The notes beneath the pieces were generated by a model. It had not been told where the DNA came from and searched no databases. It saw only the letters and a list, made by a program, of their open reading frames with translations. DNA of 64,000 nucleotides, from contig CAWBWI010000001.1 of the NCBI GenBank assembly GCA_963792585.1, positions 1,664,001-1,728,000 of the forward strand. The letters run 5' to 3'. Each line of letters begins with the position of its first letter. Position 1 is the stretch's first letter. Source of the stretch: Candidatus Eiseniibacteriota bacterium. Its GTDB lineage: Bacteria > Eisenbacteria > RBG-16-71-46 > CAIMUX01 > VGJL01. Positions 1-64,000 of the stretch are shown here, piece after piece. A program made the translations under genes and the position numbers.

Positions 1-180
1 GGCGATGGTCTCGGGGACCTCGCGCGCGTCGCCACTCAGGGCGAGACGGTCCGTCTGGTCCGCTGGGAGGAGATGAAGTCCCGACCGCGTCCCGGCGCGA
101 CCATCGGCTGGCAGGTGAGCGCCTTCCGGGACGGAGCCGCGATCGCGCGGTCGAGGATCGGAGCAATCGAGATCCCCTGA
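1..180 (+). CDS. 3' end of hypothetical protein (5'-truncated by window)
   Basis: Frame 1 is open from base 1 to TGA at 178-180 (GDGLGDLARVATQGETVRLVRWEE...IGWQVSAFRDGAAIARSRIGAIEIP*), with high GC3. Confidence 0.6.
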   Translation, partial: GDGLGDLARVATQGETVRLVRWEEMKSRPRPGATIGWQVSAFRDGAAIARSRIGAIEIP

Positions 181-285
181 GCCTCGATTTTCTTGCGCCC
201 CTCTTGTGATTCCCTCACCCCCTCCTGACTCGAAGAATGCAGACACCATCCGACCGGAGCAGCGCGGACGCAGCCCGGATCGGTC

Positions 286-1203
286 GTGCCTCAAGGAGGC
301 TCCCGATGCACAGAGGAATTCAGAGGAATTTCCAGGGCGTTCGTGGCGCTTGCCGCTCTGGTGGCCGCGCTCGCGTCGGCCCCGCCGGGCCGGGCCGCGG
401 ACGACGGCAACAACCGAGAAGTCATGGCATACGTCATCGCCCACTGGGACGGCGACTGCGACGCCGACGAGCGCAGGAACTGGGACAACATGGTGCGCGC
501 CTGGTACAACGACATCCGCAACGAGGAGCCCGCGCCCGATGGGCACGGGCCCGCATCTTACAACGTCGCCTTCCTCGACGATGACGGCTACATCAACGAC
601 AGCGACTTCGTGGATCCATCGATCCGCGCCTGGGGAAACGATCAGAACAACGCCGATCTTCCCGACGCCTTCATGCTCGGCTTCCACGGCGGGAATAACG
701 ATGCGGACCACCGCTGGTATGGCGTCGTGAAGTTCAACGAGAACGGCGACGGGAACTGCTACACCTATCAAGGTCACATGAAGTTCGGCGACGAGGACCT
801 CGAGTTCCTGCACATGTCCTCCTGCTTCAGCATGGATCGCGAGGACTGGTGGAACGAGTGGAACAGCTCGTTCGATGGGCTTCACCAGGCCGAAGGTTTC
901 CACGGCCTGATGTACATCGATGAGGACTACGTCTCCGACTATCGCCACTTCTCGGACGATTCGTTCTGGATCTCGATCGCCGATTCCTGGCTCGACAATC
1001 TCTACGACACCTCGCACTCGAACGATCAGTGCCCCGTCGCGCGCGTGGTAGGCACCAGCCACGACGACTGCGCGGACCGACTCGACATGGAACGCTATAA
1101 TGTTGTCTTCGCGGATCCGCCGGGCATCGGAGAGGCTCGATGGCACAGGGCCCGCTACGTCCGAGGCTGCACCCCAGGAGGAAAGGAGGCGCTCCCGCAA
1201 TGA
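286..1203 (+). CDS. Secreted DUF6345-like protein (possible His-Cys dyad, caspase-hemoglobinase-like fold)
   Basis: Signal-peptide-like N-terminus (AFVALAALVAALASAPPGRA); motifs D..DF.DP...G.D..N.D..D..M..FHG and FG..DLEFLHMSSC; ATGA overlap with the next gene. Start uncertain. Confidence 0.7.
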   Translation: MPQGGSRCTEEFRGISRAFVALAALVAALASAPPGRAADDGNNREVMAYVIAHWDGDCDADERRNWDNMVRAWYNDIRNEEPAPDGHGPASYNVAFLDDDGYINDSDFVDPSIRAWGNDQNNADLPDAFMLGFHGGNNDADHRWYGVVKFNENGDGNCYTYQGHMKFGDEDLEFLHMSSCFSMDREDWWNEWNSSFDGLHQAEGFHGLMYIDEDYVSDYRHFSDDSFWISIADSWLDNLYDTSHSNDQCPVARVVGTSHDDCADRLDMERYNVVFADPPGIGEARWHRARYVRGCTPGGKEALPQ

Positions 1204-2432
1204 GATCGCTCACGGCAACCCGATGGATGCGCCCCTTCCTGGGGACGCTGCTCTTGACCGCGCTCGGATCACCCCCCGCGCTCGCGGACGAGAGCCCCGA
1301 GCCGCCGCCGATTCCCAGAACCAAGCCTCTCACCTACTACGCGACGCTCGTCAGCACGATGCTCCCGTCGATTCCCTCGGGCATCCTGAGTGTGGCGAAC
1401 GGGCCGGACTGGATGGCCGGGAAGACGGTGCACCAGGTGGCGGCGGCCATGATGGACAGCGATCCCGGCACGATCGTCACCCATGGATCGGTGGTGCTGG
1501 CCTACGATCCCCCCGATGGTCCCCGTCGGATCCGCATGGAATTCACCGAGGGATACATCCGCCACACGAACCGGCTTCGCTCCTTCGGCGTGACATCCCC
1601 CTGCGCCGCGGTCTCGGCTTCGGAGGCGGAGAGTGCGCTCCTGTCCACCGTGAGCGCGCTCGGCCTCCCGACGAACGAGTGGAGCGCCCGGCGCGTCGAC
1701 ACCGTCGTCGACCGCTCCGTGAACGGCGAGGGTCAGGATCCCCCGACCGAAGCCGTTTGCGAGATCGAGCGGATGGTCACGATGGGCCGCAAGGCGTCGA
1801 ACGGCCTGCCGATCTTCGATTCCAAGGTGCGCGAGACGGTCTCGAACATCCACGAGCGCGCACGTCTGCTGATCGACTGGCCGAAGTTCGAGCTCGCGAC
1901 CGGGCTGATCCTGCGTACCCGAACCGAGGTCATCGACGATCTGGCGCGACGCATCTGGGACCTGCAGAAGAACTCGAGCGGGTTGGGAGCGGAGATCGAA
2001 CTGCAGATCGACCTCGGTTACATCCGCTCCGCAGAGGGGTACATCCCGGTTGCGAGGGCCGACTTCACCGACATCTATGATGTGTATGCGGGTCAGATCC
2101 TCTATGTAGCGCTCGCATTCAATCCGACCTCCGATGCTCCGGAGGATGCGGTGGCCTCGGGACTTCAGTTCCGCGCGCGGGTCGACCTTGCGGATCGCGT
2201 CGCGCTCCTGGAGTTCGCGTTGCCGAGCGCAGGAAACGCACGGCTGACGGTCCTGGACGTCGCGGGCCGGGAGGTCGCGTACGTGGCCGAGAGGACCTTC
2301 TCGATCGGATGGCAGCAGGTGTCGTGGAACCTGCGGGACGACGATGGGCGGCCGGTGCCCTCGGGCGTCTACTTCGCCCGGTTGGAGACGGGCCGCGAGG
2401 CACCGGTTCGAAAGCTGATCGTCATTCGATAA
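1200..2432 (+). CDS. Secreted protein with C-terminal FlgD-Ig/T9SS-type domain
   Basis: ATG at 1200 overlaps the upstream TGA; signal peptide; C-terminal LDVAGREV...WNLRDDDGRPVPSGVYFARL...KLIVIR. Confidence 0.85.
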   Translation: MRSLTATRWMRPFLGTLLLTALGSPPALADESPEPPPIPRTKPLTYYATLVSTMLPSIPSGILSVANGPDWMAGKTVHQVAAAMMDSDPGTIVTHGSVVLAYDPPDGPRRIRMEFTEGYIRHTNRLRSFGVTSPCAAVSASEAESALLSTVSALGLPTNEWSARRVDTVVDRSVNGEGQDPPTEAVCEIERMVTMGRKASNGLPIFDSKVRETVSNIHERARLLIDWPKFELATGLILRTRTEVIDDLARRIWDLQKNSSGLGAEIELQIDLGYIRSAEGYIPVARADFTDIYDVYAGQILYVALAFNPTSDAPEDAVASGLQFRARVDLADRVALLEFALPSAGNARLTVLDVAGREVAYVAERTFSIGWQQVSWNLRDDDGRPVPSGVYFARLETGREAPVRKLIVIR

Positions 2433-2481
2433 GTCGTCCGCAGTGCGGGTGGAGAGCCGCTAGTTGTCCGCAGTGCGGGTG
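2431..2481. repeat. Two ~20-bp direct repeats (AGTYGTCCGCAGTGCGGGTG) with 30-bp period
   Basis: 2432-2451 agtcgtccgcagtgcgggtg versus 2462-2481 agttgtccgcagtgcgggtg. Confidence 0.75.
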
Positions 2482-2542
2482 CGGAACCGGTAGGTGCAGG
2501 GCGCGCGCTCCCACGAACGGCGCCCTGTTGCCTGCGGTCCCC

Positions 2543-2578
2543 CAGCCGATCCCGCCGATTCAGCTGATCAAGCCGATT
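2543..2578. repeat. Four imperfect 9-bp tandem units (cagccgatc-like)
   Basis: cagccgatc / ccgccgatt / cagctgatc / aagccgatt, between convergent genes. Confidence 0.6.
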
Positions 2579-2665
2579 CCGGTAACTGCACGGCCCCGGG
2601 ATCACCGGAGGCTCCACTACTCGAAATGATGGGGTACCGATCCCCGCAGACAGCGGGATCCCGAA

Positions 2666-3580
2666 TCACCCCTCGAACGCCCGCTTCAGCGCCGCGACGT
2701 CGGGCTTCGTCATCTGCATCATCGCCGCGAAGGCGCGGTCGCGAGCTTTCACGTCCTTGGAGCTCAACCACTCCTCCGCGATCGCCTCCGGCACGACCTG
2801 CCAGGACACTCCGAAGCGGTCCTTGAGCCAGCCGCACACGCTGTGCTCGCCCCCGCCCCCGAGCGCGTCCCAGTAGCGATCGACCTCGTCCTGATCCGCA
2901 CACATGACCTGCAGCGAGAGCGCCTCGTTGAAGGTGATGTCATGCGCCAAATGACTGTCCATGGCGATCATCTCCTGGCCGTCGAGGACGAAGCGCGCAT
3001 GCTTCACCATCCCCTCCGGCCCCTCGCCGGCGGCGTAGTGCTCCGCGATGTCGATGCGTCCATTGGGGAAGATGTCCGTGTAGATGCGCATCGCCTCCCC
3101 GGCCCGTCCAGCCTGCGGCCCCGCAAACATGAGGCACGGCACGATGGTCGCTCCCCCTTGTGGACGGATCCCGGCGATCACCTGCCACGACACGCCGAAG
3201 CGATCCTTCACCCAGCCGTAGCGCGGACTCCAGGGGTACGCGTCGATGGGCATCAGCGCCTCCCCGCCTTCGGCGAGGATGCCGAAGAGTCGGTCGGCCT
3301 CCCCGGGAGAGTCGACATGGACGAAGAATGAGATGCTCGGGTTCAGAGCGAACATCGGCCCGCCATTGAGCAGAGTGAACCGCTGGCCGGCGATCTCGAA
3401 CTCGACGGTGAGCACACTCCCCGGCGGCTTGCCGGAGGGGTTGTCACCCGACTCGGGATAGTGGGATGTCGCGGTGACGCGGCCCTCGGGAAACGTCCGT
3501 ACGTAGAATGCGGCGGCCGCCTCGGCTTGATCGTCGAGCCAGATGCACGGGATGATCCTCGAAGGCGTAGACATGCTCAT
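2666..3580 (-). CDS. Two-domain VOC family protein (PhnB / 3-demethylubiquinone-9 3-methyltransferase-like)
   Basis: Duplicated PCIW/PCLMF...GWVKDRFGVSWQ / CGWLKDRFGVSWQ motifs, LNGGP motif, GAGGGAGG RBS. Confidence 0.9.
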   Translation of the reverse strand: MSMSTPSRIIPCIWLDDQAEAAAAFYVRTFPEGRVTATSHYPESGDNPSGKPPGSVLTVEFEIAGQRFTLLNGGPMFALNPSISFFVHVDSPGEADRLFGILAEGGEALMPIDAYPWSPRYGWVKDRFGVSWQVIAGIRPQGGATIVPCLMFAGPQAGRAGEAMRIYTDIFPNGRIDIAEHYAAGEGPEGMVKHARFVLDGQEMIAMDSHLAHDITFNEALSLQVMCADQDEVDRYWDALGGGGEHSVCGWLKDRFGVSWQVVPEAIAEEWLSSKDVKARDRAFAAMMQMTKPDVAALKRAFEG

Positions 3581-3649
3581 TCCTCCCTCGCCAATCCGGT
3601 GGGGACACGCAGCGGTTCCCCGTGTCGAGACGATACCGTCGACGCGTCC

Positions 3650-4264
3650 TTACCGGTACAACGACTTCACACGCCCCCACGTCGTCTGGTCCGTCGGGGT
3701 CGACTCGCCGCAGTAACCGGTCCCACGCAGGACGATGTCGTACCCGCCGCCGGCCCAGGATCCTCTCCACGAGGCGAGCGGTCCCGGGGCGCCCTGGCCG
3801 TCGGGCGGGATTTCGACGCTCCGCGGGGCGGTGCTCCAGATATCGAAGCCGCCGGGATCCTGCGCGAAGACATCGTGCAGGCTCACGGCGAGGTAGTAGG
3901 TCCCCGGGTTCAGCACGTAGAGCCCCGTGATCGTGCTCGGGCCGTTGATGTAGAAGCCCTCCTGCGAGGTGATCCCGATGCTGTTGGGATCGAAGAGCCA
4001 GAGCGGCGCGCCGTCGATGTCCGTGCTCTGCAGCTGCGCCAGGAAGAGGGTCTTGTCGGTGATGTTGATGCAGTACATGTCGACGGTGTCGAAGCTGTCG
4101 AGCGTGCCGGTGATGTTCTGAAGCGGGCCATTGCCGATGGTCTGCTGACTCGTCGAGACGAGGTCGCCGGCATCGCCCTGCTCTACCCATGTCTGGGCCG
4201 ATGCGGAAATCGCCGTAGCCATTGAGATGGCGGTCAGCAAACCGAGGAGACGTGAACCAACCAT
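3650..4264 (-). CDS. Secreted DVUA0089/PPC-like domain protein with C-terminal TWGxxKxxYR motif
   Basis: GGAGGA RBS before ATG at 4264; signal peptide; WVEQGDAG...DVDMY-like...LWLFD..G...GTYYLAVS; ends TPTDQTTWGRVKSLYR. Confidence 0.8.
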   Translation of the reverse strand: MVGSRLLGLLTAISMATAISASAQTWVEQGDAGDLVSTSQQTIGNGPLQNITGTLDSFDTVDMYCINITDKTLFLAQLQSTDIDGAPLWLFDPNSIGITSQEGFYINGPSTITGLYVLNPGTYYLAVSLHDVFAQDPGGFDIWSTAPRSVEIPPDGQGAPGPLASWRGSWAGGGYDIVLRGTGYCGESTPTDQTTWGRVKSLYR

Positions 4265-4819
4265 GCGATCCTCCAGCGCGGCCGCTGCTTCCAATCGGGT
4301 CAAGGACGCGGGATACGGAACGGGAGAGTCTATCACATAGTGAGGCTGCATTCTGCGCGAACTCGGGGCCTGCCGGGGAAGACTTCGACCAGGCTGTTCA
4401 GGAGCGAATCACGCCCTCCTGGATCCGGCAAACGGCCGCAAGTCGATCGATCAGATGCTGCGTCTGCTCCAAGTACTGGTTTGCGAGGTCGATCTGATCG
4501 TGCGCGAGAAGCGGTCCTGACCCATCCACGTTCGCGAGCTCGCCCCTTTCAGGGAAGTCACCGAAGCTTCCGGTGACAAGACCGAATAACGTCATCAATC
4601 GCGCAGGACGATTTCTTTGCAGTTCAGGCATGTGCGGAGTGGGCGTCGAGTAAACTCCCGAGCGCAAGCAGGTCATCCCCCGGGCGCACCCCGCCTGATC
4701 TTTGCGCGAGACCTCGATCTCTCTTGACTCCCCCTCCCCAGGCGCACGAAACTCTTCCGTTGCCGCTTGAACCATCCTCCTAGGCTCATCCACCGAGGGG
4801 CATAACGGAAGGACGAACG

Positions 4820-7420
4820 ATGATCGCAAAGACGATCCAGGCGGCCGCGCTTTCGGTAGCAACTCTTGTCCTCATCCTCTTCGCGGTCGCTCCGCTCGCC
4901 GATGGCAAGCCCGACACGTCGGGCAAGTCCGTCGAGTCGAGCATCGCCACCAAGCTCGGTGACTCCGGCAGCCCCACCAAACCAGGCGAATCCGGCAGCC
5001 CCACCGAGCCCGGTGAACCCACCAAGTCCTCCACGCCCGCGGAACCGTGGGAAGAAGGCGAAGACGGCGGCCCCCAGCGCTCGATCGACTACTTCAACCA
5101 GTGGATCGGTGAGCCGCTCACTCCCGAACGGCTCCATCAGATGTGGGATGAGGTTCTCGCCACTCCGTCCGAGCCGCCCGCGGGGGCGCAGGACTTCGTC
5201 AACTCGTGGGAGCTCATCGGTCCGCTCTACAGCGTGAACCCGGGCAGCGGATACATGACGGGTCGCGTGCGCGACATCGAAGCATCGACGACTCGTGTGC
5301 TCGCGGCCAGCGGCGGTCTCTGGCGATTCCACTTCGGGCCGATTCCCATGACGGAATCGATCCCCGCGAGCTGGTTCGGCAGCTTCTCGTCGAAGCCGGG
5401 CGATTCGAACACGATCCTGGTCGGCACCGGGGAATACCTCATCGGGTCGGGCACGGGGCTGTACAAGACACTCGATGGCGGCGCGACCTGGATGCACGCC
5501 TACATGACCCCGGAGCCGGCCCAGTTCCACAAGGTCCGCTGGTCGCCGACGGGCGCGGTCGCCTATGCGGCGACCACGAGCGGCTTCTACCGTTCCACAG
5601 ATGGAGGCTTGGTCTGGAGCCGCACGCTCACGGCCAACGTCACCGACCTCTCCACCGACGACAGCGGCTACTACCCGAACCTGGTCTACGCCTGTGTCTA
5701 CAACGACGGCCTCCACCGTTCGAACGATGCGGGAGTGACCTGGAGCAAGATGACGGATGGAGGCATCCCGCTCACCGGGACGCAGGAAGGAGCGGTCAGC
5801 ACCCCGGCCCACTCCCCATTCGTCCCTGGCTGGATCTACGTCTCGTTCGTGAACGCGGGGGTCTGGCGCTCGACCGACGGCGGCGCGACGTGGGCGAACA
5901 TCACGCCCGCGTCGGATCCCCACCGTTTCTGGTACGCGAACGTGATCGTCGCAGATCGTTGGGAGAACAACTACGTCCTGCTCGGCGGCGTGGGCGCGAG
6001 GGTCTCGGCCGACGGGGGCGCCACCTGGACCGCGCTCGTCACCCCTAATCTCCACGCCGACTATCACGCCTTCTCCTGGAACTCCGACGGCGTCGGGGTC
6101 TGGGCGGGCAATGACGGCGGTTGGTTCCACTCCACCGATCACGGTTTCACCTGGGATTCTTCCGCCAACGTGATGCCGATCACTCAGTTCTACAACATCG
6201 ACTGCGAGAAGTCCGAGATCGGATACATGATCGGCGGGACGCAGGACAACGACCTCGTTTACACCCCCACGCAGGACCTCTTCTGGAGCGACAAGGGCGA
6301 GGGGGACGGTGCGGGGGTCTCCGTCGATCTCTACACGCTCGGCCGGATGTGGGGCATGCACGGTGTATTCGGCGGCAATCTGAGCTACCACCGCGAGCGG
6401 ACCACCAACGGCGGCGTCAGTTGGCAGGAGGTCGACAACGGGATCGACCCGAACACGAACGCCGGCGTGATCCGCGGGGACAATGGGTTCAACCCGTGGC
6501 TGATCACGAGCGCGGGTCCGCACGTCTACGACTCTGTCGACCTTGGCGACACCTGGACGAAGTCGAACACGACGCCCTTCCCCTCCAACATCGCGAACCT
6601 GACCTCCTCCACGCGCGTCAATCCCAACGCGGTCGCCTATGCCTGCATGGCGGGCGTCGTCGGCGGGCAGTCTCTCTTCGTCCGGGACGGAGGCGTTTGG
6701 GTCGACCGCTCGGCGGGGCTGCCCGTGGGGTACACGGTCCGCAAGGTCGTTCCGCATCCCTGGTCCGGCAATTACGCCGACGAGGCGTGGGCGTTGATGA
6801 ACGGAATCAGCAACCCCGGCCAGAAGATCTATCACACGACAAACCGCGGGGTCACATGGACGAACGCCACCGGCGATCTACCCAACGTCCCAGTCGGCGA
6901 CCTCGTCGTTAATCCCCGATCGACGAACCAGCTCGTTCTCGGGTCGATGCTCGGCTGCTACCGCTCGATCGACGGCGGCGCCCACTGGGAGCGGTGGAAC
7001 AACGGGCTGCCCCCGTCGGTCATGGTCACCGAGATGTCCTACATCGACCTCACGCCTTCCGACGGTCCGTTCTACGTGGTGGCGGCGACGCACGGCCGCT
7101 CGGCGTGGAGGCGCATCATCCTGGGGACCGATCCGGCGGCCGTGGAGAATGCCGGGGCCCCGCTTCCTCTCGACCTATCCATTGCGAATCCCGTCGTCGA
7201 GCGCGCGACGTTGCAGTTCTTTCTCCCTCAGGCGGGACCGGCGCGGATCGAAGTCTACGATGTGCGCGGCGAGCGGGTCGCTACCGTCCTCGACGCGACC
7301 GTCTCGCAAGGTCGCCACGAGATCGAGCTCGACGGGCGCACGCTTGCCCCGGGTGTGTTCTTCTGTCGCCTCGATAGCGGCGACCGCACGGTTGTGAGGA
7401 AGATCACCGTGGTGCGGTGA
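4820..7420 (+). CDS. Secreted BNR/Asp-box (Vps10/GH74-like) beta-propeller protein with C-terminal FlgD/T9SS-type domain
   Basis: Signal peptide; WELIGP...GRVRDI, many S/T-x-D-G-G-x-T-W Asp-boxes, LHADYH, GGTQDN, GDG; C-terminal YDVRGERV...PGVFFCRL...KITVVR. Confidence 0.9.
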   Translation: MIAKTIQAAALSVATLVLILFAVAPLADGKPDTSGKSVESSIATKLGDSGSPTKPGESGSPTEPGEPTKSSTPAEPWEEGEDGGPQRSIDYFNQWIGEPLTPERLHQMWDEVLATPSEPPAGAQDFVNSWELIGPLYSVNPGSGYMTGRVRDIEASTTRVLAASGGLWRFHFGPIPMTESIPASWFGSFSSKPGDSNTILVGTGEYLIGSGTGLYKTLDGGATWMHAYMTPEPAQFHKVRWSPTGAVAYAATTSGFYRSTDGGLVWSRTLTANVTDLSTDDSGYYPNLVYACVYNDGLHRSNDAGVTWSKMTDGGIPLTGTQEGAVSTPAHSPFVPGWIYVSFVNAGVWRSTDGGATWANITPASDPHRFWYANVIVADRWENNYVLLGGVGARVSADGGATWTALVTPNLHADYHAFSWNSDGVGVWAGNDGGWFHSTDHGFTWDSSANVMPITQFYNIDCEKSEIGYMIGGTQDNDLVYTPTQDLFWSDKGEGDGAGVSVDLYTLGRMWGMHGVFGGNLSYHRERTTNGGVSWQEVDNGIDPNTNAGVIRGDNGFNPWLITSAGPHVYDSVDLGDTWTKSNTTPFPSNIANLTSSTRVNPNAVAYACMAGVVGGQSLFVRDGGVWVDRSAGLPVGYTVRKVVPHPWSGNYADEAWALMNGISNPGQKIYHTTNRGVTWTNATGDLPNVPVGDLVVNPRSTNQLVLGSMLGCYRSIDGGAHWERWNNGLPPSVMVTEMSYIDLTPSDGPFYVVAATHGRSAWRRIILGTDPAAVENAGAPLPLDLSIANPVVERATLQFFLPQAGPARIEVYDVRGERVATVLDATVSQGRHEIELDGRTLAPGVFFCRLDSGDRTVVRKITVVR
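4958..5011 (+). repeat. Intragenic 27-bp tandem repeat (GDSGSPTKP / GESGSPTEP)
   Basis: Units 4958-4984 and 4985-5011 in the low-complexity linker after the signal peptide. Confidence 0.7.
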
Positions 7421-7666
7421 TTGGAGCAGTGAGTGCGGCATAAGCCGGTGATCGGAGCCGGGAGGACAGGGACGTCTTCTCGGCTCCGGCGTTTGCGGCA
7501 CGCACGCATGCGCGGGCCGACCGCCCACTCACAGTCGGAAGATAAGAAGTCGCTCTCGGCCGACCCACAACCCCGCGAATCCCGTGACTCAGCGGGAACA
7601 TCGGCGTATGATTGCCGTTGTCAAAATCCCATGGAGAATTCTCGGGGTTCCACCGAGGAGGGCTCG

Positions 7667-9889
7667 ATGCGCCGCGCACTTCTGTTTGTCTTCCTTCTGT
7701 CTGCACCCGGCTTGTTCGCGTCCTCGGCCCACGCCTTCACGGGCCATCCGACGGGTCCGTCCACCGTGGCGATCAACTCCGTCCTGGCATCGCCGTGGAC
7801 GGACGGCGAGTGGTACGCGGGTTCGGCCAACACCGTTTATCGCTATAGCCCGGCGACCGACGCTTGGACTTCCTCCGGCGACGGGCTTCCGTTCGGGCAG
7901 GTCACGAGCCTCGTCGGTGGTCCAAACATGTTCGGGCTGCTCTACTGCGCCGTCCCTGCGCAGGGCGCCTGCCGGTCGACGGACTACGGCGGGTCCTGGA
8001 TCGGGATCAATAACGGACTCGACAACCTGAACGTCTCCGCGCTCGCACTCGATCCATCGCACCCGCACAACGTCTTCGCCGCCACGGGCGCGGGGGTCTA
8101 CAAGAGCACGAACAGCGGCGACACGTGGATCGCGGGCGGACTTGCGGGCAAGCCGGTCCTCGACATCGCCTTCGGTTCGAGCGGCACCACGTATGCGTGG
8201 GCCTCGGTCTCCGGCGAGGGGATCTACCGGACTTCTGACCACGGAGCGACCTGGAACATCGCTTCCAACGGGATGACGGGAGAGAAGATCTTCCACGACG
8301 TAAAGGTCCAGTTGTACGGACACATCTACGCGGTGGGCCGGGGGTGCTTCCGCTCGACGAACGGAGGCGACTCGTGGACCGCCTTCGGCGCGGAGTACGG
8401 GTCTCCCTACACCGAGGTCTGGGAGATCGCCGGGCGACCGAACGACCCGCACCAGGTCGCCGTCGCGACTCTAGGAAGCGGCGTCTGGCGGTCGACGGAT
8501 GGCGGCGTCACCTGGGCGCCGATCCCGCCCCCCTGCACCGGTCACGAGTACCTGGCGATCGCCTCGCGCTTCTTCGACACCGGCGAGGTTCTCGTGGGCG
8601 GATACGGCGGCGAGATCTTCCGCTCTGACGCCTTCGGCGACGCCTGGCACTGGTGCAACCGTGGGATCTCCACGGCGATCGTCTTCTCGATGGCCGCGCA
8701 CGGGGAACGCTGGCTGGCGGGAACCGAGCGCGGGATCTACGTCAGCGAGAACTCCGGCTTCGACTGGGAGACTTCGGACCTGGTGTTTGACGTCGGCGCG
8801 GAGGCCTTCACCGTCGTCTTCGCGCCGGGAGACGGGATGACGGCCTGGTGCGGGACGGCTTCCCTCGACGCGGGCGAGATCTACAAGAGCGTCGACGGCG
8901 GCCATCACTGGACACCCGTTCGCGCGACCGCGGGGAGCATGAAGGCTCTGGCTGTGGATCCAGTCGATCCGTCACGAGTTTACGCGGGGTACACCTGCAA
9001 CCTGGTCCGCACGACCGACGGCGGGTCGAGCTGGATCGTCCAGAGCTTGGACGGGGTCTGCGTCAACGCGCTGCAGGTGATCGAGGCGACGCCGTCGATC
9101 ATCCTGGCCGGCACGAACAACGGGATCTGGCGCAGCACGAACTACGGAGATACGTGGGAGCAGGTCGGCCTCACCGGCACGCTAGTTCTCGACATCTCCG
9201 CGGATGCGAGCGTGGCGAGCCGCTTCTTTGCCGCGACCATCGGTTCCCGCGTCCATGTAACGAACGACTTCGGCGTCACCTGGTCCCCCTTCGGCGGGAA
9301 CGACCTGCCCGTCAATGTCTACTCGGTCGACGGCATGACGCCGGCGGCGGGCGTGCTCGCGGGAACGGAGGCCAACGGGATCTGGCGGTACACGGGATCG
9401 GACTGGGCACAGCTTCCCACTGAGGAGCAACCGAACGCGAGTGGAATCCTCTGCTTCGTGGGCGGGATCGATGGTGGGCGGTTCCTGGCGGGCACCTACG
9501 GCGCGGGGGTGTGGGACTACATCGTGAATCCGTCCTTGGTCGAGGATCTGGGCGGCAAACGTTTGCCGCTGAAGCTCGCGGTGACCGGTTCGCCTGGGAG
9601 CGGGCCGTTCCGGATGGAGTTGGCGGGCGGCACAGTGGCGTCGGGGCGCGCGGCAACGCGCAGCGAGACGGCTGGGGCCACAGCGGGGCGCGTCGAGATC
9701 CTCGATGCACTCGGACGCACCGTGCGCGTGATCGACACGGCGGGGCCGGGTGCGCCCGGCGCCGCTTCCTCGACCTGGGATGGACGCGATACTCACGGCG
9801 ACGATGTTCCCGCCGGGATCTACTTCGTGCGGGCGCGCGTCGTGGCCGGCGGTGCCGTCGCCGGAGCGAAGATCACGGTGGTGCGGTAG
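7667..9889 (+). CDS. Secreted BNR/Asp-box beta-propeller protein with C-terminal FlgD-Ig domain
   Basis: GAGGAGG RBS before ATG 7667 (MRRALLFVFLL signal); repeated RSTDxGxxW; C-terminal WDGRDTHGDDVPAGIYFVR...KITVVR. Confidence 0.88.
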   Translation: MRRALLFVFLLSAPGLFASSAHAFTGHPTGPSTVAINSVLASPWTDGEWYAGSANTVYRYSPATDAWTSSGDGLPFGQVTSLVGGPNMFGLLYCAVPAQGACRSTDYGGSWIGINNGLDNLNVSALALDPSHPHNVFAATGAGVYKSTNSGDTWIAGGLAGKPVLDIAFGSSGTTYAWASVSGEGIYRTSDHGATWNIASNGMTGEKIFHDVKVQLYGHIYAVGRGCFRSTNGGDSWTAFGAEYGSPYTEVWEIAGRPNDPHQVAVATLGSGVWRSTDGGVTWAPIPPPCTGHEYLAIASRFFDTGEVLVGGYGGEIFRSDAFGDAWHWCNRGISTAIVFSMAAHGERWLAGTERGIYVSENSGFDWETSDLVFDVGAEAFTVVFAPGDGMTAWCGTASLDAGEIYKSVDGGHHWTPVRATAGSMKALAVDPVDPSRVYAGYTCNLVRTTDGGSSWIVQSLDGVCVNALQVIEATPSIILAGTNNGIWRSTNYGDTWEQVGLTGTLVLDISADASVASRFFAATIGSRVHVTNDFGVTWSPFGGNDLPVNVYSVDGMTPAAGVLAGTEANGIWRYTGSDWAQLPTEEQPNASGILCFVGGIDGGRFLAGTYGAGVWDYIVNPSLVEDLGGKRLPLKLAVTGSPGSGPFRMELAGGTVASGRAATRSETAGATAGRVEILDALGRTVRVIDTAGPGAPGAASSTWDGRDTHGDDVPAGIYFVRARVVAGGAVAGAKITVVR

Positions 9890-9990
9890 ACGGACCCTTC
9901 CACTCGGGCCGAGAAACCGGGACGCACATTGACGCGGCTCGTCCCCCCGCGGGCCGGCCCGCGAACGGACCGACCCTGGGGGGGACCTGC

Positions 9991-10599
9991 TCACGATCGT
10001 TGGTGAGCGCCCGCGAGTTCGCTCGCGCGCCCCGCGCGCGTCGCGTCGGTGACCTCGACCAGGCGGCCCGTCTTCACGTCGTAGACGTAACCGTAGATCG
10101 GGATCTCCGGTGGGACGAGCGGGTGGCGGCGGATGCGATCGACATCCTCTACCACCGACTTCTCCTGGTTCTTGATGGTCAGCCAGTTGATGAAGCGTCC
10201 TTCGTCCGATCCGCCGCCGCCACCCGGGTCCTTCCAGGCGCCGCCCTCGAGGCCCGCGGTCCGGAGACTGCTCGCCAGGAGGCCGCGAATCGTCTCGTCG
10301 TCGAAGTAGAGCATTCCGCAGTCGGAGTGATGGATGACGAACCACTCGCGCGTGCCGAGCAGCTTGTACGAGATGACGAGCGATCGGATCGCGTCGTCGC
10401 TCGCGCGGCCGCCCGCGTTGCGGATCACGTGCGCGTCGCCTTCCGCCAGCCCGGCGTACTTGGCGGGATCGAGACGAGCGTCCATGCACGTGAGGATGGC
10501 GAATTGGCGCGCCGGCGGCAGCGCGAGCTGCCCCTTGGCGCCAAACGAACTCACATAGGCGGCATTCGCTGCCAGGACTTCATGGAGGATCTTGCTCAT
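9991..10599 (-). CDS. Beta-class carbonic anhydrase, clade D (Rv1284 / COS hydrolase-like)
   Basis: Zinc ligands CMDAR and [20 protein letters not shown] motifs. Confidence 0.92.
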
Positions 10600-10633
10600 G
10601 GTGTCAGTGCTCCCTGCTCCGATTCATTCGCTT

Positions 10634-10662
10634 AAAACAAAACGCCGGCCATGGGGCCGGCG
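10634..10662 (-). terminator. Intrinsic terminator in the 5' leader of the carbonic anhydrase gene (attenuator)
   Basis: Minus strand reads CGCCGGCC-CCAT-GGCCGGCG-TTTTGTTTT, about 35 nt upstream of the CA start codon. Confidence 0.85.
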
Positions 10663-10692
10663 GGTTCTCGATGAGCCTCTGGACGCTTCGCC

Positions 10693-10797
10693 CTAGATGC
10701 TAGGCGTCCTCCCGCCGGCACACCCTCGGCGACAACAACAAGCGCCCAAGCTGTTGCCATACAACACGTTGTGGGTCCGATGGGTGAGATTCAACAT
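10693..10797 (-). CDS. Cysteine-rich attenuator leader peptide (34 aa, MLNLTHRTHNVLYGNSLGACCCRRGCAGGRTPSI)
   Basis: ATG at 10797, TAG at 10695-10693; TGT TGT TGT run plus a fourth TGT; lies between the promoter and the terminator. Confidence 0.8.
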   Translation of the reverse strand: MLNLTHRTHNVLYGNSLGACCCRRGCAGGRTPSI

Positions 10798-10803
10798 GTT
10801 ATT

Positions 10804-10832
10804 AGCATAATGCTCAACATTAGTCAGGGCAA
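10804..10832 (-). promoter_or_regulatory. Sigma70-type promoter TTGCCC-N17-TATGCT driving an apparently leaderless leader peptide
   Basis: -35 at 10832-10827, -10 at 10809-10804; the ATG begins 7 nt after the -10 element, and there is no RBS. Confidence 0.7.
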
Positions 10833-10995
10833 GAGGATTCTACCGGACCCGAGAGGACGGGAAGCAACGCTGCACCGTATTGACACCCGCGCTGAGGCGA
10901 TGCAAGGATCGGTGCTCCAGTGCGAACGTCCCGGATGAACCCGAAGCAAACCCGGGATCGGTCCGGTGGACACGACCGAATGGCTCCAAGGAGGA

Positions 10996-11742
10996 ATGAT
11001 GACCTGGCACCGGATGGACCGCGGATTCTCTCTCACGTTGGGGACGTTCTCCCTGCTCCTGCTCGCCCTCGCTTGGGCCCCGATCGTTCACGCCGCGGGC
11101 GGCGGCCAGGCATCGGCCGACTTCGTGATCGGTGTACCCAGCGGGGAATTCAAGGATCAGCTGGACAAGAACGGATACGGCGCCTCGGGCCGCATCGCGT
11201 GGCGGCCGCAAGGCAGTCCCATCCTCCTCGGTGTCGAGGGCGGCTTCATGGTCCTCGGCCACGAGTCGCGTCGCGAGCCGTTCAGCACCACCATCCCCGA
11301 CGTGACAGTCGAGGTCGTGACGGACAACAATCTGGTCCAGGGCGACTTTCTGCTCCGCCTTCAGCCCTCCGGTGGCGCCGTGCGTCCCTACGCCGATGGG
11401 CTCATCGGATTCAACTACCTCTTCACCAAGACGGCGATCAAGAACGCGAGCAACGATGAAGAGGTCGCGAGTTCAACGAACTTCGACGACACGACGATCA
11501 ACTACGGCGGCGGCGGGGGTTTGATGTTCGTCGTCTACACGGGCAAGAAGGCGGAGACGCCCGGAAAGTCCGACGTGAAGAACGTCATGATCGACGTGGG
11601 GGTTCGTTACATGGCGGGCGGCGAGGCGCGCTATCTCAAGAAGGGCTCCATCCGCCGGGAAGAAGGCCGTGTCCGCTACCGCGTCAGCGAATCGAAGACC
11701 GACCTCGTCACTATCCGGATCGGCGCGGCGGTGGAGTTCTAG
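10996..11742 (+). CDS. Outer-membrane beta-barrel protein
   Basis: AGGAGG RBS, signal peptide, alternating beta-strand pattern (RPYADGLIGFNY, GGGGGLMF), C-terminal Phe (IGAAVEF). Exact start uncertain. Confidence 0.8.
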   Translation: MMTWHRMDRGFSLTLGTFSLLLLALAWAPIVHAAGGGQASADFVIGVPSGEFKDQLDKNGYGASGRIAWRPQGSPILLGVEGGFMVLGHESRREPFSTTIPDVTVEVVTDNNLVQGDFLLRLQPSGGAVRPYADGLIGFNYLFTKTAIKNASNDEEVASSTNFDDTTINYGGGGGLMFVVYTGKKAETPGKSDVKNVMIDVGVRYMAGGEARYLKKGSIRREEGRVRYRVSESKTDLVTIRIGAAVEF

Positions 11743-11837
11743 AGACCGACCGTGAGTCCCAGCGGGACGCGGCGGGACGGCCCCCGCCGCGATCCCCAAG
11801 CCCACACTACAGCCTCCTTGTAGCAACGAGAATGTGT

Positions 11838-11892
11838 TCACAATCAATTCCTCACAATCGCCTTGTCCTCAAGCAATAAAACTCCATAGGAT
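11838..11892 (+). promoter_or_regulatory. Putative promoter (TTGTCC-N18-TAGGAT) preceded by TCACAATC direct repeats
   Basis: AT-rich patch; TCACAATC at 11838-11845 and 11852-11859, directly upstream of the -35 element at 11863. Confidence 0.4.
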
Positions 11893-11955
11893 CCTCGGTT
11901 CGCTGAATACGGCCGCCGCGACGCGATTGACATGAAATCCCAAGGAGGGGCGACC

Positions 11956-12756
11956 GTGGCCAAGGAACAGGACAAGATCAGTCAAACTTTGAAGCAACTC
12001 GCCGAACAGGCGCGTTTGGATTCGATCGGCAGCATCGACTACCTCACGAACGCCAAGGCGATCGCTCTCGCCGACGGCAAGGTCCAGGATGCCATCAAGG
12101 AAGTTCTGAAACGAGACATGCGACTGACGGAGATTCGCCCCATGCGCGGCTTCGGCTCCGGCCTCATGTCCTTCCCCATCCAATTGGTATTCCGTTCGGG
12201 AACCGGTGACAGCCCGATCGATCTCGAGACCGTGTCCTTGGTCGTCACGGTGGAGATCCCCACGCGCTCGGTCAAGCGCGTCGCCGAGGCTCCCGCCGGG
12301 ATCGAGGGAGCTGCGGGGGACATCCCCTTCTCGATCGCGGCGACGGCGCACGCCCCCTATCGCGGCGCGCCGCTCACCGAACTCCAGGGCAGGACGATGC
12401 GGGAGAGCGCATTCTACGCCGGCCTCGGATTCCCCGTGGGTGCAGGTCGCCCGTCGGCGGGGCAGTGGACGATCGACGACTACAAGACCAGCGACACCCC
12501 CACGGGAACGGACACCGGGAGCACCTCCTACTCCGACGGCGTGGCCGACGACTCGGAGGTCGACGATTCGGGTTCCGACGAGCCAGTCATCGACGACCAC
12601 ATCACCGAGGGGCACCCGGGAGATCCCGGATACTGGTCGCCGTTCGATCCGGGCCGCCCTTTCGGAGGCGATCTCCCCCGACCCGGCGACCGTCCGGGTG
12701 TCGGCCCGCGACCGGATCCGCGAGGAGGCACTGCCCGCAAGCGGTCCGGACGATGA
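11956..12756 (+). CDS. Putative large graspetide (omega-ester RiPP) precursor / ATP-grasp substrate protein
   Basis: AAGGAGGGG RBS before GTG 11956 (alternative ATG 11932); internal TIDDYKTSDTPTGTDTGSTSYSDGVADDSEVDDSGSDEPVIDD segment; stop overlaps the ATP-grasp start (ATGA). Confidence 0.7.
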   Translation: MAKEQDKISQTLKQLAEQARLDSIGSIDYLTNAKAIALADGKVQDAIKEVLKRDMRLTEIRPMRGFGSGLMSFPIQLVFRSGTGDSPIDLETVSLVVTVEIPTRSVKRVAEAPAGIEGAAGDIPFSIAATAHAPYRGAPLTELQGRTMRESAFYAGLGFPVGAGRPSAGQWTIDDYKTSDTPTGTDTGSTSYSDGVADDSEVDDSGSDEPVIDDHITEGHPGDPGYWSPFDPGRPFGGDLPRPGDRPGVGPRPDPRGGTARKRSGR

Positions 12757-13679
12757 TTCTCCTGATCGCGGAGCCGCAGGATGTCCACGCACGCGTGGTG
12801 GCGCGCCGCCTCGAGCTGCGCGGTGTCTCTCATGCGATCGTGAACTCAGCCGATTTTCCACAGCGCCTGAGGATCTCCGCGCGCTATGCGGATGGCCGCT
12901 TCGCGATCCGCATGGCGAACGGCTCCCCCATCGTCCAGGACGAGGAGATCCAGGGCGTCTGGTTGCGCCGATTCCACGCGCACGACATCTCGACGGCGAT
13001 CTCTGACGAGGCGGTTGCCGCATTCGCCTATCGGGAGGCGCGCGAGCTGTTCCTTGGCTGGACGGCCAGCGTGCGCAATGTCATCAATCCTCGCAGCGAG
13101 GAGTGGCGGGCGGAGCTGAAGCCGTTCCAGCTCTTCGCTGCGCAGGAAGTCGGCCTGCGAATCCCGCGAACCCTGGTCTCGAACGACCCGGCCGAGATCC
13201 ACGCGTTCGCCGACTCGCTCGGCGGCGAGGCGATCTTCAAGGTCCTCTCGGCGACACCGTTCCAGTTCACGGCAACTACGGTCCTCGAGGAACGTCATCT
13301 GGCGATGCTCGATGCCGCGCCCCTCGCGCCCACGATATTCCAGGAACGGATCCGGGCCGACCGGCACCTGCGCGTGACGGTGGTGGACGACCATGTCTTC
13401 ACGGCGGCGATCGAGCCGGTCCGCGAGGAGGGGATGCTCGACTGGAGGCTGGATCGCGACCCGAAGATGGAACCCTACGACCTACCCGAATCGATCGAGC
13501 AGGGCGTGCTGGCGTTGCGCCGCCGGCTCGGATTGCGGTTTGGGGCGATCGACATGATCCTCGACACCAAGGGCGAGTACGTATTCCTGGAGATCAACCC
13601 GGGCGGGCAGTGGCTCTTCGCCGAGATTCATGCGGGGCTGCCGATCTCGGACGCGATCGCGGATGCGCTGATCGGGTAG
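12753..13679 (+). CDS. MvdC/MvdD-family ATP-grasp ribosomal peptide maturase (graspetide synthetase)
   Basis: MILLI..P.D.HA..V, DFP, VWLRR, KPFQL..A..VGLRIPRTLVSNDP, IFQERI, RVTVV, DWR, FGAIDMI, FLEINPGGQWLF. Confidence 0.9.
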   Translation: MILLIAEPQDVHARVVARRLELRGVSHAIVNSADFPQRLRISARYADGRFAIRMANGSPIVQDEEIQGVWLRRFHAHDISTAISDEAVAAFAYREARELFLGWTASVRNVINPRSEEWRAELKPFQLFAAQEVGLRIPRTLVSNDPAEIHAFADSLGGEAIFKVLSATPFQFTATTVLEERHLAMLDAAPLAPTIFQERIRADRHLRVTVVDDHVFTAAIEPVREEGMLDWRLDRDPKMEPYDLPESIEQGVLALRRRLGLRFGAIDMILDTKGEYVFLEINPGGQWLFAEIHAGLPISDAIADALIG

Positions 13680-13802
13680 GCGGAACGGGACGTGGCCGCC
13701 CGTTCCCGCCGCGGAGATCCCCTGGCGGATCTGCCTGGTGCGCTCCTCGCCCCTCTGCGTTAGCCTCCCCGGAGAGCCGGCAACCCACTCCGAGGAGGAC
13801 CC

Positions 13803-15791
13803 ATGCCGCACCCCCCACAGCCCGATTTCACGAAGCTCCCGATCGATCGCGAGGATGTATGGCAAGGCGGGATGTTCCGCTTTCCCTCCTGGGTCGAGCC
13901 CCGGGGGGATCGTGCCCCCTTCCGACCCTGGCTTGCCATCTGGTGCAGCGGCGTGACCGGGCATGCGTTTTCGCCAAAGCTCGGCGAGGATCCGGCCAGA
14001 GACGCCGGTCTCCTCATCGGTGCGCTCCGGGAGACGTTTCGCAAGGCCGGCAGGGAGGCGTCCCTCCCCGCCCGACTTCAAGTGAGCGATCCTGAAGACG
14101 CAGCGATCGTTCGCGCGGCGGTCGAGGGTACCGGCGTCATCGTCGAGGTCGCCGATCGACTGGAAGCCTTCACGGAGTTCCGGGACGAGATGCGGAAGCA
14201 TGCTCGGCAGGATCAGACGATCGATCCCCTCACCGACGATCCGGAGATCAGCGTGGAGCAGGTGCGCTCATTCGCGGAGGCGGCGGCCGCCTTCTACCTC
14301 TACGAGCCCTGGGATCATTTCGACCAGGACGACCTCATCGAAATCGAGTGCGACCTTGCCGACGCGAAGCTCCGCCTGGCCACGGTCATGGGATCCGGAA
14401 ACGAGGAGTTCGGGATCTTCTTCATGGAATCGCAGGAGCAGTACGATTCAATCCTCTCGGGCACAGAGAGTGATGGAAGGATCGTCCGTCTGGGCGGAGA
14501 TTGGGGCGTCACCTTCTGCCCCCCCTACGAGATCCCCGTCGCGGAGCATGATCTCTGGGAAGACCACGGACTCCCTCTGGCGGACGCCGACGCGTACCCT
14601 TGCCCCGTGAGGATCGGCCCGAGCCGGCGGGTCGGGCGCCCCAACGCTCGCCAGCTTGCCTATTTCGAGGGACTGATGCGCGCTCTGACGCAGTCGACCG
14701 AGGACGAGATGGATTCCGGGCGATGGGAGAAGACGGTCTCCACGAGTTCGGGGATGACTACGATCCGGCTGCGTCTCCCGGGCGTCTTGGCGGACGAGGC
14801 CGGCGATCCCGCCGCGCAGTCAGGTCTGCGAACGGACCGCCGTGGTATCGAGAAGGGGATCTCGGAGATCCAGCGTTTCATGGCCACGCAGAATTTCAGC
14901 AACATCGAGGAGGCGGAGGCCGCGATCCAGTCGCGGTTCCTCGGTCGCTCGATCGACAGTTTCCCGTCCACCGCAGCCACACCACTCGAACGGGCGCAGG
15001 AGATCATGTACGACGCATTCGAGGCCCGTGGCCGGACAAGGATCAAGCTCGCTCGCCGGGCCTTGGCGATCTCGCCCGACTGCGCGGACGCATACGGCTT
15101 GCTTGCCGCGCGCACGAACAACTTGGACAAGGCGCGGGATCTCCTGAAGGAGGCGGTCGCGGCCGGCGAGCGCGCGGTCCGATCCCTCGGCATCGATGCC
15201 GGAGAGATCGCATGGGGCGATATCCGGTGTCGGCCCTACCTTCGCGCCCGCTTCGCGCTTGCGGGGGTTCTCAGAGGATTCGGAGAAGTCGAAGACGCGT
15301 TGCGGGAGTTCGTCGAGATTCTGCGAACGGACCCGGACGATCATCAGGGGGTCCGGTACGAACTGCTGACGTTGCTGCTCGAGCTCAAGAAGGACCGTGA
15401 GGCTCACGCTCTTCTCGAGCAATTCCCGGACGAGGGCGGCGCGCTGTGGCCTTACGCGCGCGCACTGCTCGCCTACAGACAGGAAGGCGGAAGCGCCGAG
15501 GCAGATCGACTGGCCGATCGCGCCCTGAAGGCGAACCCCTTCATGTGGAAGTTCCTCGCCGGGACTCAAGATCCGCCGTTCGACGTGCCGGAGGCCTATC
15601 GGCCGGGCAGCCGGGAGGAAGCGATCGTCTTCGCCGAGGATCTCGCGCCGATCTGGCAGGACACGCCGGGAGCGGCAGAGTGGATCCGGTCGCGGGGACG
15701 GAGTCGATCGAAGGAGAAGGCCGGCGGCGGGAAGTCCGGCGCCGGTGGGCGTGGGAAACCGAAAGGGCCAAAGAAGCAGAAGCCACGCTGA
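13803..15791 (+). CDS. Hypothetical protein with C-terminal TPR/ST7-like region (DUF7309/DUF6930-like N-terminus)
   Basis: GAGGAGG RBS; PW..F..DDLIEI...VMG..E.FG region, then AQEIMYDA...ALAISPDCADAY...RPYLRAR...DPDDHQGVRY. Confidence 0.8.
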   Translation: MPHPPQPDFTKLPIDREDVWQGGMFRFPSWVEPRGDRAPFRPWLAIWCSGVTGHAFSPKLGEDPARDAGLLIGALRETFRKAGREASLPARLQVSDPEDAAIVRAAVEGTGVIVEVADRLEAFTEFRDEMRKHARQDQTIDPLTDDPEISVEQVRSFAEAAAAFYLYEPWDHFDQDDLIEIECDLADAKLRLATVMGSGNEEFGIFFMESQEQYDSILSGTESDGRIVRLGGDWGVTFCPPYEIPVAEHDLWEDHGLPLADADAYPCPVRIGPSRRVGRPNARQLAYFEGLMRALTQSTEDEMDSGRWEKTVSTSSGMTTIRLRLPGVLADEAGDPAAQSGLRTDRRGIEKGISEIQRFMATQNFSNIEEAEAAIQSRFLGRSIDSFPSTAATPLERAQEIMYDAFEARGRTRIKLARRALAISPDCADAYGLLAARTNNLDKARDLLKEAVAAGERAVRSLGIDAGEIAWGDIRCRPYLRARFALAGVLRGFGEVEDALREFVEILRTDPDDHQGVRYELLTLLLELKKDREAHALLEQFPDEGGALWPYARALLAYRQEGGSAEADRLADRALKANPFMWKFLAGTQDPPFDVPEAYRPGSREEAIVFAEDLAPIWQDTPGAAEWIRSRGRSRSKEKAGGGKSGAGGRGKPKGPKKQKPR

Positions 15792-15899
15792 ACCGCTCGA
15801 TCCGGCTTCCGGGTTTACGAGAGATTCGTTTCGCGGGGCAACCGACGCCGCTCACAGGTGCATGAAGGAATCATCCTCCGCCGAGGTGATGCTGGAGTC

Positions 15900-18800
15900 C
15901 TAGACAGGCGTATCCCCGCCAGCGACCAATCCCCGAAGCCTCTCCACCTCGCGTCTGGCGTACGGCGACTGGCAATTGGCGACGATCGAGGCGTAAGCGG
16001 CAAGCGTCTCCCGCGCCTCATCCGGCCGGCCGAGGGCGAGGAGAGTCTCGACGTGGTCCGGTCCGACAAAGAGATGAACCACCGTCGATTCCGACCTTCC
16101 CAGCATCGCGAGGGTCTCATCGATCAGACGCAGGGCCTTGTCGAACCGGCCTTGCCGGATCCGGATGTGGGCCATGCAACGCCAGGCCTCCCCCTTCATG
16201 TGCGTCAGGTCGAGGGCCTCGGCGCGCTCGATTCCCTGGAGACCGACCACCTCCGCCTCCTCCAGATGGCCGAGCTCGGCTAGGGCCCAACCGAGGTAGC
16301 AGACCAAGAGGCAGCCGAGACGGCGCTCGTCCAGGGCGTTGGCGAGCGTGATCCCTTCACGGAATTCACGCTCCGCACGATCCAGGTCCCCCAGCATACC
16401 CGCGCACAGCCCCGCGTACATGTACGACCATGCCAGTCGCTCGCGCGAGTGCATCCGCCGAGCGATCTCGCGTTCCCGATCGGCGTAGACGAGTCCTTCC
16501 TTCCACTCGCCCGTGCTGACCGCATCTTCTCCCAGGAACTCGTAGCCGACCGCGATGGCGAGAGGGATCCCGAACTTCTCCCCGAAGGCGATCACAGTGC
16601 GCGCCCAGCGGTCGGCGTCGTCGAAGAGGCCGAGGTGCTGATGTGCGCCGGCGAGATATGCGTAAAGCGGGATCAATGCGGCCGCCTGAGGGGAGCCGAT
16701 CTGCGTCTGATCGGGCGCCGGCGCGGCCAGGGCGGCCGCCTGCTCCATCAACTCGATCGCCTTGCGATGACGTCCGGCGAGGTGGTGGAAGCGGCCCGCG
16801 ACGGTCATCGCATAGGCGACCTCGAACGGCTCCGTCTTGGGATCGAGCAACTCGAGCGCCTGCTGGACGTAAACGAGCCCCCGGGGATCGGCGTTCGTCA
16901 CGAGCGCGCTCGCGGCCAGCGACTGCAGCCGAGCCCGGTGCAGCGGTTCGGTCGCGAGCGCGAGCGCCCGCTCGAAGTGCTCGCATGAGCCCACGAACTC
17001 GCCACGCAGCATGAACGCCCGTCCGATCGATTCTTCCAGCGCGACCTGCTCCGCGGGCAAACGGAGCGCCTCGGCGCACTCGAGCGCTCGGGTGTAGGCC
17101 GCGATCGCCTCGTCGTACGCGAAGACCTGCTCGGCTGCGGCCGCGGCCTCCTTCGCGAACGCGAGTCCCCGTTCATGATCGCCCGCCTGGATGAAGTGGT
17201 GCGCAAGCGTTTCCGCCGGCACAACGGCGCGTCGGCGGAGGAGCTCGAGCCCCTCCGCGATCCGGAGGTGGAGTCGGCGGCGACGGACCGGGTTCATCTC
17301 CTCGTAGAGGACCTCTCGGATCTTGTCGTGTGTGAAAGCGAAGGAATCGCCGCGTTCCGCGGCGATCAGTTGCGCGGCCGCCGCCTCATCGAGCGCGTCG
17401 AGGATTGCGTCCTCGCCGCGGTCGCCGGCGGCAATCACGAGCTTCTCGAAATCGAAGATCTTCCCAAGGACGGAGGCGGCGCGGAGGATCTCGTTGCACT
17501 CGGGGCGCACACGGTCGAGGCGATTGCCGATCGCGGCCTTCATGCTCTGCGGGATCGACAGCTCGGTGATCTCGCTGCGCGTCCACTCCCCACCTTCGCG
17601 CCGGACGGACCCCTGTTCGATCAGCGACTTCAGGACTTCCTCGACGAAGAACGGGTTTCCCTCGGTCTCCTTCTGAACCGCCTCCGCGAACTCGAGGCTC
17701 ACGTCCTCCCCCAGGAGCGCTCCGAGCTGCGCCCGCGTCTCCTCGACCGCAAAGCGGCGCAGGGCGATTCGGGTCGTGAGGCGTTCTCGATTCCAGTCGA
17801 CCAACGCCTTCCCGAGCGGGTGGGCCCTGTCGAGATCCGTCTCGCGGTACGACGCGGCAACGAGGAGCCGCTCCTCCCTGAGGTTCCGCATGAGATGTCC
17901 CAGGAGCCAGAGGGTGCTGGCGTCGGCCCAGTGAAGATCGTCGATGTAGAAGAGCAGGCCGCGACGCAGCGACAGCTCGCGCAGGGTCTGCGCGACCGCG
18001 TCGAAGAACAGGAGGCGCTCTTCTTGCGGCGACAGCTGGGGCCGGTCCGGGAACGGACCGAGGCGGGTTTCCAGCTCGGGAGCGAGCTTTGCGATCTGGG
18101 GCGCGTTCTCCCCGAGGAGCGCGCGCAGGGTCCCGTCGTTCGCAGTCTCACGCACCCAGCGGCGGAAGGCTTCGACGAACGGCAGATACGGGGTCGTTGC
18201 CTCGTACTCGTAGCAGCCCCCGGCCATGACGATCGCGCCGTCGAGTGCTCCCTGGATCTGGAGTTCCCGGGCGAGCCGGGTCTTTCCCGCACCGGGCTCT
18301 CCGCTCACGAGAACGCAGTGGCCGCGCCGGTCGAGCGCCCGCCTCCAAAGATCCCGCGCTTCGGACAACTCGCGGGAGCGTCCGACGAGACGACCTCGCG
18401 AAAGGGCGTCCAGAAGCGCCACGGCGCCGGTATCCCCCGTCGTCGCGACGGCCGGAGCGGCGAGCGCATCCCGCAGCGCGGCCGCAGTCTCGGCGGCGGT
18501 CGCGAAGCGCTGCTCGGGATTCTTGGCGAGGAGGCGCAGGATGACACTCTCGATCGTCACCGGCAGGTCGGGCCGGATCACGCGGGGTGGGACGACGGGC
18601 GCGTGAACGTGCTGCGAGATGACGGCGAGCGGATCGTCGCCCGTGAATGGAAGACGTCCCGTGGTCAGCTCATAGAGGACGACACCCAAGGCGTAGAGGT
18701 CGGCGCGACCGTCGATGGAACGCCCCAGCGCCTGTTCGGGAGCCATGTACCCCACACTGCCCGCGATCCCTTCGGCATGGGTCAGGGAGGAATCGCGCAC

Positions 18801-19328
18801 GGGCATCGCAATCCCAAGGTCGGCGAGCTTGATGTTCGTGCGCCCGTCACCCTCGACGAGAAGTACGTTCTCCGGCTTCAGATCGCGGTGTACCAGATGG
18901 TGGCTGTGGGCATGCTCGAGCGCTTCGCAGACCTGGCAGCCGATGTCGACGATCCCCGAAAGGTCCTGCGGCGCAACCTGGCGGAGGGTCCTCCCGAGCA
19001 CGAGCTCCATCACGAAGAATGGCACGCCATGCTCCTCACCGACGTCGTGCACCGCCACCACGCGCGGGTGGTTCAGCGCCGCAGCCGCGCGGGCCTCACT
19101 CAGGAGACGGCCGCGCGCGTTGGGACTCGAGGCCGTCTCGGGGAGCACTTTGATCGCCACCTCCCGCTTCAGCTCGAGATCGGTGGCACGGAAGACGATG
19201 CCCATCCCCCCTCGCCCGAGTTCCGAGTCGAGGCGGTAGCGCCCGCGCAATACGACCCCCGGGACGAGGCGGATTCCGGCGATCGCTCTTGAATCGGTGA
19301 CGCGGGTCTCTTCGGGATCGGGATTCAT
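15900..19328 (-). CDS. Ser/Thr protein kinase-AAA(STAND)-ATPase-TPR protein
   Basis: GRGGMG, VAIK, HRDLKPEN, DLG, YMAPE; Walker A GEPGAGKT; DDLHWAD; GNPFFVEE; FTHDKIRE; TPR tail. Confidence 0.93.
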   Translation of the reverse strand: MNPDPEETRVTDSRAIAGIRLVPGVVLRGRYRLDSELGRGGMGIVFRATDLELKREVAIKVLPETASSPNARGRLLSEARAAAALNHPRVVAVHDVGEEHGVPFFVMELVLGRTLRQVAPQDLSGIVDIGCQVCEALEHAHSHHLVHRDLKPENVLLVEGDGRTNIKLADLGIAMPVRDSSLTHAEGIAGSVGYMAPEQALGRSIDGRADLYALGVVLYELTTGRLPFTGDDPLAVISQHVHAPVVPPRVIRPDLPVTIESVILRLLAKNPEQRFATAAETAAALRDALAAPAVATTGDTGAVALLDALSRGRLVGRSRELSEARDLWRRALDRRGHCVLVSGEPGAGKTRLARELQIQGALDGAIVMAGGCYEYEATTPYLPFVEAFRRWVRETANDGTLRALLGENAPQIAKLAPELETRLGPFPDRPQLSPQEERLLFFDAVAQTLRELSLRRGLLFYIDDLHWADASTLWLLGHLMRNLREERLLVAASYRETDLDRAHPLGKALVDWNRERLTTRIALRRFAVEETRAQLGALLGEDVSLEFAEAVQKETEGNPFFVEEVLKSLIEQGSVRREGGEWTRSEITELSIPQSMKAAIGNRLDRVRPECNEILRAASVLGKIFDFEKLVIAAGDRGEDAILDALDEAAAAQLIAAERGDSFAFTHDKIREVLYEEMNPVRRRRLHLRIAEGLELLRRRAVVPAETLAHHFIQAGDHERGLAFAKEAAAAAEQVFAYDEAIAAYTRALECAEALRLPAEQVALEESIGRAFMLRGEFVGSCEHFERALALATEPLHRARLQSLAASALVTNADPRGLVYVQQALELLDPKTEPFEVAYAMTVAGRFHHLAGRHRKAIELMEQAAALAAPAPDQTQIGSPQAAALIPLYAYLAGAHQHLGLFDDADRWARTVIAFGEKFGIPLAIAVGYEFLGEDAVSTGEWKEGLVYADREREIARRMHSRERLAWSYMYAGLCAGMLGDLDRAEREFREGITLANALDERRLGCLLVCYLGWALAELGHLEEAEVVGLQGIERAEALDLTHMKGEAWRCMAHIRIRQGRFDKALRLIDETLAMLGRSESTVVHLFVGPDHVETLLALGRPDEARETLAAYASIVANCQSPYARREVERLRGLVAGGDTPV

Positions 19329-19379
19329 GGAGGGAGGATACCACTCGGGTGTGGGGCGGACTTCACTGGATCCAGCCTC

Positions 19380-20318
19380 CTATGGATCGGTCCGGCTCTC
19401 GTGCGGGTGCGCGTCAGCCCCCCAGATCGGAACATATCCACACTCCTCCACGATCCGCTGTCCCTCCGCCCCAAGCACCCAGTCGATGAACTCCTTGATG
19501 GGGCCCTCAGGCGGCGCGGCGGCGTAGAGGTACAGGTAGCGCGCAATCGGGTAGGCGCCCGAGCGCACATTCGTCGGCGTCGGCGCAACTTCGTCGATCC
19601 GGCAATGGTAGACTTGATTGCCGAAAGCGAGACCACCGAAACCGATTGCGGCGCGGTCGTGCGCGACTGCATCCGCAAGCGCCCAGGTCCCTGATATCGT
19701 CGCGGCAGCAGGTGCGTATTCGTCCCCTTGAAGGACGTGCTCTTGAAGGAAGGCGCGCGTTCCGGAGTTTGGCTCCCGGATACATACCCGGACCCGCTCA
19801 TCCAGTCCCCCCACATCTCTCCAGTTCTGGATACTCCCATTCAGCAACTCGCGCACCTGATCAAGGCTCAGATTCCGTACCGGGTTTCCGAAGTTCAGAT
19901 AGATGCTCAACGCGTCCCGCGCGCTGAGGATCTGGATCCCGACGCTCCCCGTCCGCTCGAGCAGGCGCCGCGTTTCGTCGGCGGAGAGCGGCCGCGACGA
20001 GGTGCACAGATCGGTCTTCCCCTTGATCAACGCCTCCACCCCCGCGCGTGAACCACCGCCATCGACACGCACGACCACTCCCTGGTGGCTGCGCATGAAT
20101 TCCTCCGCCCAGCGGCGTCCCAGGAACGCCATCGTGTCCGAACCCTGTATGTGGATCTCTCTACCGTCGGCGGGGCGGACGGCTGGCGCCGGCCGGGGCG
20201 CTGCGCAACCGCAAACTCCGAGCGCGAGGACGATCCCACAGAGGAGAGACTTCCGGACAATGGGCCGGCGCACGAGGACGCCCCATCGAGTTGATTCGCG
20301 AGGACGAGGTGTCTTCAT
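19380..20318 (-). CDS. pstS: Phosphate ABC transporter substrate-binding lipoprotein (PstS family)
   Basis: GSDTM, GGGS..G, SSR, REPNSGT, YPIARYLYLY, GQRIVEECGYVP; lipobox-like GVCGC; ATGA overlap with the upstream peptidase. Confidence 0.85.
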   Translation of the reverse strand: MKTPRPRESTRWGVLVRRPIVRKSLLCGIVLALGVCGCAAPRPAPAVRPADGREIHIQGSDTMAFLGRRWAEEFMRSHQGVVVRVDGGGSRAGVEALIKGKTDLCTSSRPLSADETRRLLERTGSVGIQILSARDALSIYLNFGNPVRNLSLDQVRELLNGSIQNWRDVGGLDERVRVCIREPNSGTRAFLQEHVLQGDEYAPAAATISGTWALADAVAHDRAAIGFGGLAFGNQVYHCRIDEVAPTPTNVRSGAYPIARYLYLYAAAPPEGPIKEFIDWVLGAEGQRIVEECGYVPIWGADAHPHESRTDP

Positions 20319-22126
20319 CGGCCCTCGGCGTTCGAGCGCAGGCGCGCCATCAGGAAAGGAGAATGCGCCCGCCACTGGGGCTCGAAGGTCCCGCAGGCCA
20401 GCGTGTCGGCCATTGCCTGAAGGACGCGTAGGTGTTCGAGTGCGGCTTCCATACGCACCGGCTGATGAAGATCGTCGAAGGGAGAATGGTACACACGCAG
20501 CCCCCAGTCGAGATACCTCCAGAGACCGTCATCGGATGATAGATTGATGAATCGGAGTCCCTCCTGAATCAGGATCGACGGAATCCCCGCCTGTGCGAAG
20601 GCATACTGATCGGAACGCTGGAACTCGTCCCGCACTTGAAAGGCGGCGGGAATGGGGGAAACGGAAAGCCCCAGACGCTCGGCCACGCTGGCCAGAGCGT
20701 CGCCCAGGGTCGAATGCTCCGCCCCGACGCCGACGATATCCTCGAACGTATCGAGAAATGCGATCCCGTCCACATTCAAGGCGGCCGAGGTTCGGTGGAG
20801 CGGAACGAGCGGGTGATCGCAGTAGTAACGCGAGCCCAGGAGCCCCGTCTCCTCGCCGGTAAGGAAGAGGAATAGCACGGAGCGGGCCGGGCGCTCGGCC
20901 CGACCGGACATCGCGCGCGCCATCTCGAGCAGAGCCGCGACCCCGGAAGCGTTGTCGATCACCCCGTTGTAGATCGAGTCACCCTCGACGGGCGAGCCGA
21001 TGCCCAGTCCGTCGTAGTGCGCGCTCATGATCAGGTAGCTGTCCCGCTGGAGCGGGTCGACGCCACGCAGGATCGCCGCGACATTCGGGGCAATGAACTC
21101 CCGCCCGTGGAAGCGTCCCCGGAACGACATGCGTGCTCGCAGCGGGAAGCTCCGCATCTCGCCCAACGAGTCCATCGCGCAGACGTCGTCATAGCCGAGC
21201 GGGGCGGATGCGAAGATGCTCGCGGCGACGCGAGGATTCAGGAGTGCCGCGAATTGCTCGGGAGGCGCATAGGCGAGCGTACGGTACTCGGTCCCGAATT
21301 CTTGCTTGCGCTCCCATCCTTGCTGCTCCGCTTCGCGGCGCGAGGGAGGCGCATCCACCGGGCGATCCCGATCGAGGACGCGGAATCGCGCCGCGTCACC
21401 CGGCGAGGGGAGTTGGATCGTCCCCCGCGCGCCGTGGGAGAGGGCCACGTTTCGTTTCACCTCGGCCATGGCGTGCCATGTGAGGGGATCGCCGTCGAAA
21501 TAGCGAGGGTCCTTCGAAGCCGGTTCTCCGGCCAGGAATAGCACGACGGCGCCGCGGACGTCGACGTTCTGGTAGTCGTTGTAGTCGTATTCGGGGGCGA
21601 CGATCCCGTATCCGACGAAGATGAGAGGGACCGGCCTCGCTATATGGGTGGCATCGCCTCCGGAGTAGAGCAGATAGTCATCGCCGTAGTTGAGGTCGAT
21701 GGACGGCCCGTCGCGAACAATGGTCAAACGGGTTCCCGGCAAGGTCCGGCTTCCGTGCGTGGGGACGCCCTGGAAGTAGGAACCGTCGGGTCCGGCGGGA
21801 ACCAGACCGCATGCGGCGAGTTGTTCGGCGATGTAATCGGCGGCCAGTTCGCCCCCGCGTGTGCCAGGCTCGCGACCCCGCAGGGAATCGCTGCCGAGAT
21901 ACTGGATGTGTTCGGCGAGTCGCTCGATCGTGGATCGGTCCTCAGGATTGGCTTCGACCTGTGCATGCGGCAATGCAAGACGAGCGTCGCGGGCGGAGTC
22001 CGCGTTGCCTCCTTCTCCACTTCCCACGGTCGATGTGAGCGAGACGACCACTGCGACTTGCAGGGCAACGAGCCGACCCCGTCTCAGGGCCGTCCGGCGG
22101 TTTGGGGTCGTTCGTCGGTCGATCAT
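20315..22126 (-). CDS. M28 family metallopeptidase with PA domain
   Basis: LGSDSLRGREPG, FVGYGI..PEY..NDY, SAHYDGLG, DNASG, GEETGLLGS, RSDQY.F, YH.P.DD. Confidence 0.92.
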   Translation of the reverse strand: MIDRRTTPNRRTALRRGRLVALQVAVVVSLTSTVGSGEGGNADSARDARLALPHAQVEANPEDRSTIERLAEHIQYLGSDSLRGREPGTRGGELAADYIAEQLAACGLVPAGPDGSYFQGVPTHGSRTLPGTRLTIVRDGPSIDLNYGDDYLLYSGGDATHIARPVPLIFVGYGIVAPEYDYNDYQNVDVRGAVVLFLAGEPASKDPRYFDGDPLTWHAMAEVKRNVALSHGARGTIQLPSPGDAARFRVLDRDRPVDAPPSRREAEQQGWERKQEFGTEYRTLAYAPPEQFAALLNPRVAASIFASAPLGYDDVCAMDSLGEMRSFPLRARMSFRGRFHGREFIAPNVAAILRGVDPLQRDSYLIMSAHYDGLGIGSPVEGDSIYNGVIDNASGVAALLEMARAMSGRAERPARSVLFLFLTGEETGLLGSRYYCDHPLVPLHRTSAALNVDGIAFLDTFEDIVGVGAEHSTLGDALASVAERLGLSVSPIPAAFQVRDEFQRSDQYAFAQAGIPSILIQEGLRFINLSSDDGLWRYLDWGLRVYHSPFDDLHQPVRMEAALEHLRVLQAMADTLACGTFEPQWRAHSPFLMARLRSNAEGR

Positions 22127-22135
22127 GCGGACTTC

Positions 22136-22948
22136 TCAGAGCGCCTTGCGCTTGACCTTGCAGCGCAGGGCGAACTTGAGCCCCGACCAGGTCTCGTCGA
22201 TTGCGCAGACCTTGTAGTCGACGATGCCCGCACCGAGGCCGGCGGCGCGCACTTCGGGTTGACCAAAATCTCCGGCGAGCGCGGATGTCTTCTTCGGCCA
22301 ACAGATCCAAATGCCATCGGTACCCACACTTGCCACGATAGCCGGAACCCGCCGCTCGAGATCCCGCCGCGAACACACGAACCACAGGATCATGCCGGCC
22401 CCTGCCCCGAGGCGGCGGACGAATTTCACTCGCTCGGGCAATGCTCCAAGGACGTTCTCCACATCCTCCGGAGGATCGACGAGGCGAATCGACATGCCGG
22501 CCCTGATCCCGAGCTTCTTGGGGAGCGGCGTGCCTGAGTAGCCGGCCATGAGGGAGGTCGGAATGACCGGCTTCATCGGCGCCGGCCGGTTCAGGGCTCG
22601 ACGCAGTGCCCCCCGAATCCCCCGCCACGAACCGTAGGTCGCGTCGGGGAGAAGCTGTCGCACCCGCGCGATCTTCTCCGGGTCACCATCGACGAAGATG
22701 AGCGGAACGTGCCGCGTCTGTTTGTACTGCCTGAGAGCGAGGCCGATGTCGCGCCCGTGCGAGGGGATCCGTGTCATGTCGATCACGACGGCGTCGGGCG
22801 GATCTGCGCGCAAGCCTCGAAGGTAGACATCGGTCATGGGTCCGGACACGACGTCGTATCCGGCCGCGCGAAGGGGCGCCGCGCGCCCTTCCGCCTCGGC
22901 CGGATTCCAGTGAACGAGGCGGATCCGGGGACCGCATGTCTTCTTCAC
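22136..22948 (-). CDS. Atypical receiver-like domain fused to DUF3052 domain
   Basis: N-terminal ...AAGYDV...PPDAVVIDM...TRHVPLIFV; C-terminal MAGYSGTPLPKKLGI...WICWPKK...VDYKVCAIDETWSGLKF. Start uncertain (GTG 22948). Confidence 0.75.
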   Translation of the reverse strand: MKKTCGPRIRLVHWNPAEAEGRAAPLRAAGYDVVSGPMTDVYLRGLRADPPDAVVIDMTRIPSHGRDIGLALRQYKQTRHVPLIFVDGDPEKIARVRQLLPDATYGSWRGIRGALRRALNRPAPMKPVIPTSLMAGYSGTPLPKKLGIRAGMSIRLVDPPEDVENVLGALPERVKFVRRLGAGAGMILWFVCSRRDLERRVPAIVASVGTDGIWICWPKKTSALAGDFGQPEVRAAGLGAGIVDYKVCAIDETWSGLKFALRCKVKRKAL

Positions 22949-23075
22949 AGCGGTGATTCTAGCAGGACGCGCCACCCTGCGCCGATCCCCTCGGAGCGGG
23001 CACGGCACATCCCATGCTACCCACGGTCACCCTCCCCCAGGGAGGGTCGAATCGACGACACCAACAGGAGGCCGG

Positions 23076-23846
23076 ATGGGAGATATCGAGATCCGCACGC
23101 TTGCGGGAGGGAGGGTCATCCTGAATCAAGGCAGACCGTATGAAGGTCCGAAGTCGGCGGGCGATCCTCAACTCCAGGCCGCCGTGCGGAGCCACGTGGA
23201 GACCTATGTCGGTCCCCTTTCCGGCGTCTTCTCGTTCCCCCCCGGCCTGATCCAACTGAGAGTCCTCTGGGTCGCACCGTCGGCGCAGCGACGGTTCCAC
23301 ACCCTCGTTACATGCGGACTGGCGGAGCGGCCGATGAGTCCCCCGCCCGAAGTCGCCGACCTTCGTTGGGCGGAACTGTCGATTTGCCTTCCCCCCGAGT
23401 GGCCGATCGATCCGAACAGGAGCGGCCCCCGCGAGATCACGTGGCCTTTGGACGTGCTGGGCAACGTGGCGCGTTATGCCCATGAAAACGAGACCTGGGT
23501 GTGGCACGGCCACACGCTCGGAGGGCCGGGGCCGGGCGAGTCGTTCGCCGCCGACACACAACTCGCGTGCGTCGCGCTGGGGGATCCCGTCCAGTTCCCC
23601 TTCATGTTCCGGGTGCTGGAGTTGGCGGACGGCCGGCTCGTCTATCTCTTTAACATGATCCCGATCTATGTCGAGGAGCAGCGGCTTGCGATGTGGAGGG
23701 GCACCGACCAGCTTCTCGACAAGCTGGAGGAGAAAGGGATGGCCGGCGTTCTCGACATCCGCAGGGAAAGCGTCGCCGGTCGACGAACGTGGGCAAGGAT
23801 GGGCCCACCACCGTCGATTCTTCCGTTTCCTCGTCGGCTCCGGTAG
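23076..23846 (+). CDS. Suppressor-of-fused (SUFU) domain protein
   Basis: AGGAGG RBS; HVE.Y.G, TLVTCG...PM..P, AEL...LP..W, W.WHGHT, IPIY.EE, D..R.S. Confidence 0.85.
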   Translation: MGDIEIRTLAGGRVILNQGRPYEGPKSAGDPQLQAAVRSHVETYVGPLSGVFSFPPGLIQLRVLWVAPSAQRRFHTLVTCGLAERPMSPPPEVADLRWAELSICLPPEWPIDPNRSGPREITWPLDVLGNVARYAHENETWVWHGHTLGGPGPGESFAADTQLACVALGDPVQFPFMFRVLELADGRLVYLFNMIPIYVEEQRLAMWRGTDQLLDKLEEKGMAGVLDIRRESVAGRRTWARMGPPPSILPFPRRLR

Positions 23847-23962
23847 GAACGGAGCTGCATTGTAGGTCACGCGCTGGCCGCGACGAGGCAGCAACGGCCC
23901 GTGTCCTCGGGTAGACGCGCACCCTTCCGACGGTGTCTACTTCCCAACAACGGAGGTACCCG

Positions 23963-24277
23963 ATGTCGATGGAGCAGTACTTATATCGAGTCACCCCGAC
24001 CCGGATCGCCATGCTCACCGAGGGGCCGACCCCCAGCGAAGAGCGGGTGGTCGGCGAACACTTCACTTACTTGCAGCGTGGGGTGGCGGAAGGGGTCGTG
24101 ATGCTCGCGGGTCGGACGCTCAACAAGGACGCATCCACCTTCGGAATCGTGATCCTGCGCGCCGCATCGGAGTCGGAGGCCCGCGCAAAGATGGAGAACG
24201 ACCCGGCGGTGAAGCAGGGGGTCATGAGCGCGCAGCTGTACCCGTTCCGGGTCGCGCTCGCAGGCGCCCTCGACTAG
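23963..24277 (+). CDS. YciI family protein
   Basis: GGAGG RBS; EHF.YL...G...LAGRT...FGIVI..A.SE.EA...MENDPAV..GV....LYPF. Confidence 0.85.
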   Translation: MSMEQYLYRVTPTRIAMLTEGPTPSEERVVGEHFTYLQRGVAEGVVMLAGRTLNKDASTFGIVILRAASESEARAKMENDPAVKQGVMSAQLYPFRVALAGALD

Positions 24278-24634
24278 ATCCTCCGCGGACGGGAGCGCGC
24301 AGAGTGTCGGGAGCGCGCAGGGTGCCGGGCGCGGCGATCGCCCGGAAACTCGTCGCCCGTGACGCAGACCCCGCCGCGAGTCGCGCTGACGCCCCGAATG
24401 AAAGACATCGCCCCGAGGCCCACATGAACCTATAACACAACTCAGCACAATCAGTTGATGTTTAACCACCAATCTGACCGAGTTCCCCAGTCCCTTATCC
24501 CACCGTCTTCGTCTCCACACGCAGGCCCCCTCTGTGCGCTTTCTCCCCCTCCCGGCATTCTCTTGTGTTCGGCGGGAACCAAGGGGTCCCCCCCGCAGCG
24601 AATCCCTAGTCATGACTGAAAACCAGGAGGCGAG

Positions 24635-25195
24635 ATGATCCGCATAACCGCAAACCAGGTCTGCAGGGCCTTCTTCCTGTCCTGCATCCTGTGGGCGCCG
24701 GCTATCCAGGCCGCCGACGCTCCGGCTTCCATCCAACCCGGGAGCCAACCGGCGGGAGAAGAGGTCGAGGCGATCCAGGCCCCGGCGATTCCCGTCATGG
24801 AGACGGAACTCCCGTTGGGTCTCGAACTGATTCCCCACGACGCAGTCATAACCGATCCGAACGACAAGGGCTCGGTCTACACCGATGGCTCGCTCGGCGC
24901 GATAGCCGGGCCCCCGACCGCCCTCGAGAGCGCGAAGCTCGCGATGGGCCGCGCCGCGATCGAGGCGTCCCGCCAGGCGGGGACGCTTCAAGTGGCCCCG
25001 ACCGAGATCACGCCCGATCAGTCGGGCGACGAGACCGAGGCGATGAAGCTCACGCGGCTGGCCACGACACCACCGGCGCCGGTCATCGCCGATCCGGCCG
25101 CCGGCTCGGGCGTGGAGACCGCTCCCGTCCAGATGGTCGGTCCAGTCGGCATGACCCCCGAGGAGTTGCAGAAGCTCGGAAAGGAGAGGAACTGA
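24635..25195 (+). CDS. Secreted hypothetical protein (Pro/Ala-rich)
   Basis: AGGAGG RBS, signal peptide, 1-nt gap to the downstream metalloprotease. Confidence 0.75.
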   Translation: MIRITANQVCRAFFLSCILWAPAIQAADAPASIQPGSQPAGEEVEAIQAPAIPVMETELPLGLELIPHDAVITDPNDKGSVYTDGSLGAIAGPPTALESAKLAMGRAAIEASRQAGTLQVAPTEITPDQSGDETEAMKLTRLATTPPAPVIADPAAGSGVETAPVQMVGPVGMTPEELQKLGKERN

Positions 25196-25196
25196 G

Positions 25197-28100
25197 ATGA
25201 AGAAGCTCTATCTCATCCTCCTGCTGCTCGCGGCCACGGCCGCACAGGCGGCGATGATCGAGCCGATGCGCGGCACCTTTACCGAGGCGCAGCTCCAGGC
25301 GGCCCGCCAGCAGAGCGCAACCGCGCCGCAGCCAAGCCAGCCCGGCTGGGAAGACACCGAGCAGATGCGGCTGGACCAGGAGCATTTCAATCGCGCAATC
25401 ACGTTGAACAGCACCGACGATGACGCCACGCACTACGCGCGCGGCCAGACGATGATCATCCATGTCTTCGTCAGCCACAACGGCGGGACGTGGGACGCGA
25501 CCGAGAGAGGGGACGCCGGCGCGAAGGCCGCCGTCGCGAAGGACTTCTATCTCCTGGAGACTCCCGCCGACGCGAACCTCCACTTCGATCACGAGGGAAC
25601 GAACGCGTACTACTACTACTCGGTCGATCTCAACATCAACATTCCCGACAGCGGGATGACGGGCGCCCTCACGGAGACCTGCCTCGCCACGCTCGGCGTC
25701 AACGACGGCGACGCGGACGGCCTCCTCATCGATGACTTCTCCATCAATCTCCAGAACTGGGATGGTGGATGGGACAACGTCATCATCTGCTTCGAGGCGG
25801 ATCAAACGGGCCGCGCGTGGGCTTCCTACGGCGCGGCGCGCTGCGCCCTTTACACGGACGATACCGGCAACGTCTTTGCGCACGAGTGGGGTCACCTCTT
25901 CGGCGCCTGTGACGAGTACGTCGAAGGGGGCGAGTGCAACGGCGGGATCGACTGCGGCGCCTGCCAGAGCTGGTACCTCGACGACACGATCAACAACGGC
26001 AACTGCCAGCTCTTGAGCTGCCCGTCCGACGTCTCGTGTGTCATGATCAACAACACCTTCACCAACATCTGCAACTACACCCTGAACCACTGGGGCTGGG
26101 TCGACGAGGACAGCGACGGCATCCTCGACTGGGTTAAGCGCCACACGACCGGCAACAGCTATGTCAACATTTACGAGATCCCGCACAACGGCTACGCGCT
26201 GTGGAACAACACGACCGACGGCTACGTGATCAACCAGCAGTGGAACTCATGGTCGGCCGCCGGCCTCCGCAGCCCTGCGGGCGCCGACTACGACCTCAAG
26301 ATGTACGGCGAGAACAACCACAACTTCCTTCTCGCGAGCTCGGCCGCGGGCGGCCAGACCATCGACATCATCGCGAGCGACTACAACCACGACCGGCTGA
26401 GCAACGAGCACTTGATCGTCAACCGCTTCAGCGGCAGCACCGACAACTATCGGCTCCATTGGGAAAGCGGGACGGGCCTGCTCTATCCGGACGGCGTCGC
26501 CCGTGCGGGAAGTTGGCAGGGCTACTATGTGGTCCGCTGCTGGGATGTGCCGCTCTACGGCGGCGAGTCGGTTTCGTTCACCCTGGACGTGACCTCCGGC
26601 AACCTGGACCTGGGGATGGCCCTCTTCAAGTCCAACGGTGACGCATACCACGTCGGCCGTAGCTCGGCCCAGTGGGTGCGGGATGCGGCGGGCGTCGGCG
26701 CGACCGAGACCTGGACCTACACGGTCCCGTCGGATGACGTCTACGGCTTCGTCGTCTTCGCCAACAGCGCCGTCGACGGGCAGTACACGATCAAGATTGG
26801 CCCGACGGTGGTGGCCCTCGCCGAGGAATCGCCATTCTATTCGGCCGTGGATCTCCGCCTCTACGAGTACACGCCGAACGCGGCGAGCTGGTCGATCGTC
26901 GGCACCCGGCCCGACGCGGGCCAGAACGTCGGTGTCCGGCTGTTCAGCGATTCGGAGTTCCAGAATGAGCTGGCGAACTCGGATTCCTACGGCGCCGGCG
27001 CGATCGAGTTCGACGTCGCCGACTACAACGGCCTCATCTACAACACCGACTTCGTGCGGGTGGTCAACCATACGGCCACCGGGAACCACCGGACGGAGTG
27101 GGAGCAGGACAACGACCTGATCAGCGGCGTCGTCAACGAGTCCTGGACATCGCCGCACGTCGGCAAGATCTGGGATGCCTATATGAACGGTGACGACAAC
27201 TACTTCGTGCGTGAATACCACTCCGGCAGCCTGGACACGGGCATCTACATGTTCAGCTCGACCGACGGCGACCGGTACAAGGACAGGAACAGCTACGCGG
27301 GGGCGAGCAACTTCCGTCCGGGCGACGACGGGGGCGAGTGGTTCACGATCGGCTCGACCGTGGCGGACTGGTATGGGCTGGCGCAGATCGTCAACGACGA
27401 GACTTCCGGCTCCTACAGCATCTGGTTCGGCCCGAAGCTCAGCCTGGCGCAGGATGCCTCCCACCGGAGAACCGAGGAGGTCGTTTTCGGTACCGCGAGC
27501 GTCACCAGCACCTACTGGAGCGTCTTCGGCGTCCGGCCCTACAACGGCGACAACGCCTCTGTGTGGCTCTATGGGGATGATGCCTACACGATCACCAGCC
27601 TGAAGGCGAGCGATCAGGACGCGGGCAAGGTGAATTTCATCGTGGCGGACTTCAACCATATCCCGACGGGGGACTTCTATCCCCGCTACCGCCGCACGCT
27701 CGGAGCCCAGGGTTTCGACGTCGAGTGGGAGGGAGGATCCGAGTTGCTCACCTGGACTCCCGGCGTGAATCAGATGATCGATCGCACGTGGCCGACCCAC
27801 GATGTGATCGAGGTCTTCGACCTCTACGTCACCGCGGGCCAAACGGTGCAGATGAAGGTCGAGGACTTGAGCGGCGGGTCCAACATGAATCTCGGGATCG
27901 CCCTCTTCAAGTCCAACGGCGCTGAGTACTACGCCACGCTCGGCAGCGCCGTCGCATCCGCCGATGTCAATGGCGTCGGTGGCAGCGAGACGATGACCTA
28001 TACCTTCCCGGCGACGGACTACTATGGATTCGTGATCTACACGAGCGGCGACGTCGACGGAGATGCCACCTACCGCATCCGGCTCATCGACCCGGCCACC

Positions 28101-28403
28101 GCGTCGGTCGAGGGAACCATTCCGACCCAACTCGATCTGACCTCGGTCACCGCTAATCCCTTCACGCAGGGATCATCGCTCCGCTACGCGCTACCCCAGG
28201 CCGGAACGGTCGACCTGGGCATCTACGACGTGGCGGGACGCCGCCTCAAGACCCTCGTTCAAGAGGGTCGCCCCGCCGGCAGCTTCGCGGCGGATTGGGA
28301 TGGACGCGACGATGGGGGCAACCCCGTGCCTTCAGGGATTTACTTCGCCCGGCTCCGTGCCGGAGTGGAAGAGAAGCGCCTGAAGCTCGTGCGGTCGCAG
28401 TAA
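25197..28403 (+). CDS. Large secreted zinc metalloprotease (HExxH..G..DEY) with PPC-like repeats and FlgD-Ig C-terminus
   Basis: Signal peptide; FAHEWGHLFGACDEY, Cys-rich Met-turn region (CVM); repeated DLGMALFKSNG modules; WDGRDDGGNPVPSGIYFARL. Confidence 0.9.
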   Translation: MKKLYLILLLLAATAAQAAMIEPMRGTFTEAQLQAARQQSATAPQPSQPGWEDTEQMRLDQEHFNRAITLNSTDDDATHYARGQTMIIHVFVSHNGGTWDATERGDAGAKAAVAKDFYLLETPADANLHFDHEGTNAYYYYSVDLNINIPDSGMTGALTETCLATLGVNDGDADGLLIDDFSINLQNWDGGWDNVIICFEADQTGRAWASYGAARCALYTDDTGNVFAHEWGHLFGACDEYVEGGECNGGIDCGACQSWYLDDTINNGNCQLLSCPSDVSCVMINNTFTNICNYTLNHWGWVDEDSDGILDWVKRHTTGNSYVNIYEIPHNGYALWNNTTDGYVINQQWNSWSAAGLRSPAGADYDLKMYGENNHNFLLASSAAGGQTIDIIASDYNHDRLSNEHLIVNRFSGSTDNYRLHWESGTGLLYPDGVARAGSWQGYYVVRCWDVPLYGGESVSFTLDVTSGNLDLGMALFKSNGDAYHVGRSSAQWVRDAAGVGATETWTYTVPSDDVYGFVVFANSAVDGQYTIKIGPTVVALAEESPFYSAVDLRLYEYTPNAASWSIVGTRPDAGQNVGVRLFSDSEFQNELANSDSYGAGAIEFDVADYNGLIYNTDFVRVVNHTATGNHRTEWEQDNDLISGVVNESWTSPHVGKIWDAYMNGDDNYFVREYHSGSLDTGIYMFSSTDGDRYKDRNSYAGASNFRPGDDGGEWFTIGSTVADWYGLAQIVNDETSGSYSIWFGPKLSLAQDASHRRTEEVVFGTASVTSTYWSVFGVRPYNGDNASVWLYGDDAYTITSLKASDQDAGKVNFIVADFNHIPTGDFYPRYRRTLGAQGFDVEWEGGSELLTWTPGVNQMIDRTWPTHDVIEVFDLYVTAGQTVQMKVEDLSGGSNMNLGIALFKSNGAEYYATLGSAVASADVNGVGGSETMTYTFPATDYYGFVIYTSGDVDGDATYRIRLIDPATASVEGTIPTQLDLTSVTANPFTQGSSLRYALPQAGTVDLGIYDVAGRRLKTLVQEGRPAGSFAADWDGRDDGGNPVPSGIYFARLRAGVEEKRLKLVRSQ

Positions 28404-28415
28404 GTCGCCTCCACC

Positions 28416-28448
28416 GGCCCCGGCCTCAGCGATGAGGCCGGGGCCTTT
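28416..28448 (+). terminator. Intrinsic terminator
   Basis: GGCCCCGGCCTCA-GCGA-TGAGGCCGGGGCC-TTT, 13-bp perfect stem directly after the stop codon. Confidence 0.8.
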
Positions 28449-28500
28449 CCCATCTCGCGCTTTGATCCCGGAGATCTCATCCCTATGATTAGACTCCTCT

Positions 28501-29088
28501 ATGGTGGCCGACCCGGATCCCGGAGCCCTCGAGTCGACTCGGACGCTCATTCTGCGCGTCCGGAAGGGGGACGAGACCGCGCGGGATCAGCTCTTCTCGC
28601 GGTTCCTTCCCGGACTCCGGCGATGGGCCCATGGCCGGCTGCCCTCGAAGGCACGAAGCTTGGTCGACACGGACGATGTCGTACAGGTCTCGTTGATGCG
28701 CGCCCTCGCCCGGGTGGAGGAATTCGATCCGCGCAGGCAGGGGGCATTCCTCGCCTATCTCCACCAGATCCTCCTGAACTGCATCCGGGAGGAGATCCGC
28801 CGCGCCGGACGCCGCCCCACGGGAGAGGAGTCGATCGACGAACTTCCCGAGGATCGTCCCTCCCTCCTCGAGCGAACGATCGGCAACGATGCTCTGAGCG
28901 CCTACGATGCGGCGCTCGGTCGCCTGCCGCAGGAGCAGCAGCAGGCGGTGATCCTGCGGATCGAGTTCGGATTCTCTCACCAGGAGATCGCGGACGCGCT
29001 GAGACGTCCCTCCGCCAACGCCGTTCGCATGCAAATCGCGCGGGGACTCGTTCGTCTCTCGGAGTTGATGGATGCCCACAGGCCCTGA
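28501..29088 (+). CDS. ECF RNA polymerase sigma factor
   Basis: Region 2 (GDETARDQLF...DTDDVVQ...FLAYL..ILLN.IR) and region 4 (LP.EQQQAV.LR...G.SHQEIA......NAVRM...RG). Confidence 0.92.
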   Translation: MVADPDPGALESTRTLILRVRKGDETARDQLFSRFLPGLRRWAHGRLPSKARSLVDTDDVVQVSLMRALARVEEFDPRRQGAFLAYLHQILLNCIREEIRRAGRRPTGEESIDELPEDRPSLLERTIGNDALSAYDAALGRLPQEQQQAVILRIEFGFSHQEIADALRRPSANAVRMQIARGLVRLSELMDAHRP

Positions 29089-32000
29089 CGACGCACTGAA
29101 GAGAGCCGCCCGTGCCGTCACCGACGGAAGCCCCGTCGACTGGGAGAACCTGTCGGCGACCTTTCCGCACCTCCGCTCGCGGCTGGACAAACTGCGGTTG
29201 ATCGAGTCTCTCGCGGCATCCGCCCGCACCCCTGTCGCCCCGCCCGACCGGAAGGCCCCGGATCCCAGCGAGATGTTGTTCTCCTGGGGACCGCTTCGGG
29301 TAATGGCGAAGATCGGAGAGGGGAGCTTCGGGGAGGTCTATCGCGCCTTCGACCCGGTCTTGGAACGGGTGGTGGCGCTCAAGTTGCACCGTCTCGCCGG
29401 CGCCGTTGCGCGTTCCGCGTTCGCGCCCCACATCGAGGAAGCGCGCAAGCTCGCGCGGGTCCGCCATCCGAATGTCCTGACGGTGCACGGCGTCGAGGTT
29501 CACGATGGCCGCGCCGGTATGTGGACGGACTTCATCCAGGGCGAGACTCTGGAAGAGCGGATCGTGTCGGCCGGCCCGCTCGGCGTGGACGAGATCGCAG
29601 TGATTGCCCGGGACCTATGCCGTGCCCTCGCGGCCGTCCACGCGGCCGACATCGTGCACGGCGACATCAAGGCGGCGAACGTGATGCGCGAGCGCGACGG
29701 CCGGATCATCTTGATGGACTTCGGCGCGGGATCCTATCTGCATGACCTCCTTTCGGCGGAGCCGGGCGAGGCCGGCCCTGGTCTCGAGTCGATAGTGAAT
29801 CCCTCGGCGCCCGCCGCCCGCAGATTGATCGGGACCCCGCTCGTCATGGCTCCGGAGTTGCTGGACGGCTCCGAGCCGAACGTCAGGTCCGACATCTACG
29901 CGCTCGGGGTTCTCCTCTTCCGCCTCGCAACCGGACGCCATCCGATCGAGGCTTCGACCGCGGAAGAGCTCGTGGAGCGCCACGAGGAGCCGCGGCGCGT
30001 GTTCCTCTGGGAGGTCCGCCCTGACTTGCCGGAGACCTTCGCCCGGGCGATCGAGAAGGCGCTCGCCCCGCATGCGGGAGACCGATATGCGGACGCGACC
30101 GAGATGGGCGTCATTCTCGCGGCCTCGCTCGGCGCAAGCCCGGAGCATTCGGACACGAAGGCCGGCGCGGTTCGGAATTCGATCCGGTTCTCGACGCGGT
30201 TCATCGGACGCGAGCGGGAACTCGCCGCGGCCCGCAAACTCGTGGTCGAGTCCCCCGTCGTCACCTTCGTCGGTCCTGGAGGCTCGGGGAAGACACGGCT
30301 CGCGGCTCGGCTGTGCGAGGAGCTGGCCGGAGCCTTCCCCGGCGGCGTCTGCTTCGTGGAACTCGCGCACATCACGCCCGCCATGCCGTTGGACGCGGAG
30401 ATTGCCCGAGCGCTTGGAATCCGTGAGGAACCCACACGACATTTGCGCGAGATGCTCGTCGAACACCTGGCGGGGGCAGCGCGGCTGCTCGTGCTCGACA
30501 ATTGCGAGCAGATCCTCGATGGGTCGCGCGCGTTCTGCGATTTCATCCGCTCGCAATGCCCCAACGTCCACCTGATCGCGACGAGCCGGCAGGCACTGGG
30601 AGTGATCGAGGAGCGCATCTACCACACACCACCGCTGACCATACCCCCCTCTCCCGGAGGGGGCCGAACCCACGGACTGGAGATCACCGAATCGGAGGCG
30701 GTGCGGCTCTTCATCGACCGCGCCGTTCGCAGCCGACCCGATTTCTCACTGACCGAGGCGAACGCGCCGCACGTCGCGGAGATCTGCCGTCGTCTCGAGG
30801 GGATTCCGCTCGCGATCGAACTGGCGGCGGCGCGCGTGCGCGCGCTGGGCACCGAGGCCCTTGCGTCCCGGTTGGAGGAGAGCTTCAGGCTGCTCACGGG
30901 GGGCAACACGGGCCCGGCGCACCATTCGACGATCGAGGCATCGATCGACTGGAGCTACCGGCTCCTCGAGGATCCGGAGCGCCGGCTGTTGCGCAGGCTT
31001 GCCGTCTTCGCCGGAGCGTGGTCGATCGAGGCCGCGGAGACGGTCTGCACGGACGATCCGGATCAACCGGGTGAGATCGCCCATGAGCCCATCCTCGATC
31101 TGATCACCAGTCTCGTGGAGAAATCGCTGGTGACATTCGATGTCCCCCGCGAGGACCGGAACGACGCCGGCTCGGGCGGCGCGGCAAGCGGTGCTTCCTA
31201 CCGGATGCCGGAGATGGTCCGCCAGTTCGCGATGGCCGCGCTGCTCCGGTCGGGAGACGCAGATGTGCTGCGCGCGCGCCATCTCGCCTACTTCCTCCGG
31301 ATCACGGAGGAGATCGGGATGCGAATCTACGGGCAGGAGCAGGAGCGCCTTCTCCCCTATCTCGAATCCCAGCAGGATAACTACCGCGCCGCGATTCGTT
31401 GGTCGATGACCGAAGCCGGAGACATCGATGCCGGCCTTCGCATCGCCGCCCTCATTCGCCGGTTCTGGTTCATCCGGGGATACATCACGGAAGGTCGGCA
31501 ACTCCTCGACGAACTGGTGGCGACGGGACGGGGGACACCCCAGAACAGGGCGAACGCCATCGTGTCATCCGCCAGCCTGGCCTGGTCGAGCGGGGATGCG
31601 GCCACGAGCAAGAGGCTCGCCCTGGAGGCGCTGCGGATCCGGGAAGAGATCGGAAGCGTGGATGGGCAGATCCCGGCCCTCGCCGTCCTCGGCACCATTG
31701 CGTCCGACGAGGGAGACTACGGGCGGGCTCGCATGCTGCTGGAGAAGGCTCTTGCGATCCGTCGCGGGATCCCCGACCTGGCTTCCCTGGCTTCCATCAC
31801 GTGCAATCTCGGCGTCCTCTGCGCGCGCGAAGGCGATCTCCAGGCGGCCAGCCGGTACTACGAGGAGGCCTACGCCACGATGGTCGAAATGGGAGATCTC
31901 CCCAGCGCCGCAACGCTGCTCATGAACTTCAGCGCGACCGCGCGCGACCTGGGAGATCTGCCGCGCGCGAAGGAACTGGCGCTCGAGTCCGTGAAGATCT

Positions 32001-32419
32001 TCCGAGCATCGGAGAACCGACGGGGCCTGCCGAGCGCGGTGCTCAATCTGGCGAAGGTGCACCAGGCGGAGGGAGACCTGGTGACGGCCTACGAGCGGAT
32101 GTTGGAGAGCCTCGCGGGCGCCCGTGACCGGGGCGATCACCCCGCGATTGCCGACAATCTGGAATCGATCGCCCAGCTCTGGGTTGCAGATCGGCGTTTC
32201 GATCGCGCCGCCCGACTCCTCGGGGCCGCCGAGGTGCTGAGAGAGGCACACGGGCAGTCGATCCACCCACTAGGACTGCCCGACCACGACCAGGCCGTCA
32301 TGAGGGCCCGGGAGGCGCTCGGCGATGAGGCCTTCCGGAGCGCCCAAGCGTCGGGGCGCGCGATGGACCTCGAGCGCGCGATCGCTCACGCGTTCGAGCC
32401 CGGCGAGGCGGATCGCTGA
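29072..32419 (+). CDS. Ser/Thr kinase-NB-ARC/STAND ATPase-TPR protein
   Basis: GEGSFG, VALK, HGDIKAAN, DFG, APE; GPGGSGKTRL, LVLDNCE, ATSR, LEGIPLAIELAAAR; TPR tail; overlaps the ECF stop by 17 nt. Confidence 0.93.
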   Translation: MPTGPDDALKRAARAVTDGSPVDWENLSATFPHLRSRLDKLRLIESLAASARTPVAPPDRKAPDPSEMLFSWGPLRVMAKIGEGSFGEVYRAFDPVLERVVALKLHRLAGAVARSAFAPHIEEARKLARVRHPNVLTVHGVEVHDGRAGMWTDFIQGETLEERIVSAGPLGVDEIAVIARDLCRALAAVHAADIVHGDIKAANVMRERDGRIILMDFGAGSYLHDLLSAEPGEAGPGLESIVNPSAPAARRLIGTPLVMAPELLDGSEPNVRSDIYALGVLLFRLATGRHPIEASTAEELVERHEEPRRVFLWEVRPDLPETFARAIEKALAPHAGDRYADATEMGVILAASLGASPEHSDTKAGAVRNSIRFSTRFIGRERELAAARKLVVESPVVTFVGPGGSGKTRLAARLCEELAGAFPGGVCFVELAHITPAMPLDAEIARALGIREEPTRHLREMLVEHLAGAARLLVLDNCEQILDGSRAFCDFIRSQCPNVHLIATSRQALGVIEERIYHTPPLTIPPSPGGGRTHGLEITESEAVRLFIDRAVRSRPDFSLTEANAPHVAEICRRLEGIPLAIELAAARVRALGTEALASRLEESFRLLTGGNTGPAHHSTIEASIDWSYRLLEDPERRLLRRLAVFAGAWSIEAAETVCTDDPDQPGEIAHEPILDLITSLVEKSLVTFDVPREDRNDAGSGGAASGASYRMPEMVRQFAMAALLRSGDADVLRARHLAYFLRITEEIGMRIYGQEQERLLPYLESQQDNYRAAIRWSMTEAGDIDAGLRIAALIRRFWFIRGYITEGRQLLDELVATGRGTPQNRANAIVSSASLAWSSGDAATSKRLALEALRIREEIGSVDGQIPALAVLGTIASDEGDYGRARMLLEKALAIRRGIPDLASLASITCNLGVLCAREGDLQAASRYYEEAYATMVEMGDLPSAATLLMNFSATARDLGDLPRAKELALESVKIFRASENRRGLPSAVLNLAKVHQAEGDLVTAYERMLESLAGARDRGDHPAIADNLESIAQLWVADRRFDRAARLLGAAEVLREAHGQSIHPLGLPDHDQAVMRAREALGDEAFRSAQASGRAMDLERAIAHAFEPGEADR

Positions 32420-32432
32420 GAGGCCGGTTCCT

Positions 32433-33185
32433 CTAGAAACGGACCGAGAGGGAAGCGCGCATCTCCCCCGTCGACGGATTCCACGCGAACGCGGGCGACG
32501 CCCCGTGAGGAGTCAGCTCGGCCTGCTCGTCCCCTCCTGTGAAGACGAATTGCTGGAGAAGGAAGAGTCCGAAGAGGCTCCCACCCACGATCGCGAAGGT
32601 CTGCGCCTTGCTGTCGTGATCCTTGGCGTCCTGGTACTTCTCCTCGGCCTCGTCCTTGCGGTTCGCGTTGAAGAGTTCTTTGTACTCGTCGTAGCTCGAA
32701 TTGCCCTTTGAGTTCTCATTCAGCGCAAGCCCGCCGACGGCAGCGGCGCCGATGAGGCTTCCCCACTTCAGGAATCCACGAAATGCGGATCCACCACCCG
32801 TCCCGGCAGGGGTCGACGCCTCGCCACGCCGGGGCTGCTTCGTCGCCCCCGACGCGGGCGCTTCGGACTCCGTCCCGCCCGGGATCAGTTCATCCGCGGA
32901 GATGACCTCGAGGAACTTGGTGGCCGCCCACCCGAGGGTCCCGTCCTTGAGTCGGATTTGCGTCCAGTCGCCCTGAACCTCGATGAGGGTTGCGGTCGCG
33001 TCCTTCGTCAGGGAAGCGACGATCGCGTTTGTGGTGCCGGGTCCGCTTCGGACGTTCAGACTCGTGGCTATGACCCGCACTTGCTTCTCGTTCTTCCCCG
33101 AGTCCTCCGCAAATGCCATCGAAGGAAGCAGCCACTGGGCGGAAAGCAGGAGCACCAGGATCCAGACACCCATTCTTCGAGTCAT
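32433..33185 (-). CDS. Exported SH3b-domain protein
   Basis: GGAGAAGG RBS, signal peptide, LNVRSGPGT...GDW.QI....G..GW; C-terminal Phe. Confidence 0.82.
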   Translation of the reverse strand: MTRRMGVWILVLLLSAQWLLPSMAFAEDSGKNEKQVRVIATSLNVRSGPGTTNAIVASLTKDATATLIEVQGDWTQIRLKDGTLGWAATKFLEVISADELIPGGTESEAPASGATKQPRRGEASTPAGTGGGSAFRGFLKWGSLIGAAAVGGLALNENSKGNSSYDEYKELFNANRKDEAEEKYQDAKDHDSKAQTFAIVGGSLFGLFLLQQFVFTGGDEQAELTPHGASPAFAWNPSTGEMRASLSVRF

Positions 33186-33376
33186 CCCTTCTCCTCCGGG
33201 CGTTCCCGGTTCTCCAGGAAGCGGTACGCCCTCCGAAATGCCCGCGCGGATGGTACCAGAAGTCTCCAACCCCCGAAACCGGGAGAGGGAGGGCAGAGGG
33301 GTCCCCGGCACACCCCTTGACACCCCGGTACCCCGCACGACTACGATTCACTGTCCTTATCGGACAGGAGGTCCCC

Positions 33377-33916
33377 ATGCCCAAGAAGTCGTTCCTGACG
33401 GACATCAAGACCCTCCGAAAGCGCGCCCGGCAGCATATCGAGATGGGCGCGGTCACCCCGGGATACAAGGCGGACCTGAAGATCGCCGTGAAGATCCTCA
33501 ACGAAGCGCTCGCGACCGAGATCGTCTGCGTCCTGCGCTACAAGCGACACTTCTACATGGCGACGGGGATCAACGCCCAGGCCGCCGCACAGGAATTCCT
33601 GCAGCACGCGACCGAGGAGCAGGCCCATGCCGACCAGATCGCGCAGCGGATCGTCCAGCTCGGAGGCGAACCGAACTTCTCTCCCGAAGGACTCCTCACG
33701 CGCAGCCATGCGGAGTACGTGGAGGGGTCCAACCTGATCGAGATGATCCAGGAGGACCTCGTCGCCGAGCGTATTGCTATCGACAGCTACCGGGAGATGG
33801 TCGCCTTCTTCGGCGACGCGGATCCGACATCACGGCGAATGCTCGAGGGAATCCTCGCCATGGAGGAGGAACATGCGGACGACCTCGTGAACCTGCTCCA
33901 GGAGATCGGTTCCTAG
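33377..33916 (+). CDS. Ferritin-like protein (bacterioferritin/DpsL family)
   Basis: AGGAGG RBS; ALATE...RY..H, EEQ.HAD, RIVQLGG.P, EDLVAE..AI..Y, EEEHADD. Confidence 0.9.
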   Translation: MPKKSFLTDIKTLRKRARQHIEMGAVTPGYKADLKIAVKILNEALATEIVCVLRYKRHFYMATGINAQAAAQEFLQHATEEQAHADQIAQRIVQLGGEPNFSPEGLLTRSHAEYVEGSNLIEMIQEDLVAERIAIDSYREMVAFFGDADPTSRRMLEGILAMEEEHADDLVNLLQEIGS

Positions 33917-34072
33917 AACCGACGAGGGTTCGGCGGACGCGATCCCGCCAAGCGGCTACCGGGTTTGACAGTCGCTCGTCAAAGAGTCGAGAATTGGTGT
34001 GCCTTCCCGGCGCGGTGCAGGCAAGAAGCTGGAGGATTGGTGAACCCTGAGCCCAGCGACCGCTCCTTTCCG

Positions 34073-36970
34073 ATGCACGAGCGGGATTTTCGCTTTCTCG
34101 TCGAGAACACGGAGGACGTGATCGCCGTCGTCTCGAGCGACGGTATCGTCGTCTATGTGAACCGGCGCGGGATTGCGCGACTCGGCGCTTCCGCCGATGA
34201 CGTGATCGGCCGTTCACTCCCGAGCATGATCGCTCCGGAGGAGGTCGAGCGGGTCACGGAGATCCGGGCCGCGCGGCACGCCGGACGCCCCTCCCCACAG
34301 AGGTATGAAACCTGCGTCATCCTACCGGGAACCGGTCGGATCGAGGTGGAGGTCACCGCTACCCCCACGGAGTGGAACGGGAAGCCGGCGGATGTGATCA
34401 TCCTGCGGGACATCTCGGAGCGCAGGAGGGCGGAAGAGCAAATCCGGCACCGGGAGGCCATCTTGCGCAGCGTCGCCGCGGCGGCGGAGAGCCTCGTCCG
34501 CTCGATTTCCTGGAAGGATGGCATCCAGGAGACCATGGCCATGGTCGGCAGGGCCGGCGGGGTCGATCGCGTCTTCGTCTGGGAAGCCGCCCGTGAGCCG
34601 GATGGCGAGATTCGTATTTGCTGGGCACGATCCTGGGCAAGCGATCGCTACCCCGGGGGTGCCTCCGGCTTGCTCTACGAAGGACTCCGGCTGCGCTCCT
34701 CGGGGTTTGACAGGCACATCGACGGCTTCCAGCGCGGGCGGATCCTCGCCGAGCCGCTGGACAGATACCCCGAACCGTTCCGCTCGCAATGGGCAGCGGC
34801 GGGCATTCGGGCGATACTCGCGGCGCCCATTCTCGTCGACGGCGAGTGGTGGGGCGTGCTGGGGTTCTCGGACTGCTCGGCCGAACGCGAATGGTCGGCA
34901 ACCGAGATCGACGCGCTTCGGGTCCTCACGAGCATCCTCGGCGCCCTCATCCGGCGGGAACGGATCCGTGAGGACCTCGCGATGAGCGAGGAACGCCTCC
35001 GGCAGACCGTGGAGCAGGCCCCGGCGGGCATATTCATCGCCGATGAGCGAGGACGCTATATCGAGGTCAATACAACCGCGTGCCAGATGCTCGGATACAG
35101 CCGCGATGAGCTGCTTCGGCTGACCGTCTACGATGTGACCCCACCGGAGTTCCGCGAGCTTGGCGCGACAAGTTTTGAGAGGGTGCGAAGTGGTGAACCG
35201 GTGATCATCGAGAGCGCGCTCCTCTGCAAGTCCGGGGTCTCTCTTGCGGTCGAGATCAACGCGAAGCGCCTCTCCGATGGTCGGCTGCAGGCGATCGTCT
35301 CCGACATCACCGAGCGCAAGCGCACACAGGATGAACTCCGTCGTCGCGACGTGATCCTGGAGGTTGTCAGCACCGCCGCCGAGCGCTTCTTGAACTCCAC
35401 GGTCTGGGAGGAGCAGATCGGCAAAGTCCTCGAGCAACTCGCGGGGGCGACCGGCGCCGATCGCGCCTTCCTGTACGAGAATCAGACGGACGCTCATGGC
35501 GTCCTCCGGACGATTCGGCGATACGGCTGGTTGGACCCCGACTCGAAGGGGACGGTCGCCGCCCAGGCGACGACCGGCTACCCGCTGGCGGACCTGGGAC
35601 TCACCAGAGAGCTCGGCATTCTGCGCTCGGGACGGATTCTCCAACTGGAGAGCAAGGATGCGTCCCCACCGCTGGCCAAGGTCCTCGAGCAGATCGGCAT
35701 CCACGCACTCACCTTGGTGCCGATCCTCGTCGAAGGGGACCTCTGGGGCTACTTCGGGCTTGCCGAGAGCGGGGCGACGCGCACATGGCTCCGCGTCGAA
35801 CTCGACGCGTTGCGGATCGCCGGTGACATCCTCGGGGCCCTGGTCCGCCGAAGGCGGGTCGAGGCTGCGTTGCGCGCCAGCGAGCAGAAGTACCGGACAC
35901 TCGTCGAGGGAACGAAGCAGTCCATCGTGATGATCGACCGCTACGGGGTCTTCCGGTTCGCAAACACCACTGCGGCGACCCGCCTCGGCACGACCCAGGA
36001 AGCGATCACCGGCAAGACGATGTGGGAGCTGTTCCCTCAGAAACTCGCCGACGAGCAGATGGACATCCTGCGCCAGGCGATCGACGAGCGAGAGCCGGTG
36101 GTCGTCGAGCGGGCGACCATCGTGCAGGGCACGGAGCGGTGGCACGAGACGCGCATCCACCCGCTCGTCGACGACGAACGCCGGTGCGAATCCGCGCTCG
36201 TTCTGATCAGCGATATCGGCGACCGGAAGAGGGCCGAGGCGGAGATCATCTCCTACCAGAAGAGGCTTCGCTCGCTCTCCTCCGAGCTGATGCTGGCCGA
36301 AGAGCGGGAACGGCGGAGGATTGCTGCCGAGTTGCACGACCGGATCGGGCAGTCCCTCGCAATTGCAAAGATGAAACTGGGCGCCGCGCGGCAGATGAGT
36401 GCGTCGGAGCGAATGAACCAGATCCTCGACGAGATGCGCCGACTCCTGGATGAGACGATTCAGGACACTCGACTGCTGACTTTCGAGATCAGTCCCCCGA
36501 TCCTCTACGAGCTTGGCTTCGAGCCCGCTGTCGAGTGGCTCGCGGAGAGATTCCACGAGCGTCACGGGATTGAAGCTTCCTTCCTGGACGACCGCCAACC
36601 GAAGCCGCTCGGAGCCGACCTCCGCGTCTTCCTGTTCCAGGCGGTTCAGGAGCTCCTTCTCAACGTCGTCAAGCACGCAAAGGCGCGGTCGGTTCGGGTG
36701 AGCGTGCGCAGAGAGGGGGAACAGATCGTCGTTGGCGTGGCCGATGACGGGATCGGATGCGATCCCGTCCAGATCGCTGCGATCGGCTCGACCCATGTCG
36801 GTTTCGGGCTCTTCAACATCCGCGAGCGGCTGGGACTCCTCGGCGGAAGGCTCGAGATCGAGTGCTCCTCGGAAGGCGGAACCATGGCCTGCCTGCGGGC
36901 GCCGCTCCGCACAGGAACCCCCACGGAGGGAGGAACGAGAGATGGGTCTGAGAATCCTACTGGCCGATGA
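34073..36970 (+). CDS. Multi-PAS/GAF sensor histidine kinase (HisKA_3, soluble)
   Basis: PAS repeats ending DI(S/T)ER; GAF domains (APILVDGEWWGVLGF); EERERRRIAAELHD, QE.LLNVVKHA, DDGIG, GFGL. Start uncertain. Confidence 0.93.
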   Translation: MHERDFRFLVENTEDVIAVVSSDGIVVYVNRRGIARLGASADDVIGRSLPSMIAPEEVERVTEIRAARHAGRPSPQRYETCVILPGTGRIEVEVTATPTEWNGKPADVIILRDISERRRAEEQIRHREAILRSVAAAAESLVRSISWKDGIQETMAMVGRAGGVDRVFVWEAAREPDGEIRICWARSWASDRYPGGASGLLYEGLRLRSSGFDRHIDGFQRGRILAEPLDRYPEPFRSQWAAAGIRAILAAPILVDGEWWGVLGFSDCSAEREWSATEIDALRVLTSILGALIRRERIREDLAMSEERLRQTVEQAPAGIFIADERGRYIEVNTTACQMLGYSRDELLRLTVYDVTPPEFRELGATSFERVRSGEPVIIESALLCKSGVSLAVEINAKRLSDGRLQAIVSDITERKRTQDELRRRDVILEVVSTAAERFLNSTVWEEQIGKVLEQLAGATGADRAFLYENQTDAHGVLRTIRRYGWLDPDSKGTVAAQATTGYPLADLGLTRELGILRSGRILQLESKDASPPLAKVLEQIGIHALTLVPILVEGDLWGYFGLAESGATRTWLRVELDALRIAGDILGALVRRRRVEAALRASEQKYRTLVEGTKQSIVMIDRYGVFRFANTTAATRLGTTQEAITGKTMWELFPQKLADEQMDILRQAIDEREPVVVERATIVQGTERWHETRIHPLVDDERRCESALVLISDIGDRKRAEAEIISYQKRLRSLSSELMLAEERERRRIAAELHDRIGQSLAIAKMKLGAARQMSASERMNQILDEMRRLLDETIQDTRLLTFEISPPILYELGFEPAVEWLAERFHERHGIEASFLDDRQPKPLGADLRVFLFQAVQELLLNVVKHAKARSVRVSVRREGEQIVVGVADDGIGCDPVQIAAIGSTHVGFGLFNIRERLGLLGGRLEIECSSEGGTMACLRAPLRTGTPTEGGTRDGSENPTGR

Positions 36971-37589
36971 CCATCGGATCATGCGCGAAGGATTGCGGGC
37001 GCTCCTCCAGGAGCAGCCCACGATGACGGTCGTCGGAGAAGCGGAGAACGGCCGCAAAGCGGTTCAGCTCGCGAAGGAACTCACACCCGACGTCGTGATC
37101 ATGGACGTGACGATGCCCGAGATGAACGGGATCGAGGCGACCACGCAGATCAAGGCCGCCATCCCCGGAGTTCGCGTCATCGCCTTGTCGATCCACACGG
37201 ATCGACGCTTCGTGATCCAGATGTTTCGGGCCGGAGCGTCAGGATACCTGCTGAAAGACTGCGCATTCGAAGAACTGACCCGCGCGATTCGTACCGTCTC
37301 GGACGGCCAGGCTTACCTGAGCCCCGGCATCGCCGGCGTTGTTGTCGAGGAGTTTCTTCGAACGCTGGCGAGCGACGGGGGTACGGGGGTTCCGTCGCTG
37401 AGCGGCCGCGAGCGGGAAGTCCTCCAACTCACCGCCGAGGGACGGAGCATGAAGGAGATCGCTTCGGCCCTGCATGTCAGCGTCAAGACCATCGAAACCC
37501 ACCGGCGTCAGATCATGAGCAAGCTGGGCGTGAACAGCGTCGCAGAGTTGACCAAGTACGCGATTCGGGAAGGTCTGACTCCCCTGTAG
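36942..37589 (+). CDS. NarL/LuxR-family response regulator
   Basis: ILLADDH, PDVVIMD, GYLLK, LSGREREVL...EIA..L.VSVKTIETHR. Confidence 0.95.
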   Translation: MGLRILLADDHRIMREGLRALLQEQPTMTVVGEAENGRKAVQLAKELTPDVVIMDVTMPEMNGIEATTQIKAAIPGVRVIALSIHTDRRFVIQMFRAGASGYLLKDCAFEELTRAIRTVSDGQAYLSPGIAGVVVEEFLRTLASDGGTGVPSLSGREREVLQLTAEGRSMKEIASALHVSVKTIETHRRQIMSKLGVNSVAELTKYAIREGLTPL

Positions 37590-37632
37590 ACGCACTCCCC
37601 CTGCGGCCCCTCGCTGCCCGGACATCCGGTTG

Positions 37633-37675
37633 GCAGGCTAAGGATTTTGGACCTGCGAAGTCAGGATCTGCCTGA
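37633..37675. promoter_or_regulatory. Putative response-regulator binding sites (TCAGG-N5-CCTGA palindrome plus upstream related site)
   Basis: TCAGGATCTGCCTGA at 37661-37675; TAAGGATTTTGGACCT at 37639-37654. Confidence 0.45.
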
Positions 37676-37802
37676 TTGCCGATTCATCCGCCAGAGTCGA
37701 TGCTCCTTTAGCCGGGGTTGGATAGGTTCACTCGGAACCTGGGCGAGCATCCCAATCCGCCGAGAGCATGGAATTGCTGACCGACCGGAGGGGCTCGCGA
37801 TC

Positions 37803-37865
37803 GTGGTGTCGGGCGATACCGTTGACTATGTGACAGTGCCTGACGTCTTTTCGTCATACGTCTGA
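37803..37865 (+). CDS. Candidate 20-aa small protein (MVSGDTVDYVTVPDVFSSYV)
   Basis: GGAGGGG RBS at 37787-37793, GTG at 37803, TGA at 37863-37865, followed by a strong terminator. Confidence 0.4.
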   Translation: MVSGDTVDYVTVPDVFSSYV

Positions 37866-37889
37866 TCTACCGCCGGTTGCGGATGGGAA

Positions 37890-37923
37890 AGTGGGGGTCG
37901 GTGAAAGCCGGCCCCCACTGTTT
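37890..37923 (+). terminator. Intrinsic terminator
   Basis: AGTGGGGGTCGGT-GAAA-GCCGGCCCCCACT-GTTT. Confidence 0.75.
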
Positions 37924-37966
37924 GTGGCCCCTGGGACTCCCGACACCGTGTATTCTCACAACAGCC

Positions 37967-38758
37967 ATGAACCGACCGCTTTGTGTCCACGATCAGTCCA
38001 TCCTCGAGGCTCACCTTCGGCGAAGTCCGATCCTCCACTTGTATGAACTCGGCGATCTCGATGAGTTTTTCTGGTCGCACACGACCTGGCATGCCCTCCC
38101 GGAAGGGGACGGTCTCGCGGCCTCGACACTCGTCTATTCGGGGACAGATCTCCCCGTTCTGATTGCGATGTCCGAGGATCGGTCCGGTCGGATGCGGCAG
38201 TTGCTGGACGGGATCCTGCCCTTCCTCCCATCGCGCTTCTACGCCCACCTGACCGACGGGTTGGACGAGGTCTTCAACACGGACTACCGGATCGAACCCC
38301 ATGGCGCCCATCTGCGGATGAACCTGGCGCACCCGGAGGTCGTGGCGAGGATCGATGGCCGGGGCGCGACGCAGCTTGGTCGAGCGGACCTGGAGGCCAT
38401 TGGCGGCTTATATGGAACCGCATATCCGGACAACTGGTTCGATCCTCGCATGCTCGACACCGGCGCATACCACGGCATCCGGGAAGACGGACGGCTCGTC
38501 GGCGTCGCCGGCGTGCATGTCTACTCCCCCGCCTACCGCGTGGCCGCCCTCGGGAACATCGCGACCCATCCGCTCCATCGGGGGCGGGGCATCGGCGGCG
38601 CCGTGACGGCCTCGGTTTGCCGCTGGCTTCTCCGCACGACCGACATTATCGGCTTGAACGTCCGGGAGGACAACGCGGCCGCGATCCGTTGCTACGAGCG
38701 CCTTGGATTCGAGACCTATGCGGGGTACGGCGAATACCTATTGGAGCGAAAACGGTGA
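37967..38758 (+). CDS. GNAT family N-acetyltransferase (FR47-like C-terminus)
   Basis: LGNIATHP.HRGRGIG, LNV..DN.AAIRCYERLGF. Confidence 0.88.
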   Translation: MNRPLCVHDQSILEAHLRRSPILHLYELGDLDEFFWSHTTWHALPEGDGLAASTLVYSGTDLPVLIAMSEDRSGRMRQLLDGILPFLPSRFYAHLTDGLDEVFNTDYRIEPHGAHLRMNLAHPEVVARIDGRGATQLGRADLEAIGGLYGTAYPDNWFDPRMLDTGAYHGIREDGRLVGVAGVHVYSPAYRVAALGNIATHPLHRGRGIGGAVTASVCRWLLRTTDIIGLNVREDNAAAIRCYERLGFETYAGYGEYLLERKR

Positions 38759-40629
38759 TGGACGCGTCGAAAGATCCTCGCGCCGCGTACGAGGACAGGC
38801 TGAAAGCACGGGTCGCGCTTGCGCGCTCGCTATCGAGGCGGGAGGGCGCGATCGCCAACGCCCGGCTGCTCCTCTTCGGAGCCTTCTTTCTCCTCGCATG
38901 GCTCGGCTTCATCAGCCGCGGCATTTCCCCCGCTTGGTGCGCGCTCCCGTTGGCGCTCTTTCTCTGCCTGGTCGTCGTCCACGATCGCGTGATCCGGGCG
39001 CGCAAGCGGGCGGAACGCGCCGTCGCCTTCTACCGGCGCGGCCTCGCACGGCTCGATGACGCATGGGTGGGCACGGGGGAGGCGGGAACGCGGTTTCTGG
39101 ATGCCGCACACCCGTATGCGGAGGACCTCGATCTGTTCGGACGCGGGTCACTCTTCGAACTGCTCTGCGCCGCCCGCACGCTGGTGGGTCAGCAGACCCT
39201 GGCCGACTGGCTTTGCAATCCGGCGTCTCCCGCCACGATCAGAGAACGGCAGCCGGCGGTTGCCGAGTTGTCCTCGAAGATCGACCTGCGGGAAGACCTG
39301 GCCGTGCTCGGCGAGGCTGTCCGCGAGGGAACCGATCCGCACGCCCTGACCGCCTGGGCGTCGGCGCCCGAACGTAGGCTCGGGCGGGAGATCCCCATCA
39401 TCTCCACGGCCCTCACCGCGCTCGCCGTCGCCACCCTGCTCGCGTGGACCCGCTTCCACGCGGGACCCCTGCCCTTCGCCGGGGTAGTCTTGCTGCAGAT
39501 CTTCTTCCTGCAGCGATGGCGGCGCCGGATCGCCACCGTCCTTGCGGCGGTCGAAAAGCCGGGCAGCGAGTTGCAACTGCTCGCGCAGACGATGCGCCGG
39601 CTGGAGGCGGAACCGTTCGAGGCGCCGCGATTGCGAACGCTTCGATCCGCACTCGATACCGAGGGCCTTCCGCCTTCCAAGCGGATCGCCGGGCTCGCGC
39701 GGCTCCTCGATCGGGTCGAATGGGCTCGCAACGCGATCTTCGCACCCCTCGCGCTGATCCTCATGTGGTCCCCCCACCACGCCTATGCGATCGACGCCTG
39801 GCGCGGCCGCTACGGCGCAGCGATCGCCCTGTGGCTGGATGCGCTCGGAGAGTTGGATGCCGCTTGCTCCCTGGGCGGGCAGGCATTCGAGCGCCCCGCC
39901 GACTGCTTCCCCGAGATCGTCGACGGGGATCCCGTCTTCGATGCGGTCGGACTGGGCCACCCTCTTTTGCCCGAGTCGCAGTGCGTCCGCAATGACGTGC
40001 GTTTGGGCGAAGGGCTTTCGCTCTTGATCATCAGCGGGTCGAACATGTCGGGTAAGAGCACCATGCTCCGCACCGTCGGCGTGAACTCCATCTTGGCGTT
40101 CGCGGGCGCCTCGGTGCGCGCGCGAAGCCTGCGGATCTCGCCTCTCGCGGTCGGCGCATCGATCAGCCGCCACGACTCATTGCAGGAAGGCACGTCCCGC
40201 TTCTACGCCGAGATCAAACGGTTGCGCCAGATTGTCGATATCGCCGGCGGGACCATCCCACTCCTCTTCCTGGTCGATGAGATCCTGAACGGCACGAACT
40301 CCCACGATCGGCGGATCGGCGCCGAGGCGGTCGTTCGCGGGCTCGTCGATCGCGGAGCGATCGGAATGATCACGACCCACGATCTCGCCCTGGCACGGAT
40401 CGCGGAACCGCTCGCGGATCGCGCGGCCAATATCCACTTCGAGGACTCCATCCAGGACGGACGGATCGCCTTCGACTACACGATCCGCCCCGGGATCGTG
40501 CGCAAGAGCAACGCGCTGGCGCTCATGCGCGCGGTCGGGCTGGATGTCGGAACGAAGGACGACGCCGCGTGGCGCGGCTTTGCGGAAGATAGCGCACCGA
40601 CCGACCCCGAGCCGGAGGGGATCCTCTAG
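38758..40629 (+). CDS. Membrane-anchored MutS-related ATPase (MutS domain V only)
   Basis: Transmembrane segments, HPYAEDLDLFG, GHPLL, Walker A GSNMSGKST, S.FYAEI, DEI..GTNS, TTHDL. Confidence 0.9.
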   Translation: MDASKDPRAAYEDRLKARVALARSLSRREGAIANARLLLFGAFFLLAWLGFISRGISPAWCALPLALFLCLVVVHDRVIRARKRAERAVAFYRRGLARLDDAWVGTGEAGTRFLDAAHPYAEDLDLFGRGSLFELLCAARTLVGQQTLADWLCNPASPATIRERQPAVAELSSKIDLREDLAVLGEAVREGTDPHALTAWASAPERRLGREIPIISTALTALAVATLLAWTRFHAGPLPFAGVVLLQIFFLQRWRRRIATVLAAVEKPGSELQLLAQTMRRLEAEPFEAPRLRTLRSALDTEGLPPSKRIAGLARLLDRVEWARNAIFAPLALILMWSPHHAYAIDAWRGRYGAAIALWLDALGELDAACSLGGQAFERPADCFPEIVDGDPVFDAVGLGHPLLPESQCVRNDVRLGEGLSLLIISGSNMSGKSTMLRTVGVNSILAFAGASVRARSLRISPLAVGASISRHDSLQEGTSRFYAEIKRLRQIVDIAGGTIPLLFLVDEILNGTNSHDRRIGAEAVVRGLVDRGAIGMITTHDLALARIAEPLADRAANIHFEDSIQDGRIAFDYTIRPGIVRKSNALALMRAVGLDVGTKDDAAWRGFAEDSAPTDPEPEGIL

Positions 40630-41048
40630 GCCTTGGTCTCTTCCGAGGCGCCCGTCCGCTTCAGATCGACGGAGATCGAGTTGATGCAGTATCGCTGACC
40701 CGTCGGCGCAGGTCCGTCATCGAAGAGATGTCCGAGGTGCGAGCCGCAGCGGCTGCAAGTCACCTCCGTGCGGATCATCCCGTGGCTCCGGTCTTCGGTC
40801 AACGTAATGCGCTCGGGATCGATCGCATCGAAGAAGCTCGGCCAGCCGCAACCAGAATCGAATTTCAGGTCGGAGCGAAAGAGCTCCGCGCCGCAGCCCG
40901 CGCACCGGTAGACGCCCGGCTCGTGACAGTCCCAGTACTCCCCCGTGAAGGCGCGTTCGGTCCCCTTGCGTCGAAGCACTTCGTACTGCTCCGGTGTGAG
41001 TAGCTTGCGCCACTCCTCCTCGGTTCGCTCGAGTCTATCGTCCACCAT
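40626..41048 (-). CDS. msrB: Peptide methionine-R-sulfoxide reductase MsrB
   Basis: GTERAF, CxxC twice, KFDSGCGWPSF, RTEV, HLGHLFDDGP, RYCINS. Confidence 0.96.
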   Translation of the reverse strand: MVDDRLERTEEEWRKLLTPEQYEVLRRKGTERAFTGEYWDCHEPGVYRCAGCGAELFRSDLKFDSGCGWPSFFDAIDPERITLTEDRSHGMIRTEVTCSRCGSHLGHLFDDGPAPTGQRYCINSISVDLKRTGASEETKA

Positions 41049-41063
41049 CGATCTCCTCTTGTC

Positions 41064-41963
41064 CTATGGTGTCGCGGGGCGCGCCCCATCGAGCACTTTG
41101 CGCAATGCCCGGATGTGGTCCGGAGTGGTCCCGCAGCACCCACCCACAATCGCGACGCCGATGTCGAGCAGCTCCCTTGCCCTCGCGGCCATGAATTCCG
41201 GCGTCTCCCGATAGACGATCGAGGTTCCGTCGCGTTCGGGCAGTCCGGCATTTGGCTGGATCAGGATCGGCAATGTCGATTGCCCGCGAAACTCGCGCGC
41301 CACTCCGATCATCGATTCGATCCCGCTCCCGCAGTTCGATCCGACCACATCCGCCCCCGCCTCGGCAAGCTCCCGCGCCGCGCCCTCGATCGTCGTTCCC
41401 ATCACCGTGCGGTAGCCGCGCGGCGTCGCGTCGAATGTCATCGTCGCAAAGACGGGGATTTCGGCGGAAACCGCGCGAGCCGCGGCGATCGCGAGCCTCG
41501 CTTCGGCGGGATCCATCATCGTCTCGATTGCGATCACGTCGGCGCCCGCCGCGACCAGCACTTCGATCTGCCTGTGGTAGCCGTCGAGAATCGCCGCGGG
41601 ATCGGCGTCCCCGTACGGCTTGAGGATCCGGCCCGACGGCCCCACCGACCCGGCGATCCAGGCGCGGCGACCGATCGCCGCGCGAACCCGCTCGACCGCA
41701 AGCCGGTTGATCGGCTCCATCGAGCCTTCGATTCCGTAGAGGGCGAGCTTCATCGGGGAACCGCCGAATGTGTTCGTCGTGACGAAGTCGGCTCCCGCGT
41801 CCGCATATGCCCCGGCAATCTCGACGAGCCACTCCGGATCGGTCAGGACGATCGACTCGGGGCAGACGCGCGGCTTCAGTCCGCGGGCGATCAGCATCGT
41901 CCCCAGACCGCCGTCGAACAGGAGTCGCTCGCCCGCCCGGAGTCGCGCGAGGATCGGGTTCAT
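41064..41963 (-). CDS. Homocysteine S-methyltransferase domain protein (stand-alone MetH N-terminal module)
   Basis: DGGLGT, TNTFG, GSVGP, IETM, GSNC, PNAGLP, GGCCGTTP.HI. Confidence 0.92.
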   Translation of the reverse strand: MNPILARLRAGERLLFDGGLGTMLIARGLKPRVCPESIVLTDPEWLVEIAGAYADAGADFVTTNTFGGSPMKLALYGIEGSMEPINRLAVERVRAAIGRRAWIAGSVGPSGRILKPYGDADPAAILDGYHRQIEVLVAAGADVIAIETMMDPAEARLAIAAARAVSAEIPVFATMTFDATPRGYRTVMGTTIEGAARELAEAGADVVGSNCGSGIESMIGVAREFRGQSTLPILIQPNAGLPERDGTSIVYRETPEFMAARARELLDIGVAIVGGCCGTTPDHIRALRKVLDGARPATP

Positions 41964-42592
41964 CCGAGCAGGGCCTGCACGCGCTCCACCGCGTTCGCGC
42001 CGTCGAAGCCGTATGCATCGGCTCCGAATTCGCGCGCGATCTCCTCCGACAGCGGGGCGCCGCCGACGATGGTGCGGATCTTCCCGCTGAGGCGGCGGGC
42101 GCGGAGGAGGTCGACGACTTCCTTCATCACCGGCATCGTCGTCGTGAGCAGGGCCGACATGCCGATGACCGTCGCGCCCGATTCCCTCGCGGCCTTCACG
42201 AACTGCTCCGGAGCGACGTCGTTGCCCAGATCGATGACCTCGAATCCGGCGCCCCGGAGCAGGATTGCGACGAGGTTCTTGCCGATGTCGTGCAAGTCCC
42301 CGCGGACCGTGCCGATCACGATCTTCCCCCGGAGCGGGATTCCCTCCTGGATGAGCAGGGGTTTCAGTTCATCCATGCCCGCGTACATCGCCCGCGCGGC
42401 CATGAGGACGTCGGGGAGGAACATCTCGTGGTGGCGGAACTTCTCCCCCACGACATTCATCCCCGCGATGAGACCTCGATCGAGGATCTCCTTGGGTGGA
42501 ATTCCGAGAGCGATCGCCTGGCGCGTCAGCGCCGCGACCCTCTCCTCCTCACCCAACTTCAGATCCTCCGCGATCCGGGTCAGTATCTCCAT
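41960..42592 (-). CDS. Methyltransferase cognate corrinoid protein
   Basis: Cap domain (GL..GM..VG..F...EMFLP) and GDLHDIGKN...SALLT...VGGA cobalamin-binding motif. Confidence 0.94.
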   Translation of the reverse strand: MEILTRIAEDLKLGEEERVAALTRQAIALGIPPKEILDRGLIAGMNVVGEKFRHHEMFLPDVLMAARAMYAGMDELKPLLIQEGIPLRGKIVIGTVRGDLHDIGKNLVAILLRGAGFEVIDLGNDVAPEQFVKAARESGATVIGMSALLTTTMPVMKEVVDLLRARRLSGKIRTIVGGAPLSEEIAREFGADAYGFDGANAVERVQALLG

Positions 42593-42602
42593 CCCGCCCT
42601 CC

Positions 42603-43316
42603 CTAGTCGTGTTCCATGACCCGCAGGATGCGCGCGCGGCAACCTCTCGCCCGGCATTCGCGGCAGAACGGATAGCTGTCCTCGAAAGCGTGGATCTCGC
42701 GCGCTCCCGCGACGACCACGCCCGACATCGATTTCAATGGCTGCATCAGGTAGCTCTCCCGCAGGCTGATCCCGATCTCCTCGGGCTGAAGGGCGGCAAA
42801 GAGCCTCCGCTGCCCGCTAATGTGCCAGCCGCAGTAACCGGGGCTGTAGCGAAGCACCCCGATTCTCGGCCCGCCAATCCAGTGCCACCCGAGCGTTTCG
42901 CGAAAGCGACCCTCGATCCGATCGCCGGCCTGCTCGGTCGCCGCGGAGGCGACGGCATCGAGCATCGTACCGAGCGCGAATTCACGGGACCCGAAGCGCC
43001 GCAGGATCTCGCAGCTGACCGCTTCGCCGACCGTGAGGGCGAAGAGCGCCATCCGGTCCGCGCGAGGGAAGACCTGCGCCAGAGGCGTCACGGGCTCGTT
43101 GCGGTCCTCGCCGTGATAGATCGACACGAACTCTTCGGGCGAGATATCCGCCACAACGGCCTCGGGCGCCGCGTGGGATGCGAAGATCTCATATGCGGAC
43201 CGCAGCATCTCCTCGTTGCGCGGGCTCGGAGTCCCCGGAGGCATCCCCAGTTGCGCCAGGACCGCGCCTCGATCGGGAAGGATCTCCTCGGCCGGGATCT
43301 CGACGATATCCCTCAT
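42603..43316 (-). CDS. B12-dependent methionine synthase activation-domain protein
   Basis: FALTVG, LDAVAS, RYSPGYC.W....Q..LF, GI.L..S.LM.P.KS.SG; C-terminal CxxC...C. Confidence 0.88.
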   Translation of the reverse strand: MRDIVEIPAEEILPDRGAVLAQLGMPPGTPSPRNEEMLRSAYEIFASHAAPEAVVADISPEEFVSIYHGEDRNEPVTPLAQVFPRADRMALFALTVGEAVSCEILRRFGSREFALGTMLDAVASAATEQAGDRIEGRFRETLGWHWIGGPRIGVLRYSPGYCGWHISGQRRLFAALQPEEIGISLRESYLMQPLKSMSGVVVAGAREIHAFEDSYPFCRECRARGCRARILRVMEHD

Positions 43317-44767
43317 GGGTCACGCGCCGGGAGGGACGGCATTCCATGACGACGGGCCTCCGTCTCCATCCTGCGGACCAGCTCTTGCTTCGCGGAATCG
43401 GACAGGCGGGAAGGAGTCGCCGCGGAGATCTTCCTCTCGACCTCCCGGTGAGCCCTCTCTCCGAGCGTGAGACCGCCTTCTTCGAGCCACCGGGAGCGGT
43501 TCGCCCGATCGATCACCGGGCCGGGGAATAGGTGCTCGTCGCGGAGATGCCGGCGCGTGTGCTTGGAGATCAGGAGGTGTCCCTCCCGAAGGAGTTCTTC
43601 GAAATGGGGCAGCGCCGGGAAGTCATCCCTCGGGACGATGCCGCGACCGAGTCGCAGCGCCATCCCGGCAATCTCGTTGTCGAGGAGGAGCTTTTCCAGA
43701 CTCTGGCAGCTCTCGAAGTCGAGCATCCCGGGGCCCGAAACGCTTTGAATCCCCGAAAGAACGGCGAGTGTCGCTCCCATCGAGGTCTCGAGACCGGCCT
43801 GCGCATCGAGCTGCTTTGCATCGCTGAGGGATGTATAGGCCTGCGTCGGTAGGCCGAGATGGCGGCCGATCTCGGCATAGGCGCAGTCGAGGAGCATCGT
43901 CTCGGGCGCGCCCATCGGGGTCGTCTCGTAACGAACGTCGAATGCGGCGGGAGAGCCGCCGTAGAGGACCGGTGCGCCCGGAGCGGCCAGCTGACCCATC
44001 ACGATGCCGCTCAACGTCTCGGCGGTGTGCTGGACGAGGCTGCCGACGATCGTCACCGGCGACATGAATCCCGTGAGCGGCATCGAGATCGTCTCGACGG
44101 GAATGCCGGACCGCGCGCAGTCGATGAGGTTCTGCGAGGTCACCCGGCTCCACTTCAGGGGCGCGGTCGGACAGCAGGAGAAGATGGTGAGAGGCTTGGC
44201 TGCGAGCTCTCCCTCAGAACCGCGGACGATCACCTGGAGATCGCGCATGATCTCGAACGACTCGATCGTGAAGGCGCCGGTCACCACGGGCTTCTCGCCG
44301 TAAAGGAGGCTCAGGAAGAGCCGGTAGCTGTCCTGAATCGGCTCCGGGACGTCGGCGGGGATGAAGGCGGTGCTCTGCGCGGCGATGTGTTCGAGCCCAT
44401 CCACGAGCTTGACGTGGCGAATGTAGTCACGCGTGGTCGGCTTACGCATTTTCCCCGTATCCGGGTCGAGGATATGGATGGCGGCGGAGCCGGGCGTGAA
44501 GTAGGTCCTTCCGTCCACGAAGTCGTGGGTTTCGACCCCGAGAAGATCGTGCAGCTTGAAGGAGCGCGGCGCGGTTCCGAGCGCCCGGTCGATCAGATCG
44601 CCGGGGATGCGGGCCCGGCCGCCCTCGATCGCGGCGCCATGATCGCCCAGCAGGGCCAGCGCCTCCGGGTTGTGGATCTCGGTCCCGAGCGTCGCCAGCA
44701 GGCTGCGCGCCTCGGCGAGGATTCGTTCGATGAGCGGAACATCGAGGAAACGGACGGTGGGTCTCAA
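43313..44767 (-). CDS. Trimethylamine/quaternary-amine:corrinoid methyltransferase (MttB superfamily, non-pyrrolysine)
   Basis: SPVT..GSLVQH.AE.L.G...QL..PGAPV.YG, GAPE, SDAK..DAQAG.E, GPGML; no in-frame TAG; TTG start. Confidence 0.92.
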   Translation of the reverse strand: MRPTVRFLDVPLIERILAEARSLLATLGTEIHNPEALALLGDHGAAIEGGRARIPGDLIDRALGTAPRSFKLHDLLGVETHDFVDGRTYFTPGSAAIHILDPDTGKMRKPTTRDYIRHVKLVDGLEHIAAQSTAFIPADVPEPIQDSYRLFLSLLYGEKPVVTGAFTIESFEIMRDLQVIVRGSEGELAAKPLTIFSCCPTAPLKWSRVTSQNLIDCARSGIPVETISMPLTGFMSPVTIVGSLVQHTAETLSGIVMGQLAAPGAPVLYGGSPAAFDVRYETTPMGAPETMLLDCAYAEIGRHLGLPTQAYTSLSDAKQLDAQAGLETSMGATLAVLSGIQSVSGPGMLDFESCQSLEKLLLDNEIAGMALRLGRGIVPRDDFPALPHFEELLREGHLLISKHTRRHLRDEHLFPGPVIDRANRSRWLEEGGLTLGERAHREVERKISAATPSRLSDSAKQELVRRMETEARRHGMPSLPARDP

Positions 44768-44910
44768 CGCGTTGCCCCCCCCGAGCCAGATCGGAACGCT
44801 GCGGTTCGTTCGGACGCTGGCGATACTAGCACCGAAGGCAGGGGGGCGGCCAGGAGACGGGAGGTCCAGGAAACGGGAGGTCCCGTCGTCGGGACCTCCC
44901 TCCTGGCGGA

Positions 44911-45507
44911 CTACTTGCCCATCGGCGCCATCTGGTGCGTCGGCGCCTGGTTCCTGATAGGCGGGACGGACTGGAGGTAGGCGAAGATCGACTTCAAGTC
45001 CTCATCGGTTGCCTTGCCGATCCCCGGCCACGGCATCGGCGGGAGGATCGGCTCGCCCTTGCCCATGTGCTTTCCCGTCCTCATCGCCTGAATGAAGATC
45101 TCGGGGGTCCAGGAGCCAATGCCGGTTTCCATGTCGGGGGTGAGATTGTAGGAATAGGAGATTCCCCATGGTCCGGCGAACACCGTCCCGGAGCCATCCC
45201 CGAACCACATCCACGAGCCTTCAGGCTTCGGAGGCGGGGAGATCTGCATTCCCTCCGGAGAGCCCGATAGCAGACGCGCCATGTCGGGCTCCGGCCCGTT
45301 GGGCCCCATCTTGAAAGGCGTATGGCAATCGTTACAGCCGCCCAACGCAACGAGGTACTTGCCTCGCTCAATCATCGCCTTCTCCCCGCCCGGAGCCGGA
45401 GCAGCCTGCGCCGGCCGGACACCATGGACTTCGCTCATCACGAGGAGAATCGCCGGCAAGCTGACAACGAGCATGCCCAAGAACTTGGTCATCGATGACC
45501 TGGTCAT
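44911..45507 (-). CDS. c-type cytochrome (single CxxCH, 'diheme cytochrome c-553'-like family)
   Basis: Signal peptide; ERGKYLV...CNDCHTP, GPWG, NLTPD.ETGIGSW, PPMPW. Confidence 0.88.
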   Translation of the reverse strand: MTRSSMTKFLGMLVVSLPAILLVMSEVHGVRPAQAAPAPGGEKAMIERGKYLVALGGCNDCHTPFKMGPNGPEPDMARLLSGSPEGMQISPPPKPEGSWMWFGDGSGTVFAGPWGISYSYNLTPDMETGIGSWTPEIFIQAMRTGKHMGKGEPILPPMPWPGIGKATDEDLKSIFAYLQSVPPIRNQAPTHQMAPMGK

Positions 45508-45737
45508 ATTCAAATACCCCCACTGATTCGTGACTGGATGACGTGACTCTGGGCTCGCGCCCATCCTCCCCCTCCTTCGGCCCGGTCCGAAACGGGGAGG
45601 GAGCAACAGGCATTCTGCCCGGGATCTCGCCATGATCAACACAAAAAATCGCGTGGCTGAGTAGCCGCGCTCATAGTGTAGAGTCACAGGTCTCCTAGAA
45701 ACCACGCGGGCCCCACTCACCGGAGGTCGAGAACCGC

Positions 45738-47339
45738 ATGATCTTCGTATGCAGGCGACAAGTTTGCCGAGTTTTCTGGATTGGCATCGCCGCCATGATC
45801 GGCATGTATCCCATTGTCGCACAATCTATTACGCAGGTACCCTCCGTCGCGCAGCCGGACAGCGCGCTGGCGGTCACTCTCGCGGGGATCGAGGGGGCGC
45901 CCCTTGCGCTCCCCGACGCCGTCCGGTTGGGGCTCGAAGCGACCTCCGCAGTCCGCGAAGCGCGGGCCGGACTCGAGGCGGCCCAGGAGGCGGTAGGGCG
46001 GGAACGGGGTTCGTTCGATCCCACCTTGTTTGCCGACCTTACCCGGAGGAGTGACGATCGGTTGACGGCTTCGGCCTTCTCCGGCGCTCCGGTACTGAAG
46101 ACCCGCGAGACGATCGCATCGGGGGGCGCCAGCGTCCACCTGCCGATCGGCACCGACCTGTCGGCCACACTGAACGCGCAGAGGACGACGACAAATTCCT
46201 CGTTCGCTTCCCTCAATCCACAGTACGACGCGTTCGCCGGACTCACGATCAGACAGCCGCTCCTGAAGGGATTCGGCCCCGCAGCGAACCAGGACTTCAG
46301 GTCCACCCAGCGAATCCTCGATGCGGCGCGGGCCGGCTATCTCGACGCCGTCCTGGGCGCGCGGGCGGACATCGAGTCGACGTACTGGAATCTCTATGCG
46401 GCGGAGCGGGATCTCGCCGTGCAGGAACTGATCTTCGAGCGCGCCCAAGCTCTTCTGGTCGAGACGCGCACCCGCGCCACGGCGGGACTGGTCGGTCCGA
46501 GTGCGACCGCGAGCGCCCGCGTCTTCGCCGCAGAACAGGAGCAGGCCGTTCTGGACCGTGAGGAGGATCTCGATCTGATCAGCGATCGGTTGGCGACCCT
46601 GATCGGGGTCCGCCCTCCCGGCGGACAGCGGCGGTGGCGTCCCACGGAAAGCCCGTCGACCGACGTCGCGGTCCTGCCGGCCGACTCCCTCGTCGCGCTC
46701 GCGATTCAGCGAAACCCCGGCCTCGCCGCCCTGCGCGCCGCGTCGGAATCGGTGCGCGCGCTCGAACGCGGGGCGGCGTGGGATGCTCTTCCGCAAGTCG
46801 ATCTCGTCGGATCGATCGGCGGCTCGGGGCTCTCGGGGACCGGGCGGGACGTCATCTTCGGCAGCGATACGCTGCGTGCCGAGTCGAAAGGCGATCTGGG
46901 TGAGAGCCTGCGACAGGTTCGCTCGCGAGACTATCCGAGCTGGAGCGCGGGCATTCGTTTCTCGATGCCCTTGCTCCTCCGCGACGGGAGAGGCGAGCGA
47001 GATCGTCTGCGCGCGGAGACCCGTCGGGCCGACGAAGTGACGGTCGCCACCGAGCGCGCGATCGAGGAGCGCGTGCGCGCGGCCCATCGTGCCCTCGTCC
47101 ACGCCGGCCAGCGTTTGGCGGCCGCCCGGGAAGGGGTCGACGCCTCGCAGGAGCAGGTTCGGATCGGACTCGTCGAGTACCGAAACGGCCGTTCCACAGC
47201 CTTTGAAATCGTCCGTCTGGGCGCCGACCTCGCCTCGGCCCAGCAACGCTACTCCCGGGCCCTCGTGCGCGCCGCGCAGGCGACGGCGGAGATTCGGTAC
47301 CTGACCGCCGAGGATCCCCCGATCCTCGCGTCGGAATGA
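45738..47339 (+). CDS. TolC-family outer membrane efflux protein
   Basis: FDPTL, IRQPLLKGFG, YWNL, LPQVDL, YP.WS.G..FSMPL, Y.NG.ST motifs. Confidence 0.88.
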   Translation: MIFVCRRQVCRVFWIGIAAMIGMYPIVAQSITQVPSVAQPDSALAVTLAGIEGAPLALPDAVRLGLEATSAVREARAGLEAAQEAVGRERGSFDPTLFADLTRRSDDRLTASAFSGAPVLKTRETIASGGASVHLPIGTDLSATLNAQRTTTNSSFASLNPQYDAFAGLTIRQPLLKGFGPAANQDFRSTQRILDAARAGYLDAVLGARADIESTYWNLYAAERDLAVQELIFERAQALLVETRTRATAGLVGPSATASARVFAAEQEQAVLDREEDLDLISDRLATLIGVRPPGGQRRWRPTESPSTDVAVLPADSLVALAIQRNPGLAALRAASESVRALERGAAWDALPQVDLVGSIGGSGLSGTGRDVIFGSDTLRAESKGDLGESLRQVRSRDYPSWSAGIRFSMPLLLRDGRGERDRLRAETRRADEVTVATERAIEERVRAAHRALVHAGQRLAAAREGVDASQEQVRIGLVEYRNGRSTAFEIVRLGADLASAQQRYSRALVRAAQATAEIRYLTAEDPPILASE

Positions 47340-48472
47340 TGAGGAGATTCCTGATGATCGCGATCGATCGATACCCTGATTCCCCACGATTCGCTGCGTG
47401 CTTGCTCCTCGCCCTCCTCGCCGTCGCGCCGGGGTGCGCGAAGAAGAACGCGGCGCAGGGCGGCTTCAAGATGCCTCCGACGCCGGTCGAGACCGCGATC
47501 GTCGCCTCCGCCCCGATGGTGGATCGATTCGAGGTGATCGGATCGATCGAGGCGGGGGAGGCGATCACCGTCGTGTCCGAGATCGATGGCGCGATCGTGA
47601 GCCTTCCCTTCCGTGAGGGCGAGCCGATCCGCCGGGGCGGCCTGATCGCCCAGATCGACGACGCCCAGCTTGCCGCGGACGTCGACCGCGCCGAGGCGCT
47701 GCGCGCGCAAAGCCAGGCGACCTTCGATCGCGTGAAGTCGGTCGTGGATCAAGGGGCCGGCGCGCCCCAGGACCTCGACGACGCCGCCGCGGCCCTGAAG
47801 GTGGCGGAGGCCAATCTGGCGCTCGCCCGCACGGCGCTGGCCAAGACCCGGATCGTCGCGCCGTTCGACGGGATCGCCGGCGCCCGTCGCGTCAGCCCCG
47901 GCGCCTTCGTCCGCGCGGGACAGGCGATCACCGACCTCGCGCAGATCACCGAGATCCGGGTCAACTTCTCCGCGCCCGAGCGCTATCTCGGCAAGCTCGC
48001 ACGGGGCGCCGGGTGACCATCTCCACGACCGCCTATCCGGGCTACGGAACTCAAGGGCAAGATCGATGTGATCGAGCCCGTGCTCGACCCCGCGACGCGC
48101 AGCGCGCGAGATCGTCGCGCGCGTGGCCAATCCCGGCGGACGATTCCGCCCGGGCATGTCGGCGAACGTGACCGCCGTCCTGAGCGAGCGCGGCCGACGC
48201 GCTCGACCGTGCCCAACGAGGCGGTCTTCGTCGAGGGCAACCAGGCCTTCGTCTACGTCGTGAAGGCCGACAGCACGGTGACGCGCGACGGCGCTGACCC
48301 TCGGGATCGCGCACGCCGGAGGCCGTCGAGGTCGTCCAGGGTCTCGACGCCCGGAATGCGGGTCGTCCGCGCCGGCCACCAGAAGCTCTACGAGGGCGCG
48401 AAGGTCATGCCGATCCAGAGCCAGGGGGCGGCCGCCAGTTCTGCGGCGCCGGGCGCGGGAGGGGCGCGATGA
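47336..48472 (+). pseudogene. RND efflux periplasmic adaptor subunit, frameshifted (probably sequencing artefact)
   Basis: Lipobox APGC, I.APFDG, VP.EAV, G.QKL; the reading frame shifts several times after ~48010. Confidence 0.8.
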
Positions 48473-51400
48473 AGCTCTGCGAACTCTCCATCCAGCGGCC
48501 GGTCTTCGCGACGGTGATGAGCCTCGCGATCATCCTCTTCGGGGTCATCGCCTTCACGCGTCTTCCCGTGCGCGAGTACCCGGACATCGATCCGCCGATC
48601 GTCTCGATCACGACCTTCTACCGCGGCGCGAGCCCGAGCGTCGTCGAGACCGAGATCACGAACGTCCTCGAGGAGCAGCTCGCCACCCTCGAAGGGGTCA
48701 AGACGATCGACCTCGATCGAGCCAGGAGCAGGGCTCGGTCGATCACGATCGAGTTCGAGCTGAACCGCGACGTCGACGAGGCGGCGAACGACGTGCGCGA
48801 CCGGGTCTCGCGGATCCGCGGCTCGCTCCCGCGCGAGGCCGACGACCCGATCGTCGCGAAGGTCGACGTCAACGCCCAGCCGATCGTCTGGATCGCCCTC
48901 TCGAGCGACCCGCCACGACGGACTCGAGCTGACCGACGTCGCCGACCGCGTCCTGAAGGAGCGGATCCAGCGGCTGCCGGGCGTCGGCGTCGGTCATCAT
49001 CGGCGGCGAGCGCCGCTACGCGATGCGCGTCTGGCTCGACCCGATGCGGATGGCCGCCCACGGTCTGACGGCGCAGGACATCGAGGCGGCGATCCGGACG
49101 CGAGAACGCCGAGATCCCCGGCGGCCGCGTCGAGGGAACCGGGCGCGAGTTCGCGGTGCGCACGCGCGGCGACCTGACCACGCCCGAGGAGTTCGCGGCG
49201 ATCATCGTCACGCAGAGCGAGAACGACGTCGTGCGCCTGGGCGACGTGGCCGAGGTCGCGATCGGCGCCGAGGACGAGCGGACCGTCGCGCGCTACAACG
49301 GCCAGCCGGCCGTCGGCCTCGGCATCGTCAAGCAGTCGAAGGCGAGCACGATCGACGTCGCCGCGCGCCGTGCGCGGCGCGCTGCCCGAGCTGTCGCAGA
49401 GCCGCTGCCCGAGGGCATGCGCCTCGACGTCGCCTACGACTCCTCGACCTTCATCGAGGATTCGATCCACGAGGTGACGGACACGCTCCTGATCGCCATG
49501 TGCCTCGTCGTGCTCGTGATCCTGGTCTTCCTGAAGAGCTTCCGCGCGACGATGATCCCGACGATCGCGATCCCGATCTCGATCATCGGCACCTTCGCGG
49601 TGGCCTACTTCCTGGGCTTCACGATCAACATCCTGACGCTGCTGGCGCTCGTGCTCGCGATCGGACTCGTCGTGGACGACGCCATCGTCGTGCTGGAGAA
49701 CATCTTCCGGCACATGGAGATGGGCAAGAGGACGCAGGCAGGCGGCGTTCGACGGCTCCAAGGAGATCGGCTTCGCCGTCCTCGCGACGACGATCGCGCT
49801 GGTCGCGGTCTTCGTCCCGGTCGCCTTCCTGACCGGCACCGTCGGGCGGCTCTTCAAGGAGTTCGGCATCTCGGTGGCGGTCGCGGTGCTGATCTCGGGA
49901 TTCGTCGCACTGACCCTGACGCCGATGCTCTGCTCGCGGATGCTGCGGCCGCTGCACGGCGGCGGCACGGGCTGGACGACCCGCTCCTTCGACGCCTTCT
50001 TCAACTTCCTCGATCGCGTCGTACGAGCAGACGCTGCGCACGGCGCTCCGCCGCCGTCCCGCTCGTCGTCGCGGCCGCCGTCGCGTTGATCGTGGTGAGC
50101 GTGGGGGTCTTCAAGCTGCTCCCGCGCGAGCTGGTGCCGACCGAGGACCGCGGCATCGCCTTCGGCATCGTCATCGCGCCGGAGGGCTCGACGCTCGACT
50201 ACACGGACCGCTACATGCGGCAGGTCGAAGCGATTCTGCTGCCCCTGCCGGAGCGCAACGGACTCTTCACCGCGATCGGCTCTCGGCTTCGGCGGGCCCG
50301 GGACGGTCACCAACGGCTTCGTCTTCCTCAACCTGAAGCCGCGCGCCGAGCGCGACGAAGTCCCAGCAGGAGATCGTCGCAGGAGCTCTTCCCGCAGCTC
50401 TGATCTCGATCCCCGGCGTGCTCGCCTTCGTGATCAACCCGCCGAGCCTCGGCGGGCAGTTTCGCCTCGAGTCCGGTGGAGTACGTCCTGCAGGCGGAGA
50501 GCTACGACGAGCTGCGCCGGCGCGGTCGGCACGATGATGGCCAAGGCATCGAAGCTCGGCTACCTGGTCAACCTGGACACCGACCTGCGTCTCAACAAGC
50601 CGCAGCTCGACATCGCGATCGACCGCGAGCGGGCCGCGGGCCTCGGCGTCTCGGTCACCGACATCGGCACGCACGCTGGAGACGTTCCTCGGCGGCCGCG
50701 TGGTGAGCGAGTTCAAGCGCGGCGACGAAGCAGTACGACGTCATCGCGCAGATGAAGGCCGGCCGGTCGCGCGACCCCAGACGCGATCGACGGCATCTAC
50801 CTGCGCGGCAACGGCGGCCTGGTGCAGCTCGCGAACGTCGTGAACGTGCAGCGAGACGGTGGCGCCGAAGGAGCTGAACCACTATCAACCGCGTGCGCTC
50901 GGCGACGATCACGGCGAATCTCGCGCCGGGCGTGAGCCTCGGGACGGCCCTGGACGCTCTCGACCGGATCGCCAGGCGAGAGCTGCCCCCGTCGATCAAG
51001 CGCGAGCTTTCGGCGGCCAGTCGCGCGAGTTCCGCGAGTCGAGCTCCAGCCTCTACTTCATGTTCCTGCTCGCGGTGGTCTTCATCTTCCTGGTGCTGGC
51101 CGCGCAGTTCGAGAGCTTCGTCCACCCGCTCACGATCCTGCTCTCGGTGCCGCTGGCCGTGGTCGGCGCGCTCGTCTCGCTCTATCGTGTTCCGCCAGAG
51201 CATGAACATCTACTCGCAGATCGGGCTGATCATGCTGATCGGCCTGGTGACGAAGAACTCGATCCTGATCGTCGAGTACGCGAACCAGCTTCGCGCGCGC
51301 GGGATGGACGACGGTCGAGGCGGTGGTGGAGGCCGCGCGCATCCGGCTGCGACCGATCCTCATGACCTCCTTCGCGACGATCTTCGGCATCCTGCCGATC

Positions 51401-51616
51401 GCGATCGGCCTCGGCGCCGGCGCGGAGTCGCGCCGGCCGCTCGGCATCGCGGTCGTCGGCGGGATGGTCTTCTCGACCTTCCTGACGCTCGTGCTGGTGC
51501 CGGTCGTCTACACGCTGCTCTCGCGCTTCACGCGCGCCGAGGTGCACGAGACGGAACCGTCCCGCGCGACGGCCGTCGGGGGCGGGGCCGCGCCGAGGCC
51601 GCAGACGGCGCGCTAG
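48469..51616 (+). pseudogene. RND efflux permease (AcrB/MdtB-like), multiply frameshifted (probably sequencing artefact)
   Basis: [71 protein letters not shown], distributed across different frames. Confidence 0.85.
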
Positions 51617-52563
51617 CGCAGGAGCGCCGCGATCTCTCCGAGCTCGTCGCGCGTCAGATCCCAGTCGGCGGCTTTCGCAGTCTCCTCGATCTGCGACGGC
51701 CGGCGCGCTCCGACGATCGCGGCTGTCAGCTCCGGACGGCGGAGGACCCAGGCGATCGCGAGCTGGCCGACCGTGCGCCCGGCGCGACCGGCGATCGCGC
51801 GGAGTTTCTCGACCAGTTCGAGGTTCTGGGTGAGAAGAGGTTCCTGGTACTGGCGGGCATTGCGTCTCCAGTCATCCATGGGAAGGGCCGCCATCCGCTC
51901 GCGGGTGAAACCGCCGCTCAGGATCCCCGCCTGCATCGGGCTGTAGACGATCACCCCGATCCCGTGCTCGCGGCAGTAACCCAAGAGCTCGCCTTCCACG
52001 ATGCGATGGACCATGCTGTAGGGCGGCTGGAGCGAGGCGACGGGGTGGATTGCGCGAATGCGTTCGAGTTGCTCGACGTTGAAGTTCGAGACCCCAGCGT
52101 GCAGGATCTTTCCCTCGCCGACGAGCCGGGCGATCTCACACCAAGCTTCCTCGATGTCCTCGGGAGGGTTCGGCCAGTGGATCTGGTATAGATCGATTCG
52201 ATCGGTGCGGAGCCTGCGAAGGGAATCTTCCACCTCGCGACGCACGCTCCCGGCCTTCAGGCGACCGAACGGCGTCGTCTCCCCAGGGTTCCAGACGAGA
52301 CCGCACTTCGTGGCGAGGATCACCCGGTCGCGGCGTCCTTCGATCGCGCGCGCGACGACCTCCTCGGAGTGACCGAGGCCGTAGACGGCGGCCGTATCGA
52401 TCCAGTTGATCCCCAGATCGAGCCCGCGGCGGATCGCGGCGATCGACTCGTTGTCGTCCTGCGGGCCCCATCCGAAGGCCCAGCCTCCTCCGCCGATCGC
52501 CCAGGCGCCGAATCCGACCGTGGTCAGTTCGAGGCCGCTGACTCCCAGCTTGCGTGTGCGCAT
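51613..52563 (-). CDS. Aldo/keto reductase
   Basis: [46 protein letters not shown]...G.L. Confidence 0.93.
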
Positions 52564-52680
52564 GTCGTCCCCCTGGAAGCGAATCGCCGCCTCTGGCCCC
52601 CCGCGAGTTTCGTGAACTGTAGCACAAGAAACTTTGAGACCCGCTTGCCGGACCCGCGACCCTTCTCGCATACTGGAACC

Positions 52681-53631
<951 letters not shown>

Positions 53632-53634
53632 ACG

Positions 53635-54288
53635 ATGGCGGACGCGGCCGCGAAAGCGATGCGTCCCTCCCCGCGACGGAAGCGCTGGATCAAGCCGGTC
53701 GCCTTCGTTCTCTGCCTCGTCCCCCTCGGCAAGATCGCCTATGACGCATTCCTGGGCCAGGGACTCGGGGCGAATCCGATCGCAGAGATCCTGAACCGTC
53801 TCGGCTTTTGGACCCTCACGCTGCTCACGGCCACCCTCGCCTGCACGCCCCTCAAGATCGTCTTCGGATGGACCTGGCCGCTGCGGCTGCGCCGGATGCT
53901 CGGGGTCTTCACGTTCGCATACGCGTTTCTGCACTTCACGACTTACTTCGCGATCGATCAGCTCTTCGACCTCCGTGCGATCCTCGCCGACATCGTGAAG
54001 CGAAAGTTCATCACGCTCGGGTTCGTCGCGTTCCTGGTCCTGATCCCGCTTGCGCTCACATCCACCAACGCCGCCGTACGCCGCATGGGTTTCGTCCGCT
54101 GGAAACGACTCCACCGCCTCGTCTATCTCGTCGCCGGCCTCGGCCTCATCCACTTCTATTGGCGGGTCAAGGCGGATCACCGGGAGCCATGGATCTACAT
54201 CGGCATCATCGCCGCACTGATGCTCGCGCGCGGGATCTCCTGGCTGCGAGGTCGGGCTCGCAGGCGCGTGATTAGACCTGCCGTGTAA
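53635..54288 (+). CDS. msrQ: Heme-binding membrane subunit MsrQ
   Basis: GANP, TP, RRMLG...F.YA.LH, PLALTS, WKRLHRLVY...HF.W; directly after msrP. Confidence 0.94.
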   Translation: MADAAAKAMRPSPRRKRWIKPVAFVLCLVPLGKIAYDAFLGQGLGANPIAEILNRLGFWTLTLLTATLACTPLKIVFGWTWPLRLRRMLGVFTFAYAFLHFTTYFAIDQLFDLRAILADIVKRKFITLGFVAFLVLIPLALTSTNAAVRRMGFVRWKRLHRLVYLVAGLGLIHFYWRVKADHREPWIYIGIIAALMLARGISWLRGRARRRVIRPAV

Positions 54289-54414
54289 CGCGGAACCGAG
54301 CTAGGGGATTCGGCACGGCGCTTGACTGCTCCGATGCCGAAGGCTTATCGTTGATGGGCCGATGAAGCGGCACGATGTCCGCGTCCCCGAACCACGCAAC
54401 GCAGAGGTCAACGT

Positions 54415-56388
54415 ATGCGAACCCGCAGCAGCGTCGTCATGGTCGGCCTTGTCCTTGGATTGGCCGCCTCCCCCGCCGGGGCGCAGTTCTGGCGTCAGAA
54501 CGACCAGATCTTCAATCCCAGCGGGATTCCTTCGCTCTTCTTCTCCCAGCCCCGCTTCGCCGATCTGGATGCCGACGGAGACCTCGACCTCATTCTGGGC
54601 AGCACGGAAAGTACGCCCCTCTACTACCAGAACACAGGGACGTCCACCAACCCGGCCTTCTCCGAAGGGCCCGAAATCTTCGCTCCCGTGGGCGAGTTGG
54701 ATGCCGAGGTCGGGGTCTGCGTCGACCTGGACGGCGACTCGGACCTGGATTTCGTCACCGGGGGATACAATGGGTTGGTCCTCTTCGAGAACACGGGAAG
54801 CCCAACCGCCCCCGTCTTCGTCAAGCGCGCGGGCTTCTTCTCCGCCCTCGCGACCGGCTCGAATCCCGTTCCGACGCTGGCCGATCTCGACGGCGACCAG
54901 GATGCCGATTTGCTCATCGGCCTCAGCGAGAGTGGCGTCCTGAAGTACTACGCCAACACCGGCACGCCCACCGCCGCCGTGTTCCAGGAGTCCGGAGCCG
55001 AGACTTGGTTCGACATCGGCCTCTACGCGTATCCGTGGTTCGTGGACCTGGATGGAGACCTCGATGTCGACTTGGCCTCCGGGCGCGATGCGCACGGGTT
55101 CGAATACTATCGCAACGACGGCGACTCCTCGGCCTGGGTCTGGACGCCGAATTCAGCCGTATTCGCGGGCCTGGGAGAGGCGACCTACTGGAACTCCCCG
55201 TGTCTGGTCGATCTCAACGGAGATGACCGACCGGACCTCATCTTCGGGACGAGCGCCGGGCCGTTGCAGTACTACGTGAACGGCGGACCGCCGGAGAACC
55301 CGCAGTGGAACGTCAATACGAGCCTCTTCGGCGGCGTCCTGGACGTCGACGCGGCCAGCTCCCCCTTCTTCTTCGATTTCGATGCAGACGGTGATCTGGA
55401 TCTCGTCAGCGGCAGCCAAGCGGGCGGCATCAAGTACTACGAAAACGTGGGAACGAGCGGGGCTCCCGCCTGGCGAGCCGCGCACGGCTACTTCGCCGCC
55501 ATCGATCACTCGATCTATTCCGCCATCGCGCTCGGCCGTCTCGACGGCGACGAACAACCCGACGCCGTCGTTGGCGACCTCTCCGGAAACCTGTTCTATC
55601 ACCACAACACGGGATCGGGCTTCGAGTATGACGCGGGCGTGTTCGCGGGAATCAACGTCGGAGCCTGGTCGGTTCCCCGGCTGGTGGACATGAACGCCGA
55701 CGGGGATCTGGACCTGGTGGTGGGCAACGAGGCCGGCCGGCTGCGTTACTTCGAAAGCATCGGCACCGGCTCCATGGAGTGGCGCGAAGTCGTCGGGTAC
55801 TTCAGCACGATCGATATCGGATCCAATTGTTCGCCGACACTGGGCGACTATGACCGCGACGGAGACATCGACCTCCTCACCGGGGACATCGGCCATGAAC
55901 TCCAGTACTTCCGGCATGCAGGCACAGCCTGGCAGGAGGATCCGGGCGTGGTCGCCGGGCTCGTGGTGGGCCAGAACGCAGCCCCCGCGTTCGGCGATCT
56001 GGATCATGACGGCGACCTTGATCTGACCGTCGGCAACTACTCCGGCACATTCAACTACTTCGAGAATACCGGGCCCGTATCGAGCATTTCCGCCGATGAA
56101 GACCTGGATGCCCGCCCGATCCGCCTTCAGGCGGGTCCGAACCCGTTTACGGACCGCGTGACTCTGACCTTCAAACTGCCGAAGGCCGCCCCAGTCGATC
56201 TGGCGATCTACGATGCCGCCGGGAGGCGTGTTCGCCAGTTGCTCGGCGGCCTCGTCCCCGCGGGCGCGCACACGATCGTGTGGAACCGGGCAGGCGCCCC
56301 CGATCCCGGCGGGACCAGCGGCGCCTACTTCTGCCGTCTCAAAGTACGCGACTCAACCCGGACGATCGCACTGACCCGCGTCAGGTGA
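54415..56388 (+). CDS. Secreted FG-GAP/VCBS repeat protein with FlgD/T9SS-type C-terminus
   Basis: About ten P.F.DLDxDGDLDL..G...G...YY.N repeats; C-terminal PNPF...IYDAAGRRV...GAYFCRL. Confidence 0.9.
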   Translation: MRTRSSVVMVGLVLGLAASPAGAQFWRQNDQIFNPSGIPSLFFSQPRFADLDADGDLDLILGSTESTPLYYQNTGTSTNPAFSEGPEIFAPVGELDAEVGVCVDLDGDSDLDFVTGGYNGLVLFENTGSPTAPVFVKRAGFFSALATGSNPVPTLADLDGDQDADLLIGLSESGVLKYYANTGTPTAAVFQESGAETWFDIGLYAYPWFVDLDGDLDVDLASGRDAHGFEYYRNDGDSSAWVWTPNSAVFAGLGEATYWNSPCLVDLNGDDRPDLIFGTSAGPLQYYVNGGPPENPQWNVNTSLFGGVLDVDAASSPFFFDFDADGDLDLVSGSQAGGIKYYENVGTSGAPAWRAAHGYFAAIDHSIYSAIALGRLDGDEQPDAVVGDLSGNLFYHHNTGSGFEYDAGVFAGINVGAWSVPRLVDMNADGDLDLVVGNEAGRLRYFESIGTGSMEWREVVGYFSTIDIGSNCSPTLGDYDRDGDIDLLTGDIGHELQYFRHAGTAWQEDPGVVAGLVVGQNAAPAFGDLDHDGDLDLTVGNYSGTFNYFENTGPVSSISADEDLDARPIRLQAGPNPFTDRVTLTFKLPKAAPVDLAIYDAAGRRVRQLLGGLVPAGAHTIVWNRAGAPDPGGTSGAYFCRLKVRDSTRTIALTRVR

Positions 56389-56444
56389 CGGCAGCATTCG
56401 GAGCGATCGCGTCTCCGTCCGGTTCGAGGGGAACGGGTCGCTGA

Positions 56445-58154
56445 TCACTCTCTGCAGACGATGATTCGCGCGCTACCCCAGTCCCCCTCCGCCGTCGGCT
56501 GCCAGCGGATGAAGTAGACGCCGCTCCTCACATCCGTGCCGAGAAGCTCCCGCACCGGAAGATCCACATCACCGGCAAACGTCCGCCGCCCGATCAGACG
56601 CCCCGTGGGATCGCAGATCGTCACGCGACCGGCCCGCCCCTCCGGCGGGGAGAGTGTGATGCGGCCGCCGGCGAAGACCGGGTTCGGCGCGACACGCAGC
56701 GGCAGGACCCGAAGACCGGGTCCTTGCGCGACGTCGGCGGGGTTGAGTCCGATGTAACGGCCGTGGTTCGCCACGTTCTGCCGGATCTTGGGCCAGTCCA
56801 TCCGTGAGGTCGGCGTCGCCACGCTCCCGTCGACATCGAAGACGTAGACCCGTCCGTGACCGTTCATGTCGCTTCCCGCAACGGCCATCTCGAAACCACC
56901 ATCCCCATCCGCGTCCATGATGTGGGTCGATGAGTGAGAGTTCAAGTCGCTCGGGCTGTACAGGGTCTTCGGGAATCCGGGTAGGACGCTCCCGGCGAGG
57001 TTCCATCCCGAGACATATTGCGCAGAGGAGAACCAGTAGGTCAGGAAGATCTCCTGGAGACCATCATTGTTCACATCGACGACCGACGGCGATGAAATCT
57101 GTTGGATGCCGGCGATCGTCTTCGGATAGCCCGCCATCTCGAGGCCGCTCGGGAGGAGGATGTGCAACTTCGCGTCGGCTGTGACCGTTACGATCTCGGG
57201 GACACCATCCCCTTGGACGTCCGCGACCGCGGGATTGCAGCGGGAGGAATTGCCCTCCGCGGCGATCGTCCTTGGCCATCCGGTCATCACATTGCCGTCG
57301 GGATGCCAGACCCAGAGCCTCGAGCCCTGCGATCCCGGATCCCCTTCCTGCGCGATGATCTCGAGGGTTTCGTCCCCGTCGAGGTCGGCGAGAGCTGGGG
57401 AGGAGTAGATCGGCCTGATCACCTTCGGCCACCCTGACGCCACGGTGCCGTTGGCGTGGATCAGGTAGACCCCCCAATCCGGATAGCAGACATTGCCGAC
57501 CGCCACCTCAAGCGATCCATCGTGGTCGACGTCGCCGACCGCCGGCGCGGACCATTGCGGGTTGTTGATCGGCACGCTCCAGGTGAAAGGCCAGCCCGGC
57601 AACGGCACGCCGGTCCTGTCGTAGAAGAAGACCCCCTGCTCCCCCGCTGTTCCAACGTCGAGATGCGAGTCGCCGTCCAGGTCGACGATGACCGGGCAGG
57701 TGAGGTTCGTGATCGAGATGAAGGGAACATCGACCGGCCATCCAGCCTTCGGAGCTCCTGTCATCCCATCCAGAACCCAGAGGCGCGCGGTCGGCAGGGT
57801 CGAGGCGATTGCGACCTCGGCGTGCCCGTCGCCGTCGACGTCGTCAACCGCCGCGTGCATCTGGACGTTTCCTACGTTCCGCGACCAGAGGAGGGCGCCG
57901 CCCAACGTGTACGCATAGATGTAGAGATCGTCGGCGGCGATGACCTCCGGGGTCCCGTCCCCGGTCAAATCCGCGAAGATCGGCGTCGCGATCATCTCGC
58001 GCGTCGACTGCGGCCAGGATCGATCGCCGCCCGGCAGATCGCCGTCATCGGGGAGGGGCGCCGGCGTGAACGCCAGTCGGCTCACCGGAGCGGCCAACCC
58101 GGACGCCGAGGCGAGAATCGTGAGCAGGAAACCTGCGAATGCGATGCGGAGCAT
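56445..58154 (-). CDS. Secreted FG-GAP repeat protein with T9SS-type C-terminus
   Basis: GGAGG RBS; repeated PA.ADLDGDG..EI....GWP units; C-terminal PNPV...D.TGR...SGVYFIR. Confidence 0.9.
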   Translation of the reverse strand: MLRIAFAGFLLTILASASGLAAPVSRLAFTPAPLPDDGDLPGGDRSWPQSTREMIATPIFADLTGDGTPEVIAADDLYIYAYTLGGALLWSRNVGNVQMHAAVDDVDGDGHAEVAIASTLPTARLWVLDGMTGAPKAGWPVDVPFISITNLTCPVIVDLDGDSHLDVGTAGEQGVFFYDRTGVPLPGWPFTWSVPINNPQWSAPAVGDVDHDGSLEVAVGNVCYPDWGVYLIHANGTVASGWPKVIRPIYSSPALADLDGDETLEIIAQEGDPGSQGSRLWVWHPDGNVMTGWPRTIAAEGNSSRCNPAVADVQGDGVPEIVTVTADAKLHILLPSGLEMAGYPKTIAGIQQISSPSVVDVNNDGLQEIFLTYWFSSAQYVSGWNLAGSVLPGFPKTLYSPSDLNSHSSTHIMDADGDGGFEMAVAGSDMNGHGRVYVFDVDGSVATPTSRMDWPKIRQNVANHGRYIGLNPADVAQGPGLRVLPLRVAPNPVFAGGRITLSPPEGRAGRVTICDPTGRLIGRRTFAGDVDLPVRELLGTDVRSGVYFIRWQPTAEGDWGSARIIVCRE

Positions 58155-58277
58155 CTGGACCTCCTGTTTGAGCCGATCGAGGCGATCGCTGCTGGAAGAC
58201 AGCCGGCAACCGAATGCTGCGGGCTCGATTATAGCGCGTCGGGATTGGGAAGAACAGGGGTCCGCCGTTCTCTGCGG

Positions 58278-58326
58278 CTGCCGTATGAAAATGTCATCCT
58301 CTTACTGCCATGCGAAAATGTCACCC
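58278..58326. repeat. 22-bp imperfect direct repeat (core GAAAATGTCA), 27-bp period, upstream of a TATAAT box
   Basis: ctgccgtatgaaaatgtcatcc (58278-58299) versus ctgccatgcgaaaatgtcaccc (58305-58326); minus-strand TATAAT at 58233-58228. Confidence 0.6.
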
Positions 58327-58472
58327 CATGGAGACGATTCACCTGCTGGGGAAGTCTGAGCTCAGATCAAGGCGAAGCTCGCAGGGGCTTCATGCCCATC
58401 GTGTTCGTGAGCACGCAAGAAGCCCGGAGCGCCATCGCGCCCCGGGCTTCCAGCTTCGGCTCGAGAGTGCGT

Positions 58473-60284
58473 CTACTCGACCTTCAGCATCTTGCTCGTC
58501 GCGATCTCATCACCCACGCGGACGGTGTAGAGATACAGCCCGGCCGGAACATGGCGTCCCGCGTCATCGTCGCCGAACCAGCGGACCCGATGCTCTCCCG
58601 CCTGCTGCGTCGCGTTCAGCAGCGTACGAACATGCCGCCCGCTCGCATCATAGACATCCGCCTGAACCGCCGCGGTCCTCGACGTCGTGTACTTGATCGT
58701 CGTAACGGGGTTGAACGGGTTCGGCGCGTTCTGCTCGAGTCGAACTACGCGCGCCGGCAGCGCCCCTTCCGCGACGTCCATGACGGTGCTCGTCTGAGCG
58801 CTGAACTTGAAGTCCTTCCCGCTCGATCCGCAGGCCCTCTTCAGCTCGACGCCCATGTAGACGTGATCCGTCTCGTTCCAGCGGGTCAGTTCGAAGGTCG
58901 CATGGCCCGTGGCGTCGATCGGGACGATGTATTCCTCGAAGATATTCTGGCCGGCGAACTTCCGGATGAACAAGAGCTGCCAGTTGTACTCACAGGCGTT
59001 CAGCCCGCTGAAGGTGACCGTCAGCTTGTTATCCGTCGATCCGGTCTGTGGCTTGAAGCGCGTGTAGTTCGTCCCGAGGGAGACGGGCAACCTCGTGCTG
59101 GTCGGGTGGACATCGGTCTGCGGATAGGTCGTGATGTCCTTGTCAAATGCGATAGAGACCGGATTCGGGTCGTACCACTCGCCCCCCTCGCTGTAGTGAT
59201 TTCCGTCCGCCCGGAGGCATGTGTAGTAGTTCCACCGCGCCCACTCGTTCACCGCCAGATCCCACGTGAACGCCGGGTCGTATTGCCCGATGACGTTCTC
59301 GAAGGCGTTCGTCAGGTTCGTGTTGACTGCGTCGTAGTACCAGATGTCCTTCACGATATCGATCGCGAACCGCTCCCCGAGATAGGTCGGCCAGACCATG
59401 CAGGCGTATTCCCACTGGCCATCGGCATCACGGAGACCGTTCCAGGGACGCGCGAAGAAGGAGCGGAGATAGCCGACGTATTGATTGCTCTCGTCATAGA
59501 CCATATCTTCGGACCATGTCGCGCAGTTCTCCATCCACCAGGACGATGTCTGCGCATTGAGCCCCATCTGGACCACGTGCATGTACTCGTGGACGACGGT
59601 CACACGCATGTTGTCCCAGATGCTGCCGCCGTACTGCGTGAAGTCGTGATCGATGATGAAGTAGGCGGTATAGGAGTTCGGATACGGAGCGCCCACGGGT
59701 GTTTCGGGGAATGTGACTCCCATCACCCCATTTCCCAATGCGTCGCAATAGCAGTCGATCTTGGTGTTTCCGCCGGCGCCCCCGTCCGAGGGCGGTGCGG
59801 GATATCCCATCGCCACGAACTGGTTGTAGCCCCGTTCGCAGGAGGAGATGACCGAATCGCGGAATGCCGTGTTCGGCCAACCGTAGATGATGTTTGCCCC
59901 GCTCGTGGAATAGTGCACGCGGAAGTGAGGCGTGTCGACATAGCTGTCAAGGTTCGGACGAACCCGTAGCCGTTCCAGATACGCGCCGTCTTCCTGCGGG
60001 AGCTCGCTTCGACGCTGTGACGCGTCGATGTACGTCGGTGTGCCGCACCGGATCGGGACGGCATCCGCGACCCGGTATTCCTGGGGAAGCCTGTTCGGGT
60101 CGAACAGGGCATAGAGGCGGTAGAGCAGGGCCTGGGCCTGGGTGATCTGCTGGGCCGCGAGCGCCTCATTGATCGTCGTGAGGGGGGATCGCGCGGGCTC
60201 CGGCTGATCCGCCGCCCAGGCAAAGACGGGCATGAGGATCGCAAGCCCCAGGACCAGAAGACCGATACCGTGGAGAGACTTCAT
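58473..60284 (-). CDS. Secreted HExxH metalloprotease (MXAN_6640-like) with FlgD-Ig C-terminus
   Basis: AGGAGG RBS; signal peptide; RCGT, HFRVHY, VTVVHEYMHVVQ...W.ME..ATW.ED; QNAPNPFNP.T.I.Y...YDASGRHV...PAGLY. Confidence 0.9.
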   Translation of the reverse strand: MKSLHGIGLLVLGLAILMPVFAWAADQPEPARSPLTTINEALAAQQITQAQALLYRLYALFDPNRLPQEYRVADAVPIRCGTPTYIDASQRRSELPQEDGAYLERLRVRPNLDSYVDTPHFRVHYSTSGANIIYGWPNTAFRDSVISSCERGYNQFVAMGYPAPPSDGGAGGNTKIDCYCDALGNGVMGVTFPETPVGAPYPNSYTAYFIIDHDFTQYGGSIWDNMRVTVVHEYMHVVQMGLNAQTSSWWMENCATWSEDMVYDESNQYVGYLRSFFARPWNGLRDADGQWEYACMVWPTYLGERFAIDIVKDIWYYDAVNTNLTNAFENVIGQYDPAFTWDLAVNEWARWNYYTCLRADGNHYSEGGEWYDPNPVSIAFDKDITTYPQTDVHPTSTRLPVSLGTNYTRFKPQTGSTDNKLTVTFSGLNACEYNWQLLFIRKFAGQNIFEEYIVPIDATGHATFELTRWNETDHVYMGVELKRACGSSGKDFKFSAQTSTVMDVAEGALPARVVRLEQNAPNPFNPVTTIKYTTSRTAAVQADVYDASGRHVRTLLNATQQAGEHRVRWFGDDDAGRHVPAGLYLYTVRVGDEIATSKMLKVE

Positions 60285-60364
60285 GTGCGGGCCTCCTTGA
60301 CACAGATGTCATGGACAAGACTTCCACTCCGATGCGTCTATTAGAGGAGCTAAGCATTTCGCGT

Positions 60365-60398
60365 TCACGATGATAGCGAAGCTAATCGTGACCGTCAA
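60365..60398 (-). promoter_or_regulatory. Sigma70 promoter TTGACG-N17-TATCAT overlapped by an inverted repeat
   Basis: -35 at 60398-60393, -10 at 60375-60370; TCACGAT (60365-60371)...ATCGTGA (60385-60391) with inner TAGC-GAA-GCTA. Confidence 0.65.
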
Positions 60399-60501
60399 GT
60401 AGGTGGGCCCCGCAGTATGTGGGCCTCGCGGCGTTGCGTCGGGCCGCGTCACAGGAGCGAGAGAGGTAACTCCTTCCATGACAACCGGCCACGCAGAGGA
60501 T

Positions 60502-60729
60502 TCACGGCGCTAAATCCGTGACTACCGTCTCAGGGGCAAGCTCTCTGATCGCCCTGATCATACGGCAGAAGGAAGCCCCCGAGCCAACCCTCCGCGGGTC
60601 TTCAACTCTGGAGCCCCATGGGACCATCCTCGGGCCCGGCCCCGTCCGTCCGGCAAGAAGTTCGCACGCCGAACGGCCGCCGACGTCGAAGATCCCGAAC
60701 TGGATTGACCCCTCGATCGGAATCGCCAA
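60502..60729 (-). pseudogene. Degenerate orphan FlgD-Ig/T9SS-type C-terminal domain remnant
   Basis: IFDVGGR...LL.G..GPG...VPW......R.VGSG.SFCRM matches the CTD consensus of neighbouring genes but is decayed and has no passenger domain. Confidence 0.6.
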
Positions 60730-60742
60730 TTATGAAGCCCTC

Positions 60743-61201
60743 ATGCACGGAGTCGCGGGCACGCCCTTTGGATCTTCCATCTTCTGGTCGGGTGTTCTGG
60801 GCTGGACGGTGGCATCCATTCTCAAGATCATGGTCAACTGGCGCCGCACGGGGCGCGTTGACTTCCACTACCTGACCAGTTTGGGTGGGATGCCCAGCGC
60901 GCACTCGGCCATGGTCAGCGCCCTGGCGACCTCCGTGGGGCTGCGTGAGGGCTTCGGCAGCACGATCTTCATCGTCACCTTGGCGTTCTCCATGGTGATC
61001 ATGTTCGACGCCTCCACGGTACGGCGCGCTGCGGGGCTGCAGGCCACGCTCTTGAACCAGATCGTGGACGTGGTCCTCAAGCAGCATCACTTGCCCACGG
61101 AGAAACTGAGGGAGATCCTCGGTCATACTCGGGTGGAGGTCTTCGCGGGCATGCTGGTGGGGGTCGGCGTCGGCATCGTAGTCGATCTGATGTTACGCTA
61201 G
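60743..61201 (+). CDS. Divergent PAP2 family protein (DUF212)
   Basis: GGMPSAHSA, VIMFDA..VRR.AG.QA..LN, L.E.LGHT..EV..G. Confidence 0.9.
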   Translation: MHGVAGTPFGSSIFWSGVLGWTVASILKIMVNWRRTGRVDFHYLTSLGGMPSAHSAMVSALATSVGLREGFGSTIFIVTLAFSMVIMFDASTVRRAAGLQATLLNQIVDVVLKQHHLPTEKLREILGHTRVEVFAGMLVGVGVGIVVDLMLR

Positions 61202-61315
61202 CGCGCAGTTCAGTCGCATGACGCGGCGCTTGGGCGCCTTGAAAATCCGGGGTGCGCGGTCGTTCTCGGAGTTCCGCACCCCACCGGTTCCAAGATTGCT
61301 GAGGAGGTTGCGACG

Positions 61316-62026
61316 ATGAAGCACGGAGTGCTGGTTTCTCGTCTATCCGTGGGGATCCTGGGCCTGGGCCTGCTTCTCGCAGGCTGCGGACCCAAGCCGA
61401 AGCCAAGGATGGGATTCTTCCTCGACATCCGCAAGAACACGCTCGAGCAGATCGACAAGGACGGGGTTCGCATCTCCGTGAAGCCAATCACGATGGAGAA
61501 CTACACCTCCTTCCCCCGGACCTTCACGAACCTTGCGGCGGAAGGCCCAGGCGGATCCACGACGACTCCATGGACCGACGTCAACATCCCCGCCTTCGAG
61601 CTCACGGTCTTGAACAACACGAGTCATGTCCTGAAGTTGAGCAAAGCCGTCATCAAGTTGCAGGACGACCGCGGGATCATCTATGAACCGTCGACGAAGG
61701 CGGACCTCGACGCGATGGCGGACGCCCGTGCGAAGGCGCTTGCCGGCGAACAGGTGAAGGTCGACATCCCCGCGGCCAAGGCGCGAATCCTGGCTCTCAA
61801 GCTCGTGGACCAGAATTTGGAACTTCTCCCCGGGATCGCGGAGAAGGTCTACTCGACCTTCAACTACCCTGAGGAGCCATCGACATTCCTCGCGGGGAGG
61901 AGTTCCCTGAAGTTGATGCTCTACGAAATCCCCGTGCTTACGGATGAAGCCGGCGAGGTGACGAGAACGACCAACTTCGAGTTCACATACGACATCCACA
62001 CGCGGGCGGTTGGGGCAACCAAGTAG
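61316..62026 (+). CDS. Hypothetical lipoprotein
   Basis: GAGGAGG RBS; lipobox LLAGC. Confidence 0.8.
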   Translation: MKHGVLVSRLSVGILGLGLLLAGCGPKPKPRMGFFLDIRKNTLEQIDKDGVRISVKPITMENYTSFPRTFTNLAAEGPGGSTTTPWTDVNIPAFELTVLNNTSHVLKLSKAVIKLQDDRGIIYEPSTKADLDAMADARAKALAGEQVKVDIPAAKARILALKLVDQNLELLPGIAEKVYSTFNYPEEPSTFLAGRSSLKLMLYEIPVLTDEAGEVTRTTNFEFTYDIHTRAVGATK

Positions 62027-62080
62027 CCTCGAATCAACGCGGCACGGCTCCGCACGGTCCGTCGCAGGTCCGGAACTTCA

Positions 62081-64000
62081 TCACCTCGGCAGGATCACCT
62101 TCACGGCGTGCGTCTCGCCGCCCATCGCGAGACGGATGAAGTACAGGCCCGGCGGCGCGGCCCGGCCGTCTCCCGTCGAGCCGTTCCACACGACCGTCCG
62201 CGGAGGCGCGGAGGCGTCGATCGGACGCGCCGCCCCACTGTCGAGGCTGGCCACCCGTCGCCCGAGCACATCGAAGACGCCGAGGTCGAACGAACTGTCG
62301 CGCGCCGGACGCAGATCAATCTCGAAACGATCCCCCACGATCGGACGGACGCGCAGGACCGCTGTAGCCGCGGCGCCGCGGGAGGGCGGAAAGCCGTCGA
62401 CGGAAGCCGGATCGATGCGCGTCGCCTTCATGATGCAGTTGGCGCCGCCACCGACCCAGAAGCCGTCCTCCACGGCGGTGATGCAGGATCCCCCGATCGC
62501 GGCCGGAAGCGTGAGATCCTCCCACGTCGCGCCGCCGTCCTCGGTGATGACGATCGAGCCGTCGACGTAGAAGCTGCCTGTCGTCACTCCCCCATGGATG
62601 TTGTCGGGAGCGAAGGAGAGGTCGGTCGCGGTGCCGGCCCATACTCTGCTCCAGATCCCGCCGCCGTTCGTGGTGCGGTAGATCCCGGTCGATCCCGTGG
62701 GGATTGTTACGAACCCGGTCTGCGTGTCGCGCCAGTGCATGTCCAGCATGTAGCTCGTGAGTCCCGTCGTGCCGGCAGGAGCCCAGGACGCTCCGCCATC
62801 GGTCGTCTTGTACAGGATCGGCAAGCCGTTCGCGTACCCCCCAACGAAGCCCGTGCCGGGGTCCGGGAACGAGATCGCCAGAAGACCGCTCGTTGCGGGA
62901 AGGCCGACGCTACGGGGCTCCCACGTCGCGCCGTAGTCCGTCGTCCGGTAGACCTTCGACTGCGTCTGACCGAAGACAGCGGCGAATGCGGTTCCTGAGG
63001 ACGGAGTGGAGATGTGAAAGGCCTGGCCGTTGACCGGTGGATTCGGAAGGTCGACGGACGTCCAGGTCGTTCCGCCGTCGGTCGTGCGCCACATCCGTCC
63101 GTAGTCACCGGCCGCGACGGCGCGCGCCGCATCCCAATAGACGATCTCGCGCGTGAAGCTGATCGCGGGTCCGCCCGGCTGCGGCTCCCAGGTCGATCCT
63201 CCGTCCGGCGTGTGGAGCCAGAAGGTGGGCGGAGACCCGGCCGTCCCGGCTGCGCCGGATCCACCGGGGCCGATCCCGATCGCGCCGATGATCCCACGGG
63301 GATGATCGAACGCGGCGTAGGTCGTGTTCGTCCACGACTGGCCGTTGTCGGTCGAGCGGTAGAGGTCTCCTTCGCTCGAGGGGAGGATCAAGGTCCCGTC
63401 ATCGAGACGGTCGAGGTCGAGGAAACCGCCCAACCCGCTATTGAGACGGTTCGTCCAGTTGTCGCCGCCGTCGGTCGTCTCCCACACCGTCGCGCCCTCG
63501 AGGTTCGTGCAGACCAGGTAATGGAGAGGACCAAAGACGATCGCATTGCCCATGTAGGTTATCGGATTGACCATCGCGCCCGTCCAACTCGCCCCGGCAT
63601 TCGTGGTCTTCCAGATGTGGAAATCGCTCAGGATCGTACCGTGGCTCGCGTCCGTGAAGAATCCTTCGCTGAACGCCTCCGATTCGGACACGCCATTCAA
63701 GGGCGCCCATGTCTGGCCGCCGTCCGTAGTCCGGCGGGCGAGAAAGGTCCCGAGGACGTAGCCGTTCGAGGGGTCGAGCCAGACCTGCTCGTGCAGGTCG
63801 TTCGGTCCCGCCGAGGAGAGCAGGGCCCAGCTGGCTCCGGCGTCGGTCGATCGAAGAACCTGACCGTTGTTTCCCACCGCGGAGAGAATGGATCCGGTCA
63901 CAACCTCGAGATCGGTCAGGGTCGTTGTCGAAGGATTCGCAACCGGTGACCAGGAAACCCCGGCATCGGTCGATTCGAATATCCCCGGGGCGGAGCCGAC
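62081..64000 (-). CDS. BNR/YCF48-like beta-propeller protein with FlgD-Ig C-terminus (5'-truncated by window)
   Basis: Frame is open to base 64000; repeated RTTDGGxTW; C-terminal FDVLGRRV...WNG..GDGR..PPGLYFIRL. Confidence 0.9.
   Translation of the reverse strand, partial: VGSAPGIFESTDAGVSWSPVANPSTTTLTDLEVVTGSILSAVGNNGQVLRSTDAGASWALLSSAGPNDLHEQVWLDPSNGYVLGTFLARRTTDGGQTWAPLNGVSESEAFSEGFFTDASHGTILSDFHIWKTTNAGASWTGAMVNPITYMGNAIVFGPLHYLVCTNLEGATVWETTDGGDNWTNRLNSGLGGFLDLDRLDDGTLILPSSEGDLYRSTDNGQSWTNTTYAAFDHPRGIIGAIGIGPGGSGAAGTAGSPPTFWLHTPDGGSTWEPQPGGPAISFTREIVYWDAARAVAAGDYGRMWRTTDGGTTWTSVDLPNPPVNGQAFHISTPSSGTAFAAVFGQTQSKVYRTTDYGATWEPRSVGLPATSGLLAISFPDPGTGFVGGYANGLPILYKTTDGGASWAPAGTTGLTSYMLDMHWRDTQTGFVTIPTGSTGIYRTTNGGGIWSRVWAGTATDLSFAPDNIHGGVTTGSFYVDGSIVITEDGGATWEDLTLPAAIGGSCITAVEDGFWVGGGANCIMKATRIDPASVDGFPPSRGAAATAVLRVRPIVGDRFEIDLRPARDSSFDLGVFDVLGRRVASLDSGAARPIDASAPPRTVVWNGSTGDGRAAPPGLYFIRLAMGGETHAVKVILPR

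Follow-up and report, generated by a model that had tools for sequence, protein, structure and literature searches.

What does a short open reading frame (ORF) with a run of cysteine codons do upstream of a carbonic anhydrase gene, and why would such a gene answer to cysteine? The question is raised by a locus on the minus strand of a 64,000-nt stretch of DNA (here called the window) from a Candidatus Eiseniibacteriota bacterium, for which an initial annotation had proposed a complete cysteine-sensing transcription attenuator. The genome encodes LpxC and belongs to a phylum represented by 206 genomes, so the host is Gram-negative and no actinobacterium, in agreement with that annotation. Our analysis of the sequence leads us to regard the locus as a ribosome-mediated, cysteine-sensing transcription attenuator that is likely functional, with a probability of roughly 0.87.

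Organization of the leader

All elements of the leader that had been described are present on the minus strand, at the coordinates claimed and in the right order. A putative -35 box, TTGCCC (10832-10827; 4/6 consensus match), is followed after a 17-nt spacer by a putative -10 box, TATGCT (10809-10804), and 6 nt further on, ATG at 10797 opens a leader ORF of 34 aa, MLNLTHRTHNVLYGNSLGACCCRRGCAGGRTPSI (10797-10693, with TAG at 10695), without a Shine-Dalgarno (SD) sequence. The putative sensor codons are three consecutive TGT codons, Cys20-Cys21-Cys22 (10740-10732), and a further TGT, Cys26, lies at 10722-10720. Directly past it and still within the ORF, 21 to 29 nt beyond the first Cys codon, is the predicted 5' strand of the antiterminator, GCCGGCGGG (10719-10711). 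Its exact complement, CCCGCCGGC (10664-10656), forms part of the 5' arm of a predicted intrinsic terminator (10664-10634) with eight G-C pairs (10662-10643), a 4-nt loop and then TTTTGTTTT. The region that closes the antiterminator loop contains a candidate internal hairpin, GGACGC/GCGTCC (10709-10704/10686-10681). Only 34 nt separate the U tract from the ATG of the target gene (9991-10599, minus strand), which has its own SD-like site and encodes a clade D-type beta-carbonic anhydrase (beta-CA) of 202 aa with a Pfam Pro_CA domain. An Rfam scan of the 64,000-nt window matched no family.

In the mechanism that we propose, transcription would begin at or next to ATG 10797 and a ribosome would load on the transcript without an SD sequence. 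When Cys-tRNA is scarce, this ribosome would pause at Cys20-22, so that 10719-10711 stays exposed and can pair with 10664-10656 while the 3' arm of the terminator has yet to be made, and RNA polymerase would read through. With ample cysteine, the ribosome would reach TAG at 10695 and cover the 10719-10711 strand, and with this strand covered, the hairpin and U tract would stop transcription some 35 nt short of the enzyme gene.

The promoter is weak, with 8/12 consensus matches for TTGCCC-17-TATGCT, and positions 10829 and 10828 of the -35 box differ in a close relative. The corresponding sequence in G003, a relative from the same family, is TTGACC-17-TACAAT. A consensus promoter scan did not list the minus-strand promoter and listed instead a plus-strand promoter-like site at 10784-10811, which overlaps the leader start. 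Predicted pairing with the anti-SD sequence amounts to -1.9 kcal/mol at the leader, compared with -6.9 kcal/mol at the enzyme gene, and the 6-nt gap at the window leader is compatible with a transcript beginning at the AUG. Across the same genome, a TAnnnT box 6 to 9 nt before ATG was counted 75 times for 3,725 start-region ATGs versus 21 times for 4,925 internal ATGs, and 28 of 54 TTG-bearing cases had a gap of 6 to 9 nt. The gap between -10 box and start peaks at 6 and 9 nt in metagenomic homologues, and the leaders of relatives have either 7 to 10 nt from -10 box to ATG or an SD-like site. From these features we infer leaderless initiation at ATG 10797. Since two of four leaders upstream of cysteine operons in the phylum (see below) have SD-like sites, a leaderless start is not required.

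Folding of the leader RNA

When nascent RNA ending at the terminator loop was folded, the 9-bp antiterminator had a probability of 1.00 with a ribosome at Cys20, 21 or 22, 0.11 with a ribosome at Cys26 and 0.00 with a ribosome at the stop codon, which is the outcome expected from the folding with and without ribosome occlusion that the initial annotation had suggested as a check. The Escherichia coli leaders trpL, thrL, hisL and leuL followed the same trend under identical occlusion folding. By folding and shuffling, the antiterminator is thus predicted to be exclusive with the terminator, free at a stall and covered at the stop; its duplex (-25.4 kcal/mol) beats 200/200 shuffles (p = 0.005). 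The switch helix pairs with a terminator arm, and the SD-like site of the enzyme gene lies about 50 nt downstream of this arm.

Two details of the earlier description need correction. Stalling had been assigned to the Cys codons without distinction; Cys20-22 stand as putative sensors, but Cys26 is likely no sensor because a ribosome there would cover the antiterminator and because the codon is Gly in the close relative. The GGACGC/GCGTCC hairpin had been assigned the role of bringing the antiterminator strands together, and although its sequences are present, it is not the dominant fold that closes the loop, with a probability of 0.19 in the antiterminated state and an alternative hairpin closing the same loop at 0.9 kcal/mol better.

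Predictions for the untranslated default diverge. Without a ribosome, the nascent RNA still folds into the antiterminator with a probability of 1.00 (E. coli trp 0.30, his 0.00, leu 0.04 and thr 0.69), while the full-length fold is the terminator, and the thrL control is likewise ambiguous. When the full-length RNA is folded to equilibrium, the terminator is at least as favored as the antiterminator even with a stalled ribosome, and the attenuator model therefore needs co-transcriptional kinetics, that is, the order of folding. Full-length equilibrium folding was dropped as a test because the four known E. coli attenuators, trpL, thrL, hisL and leuL, also favor the terminator with a stalled ribosome (0.94 to 1.00).

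Conservation upstream of the enzyme gene

Contigs of a relative with about 94% identity span the leader and show 109 differences over 10005-11796. The leader ORF has at least 10 changes, and among the differences listed there is no indel and none falls in Cys20-22 or in the antiterminator strand, while Cys26 is changed to Gly; we regard this comparison as supportive of conservation at the sequence level. The sequencing runs compared had shares of at most 0.29, and the comparison concerns contigs only. Within the phylum, the enzyme was found at E ≤ 1e-40 in 7/206 genomes, and a Cys-Cys leader with a terminator precedes it in five of the seven (the window genome, G005, G003, G136 and G079), in line with the suggestion that conserved Cys runs should be found upstream of orthologous CA genes. 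The Cys run is CCCC in G005 (MQPDPRHFSCCCC...) and G003 (MDLILYHLACCCC...), CCC in G136, where the leader start is cut by the contig end, and CC in G079, which has a weaker -10 box and U tract. No leader was found before the more distant enzymes of G009 and G017 (56 to 57% identical). The leader peptides are otherwise unalignable, and the Cys run is their sole common part. When the three leaders from the same family were aligned as DNA, their Cys runs fell out of register, and no covariation was drawn from this alignment.

Upstream DNA was sufficient in 78 of the best 80 enzyme loci in GTDB, and a Cys leader was flagged in 7 of these versus 1 on the opposite strand. By eye, 4/78 were clear, namely, three in Gemmatimonadota with a terminator and one in Terriglobales without; the three Gemmatimonadota leaders come from only four enzyme loci of that phylum. 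The leader marks a minority of the enzyme family. In an enzyme tree from a quick search, with 71/141 inner branches open, the label of leader plus terminator takes 19 changes, at least 4 of them forced.

A metagenomic search pattern that combined Cys-Cys and TTTT with the enzyme motif matched 92 stretches, of which 80 were fetched and 70 were unique, and the features used in the frame and antiterminator tests were absent from this selection pattern. A TAnnnT box with ATG or GTG 4 to 11 nt downstream was in the Cys frame at 36/70 loci and in each of the other two frames at one locus, and after clustering of the loci at 70%, the figures were 27/50 clusters versus 1 and 1. The antiterminator set (n = 51) left out the 27/70 metagenomic loci without a -13 kcal/mol hairpin and added 8 genome loci. 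In 33/51 leaders the antiterminator reached p ≤ 0.05, with a median position of 21 to 36 nt past the first Cys codon and the stop at 45, and in 18/51 it had p > 0.05, including G003 (0.25) and G136 (0.26). For 23/51 terminator arms, the leader's own cognate region was among the top 5 of 51, and for the arm in the window it ranked first. Some loci (L051, L095 and metagenomic loci such as L144, L167 and L184) have Cys-Cys short ORFs before the enzyme gene without a terminator hairpin; such ORFs often end directly past the Cys run and are possibly a translational form.

Cys leaders upstream of cysteine operons

A pattern made from the G003/G005 terminator matched 5/206 phylum genomes and none in the control; the matches were G003 and G005 themselves, an apparently unrelated one in G037 and two new ones. 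Inspection of the two new matches and one more sulfite reductase locus revealed four Cys leaders, each with a terminator. Two of them are less than 3 kb apart in G025 (contig C17), where one precedes the siroheme genes cysG-hemA/cobA (L239:605; antiterminator p = 0.62) and the other, with seven Cys codons, precedes a sat-sulfite reductase-cysH-cysM-MoeB-like cluster (L239:3438; p = 0.005). The remaining two are located before sat (L241:4518, G013:C36; p = 0.015) and before cysK-cysE (L240:455, G045:C23; p = 0.03). That Cys leaders head what are, by gene content, true cysteine operons is the strongest sign that this layout senses cysteine. The proposal that a stalled ribosome frees the antiterminator thus fits the occlusion folding, the relatives, the metagenomic frame and pairing tests and the leaders of cys operons alike.

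A looser pattern matched 25/206 genomes of the phylum and also the reversed control, and by eye nearly all of these matches were due to chance. A candidate for a further regulon member is the leader MLIGHVCPLCAFTMCCCPPCGREGACLIR in G166 (L264:1460-1610, contig C83), where TTGACT-17-TAATCT, a gap of 6 nt and a terminator precede a RimK-like ATP-grasp gene. No Cys leaders were found before the cysK-type and Cys/Met PLP loci of the genomes that carry the leader, nor before cysS in the three of these five genomes that were inspected. Searches of the window genome for short ORFs ahead of terminators or behind promoter-like boxes found no further Cys leader.

The enzyme and its possible role in sulfur supply

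By its sequence, the downstream enzyme is a clade D (Cab-type) beta-CA, an assignment that comes from sequence search without a tree containing reference enzymes. The putative Zn ligands C38, H91 and C94 are in place, with the Cys-x-Asp-x-Arg and His-x-x-Cys site, and the nearest solved chains are 5ZTP, the Aspergillus CafC (6JQC), Rv1284 (1YLK), 3LAS, a COS hydrolase (3VQJ) and a CS2 hydrolase (3TEN). The next gene (7433-9889, plus strand) converges on the enzyme gene, which is therefore likely transcribed alone. COS and CS2 hydrolases belong to clade D (PMC12035519, PMC8209446), and PMC12035519 places CafC there as well. The clade is also that of Rv1284, which has high CA activity, and according to the same source, no residue or structural feature separates COSases from Rv1284. 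Leu25 and Leu78 of CafC are tied there to low CO2 activity, although they are called not decisive; the equivalents in our enzyme are L27 and L81. A fungal clade D COS hydrolase, the Trichoderma COSase, improved the growth of E. coli about tenfold when COS was its only source of sulfur (PMC10880591), and according to that paper, it is unknown which role the degradation of COS plays in heterotrophic bacteria.

These properties make a COS-type role in sulfur supply plausible for the predicted enzyme. cysE-cysK is present in the window genome, and sulfite reductase gave no hit in any of the five leader genomes. Since the reductase is rare across the phylum (absent from 199/206 genomes and present in 7/206), its absence does not single out the leader genomes. 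A PF01507 hit in the window genome was rejected as CysH, as it was not recognized by NCBIfam. Sulfur-type genes were neighbors at 4/80 enzyme loci, with 104 frames scanned, which is weak support for a sulfur role. On balance, we give an even chance to the enzyme releasing H2S for CysK by hydrolysis of COS or a similar compound, in a cell in which sulfite reductase was not detected. A gene switched on by cysteine starvation carries a testable prediction, namely, that the enzyme supplies sulfur and is expressed at low cysteine.

The cysE-cysK genes (G000:C3:866551-868500) contain frameshifts, and so does cysS on the same contig, as judged from a partial match. These frameshifts are probably single-base assembly errors and call for caution with frame-based claims in this genome.

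Weighing of alternative explanations

The terminator and ORF could be incidental, with an ORF arising by chance in a divergent promoter region rich in AT and the true start of the enzyme transcript nearer its own gene. In-frame runs of at least three Cys codons number 303 in the genome, so that a Cys run by itself means little; the plus-strand promoter-like site overlaps the ATG, and the fold of the leader as a whole is no better than that of shuffles (z = -0.90). The combination of Cys-Cys ORF, -10 box and terminator is rare, however. Among 79 strict terminators genome-wide, four have a -10 box and short ORF upstream and one, the window locus, has Cys-Cys; among 92 genome-wide TTG...TAnnnT-short-ORF starts, Cys-Cys occurs only there. 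(TGT makes up 488/3,319 of the Cys codons sampled in this genome.) Chance would also have to account for a layout that is kept in five of the seven phylum genomes and reads in one frame in the metagenomic loci, for an antiterminator that changes to match as the terminator sequence changes and for a U tract so close to the enzyme ATG, and we consider this explanation very improbable. It is slightly easier, though still improbable, to imagine a leader that responds to any slowing of the ribosome in its middle, by peptide arrest, a drug, the Arg codons CGC CGA or thiol oxidation, and not to Cys-tRNA. Stalls from about codon 16 onward favor the antiterminator too, and Arg is frequent directly past the Cys run in homologues. 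Against this, peptides that cannot otherwise be aligned have the Cys run alone in common, and the same run heads cysteine operons.

The attenuator may be real and the enzyme an ordinary CO2/bicarbonate CA, or one with another substrate, that is linked to cysteine through, for example, redox sensitivity of its zinc-cysteine site or protection from sulfide. We hold this to be a possibility of some substance, short of an even one. Beyond the high CA activity of Rv1284 in the same clade (PMC12035519), the enzyme sequence is nearer 5ZTP, CafC, Rv1284 and 3LAS than the Thiobacillus COS hydrolase, and most close homologues have neither the leader nor sulfur neighbors. On the other hand, expression is predicted to go up at low cysteine, in the manner of biosynthetic genes, leaders of the same kind are found before sat, sulfite reductase and cysK in this phylum, and four of the five leader genomes already have a second, canonical beta-CA. 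The retention of L27 and L81, matching Leu25 and Leu78 of CafC, points the same way, with the reservation in PMC12035519 that these residues are not decisive. Returning to the attenuator as a sensor of cysteine, we see the odds as evenly balanced for the broader proposal that terminator-type poly-Cys attenuators form an unrecognized cysteine regulon in several uncultured Gram-negative lineages, in which the clade D beta-CA would supply cysteine synthesis in heterotrophs with H2S from COS or a related thiocarbonyl. If this proposal is true, bacterial COS uptake would be switched by cysteine status.

Relation to known attenuators

The principle of such attenuation is known. As in E. coli trpL, hisL, thrL and leuL, there are sensor codons, an antiterminator strand that a ribosome at the stop codon can reach and a GC hairpin with a U tract, and as is required of such systems, the predicted terminator lies between the leader and the structural gene and the short leader ORF has a conserved run of codons for the amino acid that is presumably sensed. 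Unlike these four, the leader senses Cys on our reading and has no SD sequence, the nascent RNA shows no clear protector pairing, and the target is no annotated biosynthetic enzyme.

Polycysteine leaderless sORF attenuators (Ms5788A and others) have been demonstrated in mycobacteria (Canestrari et al., bioRxiv 10.1101/834739). The window ORF shares several features with them: it is short, lies upstream of an annotated gene and has two or more Cys codons in a row; it is unannotated and apparently leaderless; and a stalled ribosome is proposed to switch on the genes downstream. In Ms5788A, the case dissected, the downstream SD is hidden and control is translational, with the mechanism at other loci left open in that report (10.1101/834739). 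The locus differs from Ms5788A in its Gram-negative host and in having an intrinsic terminator with an antiterminator, and hiding of the downstream SD was not seen in our folds, which ended short of the SD. A beta-CA target also sets the locus apart from the mycobacterial sORFs as described in the text of that report, the operon genes of its Table 1 aside. Cys leader peptides have further been predicted before cys/cbs operons of Actinobacteria, where terminator hairpins were not found according to PMC1262725; these share with our leaders a short ORF that carries a Cys run and precedes cysteine genes, whereas the terminator hairpin is present and conserved here.

A terminator-type Cys attenuator outside Actinobacteria had been put forward by the initial annotation as a novelty, and in this respect the locus is less new than claimed: uORFC-8-2, before cysS in Rhodobacterales, was already predicted to be of this type (PMC8632094). 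It has tandem Cys codons, an intrinsic terminator and the same proposed mechanism. Lineage and target differ, with a beta-CA here in place of cysS, UGC dominates there versus UGU here, and a leaderless start is not claimed in the description of uORFC-8-2. The loci collected here provide dozens of natural examples of terminator-type Cys attenuators, a form that we found in print as a prediction and for which we found no demonstration. In the open-licence literature, supplements and image tables aside, we found no carbonic anhydrase gene reported to have a Cys leader, and the accessible text of PMC13236596 adds nothing on CAs. On the side of the enzyme, the known COS hydrolases of Thiobacillus (3VQJ) and Trichoderma (COSase) are assigned to the same clade, and the predicted Zn ligands are kept (PMC10880591, PMC8209446, PMC12035519).

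Other features of the window and genome

The divergent gene at 10966-11742 (plus strand) has no Pfam hit and resembles outer membrane beta-barrel clusters, and a small protein and an ATP-grasp ligase are encoded as a pair at 11932-13679 (plus strand). On the other side of the enzyme gene, secreted-looking proteins are encoded at 3650-4351 (minus strand), 4820-7420 (plus strand) and 7433-9889 (plus strand), the last with BNR/sortilin repeats and an FlgD Ig-like C-terminal domain. The protein from 3650-4351 ends in the C-terminal tail TWGRVKSLYR, which we take to be typical of some candidate phyla. ARAGORN reported a 75-nt tRNA-Cys on G000:C1 at 50788-50862, and at 127609-127700 and 683832-683927 of the same contig, it reported a second, 92-nt tRNA-Cys(GCA) and a tRNA-Sec.

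Follow-up and report, generated by a model that had tools for sequence, protein, structure and literature searches.

Can a graspetide-type ligase act on a core that lies inside a protein-sized precursor, and what is the folded domain in front of that core? These questions are raised by two overlapping genes on the forward strand of the window (the whole stretch of 64,000 nucleotides that was analysed). The original prediction described the upstream gene product as a domain-sized leader, a single internal core and a follower. It considered crosslinking within a protein rather than release of a peptide. The features of the locus, with the basis for each in brackets, are as follows.

11943..11948, forward strand: AGGAGG, ribosome-binding-like site before the GTG start (read from the sequence)
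11956..12756, forward strand: likely graspetide precursor, 266 aa (ORF call; no Pfam or NCBIfam match)
11956..12297, forward strand: N-terminal domain (residues 1-114) with three helices, a sheet of four strands and a fold predicted to resemble PatG_C (predicted model, fold and profile comparison)
12316..12345, forward strand: leader motif GDIPFSIAAT, residues 121-130, predicted ligase-binding (family alignment, co-fold)
12367..12432, forward strand: leader helix, residues 138-159, RExxFxxxLG in the family, predicted ligase-binding (alignment, models)
12436..12471, forward strand: hypervariable Gly-rich linker, residues 161-172, candidate cleavage region (8% mean identity to distant members)
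12463..12600, forward strand: core, residues 170-215, with Thr/Ser donors, D194-G195 turn and Asp acceptors D198/199, D203/204, D208 and D213/214 (family alignment)
12601..12753, forward strand: Pro/Gly/Arg tail, residues 216-266, retained only in close relatives (family alignment)
12753..13679, forward strand: graspetide-type ATP-grasp ligase, 308 aa, ATGA-coupled to the precursor (profile, motif and structure matches)

Organization of the two-gene cassette

The precursor gene starts at a GTG 8 nt past the AGGAGG site. An alternative upstream ATG at 11932 would give a protein of 274 aa; the homologues start at the GTG instead. The TGA of the precursor overlaps the ATG of the ligase (ATGA) at 12753, and the ORF coordinates thereby confirm the overlapping pair as it was first described. 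Both genes are single-copy in their own genome (5.4 Mb, 84% complete). Next to the pair lie, as the nearest plausible genes, a minus-strand carbonic anhydrase, a gene matching neither Pfam nor NCBIfam, a DUF6930/DUF7309/TPR gene and a minus-strand kinase. Pfam and NCBIfam profiles identified no protease, transporter or tailoring enzyme among these neighbours. No short precursor was recognised by eye among the 8 and 6 ORFs of at least 20 aa that overlap the two flanking gaps. The original prediction had noted both absences, and both are borne out.

A relative approximately 93% identical retains the whole block, including the DUF6930/DUF7309/TPR gene (window 13803-15791), which lies on the same strand 123 nt downstream. 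In RNA-library contigs of this relative, the coverage of the cassette is as flat as that of its neighbours and is thus not evidence of expression. Scoring for promoter- and terminator-like sites gave none at the cassette, and no flanking repeats suggestive of a mobile boundary were found around it. GC-rich hairpin-like stretches that flank the cassette (11762-11795 and 13681-13712) were seen by eye and did not score as a terminator or repeat pair. Elsewhere in the window (3650-9889) are secreted-looking proteins with conserved C-terminal sorting-type tails, e.g. TTWGRVKSLYR. Such tails are typical of Eisenbacteria-like candidate phyla.

Identity of the ligase

The MvdC/D-type signatures first noted in the ligase (DFP, VWLRR, DWR and FLEINPGGQWLF) are all present. 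Its best profile match is TIGR04187 (SAV_5884 type; 228 bits, E 1e-67), a score that lies below the curated cut-off of 350. The scores for MvdC (203 bits, cut-off 425), MvdD (167, cut-off 475) and GRASP-with-SPASM (78, cut-off 230) are likewise below their cut-offs. RimK and LysX have the same ATP-grasp C-terminal fold; the query differs from both in carrying the MvdD pre-ATP-grasp domain (PF21068, 42.6 bits, above the cut-off of 27) and in scoring only 41.6 bits for RimK (cut-off 143) and 24 bits for LysX (cut-off 276) against 228 for the graspetide model. All six solved-structure matches are ATP-grasp ligases, including AMdnB and CdnC. These comparisons support assignment of the ligase as a graspetide synthetase and not a RimK/LysX enzyme.

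Alignment of 38 ligases (the query and 37 of the other 41 matches) revealed ten residues that are invariant in all 38, i.e. R72, R73, K123, K163, R207, D230, R232, D267, E280 and N282. Conserved acceptor-binding arginines and a D(F/W)R loop have been described for PsnB and graspetide enzymes (Song et al., 10.1101/2021.03.09.434688), and by motif position R72, R73, R207, D230 and R232 fit these features. A tree with 12 other synthetases groups the 38 ligases on a single branch (98/96). The sister of this branch is an enzyme from Burkholderia (100/99), and the remaining 11 synthetases lie apart from it. The placement that had been proposed as a check puts the ligase on this branch, and the profile scores set it far from RimK and LysX. 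Since the 38 rows were picked by similarity, the single branch is partly a matter of construction, and the tree shows separation rather than a defined clade.

Only more distant synthetases were returned when the ligase profile was run against 262 genomes from one alphaproteobacterial family and 206 genomes of the query's own phylum. Where upstream candidates of these synthetases are visible, they are short precursors that belong to other types. Unrelated graspetide synthetases occur in five other genomes of the phylum (L170-L178); some of them are paired and come with PFFA-type microviridin precursors.

Anatomy of the precursor family

A word-based search found six proteins of the precursor family including the query, and a profile search of 1.84 billion representatives returned 42 matches, of which 39 are plausible. 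Three candidates (P0036, P0040 and P0045) were dropped as unrelated repeats. The family alignment comprises 36 rows, with eight fragments left out, and 34 members were usable for counts of polarity and tail length. The family is rare and patchy. Within the own phylum it is convincing only in the query genome (1 of 206); a match in a further genome (G097, E 7e-4), confined to residues 175-258, was put down to composition. Searches yielded no family match on plasmids, none in 34 pattern stretches from viral contigs and none among at least 120 stretches listed by a front-domain motif scan of the genome collection. The atlas search gave no usable match, and the family profile found nothing under E 0.3 among the sequences of solved structures.

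The folded N-terminal domain that had been suspected is seen in a predicted model built from 36 sequences. In this model, residues 1-113 comprise three helices and four strands, most of them at a pLDDT above 90; core and tail are of low confidence. Behind the domain lies the family leader motif PFxLAxP, whose P124 is invariant in 36/36 rows. The aromatic motif SAFYAGLGFP, originally placed in a linker, is present where the leader helix ends, and PFSIA (124-128) is better conserved than it. On average, 28 distant members are identical to the query at 32% across residues 5-113, 33% in the motif (122-131), 25% in the helix, 8% in the linker (161-172), 26% in the core and 7% in the tail.

Core sequences vary widely across the family, and their order is kept. 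In 30/34 members, Thr/Ser are more numerous than acids ahead of the central turn and less numerous behind it, as the original description of a T/S/K-rich and then D/E-rich segment had it, apart from the Lys. The order is therefore no chance feature of the query alone. The query has a single Lys in the donor segment (K177), and at most 3/23 members have Lys in any column, which makes amide rings unlikely as a general feature. Counted from the turn in the 23 members that have Gly there, donors are most frequent at positions -2, -4, -6, -10 and -14, and Asp is found at +3 and +4 (16/23 each) and +8 (18/23). No register of donor-acceptor pairing stood out in these 23 sequences (best z 2.6 among 11 shifts). 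The Pro/Gly/Arg tail reaches at least 30 aa in only 10/34 members and is shorter than 15 aa in 22/34, which end at the core. The follower, counted at first as part of the architecture, is thus not a family trait.

Linkage of precursor and ligase

Direct gene-neighbour evidence covers close relatives. The ligase start overlaps the precursor stop in both metagenome loci that were found (88% and 68% identical). The frameshifted tail of one member (P0010) also fits an overlapping ligase start, scoring 165 where 100 shuffles reach no more than 138. Linkage in more distant members is indirect. By eye, 5/45 precursor contigs share their exact size with one of 42 ligase contigs (41713, 26081, 11747, 2001 and 23559), including members at 37% and approximately 23% identity. 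The 40 contigs without a size match are uninformative, as the ligase list stops at E 1e-60 and contigs of only 1-2 kb are common. In addition, a relative of the family is entered beside synthetase HEY7268451.1 from Dehalococcoidia in the supplementary table of Carter et al. (2026, PMC13097080). The upstream gene is likely the precursor of the ligase and appears, from these gene arrangements, to travel with it. Co-occurrence with ATP-grasp genes, one of the checks originally proposed, holds directly in the 2/2 overlapping loci; for distant members the matched contig sizes and the table entry point to it indirectly.

Predicted recognition of an internal leader

Co-folding of the ligase with precursor residues 1-222 gave a score of 0.67, compared with 0.09 for the best of three controls. 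The mark is reached by 116/157 solved pairs and by 2/215 that are mismatched. At least 30% of contacts are shared between runs, the partner pLDDT is at least 58, and confident contacts fall on precursor residues 121-130 and 138-159. In-silico co-folding, as had been suggested for this locus, is thus positive as a prediction, although the pass may reflect likeness to similar leader-ligase complexes that have already been solved. Residues outside the named contacts are uncertain, so that the model does not show the N-terminal domain to be off the ligase. The model predicts that the ligase-binding leader is an internal segment of ordinary size (121-159).

The leader motif pattern of graspetide precursors is given as Phhx(1,2)h (Makarova et al., PMC8939145). 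Many members of the family fit this pattern (PFVLAV, PFALAV, PFAIA); PFSIA of the query does not strictly fit. The same leader is found without a front domain in five precursors of approximately 80-140 aa in the supplementary table of Carter et al., where ungrouped precursors from Pseudomonas, Hyalangium and Pseudolabrys start almost at the leader motif (PMC13097080). Two alphaproteobacterial precursors in the table, MCC2110902.1 and MBX9590321.1, carry an SRR-containing segment ahead of the same leader (PMC13097080). These table entries support the leader independently of the co-fold model. The occurrence of the leader in short precursors marks the front domain as a separate module, and the "domain-sized leader" of the original prediction gives way to a predicted internal leader of residues 121-159. 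Ligases P0083 and P0090 bear the same taxon labels as MCC2110902.1 and MBX9590321.1, a link by label alone. The SRR-containing segment of these two precursors is presumably twin-arginine-like.

The sister ligase of Burkholderia stagnalis (L006:2436-4945, plasmid record; 39% identical) lies downstream of a 522-aa protein that has an N-terminal part with a HEIGH motif, Thr/Asp-rich repeats and a C-terminal PFVLSTPHH segment. We take the HEIGH-bearing part to be zinc-metalloprotease-like. From its sequence, this protein may combine a protease and its own graspetide cores in one chain, the recognition motif lying C-terminal to the cores. The likeness of PFVLSTPHH to the leader is by eye only, as the leader-only profile did not detect this segment in the Burkholderia protein. 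A Nitrosopumilus row in the table of Carter et al. has PFVLSTPH ahead of repeats (PMC13097080).

Resemblance of the front domain to the PatG DUF

The original reading overlooked what we regard as the most interesting point of the locus, the likeness of the predicted front domain to the domain of unknown function (DUF) of the cyanobactin protein PatG. With the front domain as query, Foldseek returned no row at E 0.001; a cathelin domain was the non-significant top row and the PatG DUF a weak row at E 0.43. In a wide structural search of 48,161 chains, the PatG DUF ranked first (4uvq 1070-1184, Z 9.3) and the next best chain had Z 6.1. The predicted front domain and 4uvq 1070-1184 align over 108 residues with an rmsd of 3.0 and 6% identity. 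Cystatin-fold chains reach Z 5-6 and leave the first helix uncovered. The front domain likely shares the fold of the C-terminal half of 4uvq, as judged from the predicted model. Both have the same order of elements over 114 and 115 positions, and a peptide-maturation context is common to both.

Pfam does not recognise the relationship, as 0/36 family members match PF18065 (PatG_C). Profile comparison used PatG_C sequences collected from genomes of three phyla (25/301, 2/301 and 1/401 above the cut-off) and six plasmid records. With 30 sequences the score was 25.8 (E 7e-4, probability 27%, 91 columns; 60 shuffles at most 17.7), and with 17 non-redundant sequences 26.9 (E 5e-4, probability 33%; shuffles at most 20.6). 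A subset of six divergent sequences, picked after being seen to be closer, scored 32.9 (E 3e-5, probability 73%, 96 columns; shuffles at most 18.3). An end-to-end profile alignment of the front domain with PatG_C lies above all shuffles and decoy windows. Together with the fold comparison, we consider the front domain to be probably homologous to PatG_C.

The setting of the domain differs from that of the PatG_C examples collected, which are C-terminal in proteins of approximately 290-1400 aa (PatA/PatG-sized, or shorter and often beside an S8 protease). Here, the domain stands alone at the N-terminus of a precursor rather than C-terminal behind PatG_D. No PF18047 (PatG_D) or PF18065 (PatG_C) match was found in the query's own genome (84% complete; controls silent), which argues weakly against docking on a PatA/PatG-type partner. 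Stand-alone PatG-DUF proteins of approximately 260-335 aa adjoin separate S8 proteases in actinomycetes and rhizobia (L158, L161, L162 and L166), and this subgroup is nearest in sequence to the precursor front domain. A Vibrio aquimaris record (L165:2341-4321) has two tandem PatG-DUF-like genes, with no protease evident among the ORFs listed, and Photobacterium (L164) has a similar DUF. The genes around the Vibrio pair we take to encode an AAA ATPase and small R-body (Reb)-like proteins. This context suggests that the PatG DUF has roles outside peptide maturation. The PatG DUF has been described as a novel fold for which no binding to the precursor PatE was seen and DUF-DUF contacts were suggested (Mann et al., PMC4259220).

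Comparison with known graspetide systems

The cassette shares the synthetase family and the Arg and D(F/W)R features with microviridin (MdnB/MdnC) and plesiocin (PsnB) systems. As in these systems, the precursor lies next to the ligase and combines a short Pro/aromatic leader motif with a core of Thr/Ser and Asp. It differs in that the ligase falls below the cut-off of every named NCBIfam graspetide model and the leader is internal, behind a 114-aa domain. The nearest published relative is the Dehalococcoidia precursor beside HEY7268451.1, which by eye is close to P0026 and has the same front domain, a PFALA leader, a Thr-Gly-Asp core and an adjacent synthetase. It is a single ungrouped row with no fold assignment in the table, and it is without the long tail (PMC13097080). 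Motif text searches of 20,891 of the 21,584 rows of Carter et al. recovered one member of the family. It is ungrouped, and in these rows the family has no assignment to the numbered graspetide groups 1-43.

A protein-sized precursor, presented at first as new, has precedents. The characterised corallotide precursor CorA (group 15) is approximately 22 kDa in size with an 86-aa helical N-domain and five KxxxD lactam repeats (PMC13097080). Group 41 (PMC13097080) and cluster 10071 of Makarova et al. (PMC8939145) include precursors with long N-terminal regions. Like the query, all three are graspetide precursors of protein size whose N-terminal region is long or folded. CorA combines a helical domain with lactam repeats, whereas the precursor described here has an alpha/beta domain and a single Thr/Ser-Asp core. 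In the rows covered, the front regions of group 41 and cluster 10071 show by eye none of the motifs of the query family, and membership of the family in group 41 was rejected on rows from part of that group.

Proposed mechanism and alternative explanations

Given the gene pair, its overlap, the family anatomy and the type of ligase, we think it probable that this is a two-gene cassette in which the ligase grips the internal leader and ties Thr/Ser to Asp as nested esters, with the front 114 residues as a separate carrier module. The ligase would bind the leader at residues 121-159. By analogy with known graspetide chemistry, Asp side chains phosphorylated by ATP would be attacked by Thr/Ser to form omega-esters, and approximately 3-5 of these would nest around the D194-G195 turn. 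Candidate donors are S193, S191, S189, T185 and T181, and candidate acceptors are D198, D199, D203, D204 and D208. An unlinked host protease might then cut the variable Gly-rich linker to free the ringed core. In this step the front domain would be a stabilising or self-associating pro-domain that is dispensable for catalysis. Release is the weakest step and we give it not quite an even chance; it is slightly favoured on account of the variable linker, the short forms and the statement that graspetide loci typically do not encode a peptidase (Makarova et al., PMC8939145). That statement also removes the missing protease as a sign of no release, as which it was originally taken.

The core may instead, in line with the original prediction, never be released, the mature product being the whole protein in which a PatG_C-like scaffold or oligomerisation unit displays a stapled hairpin. 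The front domain is as conserved as the leader motif in distant members (32% and 33%), neither a protease nor a transporter is adjacent, CorA precipitated after removal of its N-domain (PMC13097080) and a role in protein-protein contacts has been put forward for the PatG DUF (PMC4259220). Nevertheless, this outcome seems somewhat unlikely. Short precursors with the same leader resemble ordinary released peptides, the linker ahead of the core is hypervariable and Gly-rich, and a protease is typically missing from graspetide loci (PMC8939145). A C39 peptidase domain is also encoded approximately 400 kb from the cassette in the same genome, though nothing ties it to the cassette. Convergence on a helix-plus-sheet (cystatin-like) arrangement, which would make the front domain unrelated to PatG and perhaps a protease-inhibitor-like pro-domain, is unlikely. 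The 6% identity, the cystatin-fold chains, the cathelin row and the lack of a Pfam match speak for it, but the match at Z 9.3 takes in 108 of the 114 residues, among them the first helix, which the cystatin matches leave uncovered, and the end-to-end profile alignment exceeds every shuffle and decoy window.

Still less probable is an N-domain that acts as a built-in partner (chaperone or activator) of the ligase, as MirC does for MirB, fused here to the substrate. Partner-dependent synthetases exist and the N-domain of CorA binds CorB (PMC13097080), and precursor and ligase are translationally coupled; however, the same type of leader occurs beside synthetases in precursors without the domain, and the confident co-fold contacts lie in 121-159, with other contacts still possible. 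We consider it very improbable that the upstream protein is not a substrate at all and that the ligase acts on something else. The wide variation of the cores would allow this reading, but the stop-start overlap in all loci seen, the core polarity in 30/34 members, the leader docking in the model and the lack of another precursor candidate in the flanking gaps argue against it. The preferred reading remains the two-gene cassette with an internal leader.

Implications for graspetides and the PatG domain

What is new here is that the model of the front domain matches the C-terminal half of the cyanobactin PatG DUF, with weak profile support. The largely open-access literature searched gave no account of this family, nor of any graspetide precursor that bears a PatG-like domain. 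The family is easily missed, as one survey limited precursor candidates to at most 150 aa (Makarova et al., PMC8939145) and another holds a single ungrouped member. A broader and doubtful proposal is that PatG_C is a general docking or self-assembly module that moved from the tail of a cyanobactin protease to the head of a graspetide precursor, defining an undescribed group. The ligases would then share one leader behind interchangeable front modules (PatG_C-like, twin-arginine-like or none), and the product may be a stapled protein.

If the PatG_C-like reading is true, this half of the DUF occurs alone on the precursor of another peptide class, separated from both the protease and the partner half, which makes deletion and binding tests simple. 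The function of the cyanobactin domain would become directly testable in a two-gene system. A ligase that acts on an internal core following a folded domain, whether or not a tail comes after it, may also offer a means of stapling loops inside proteins.
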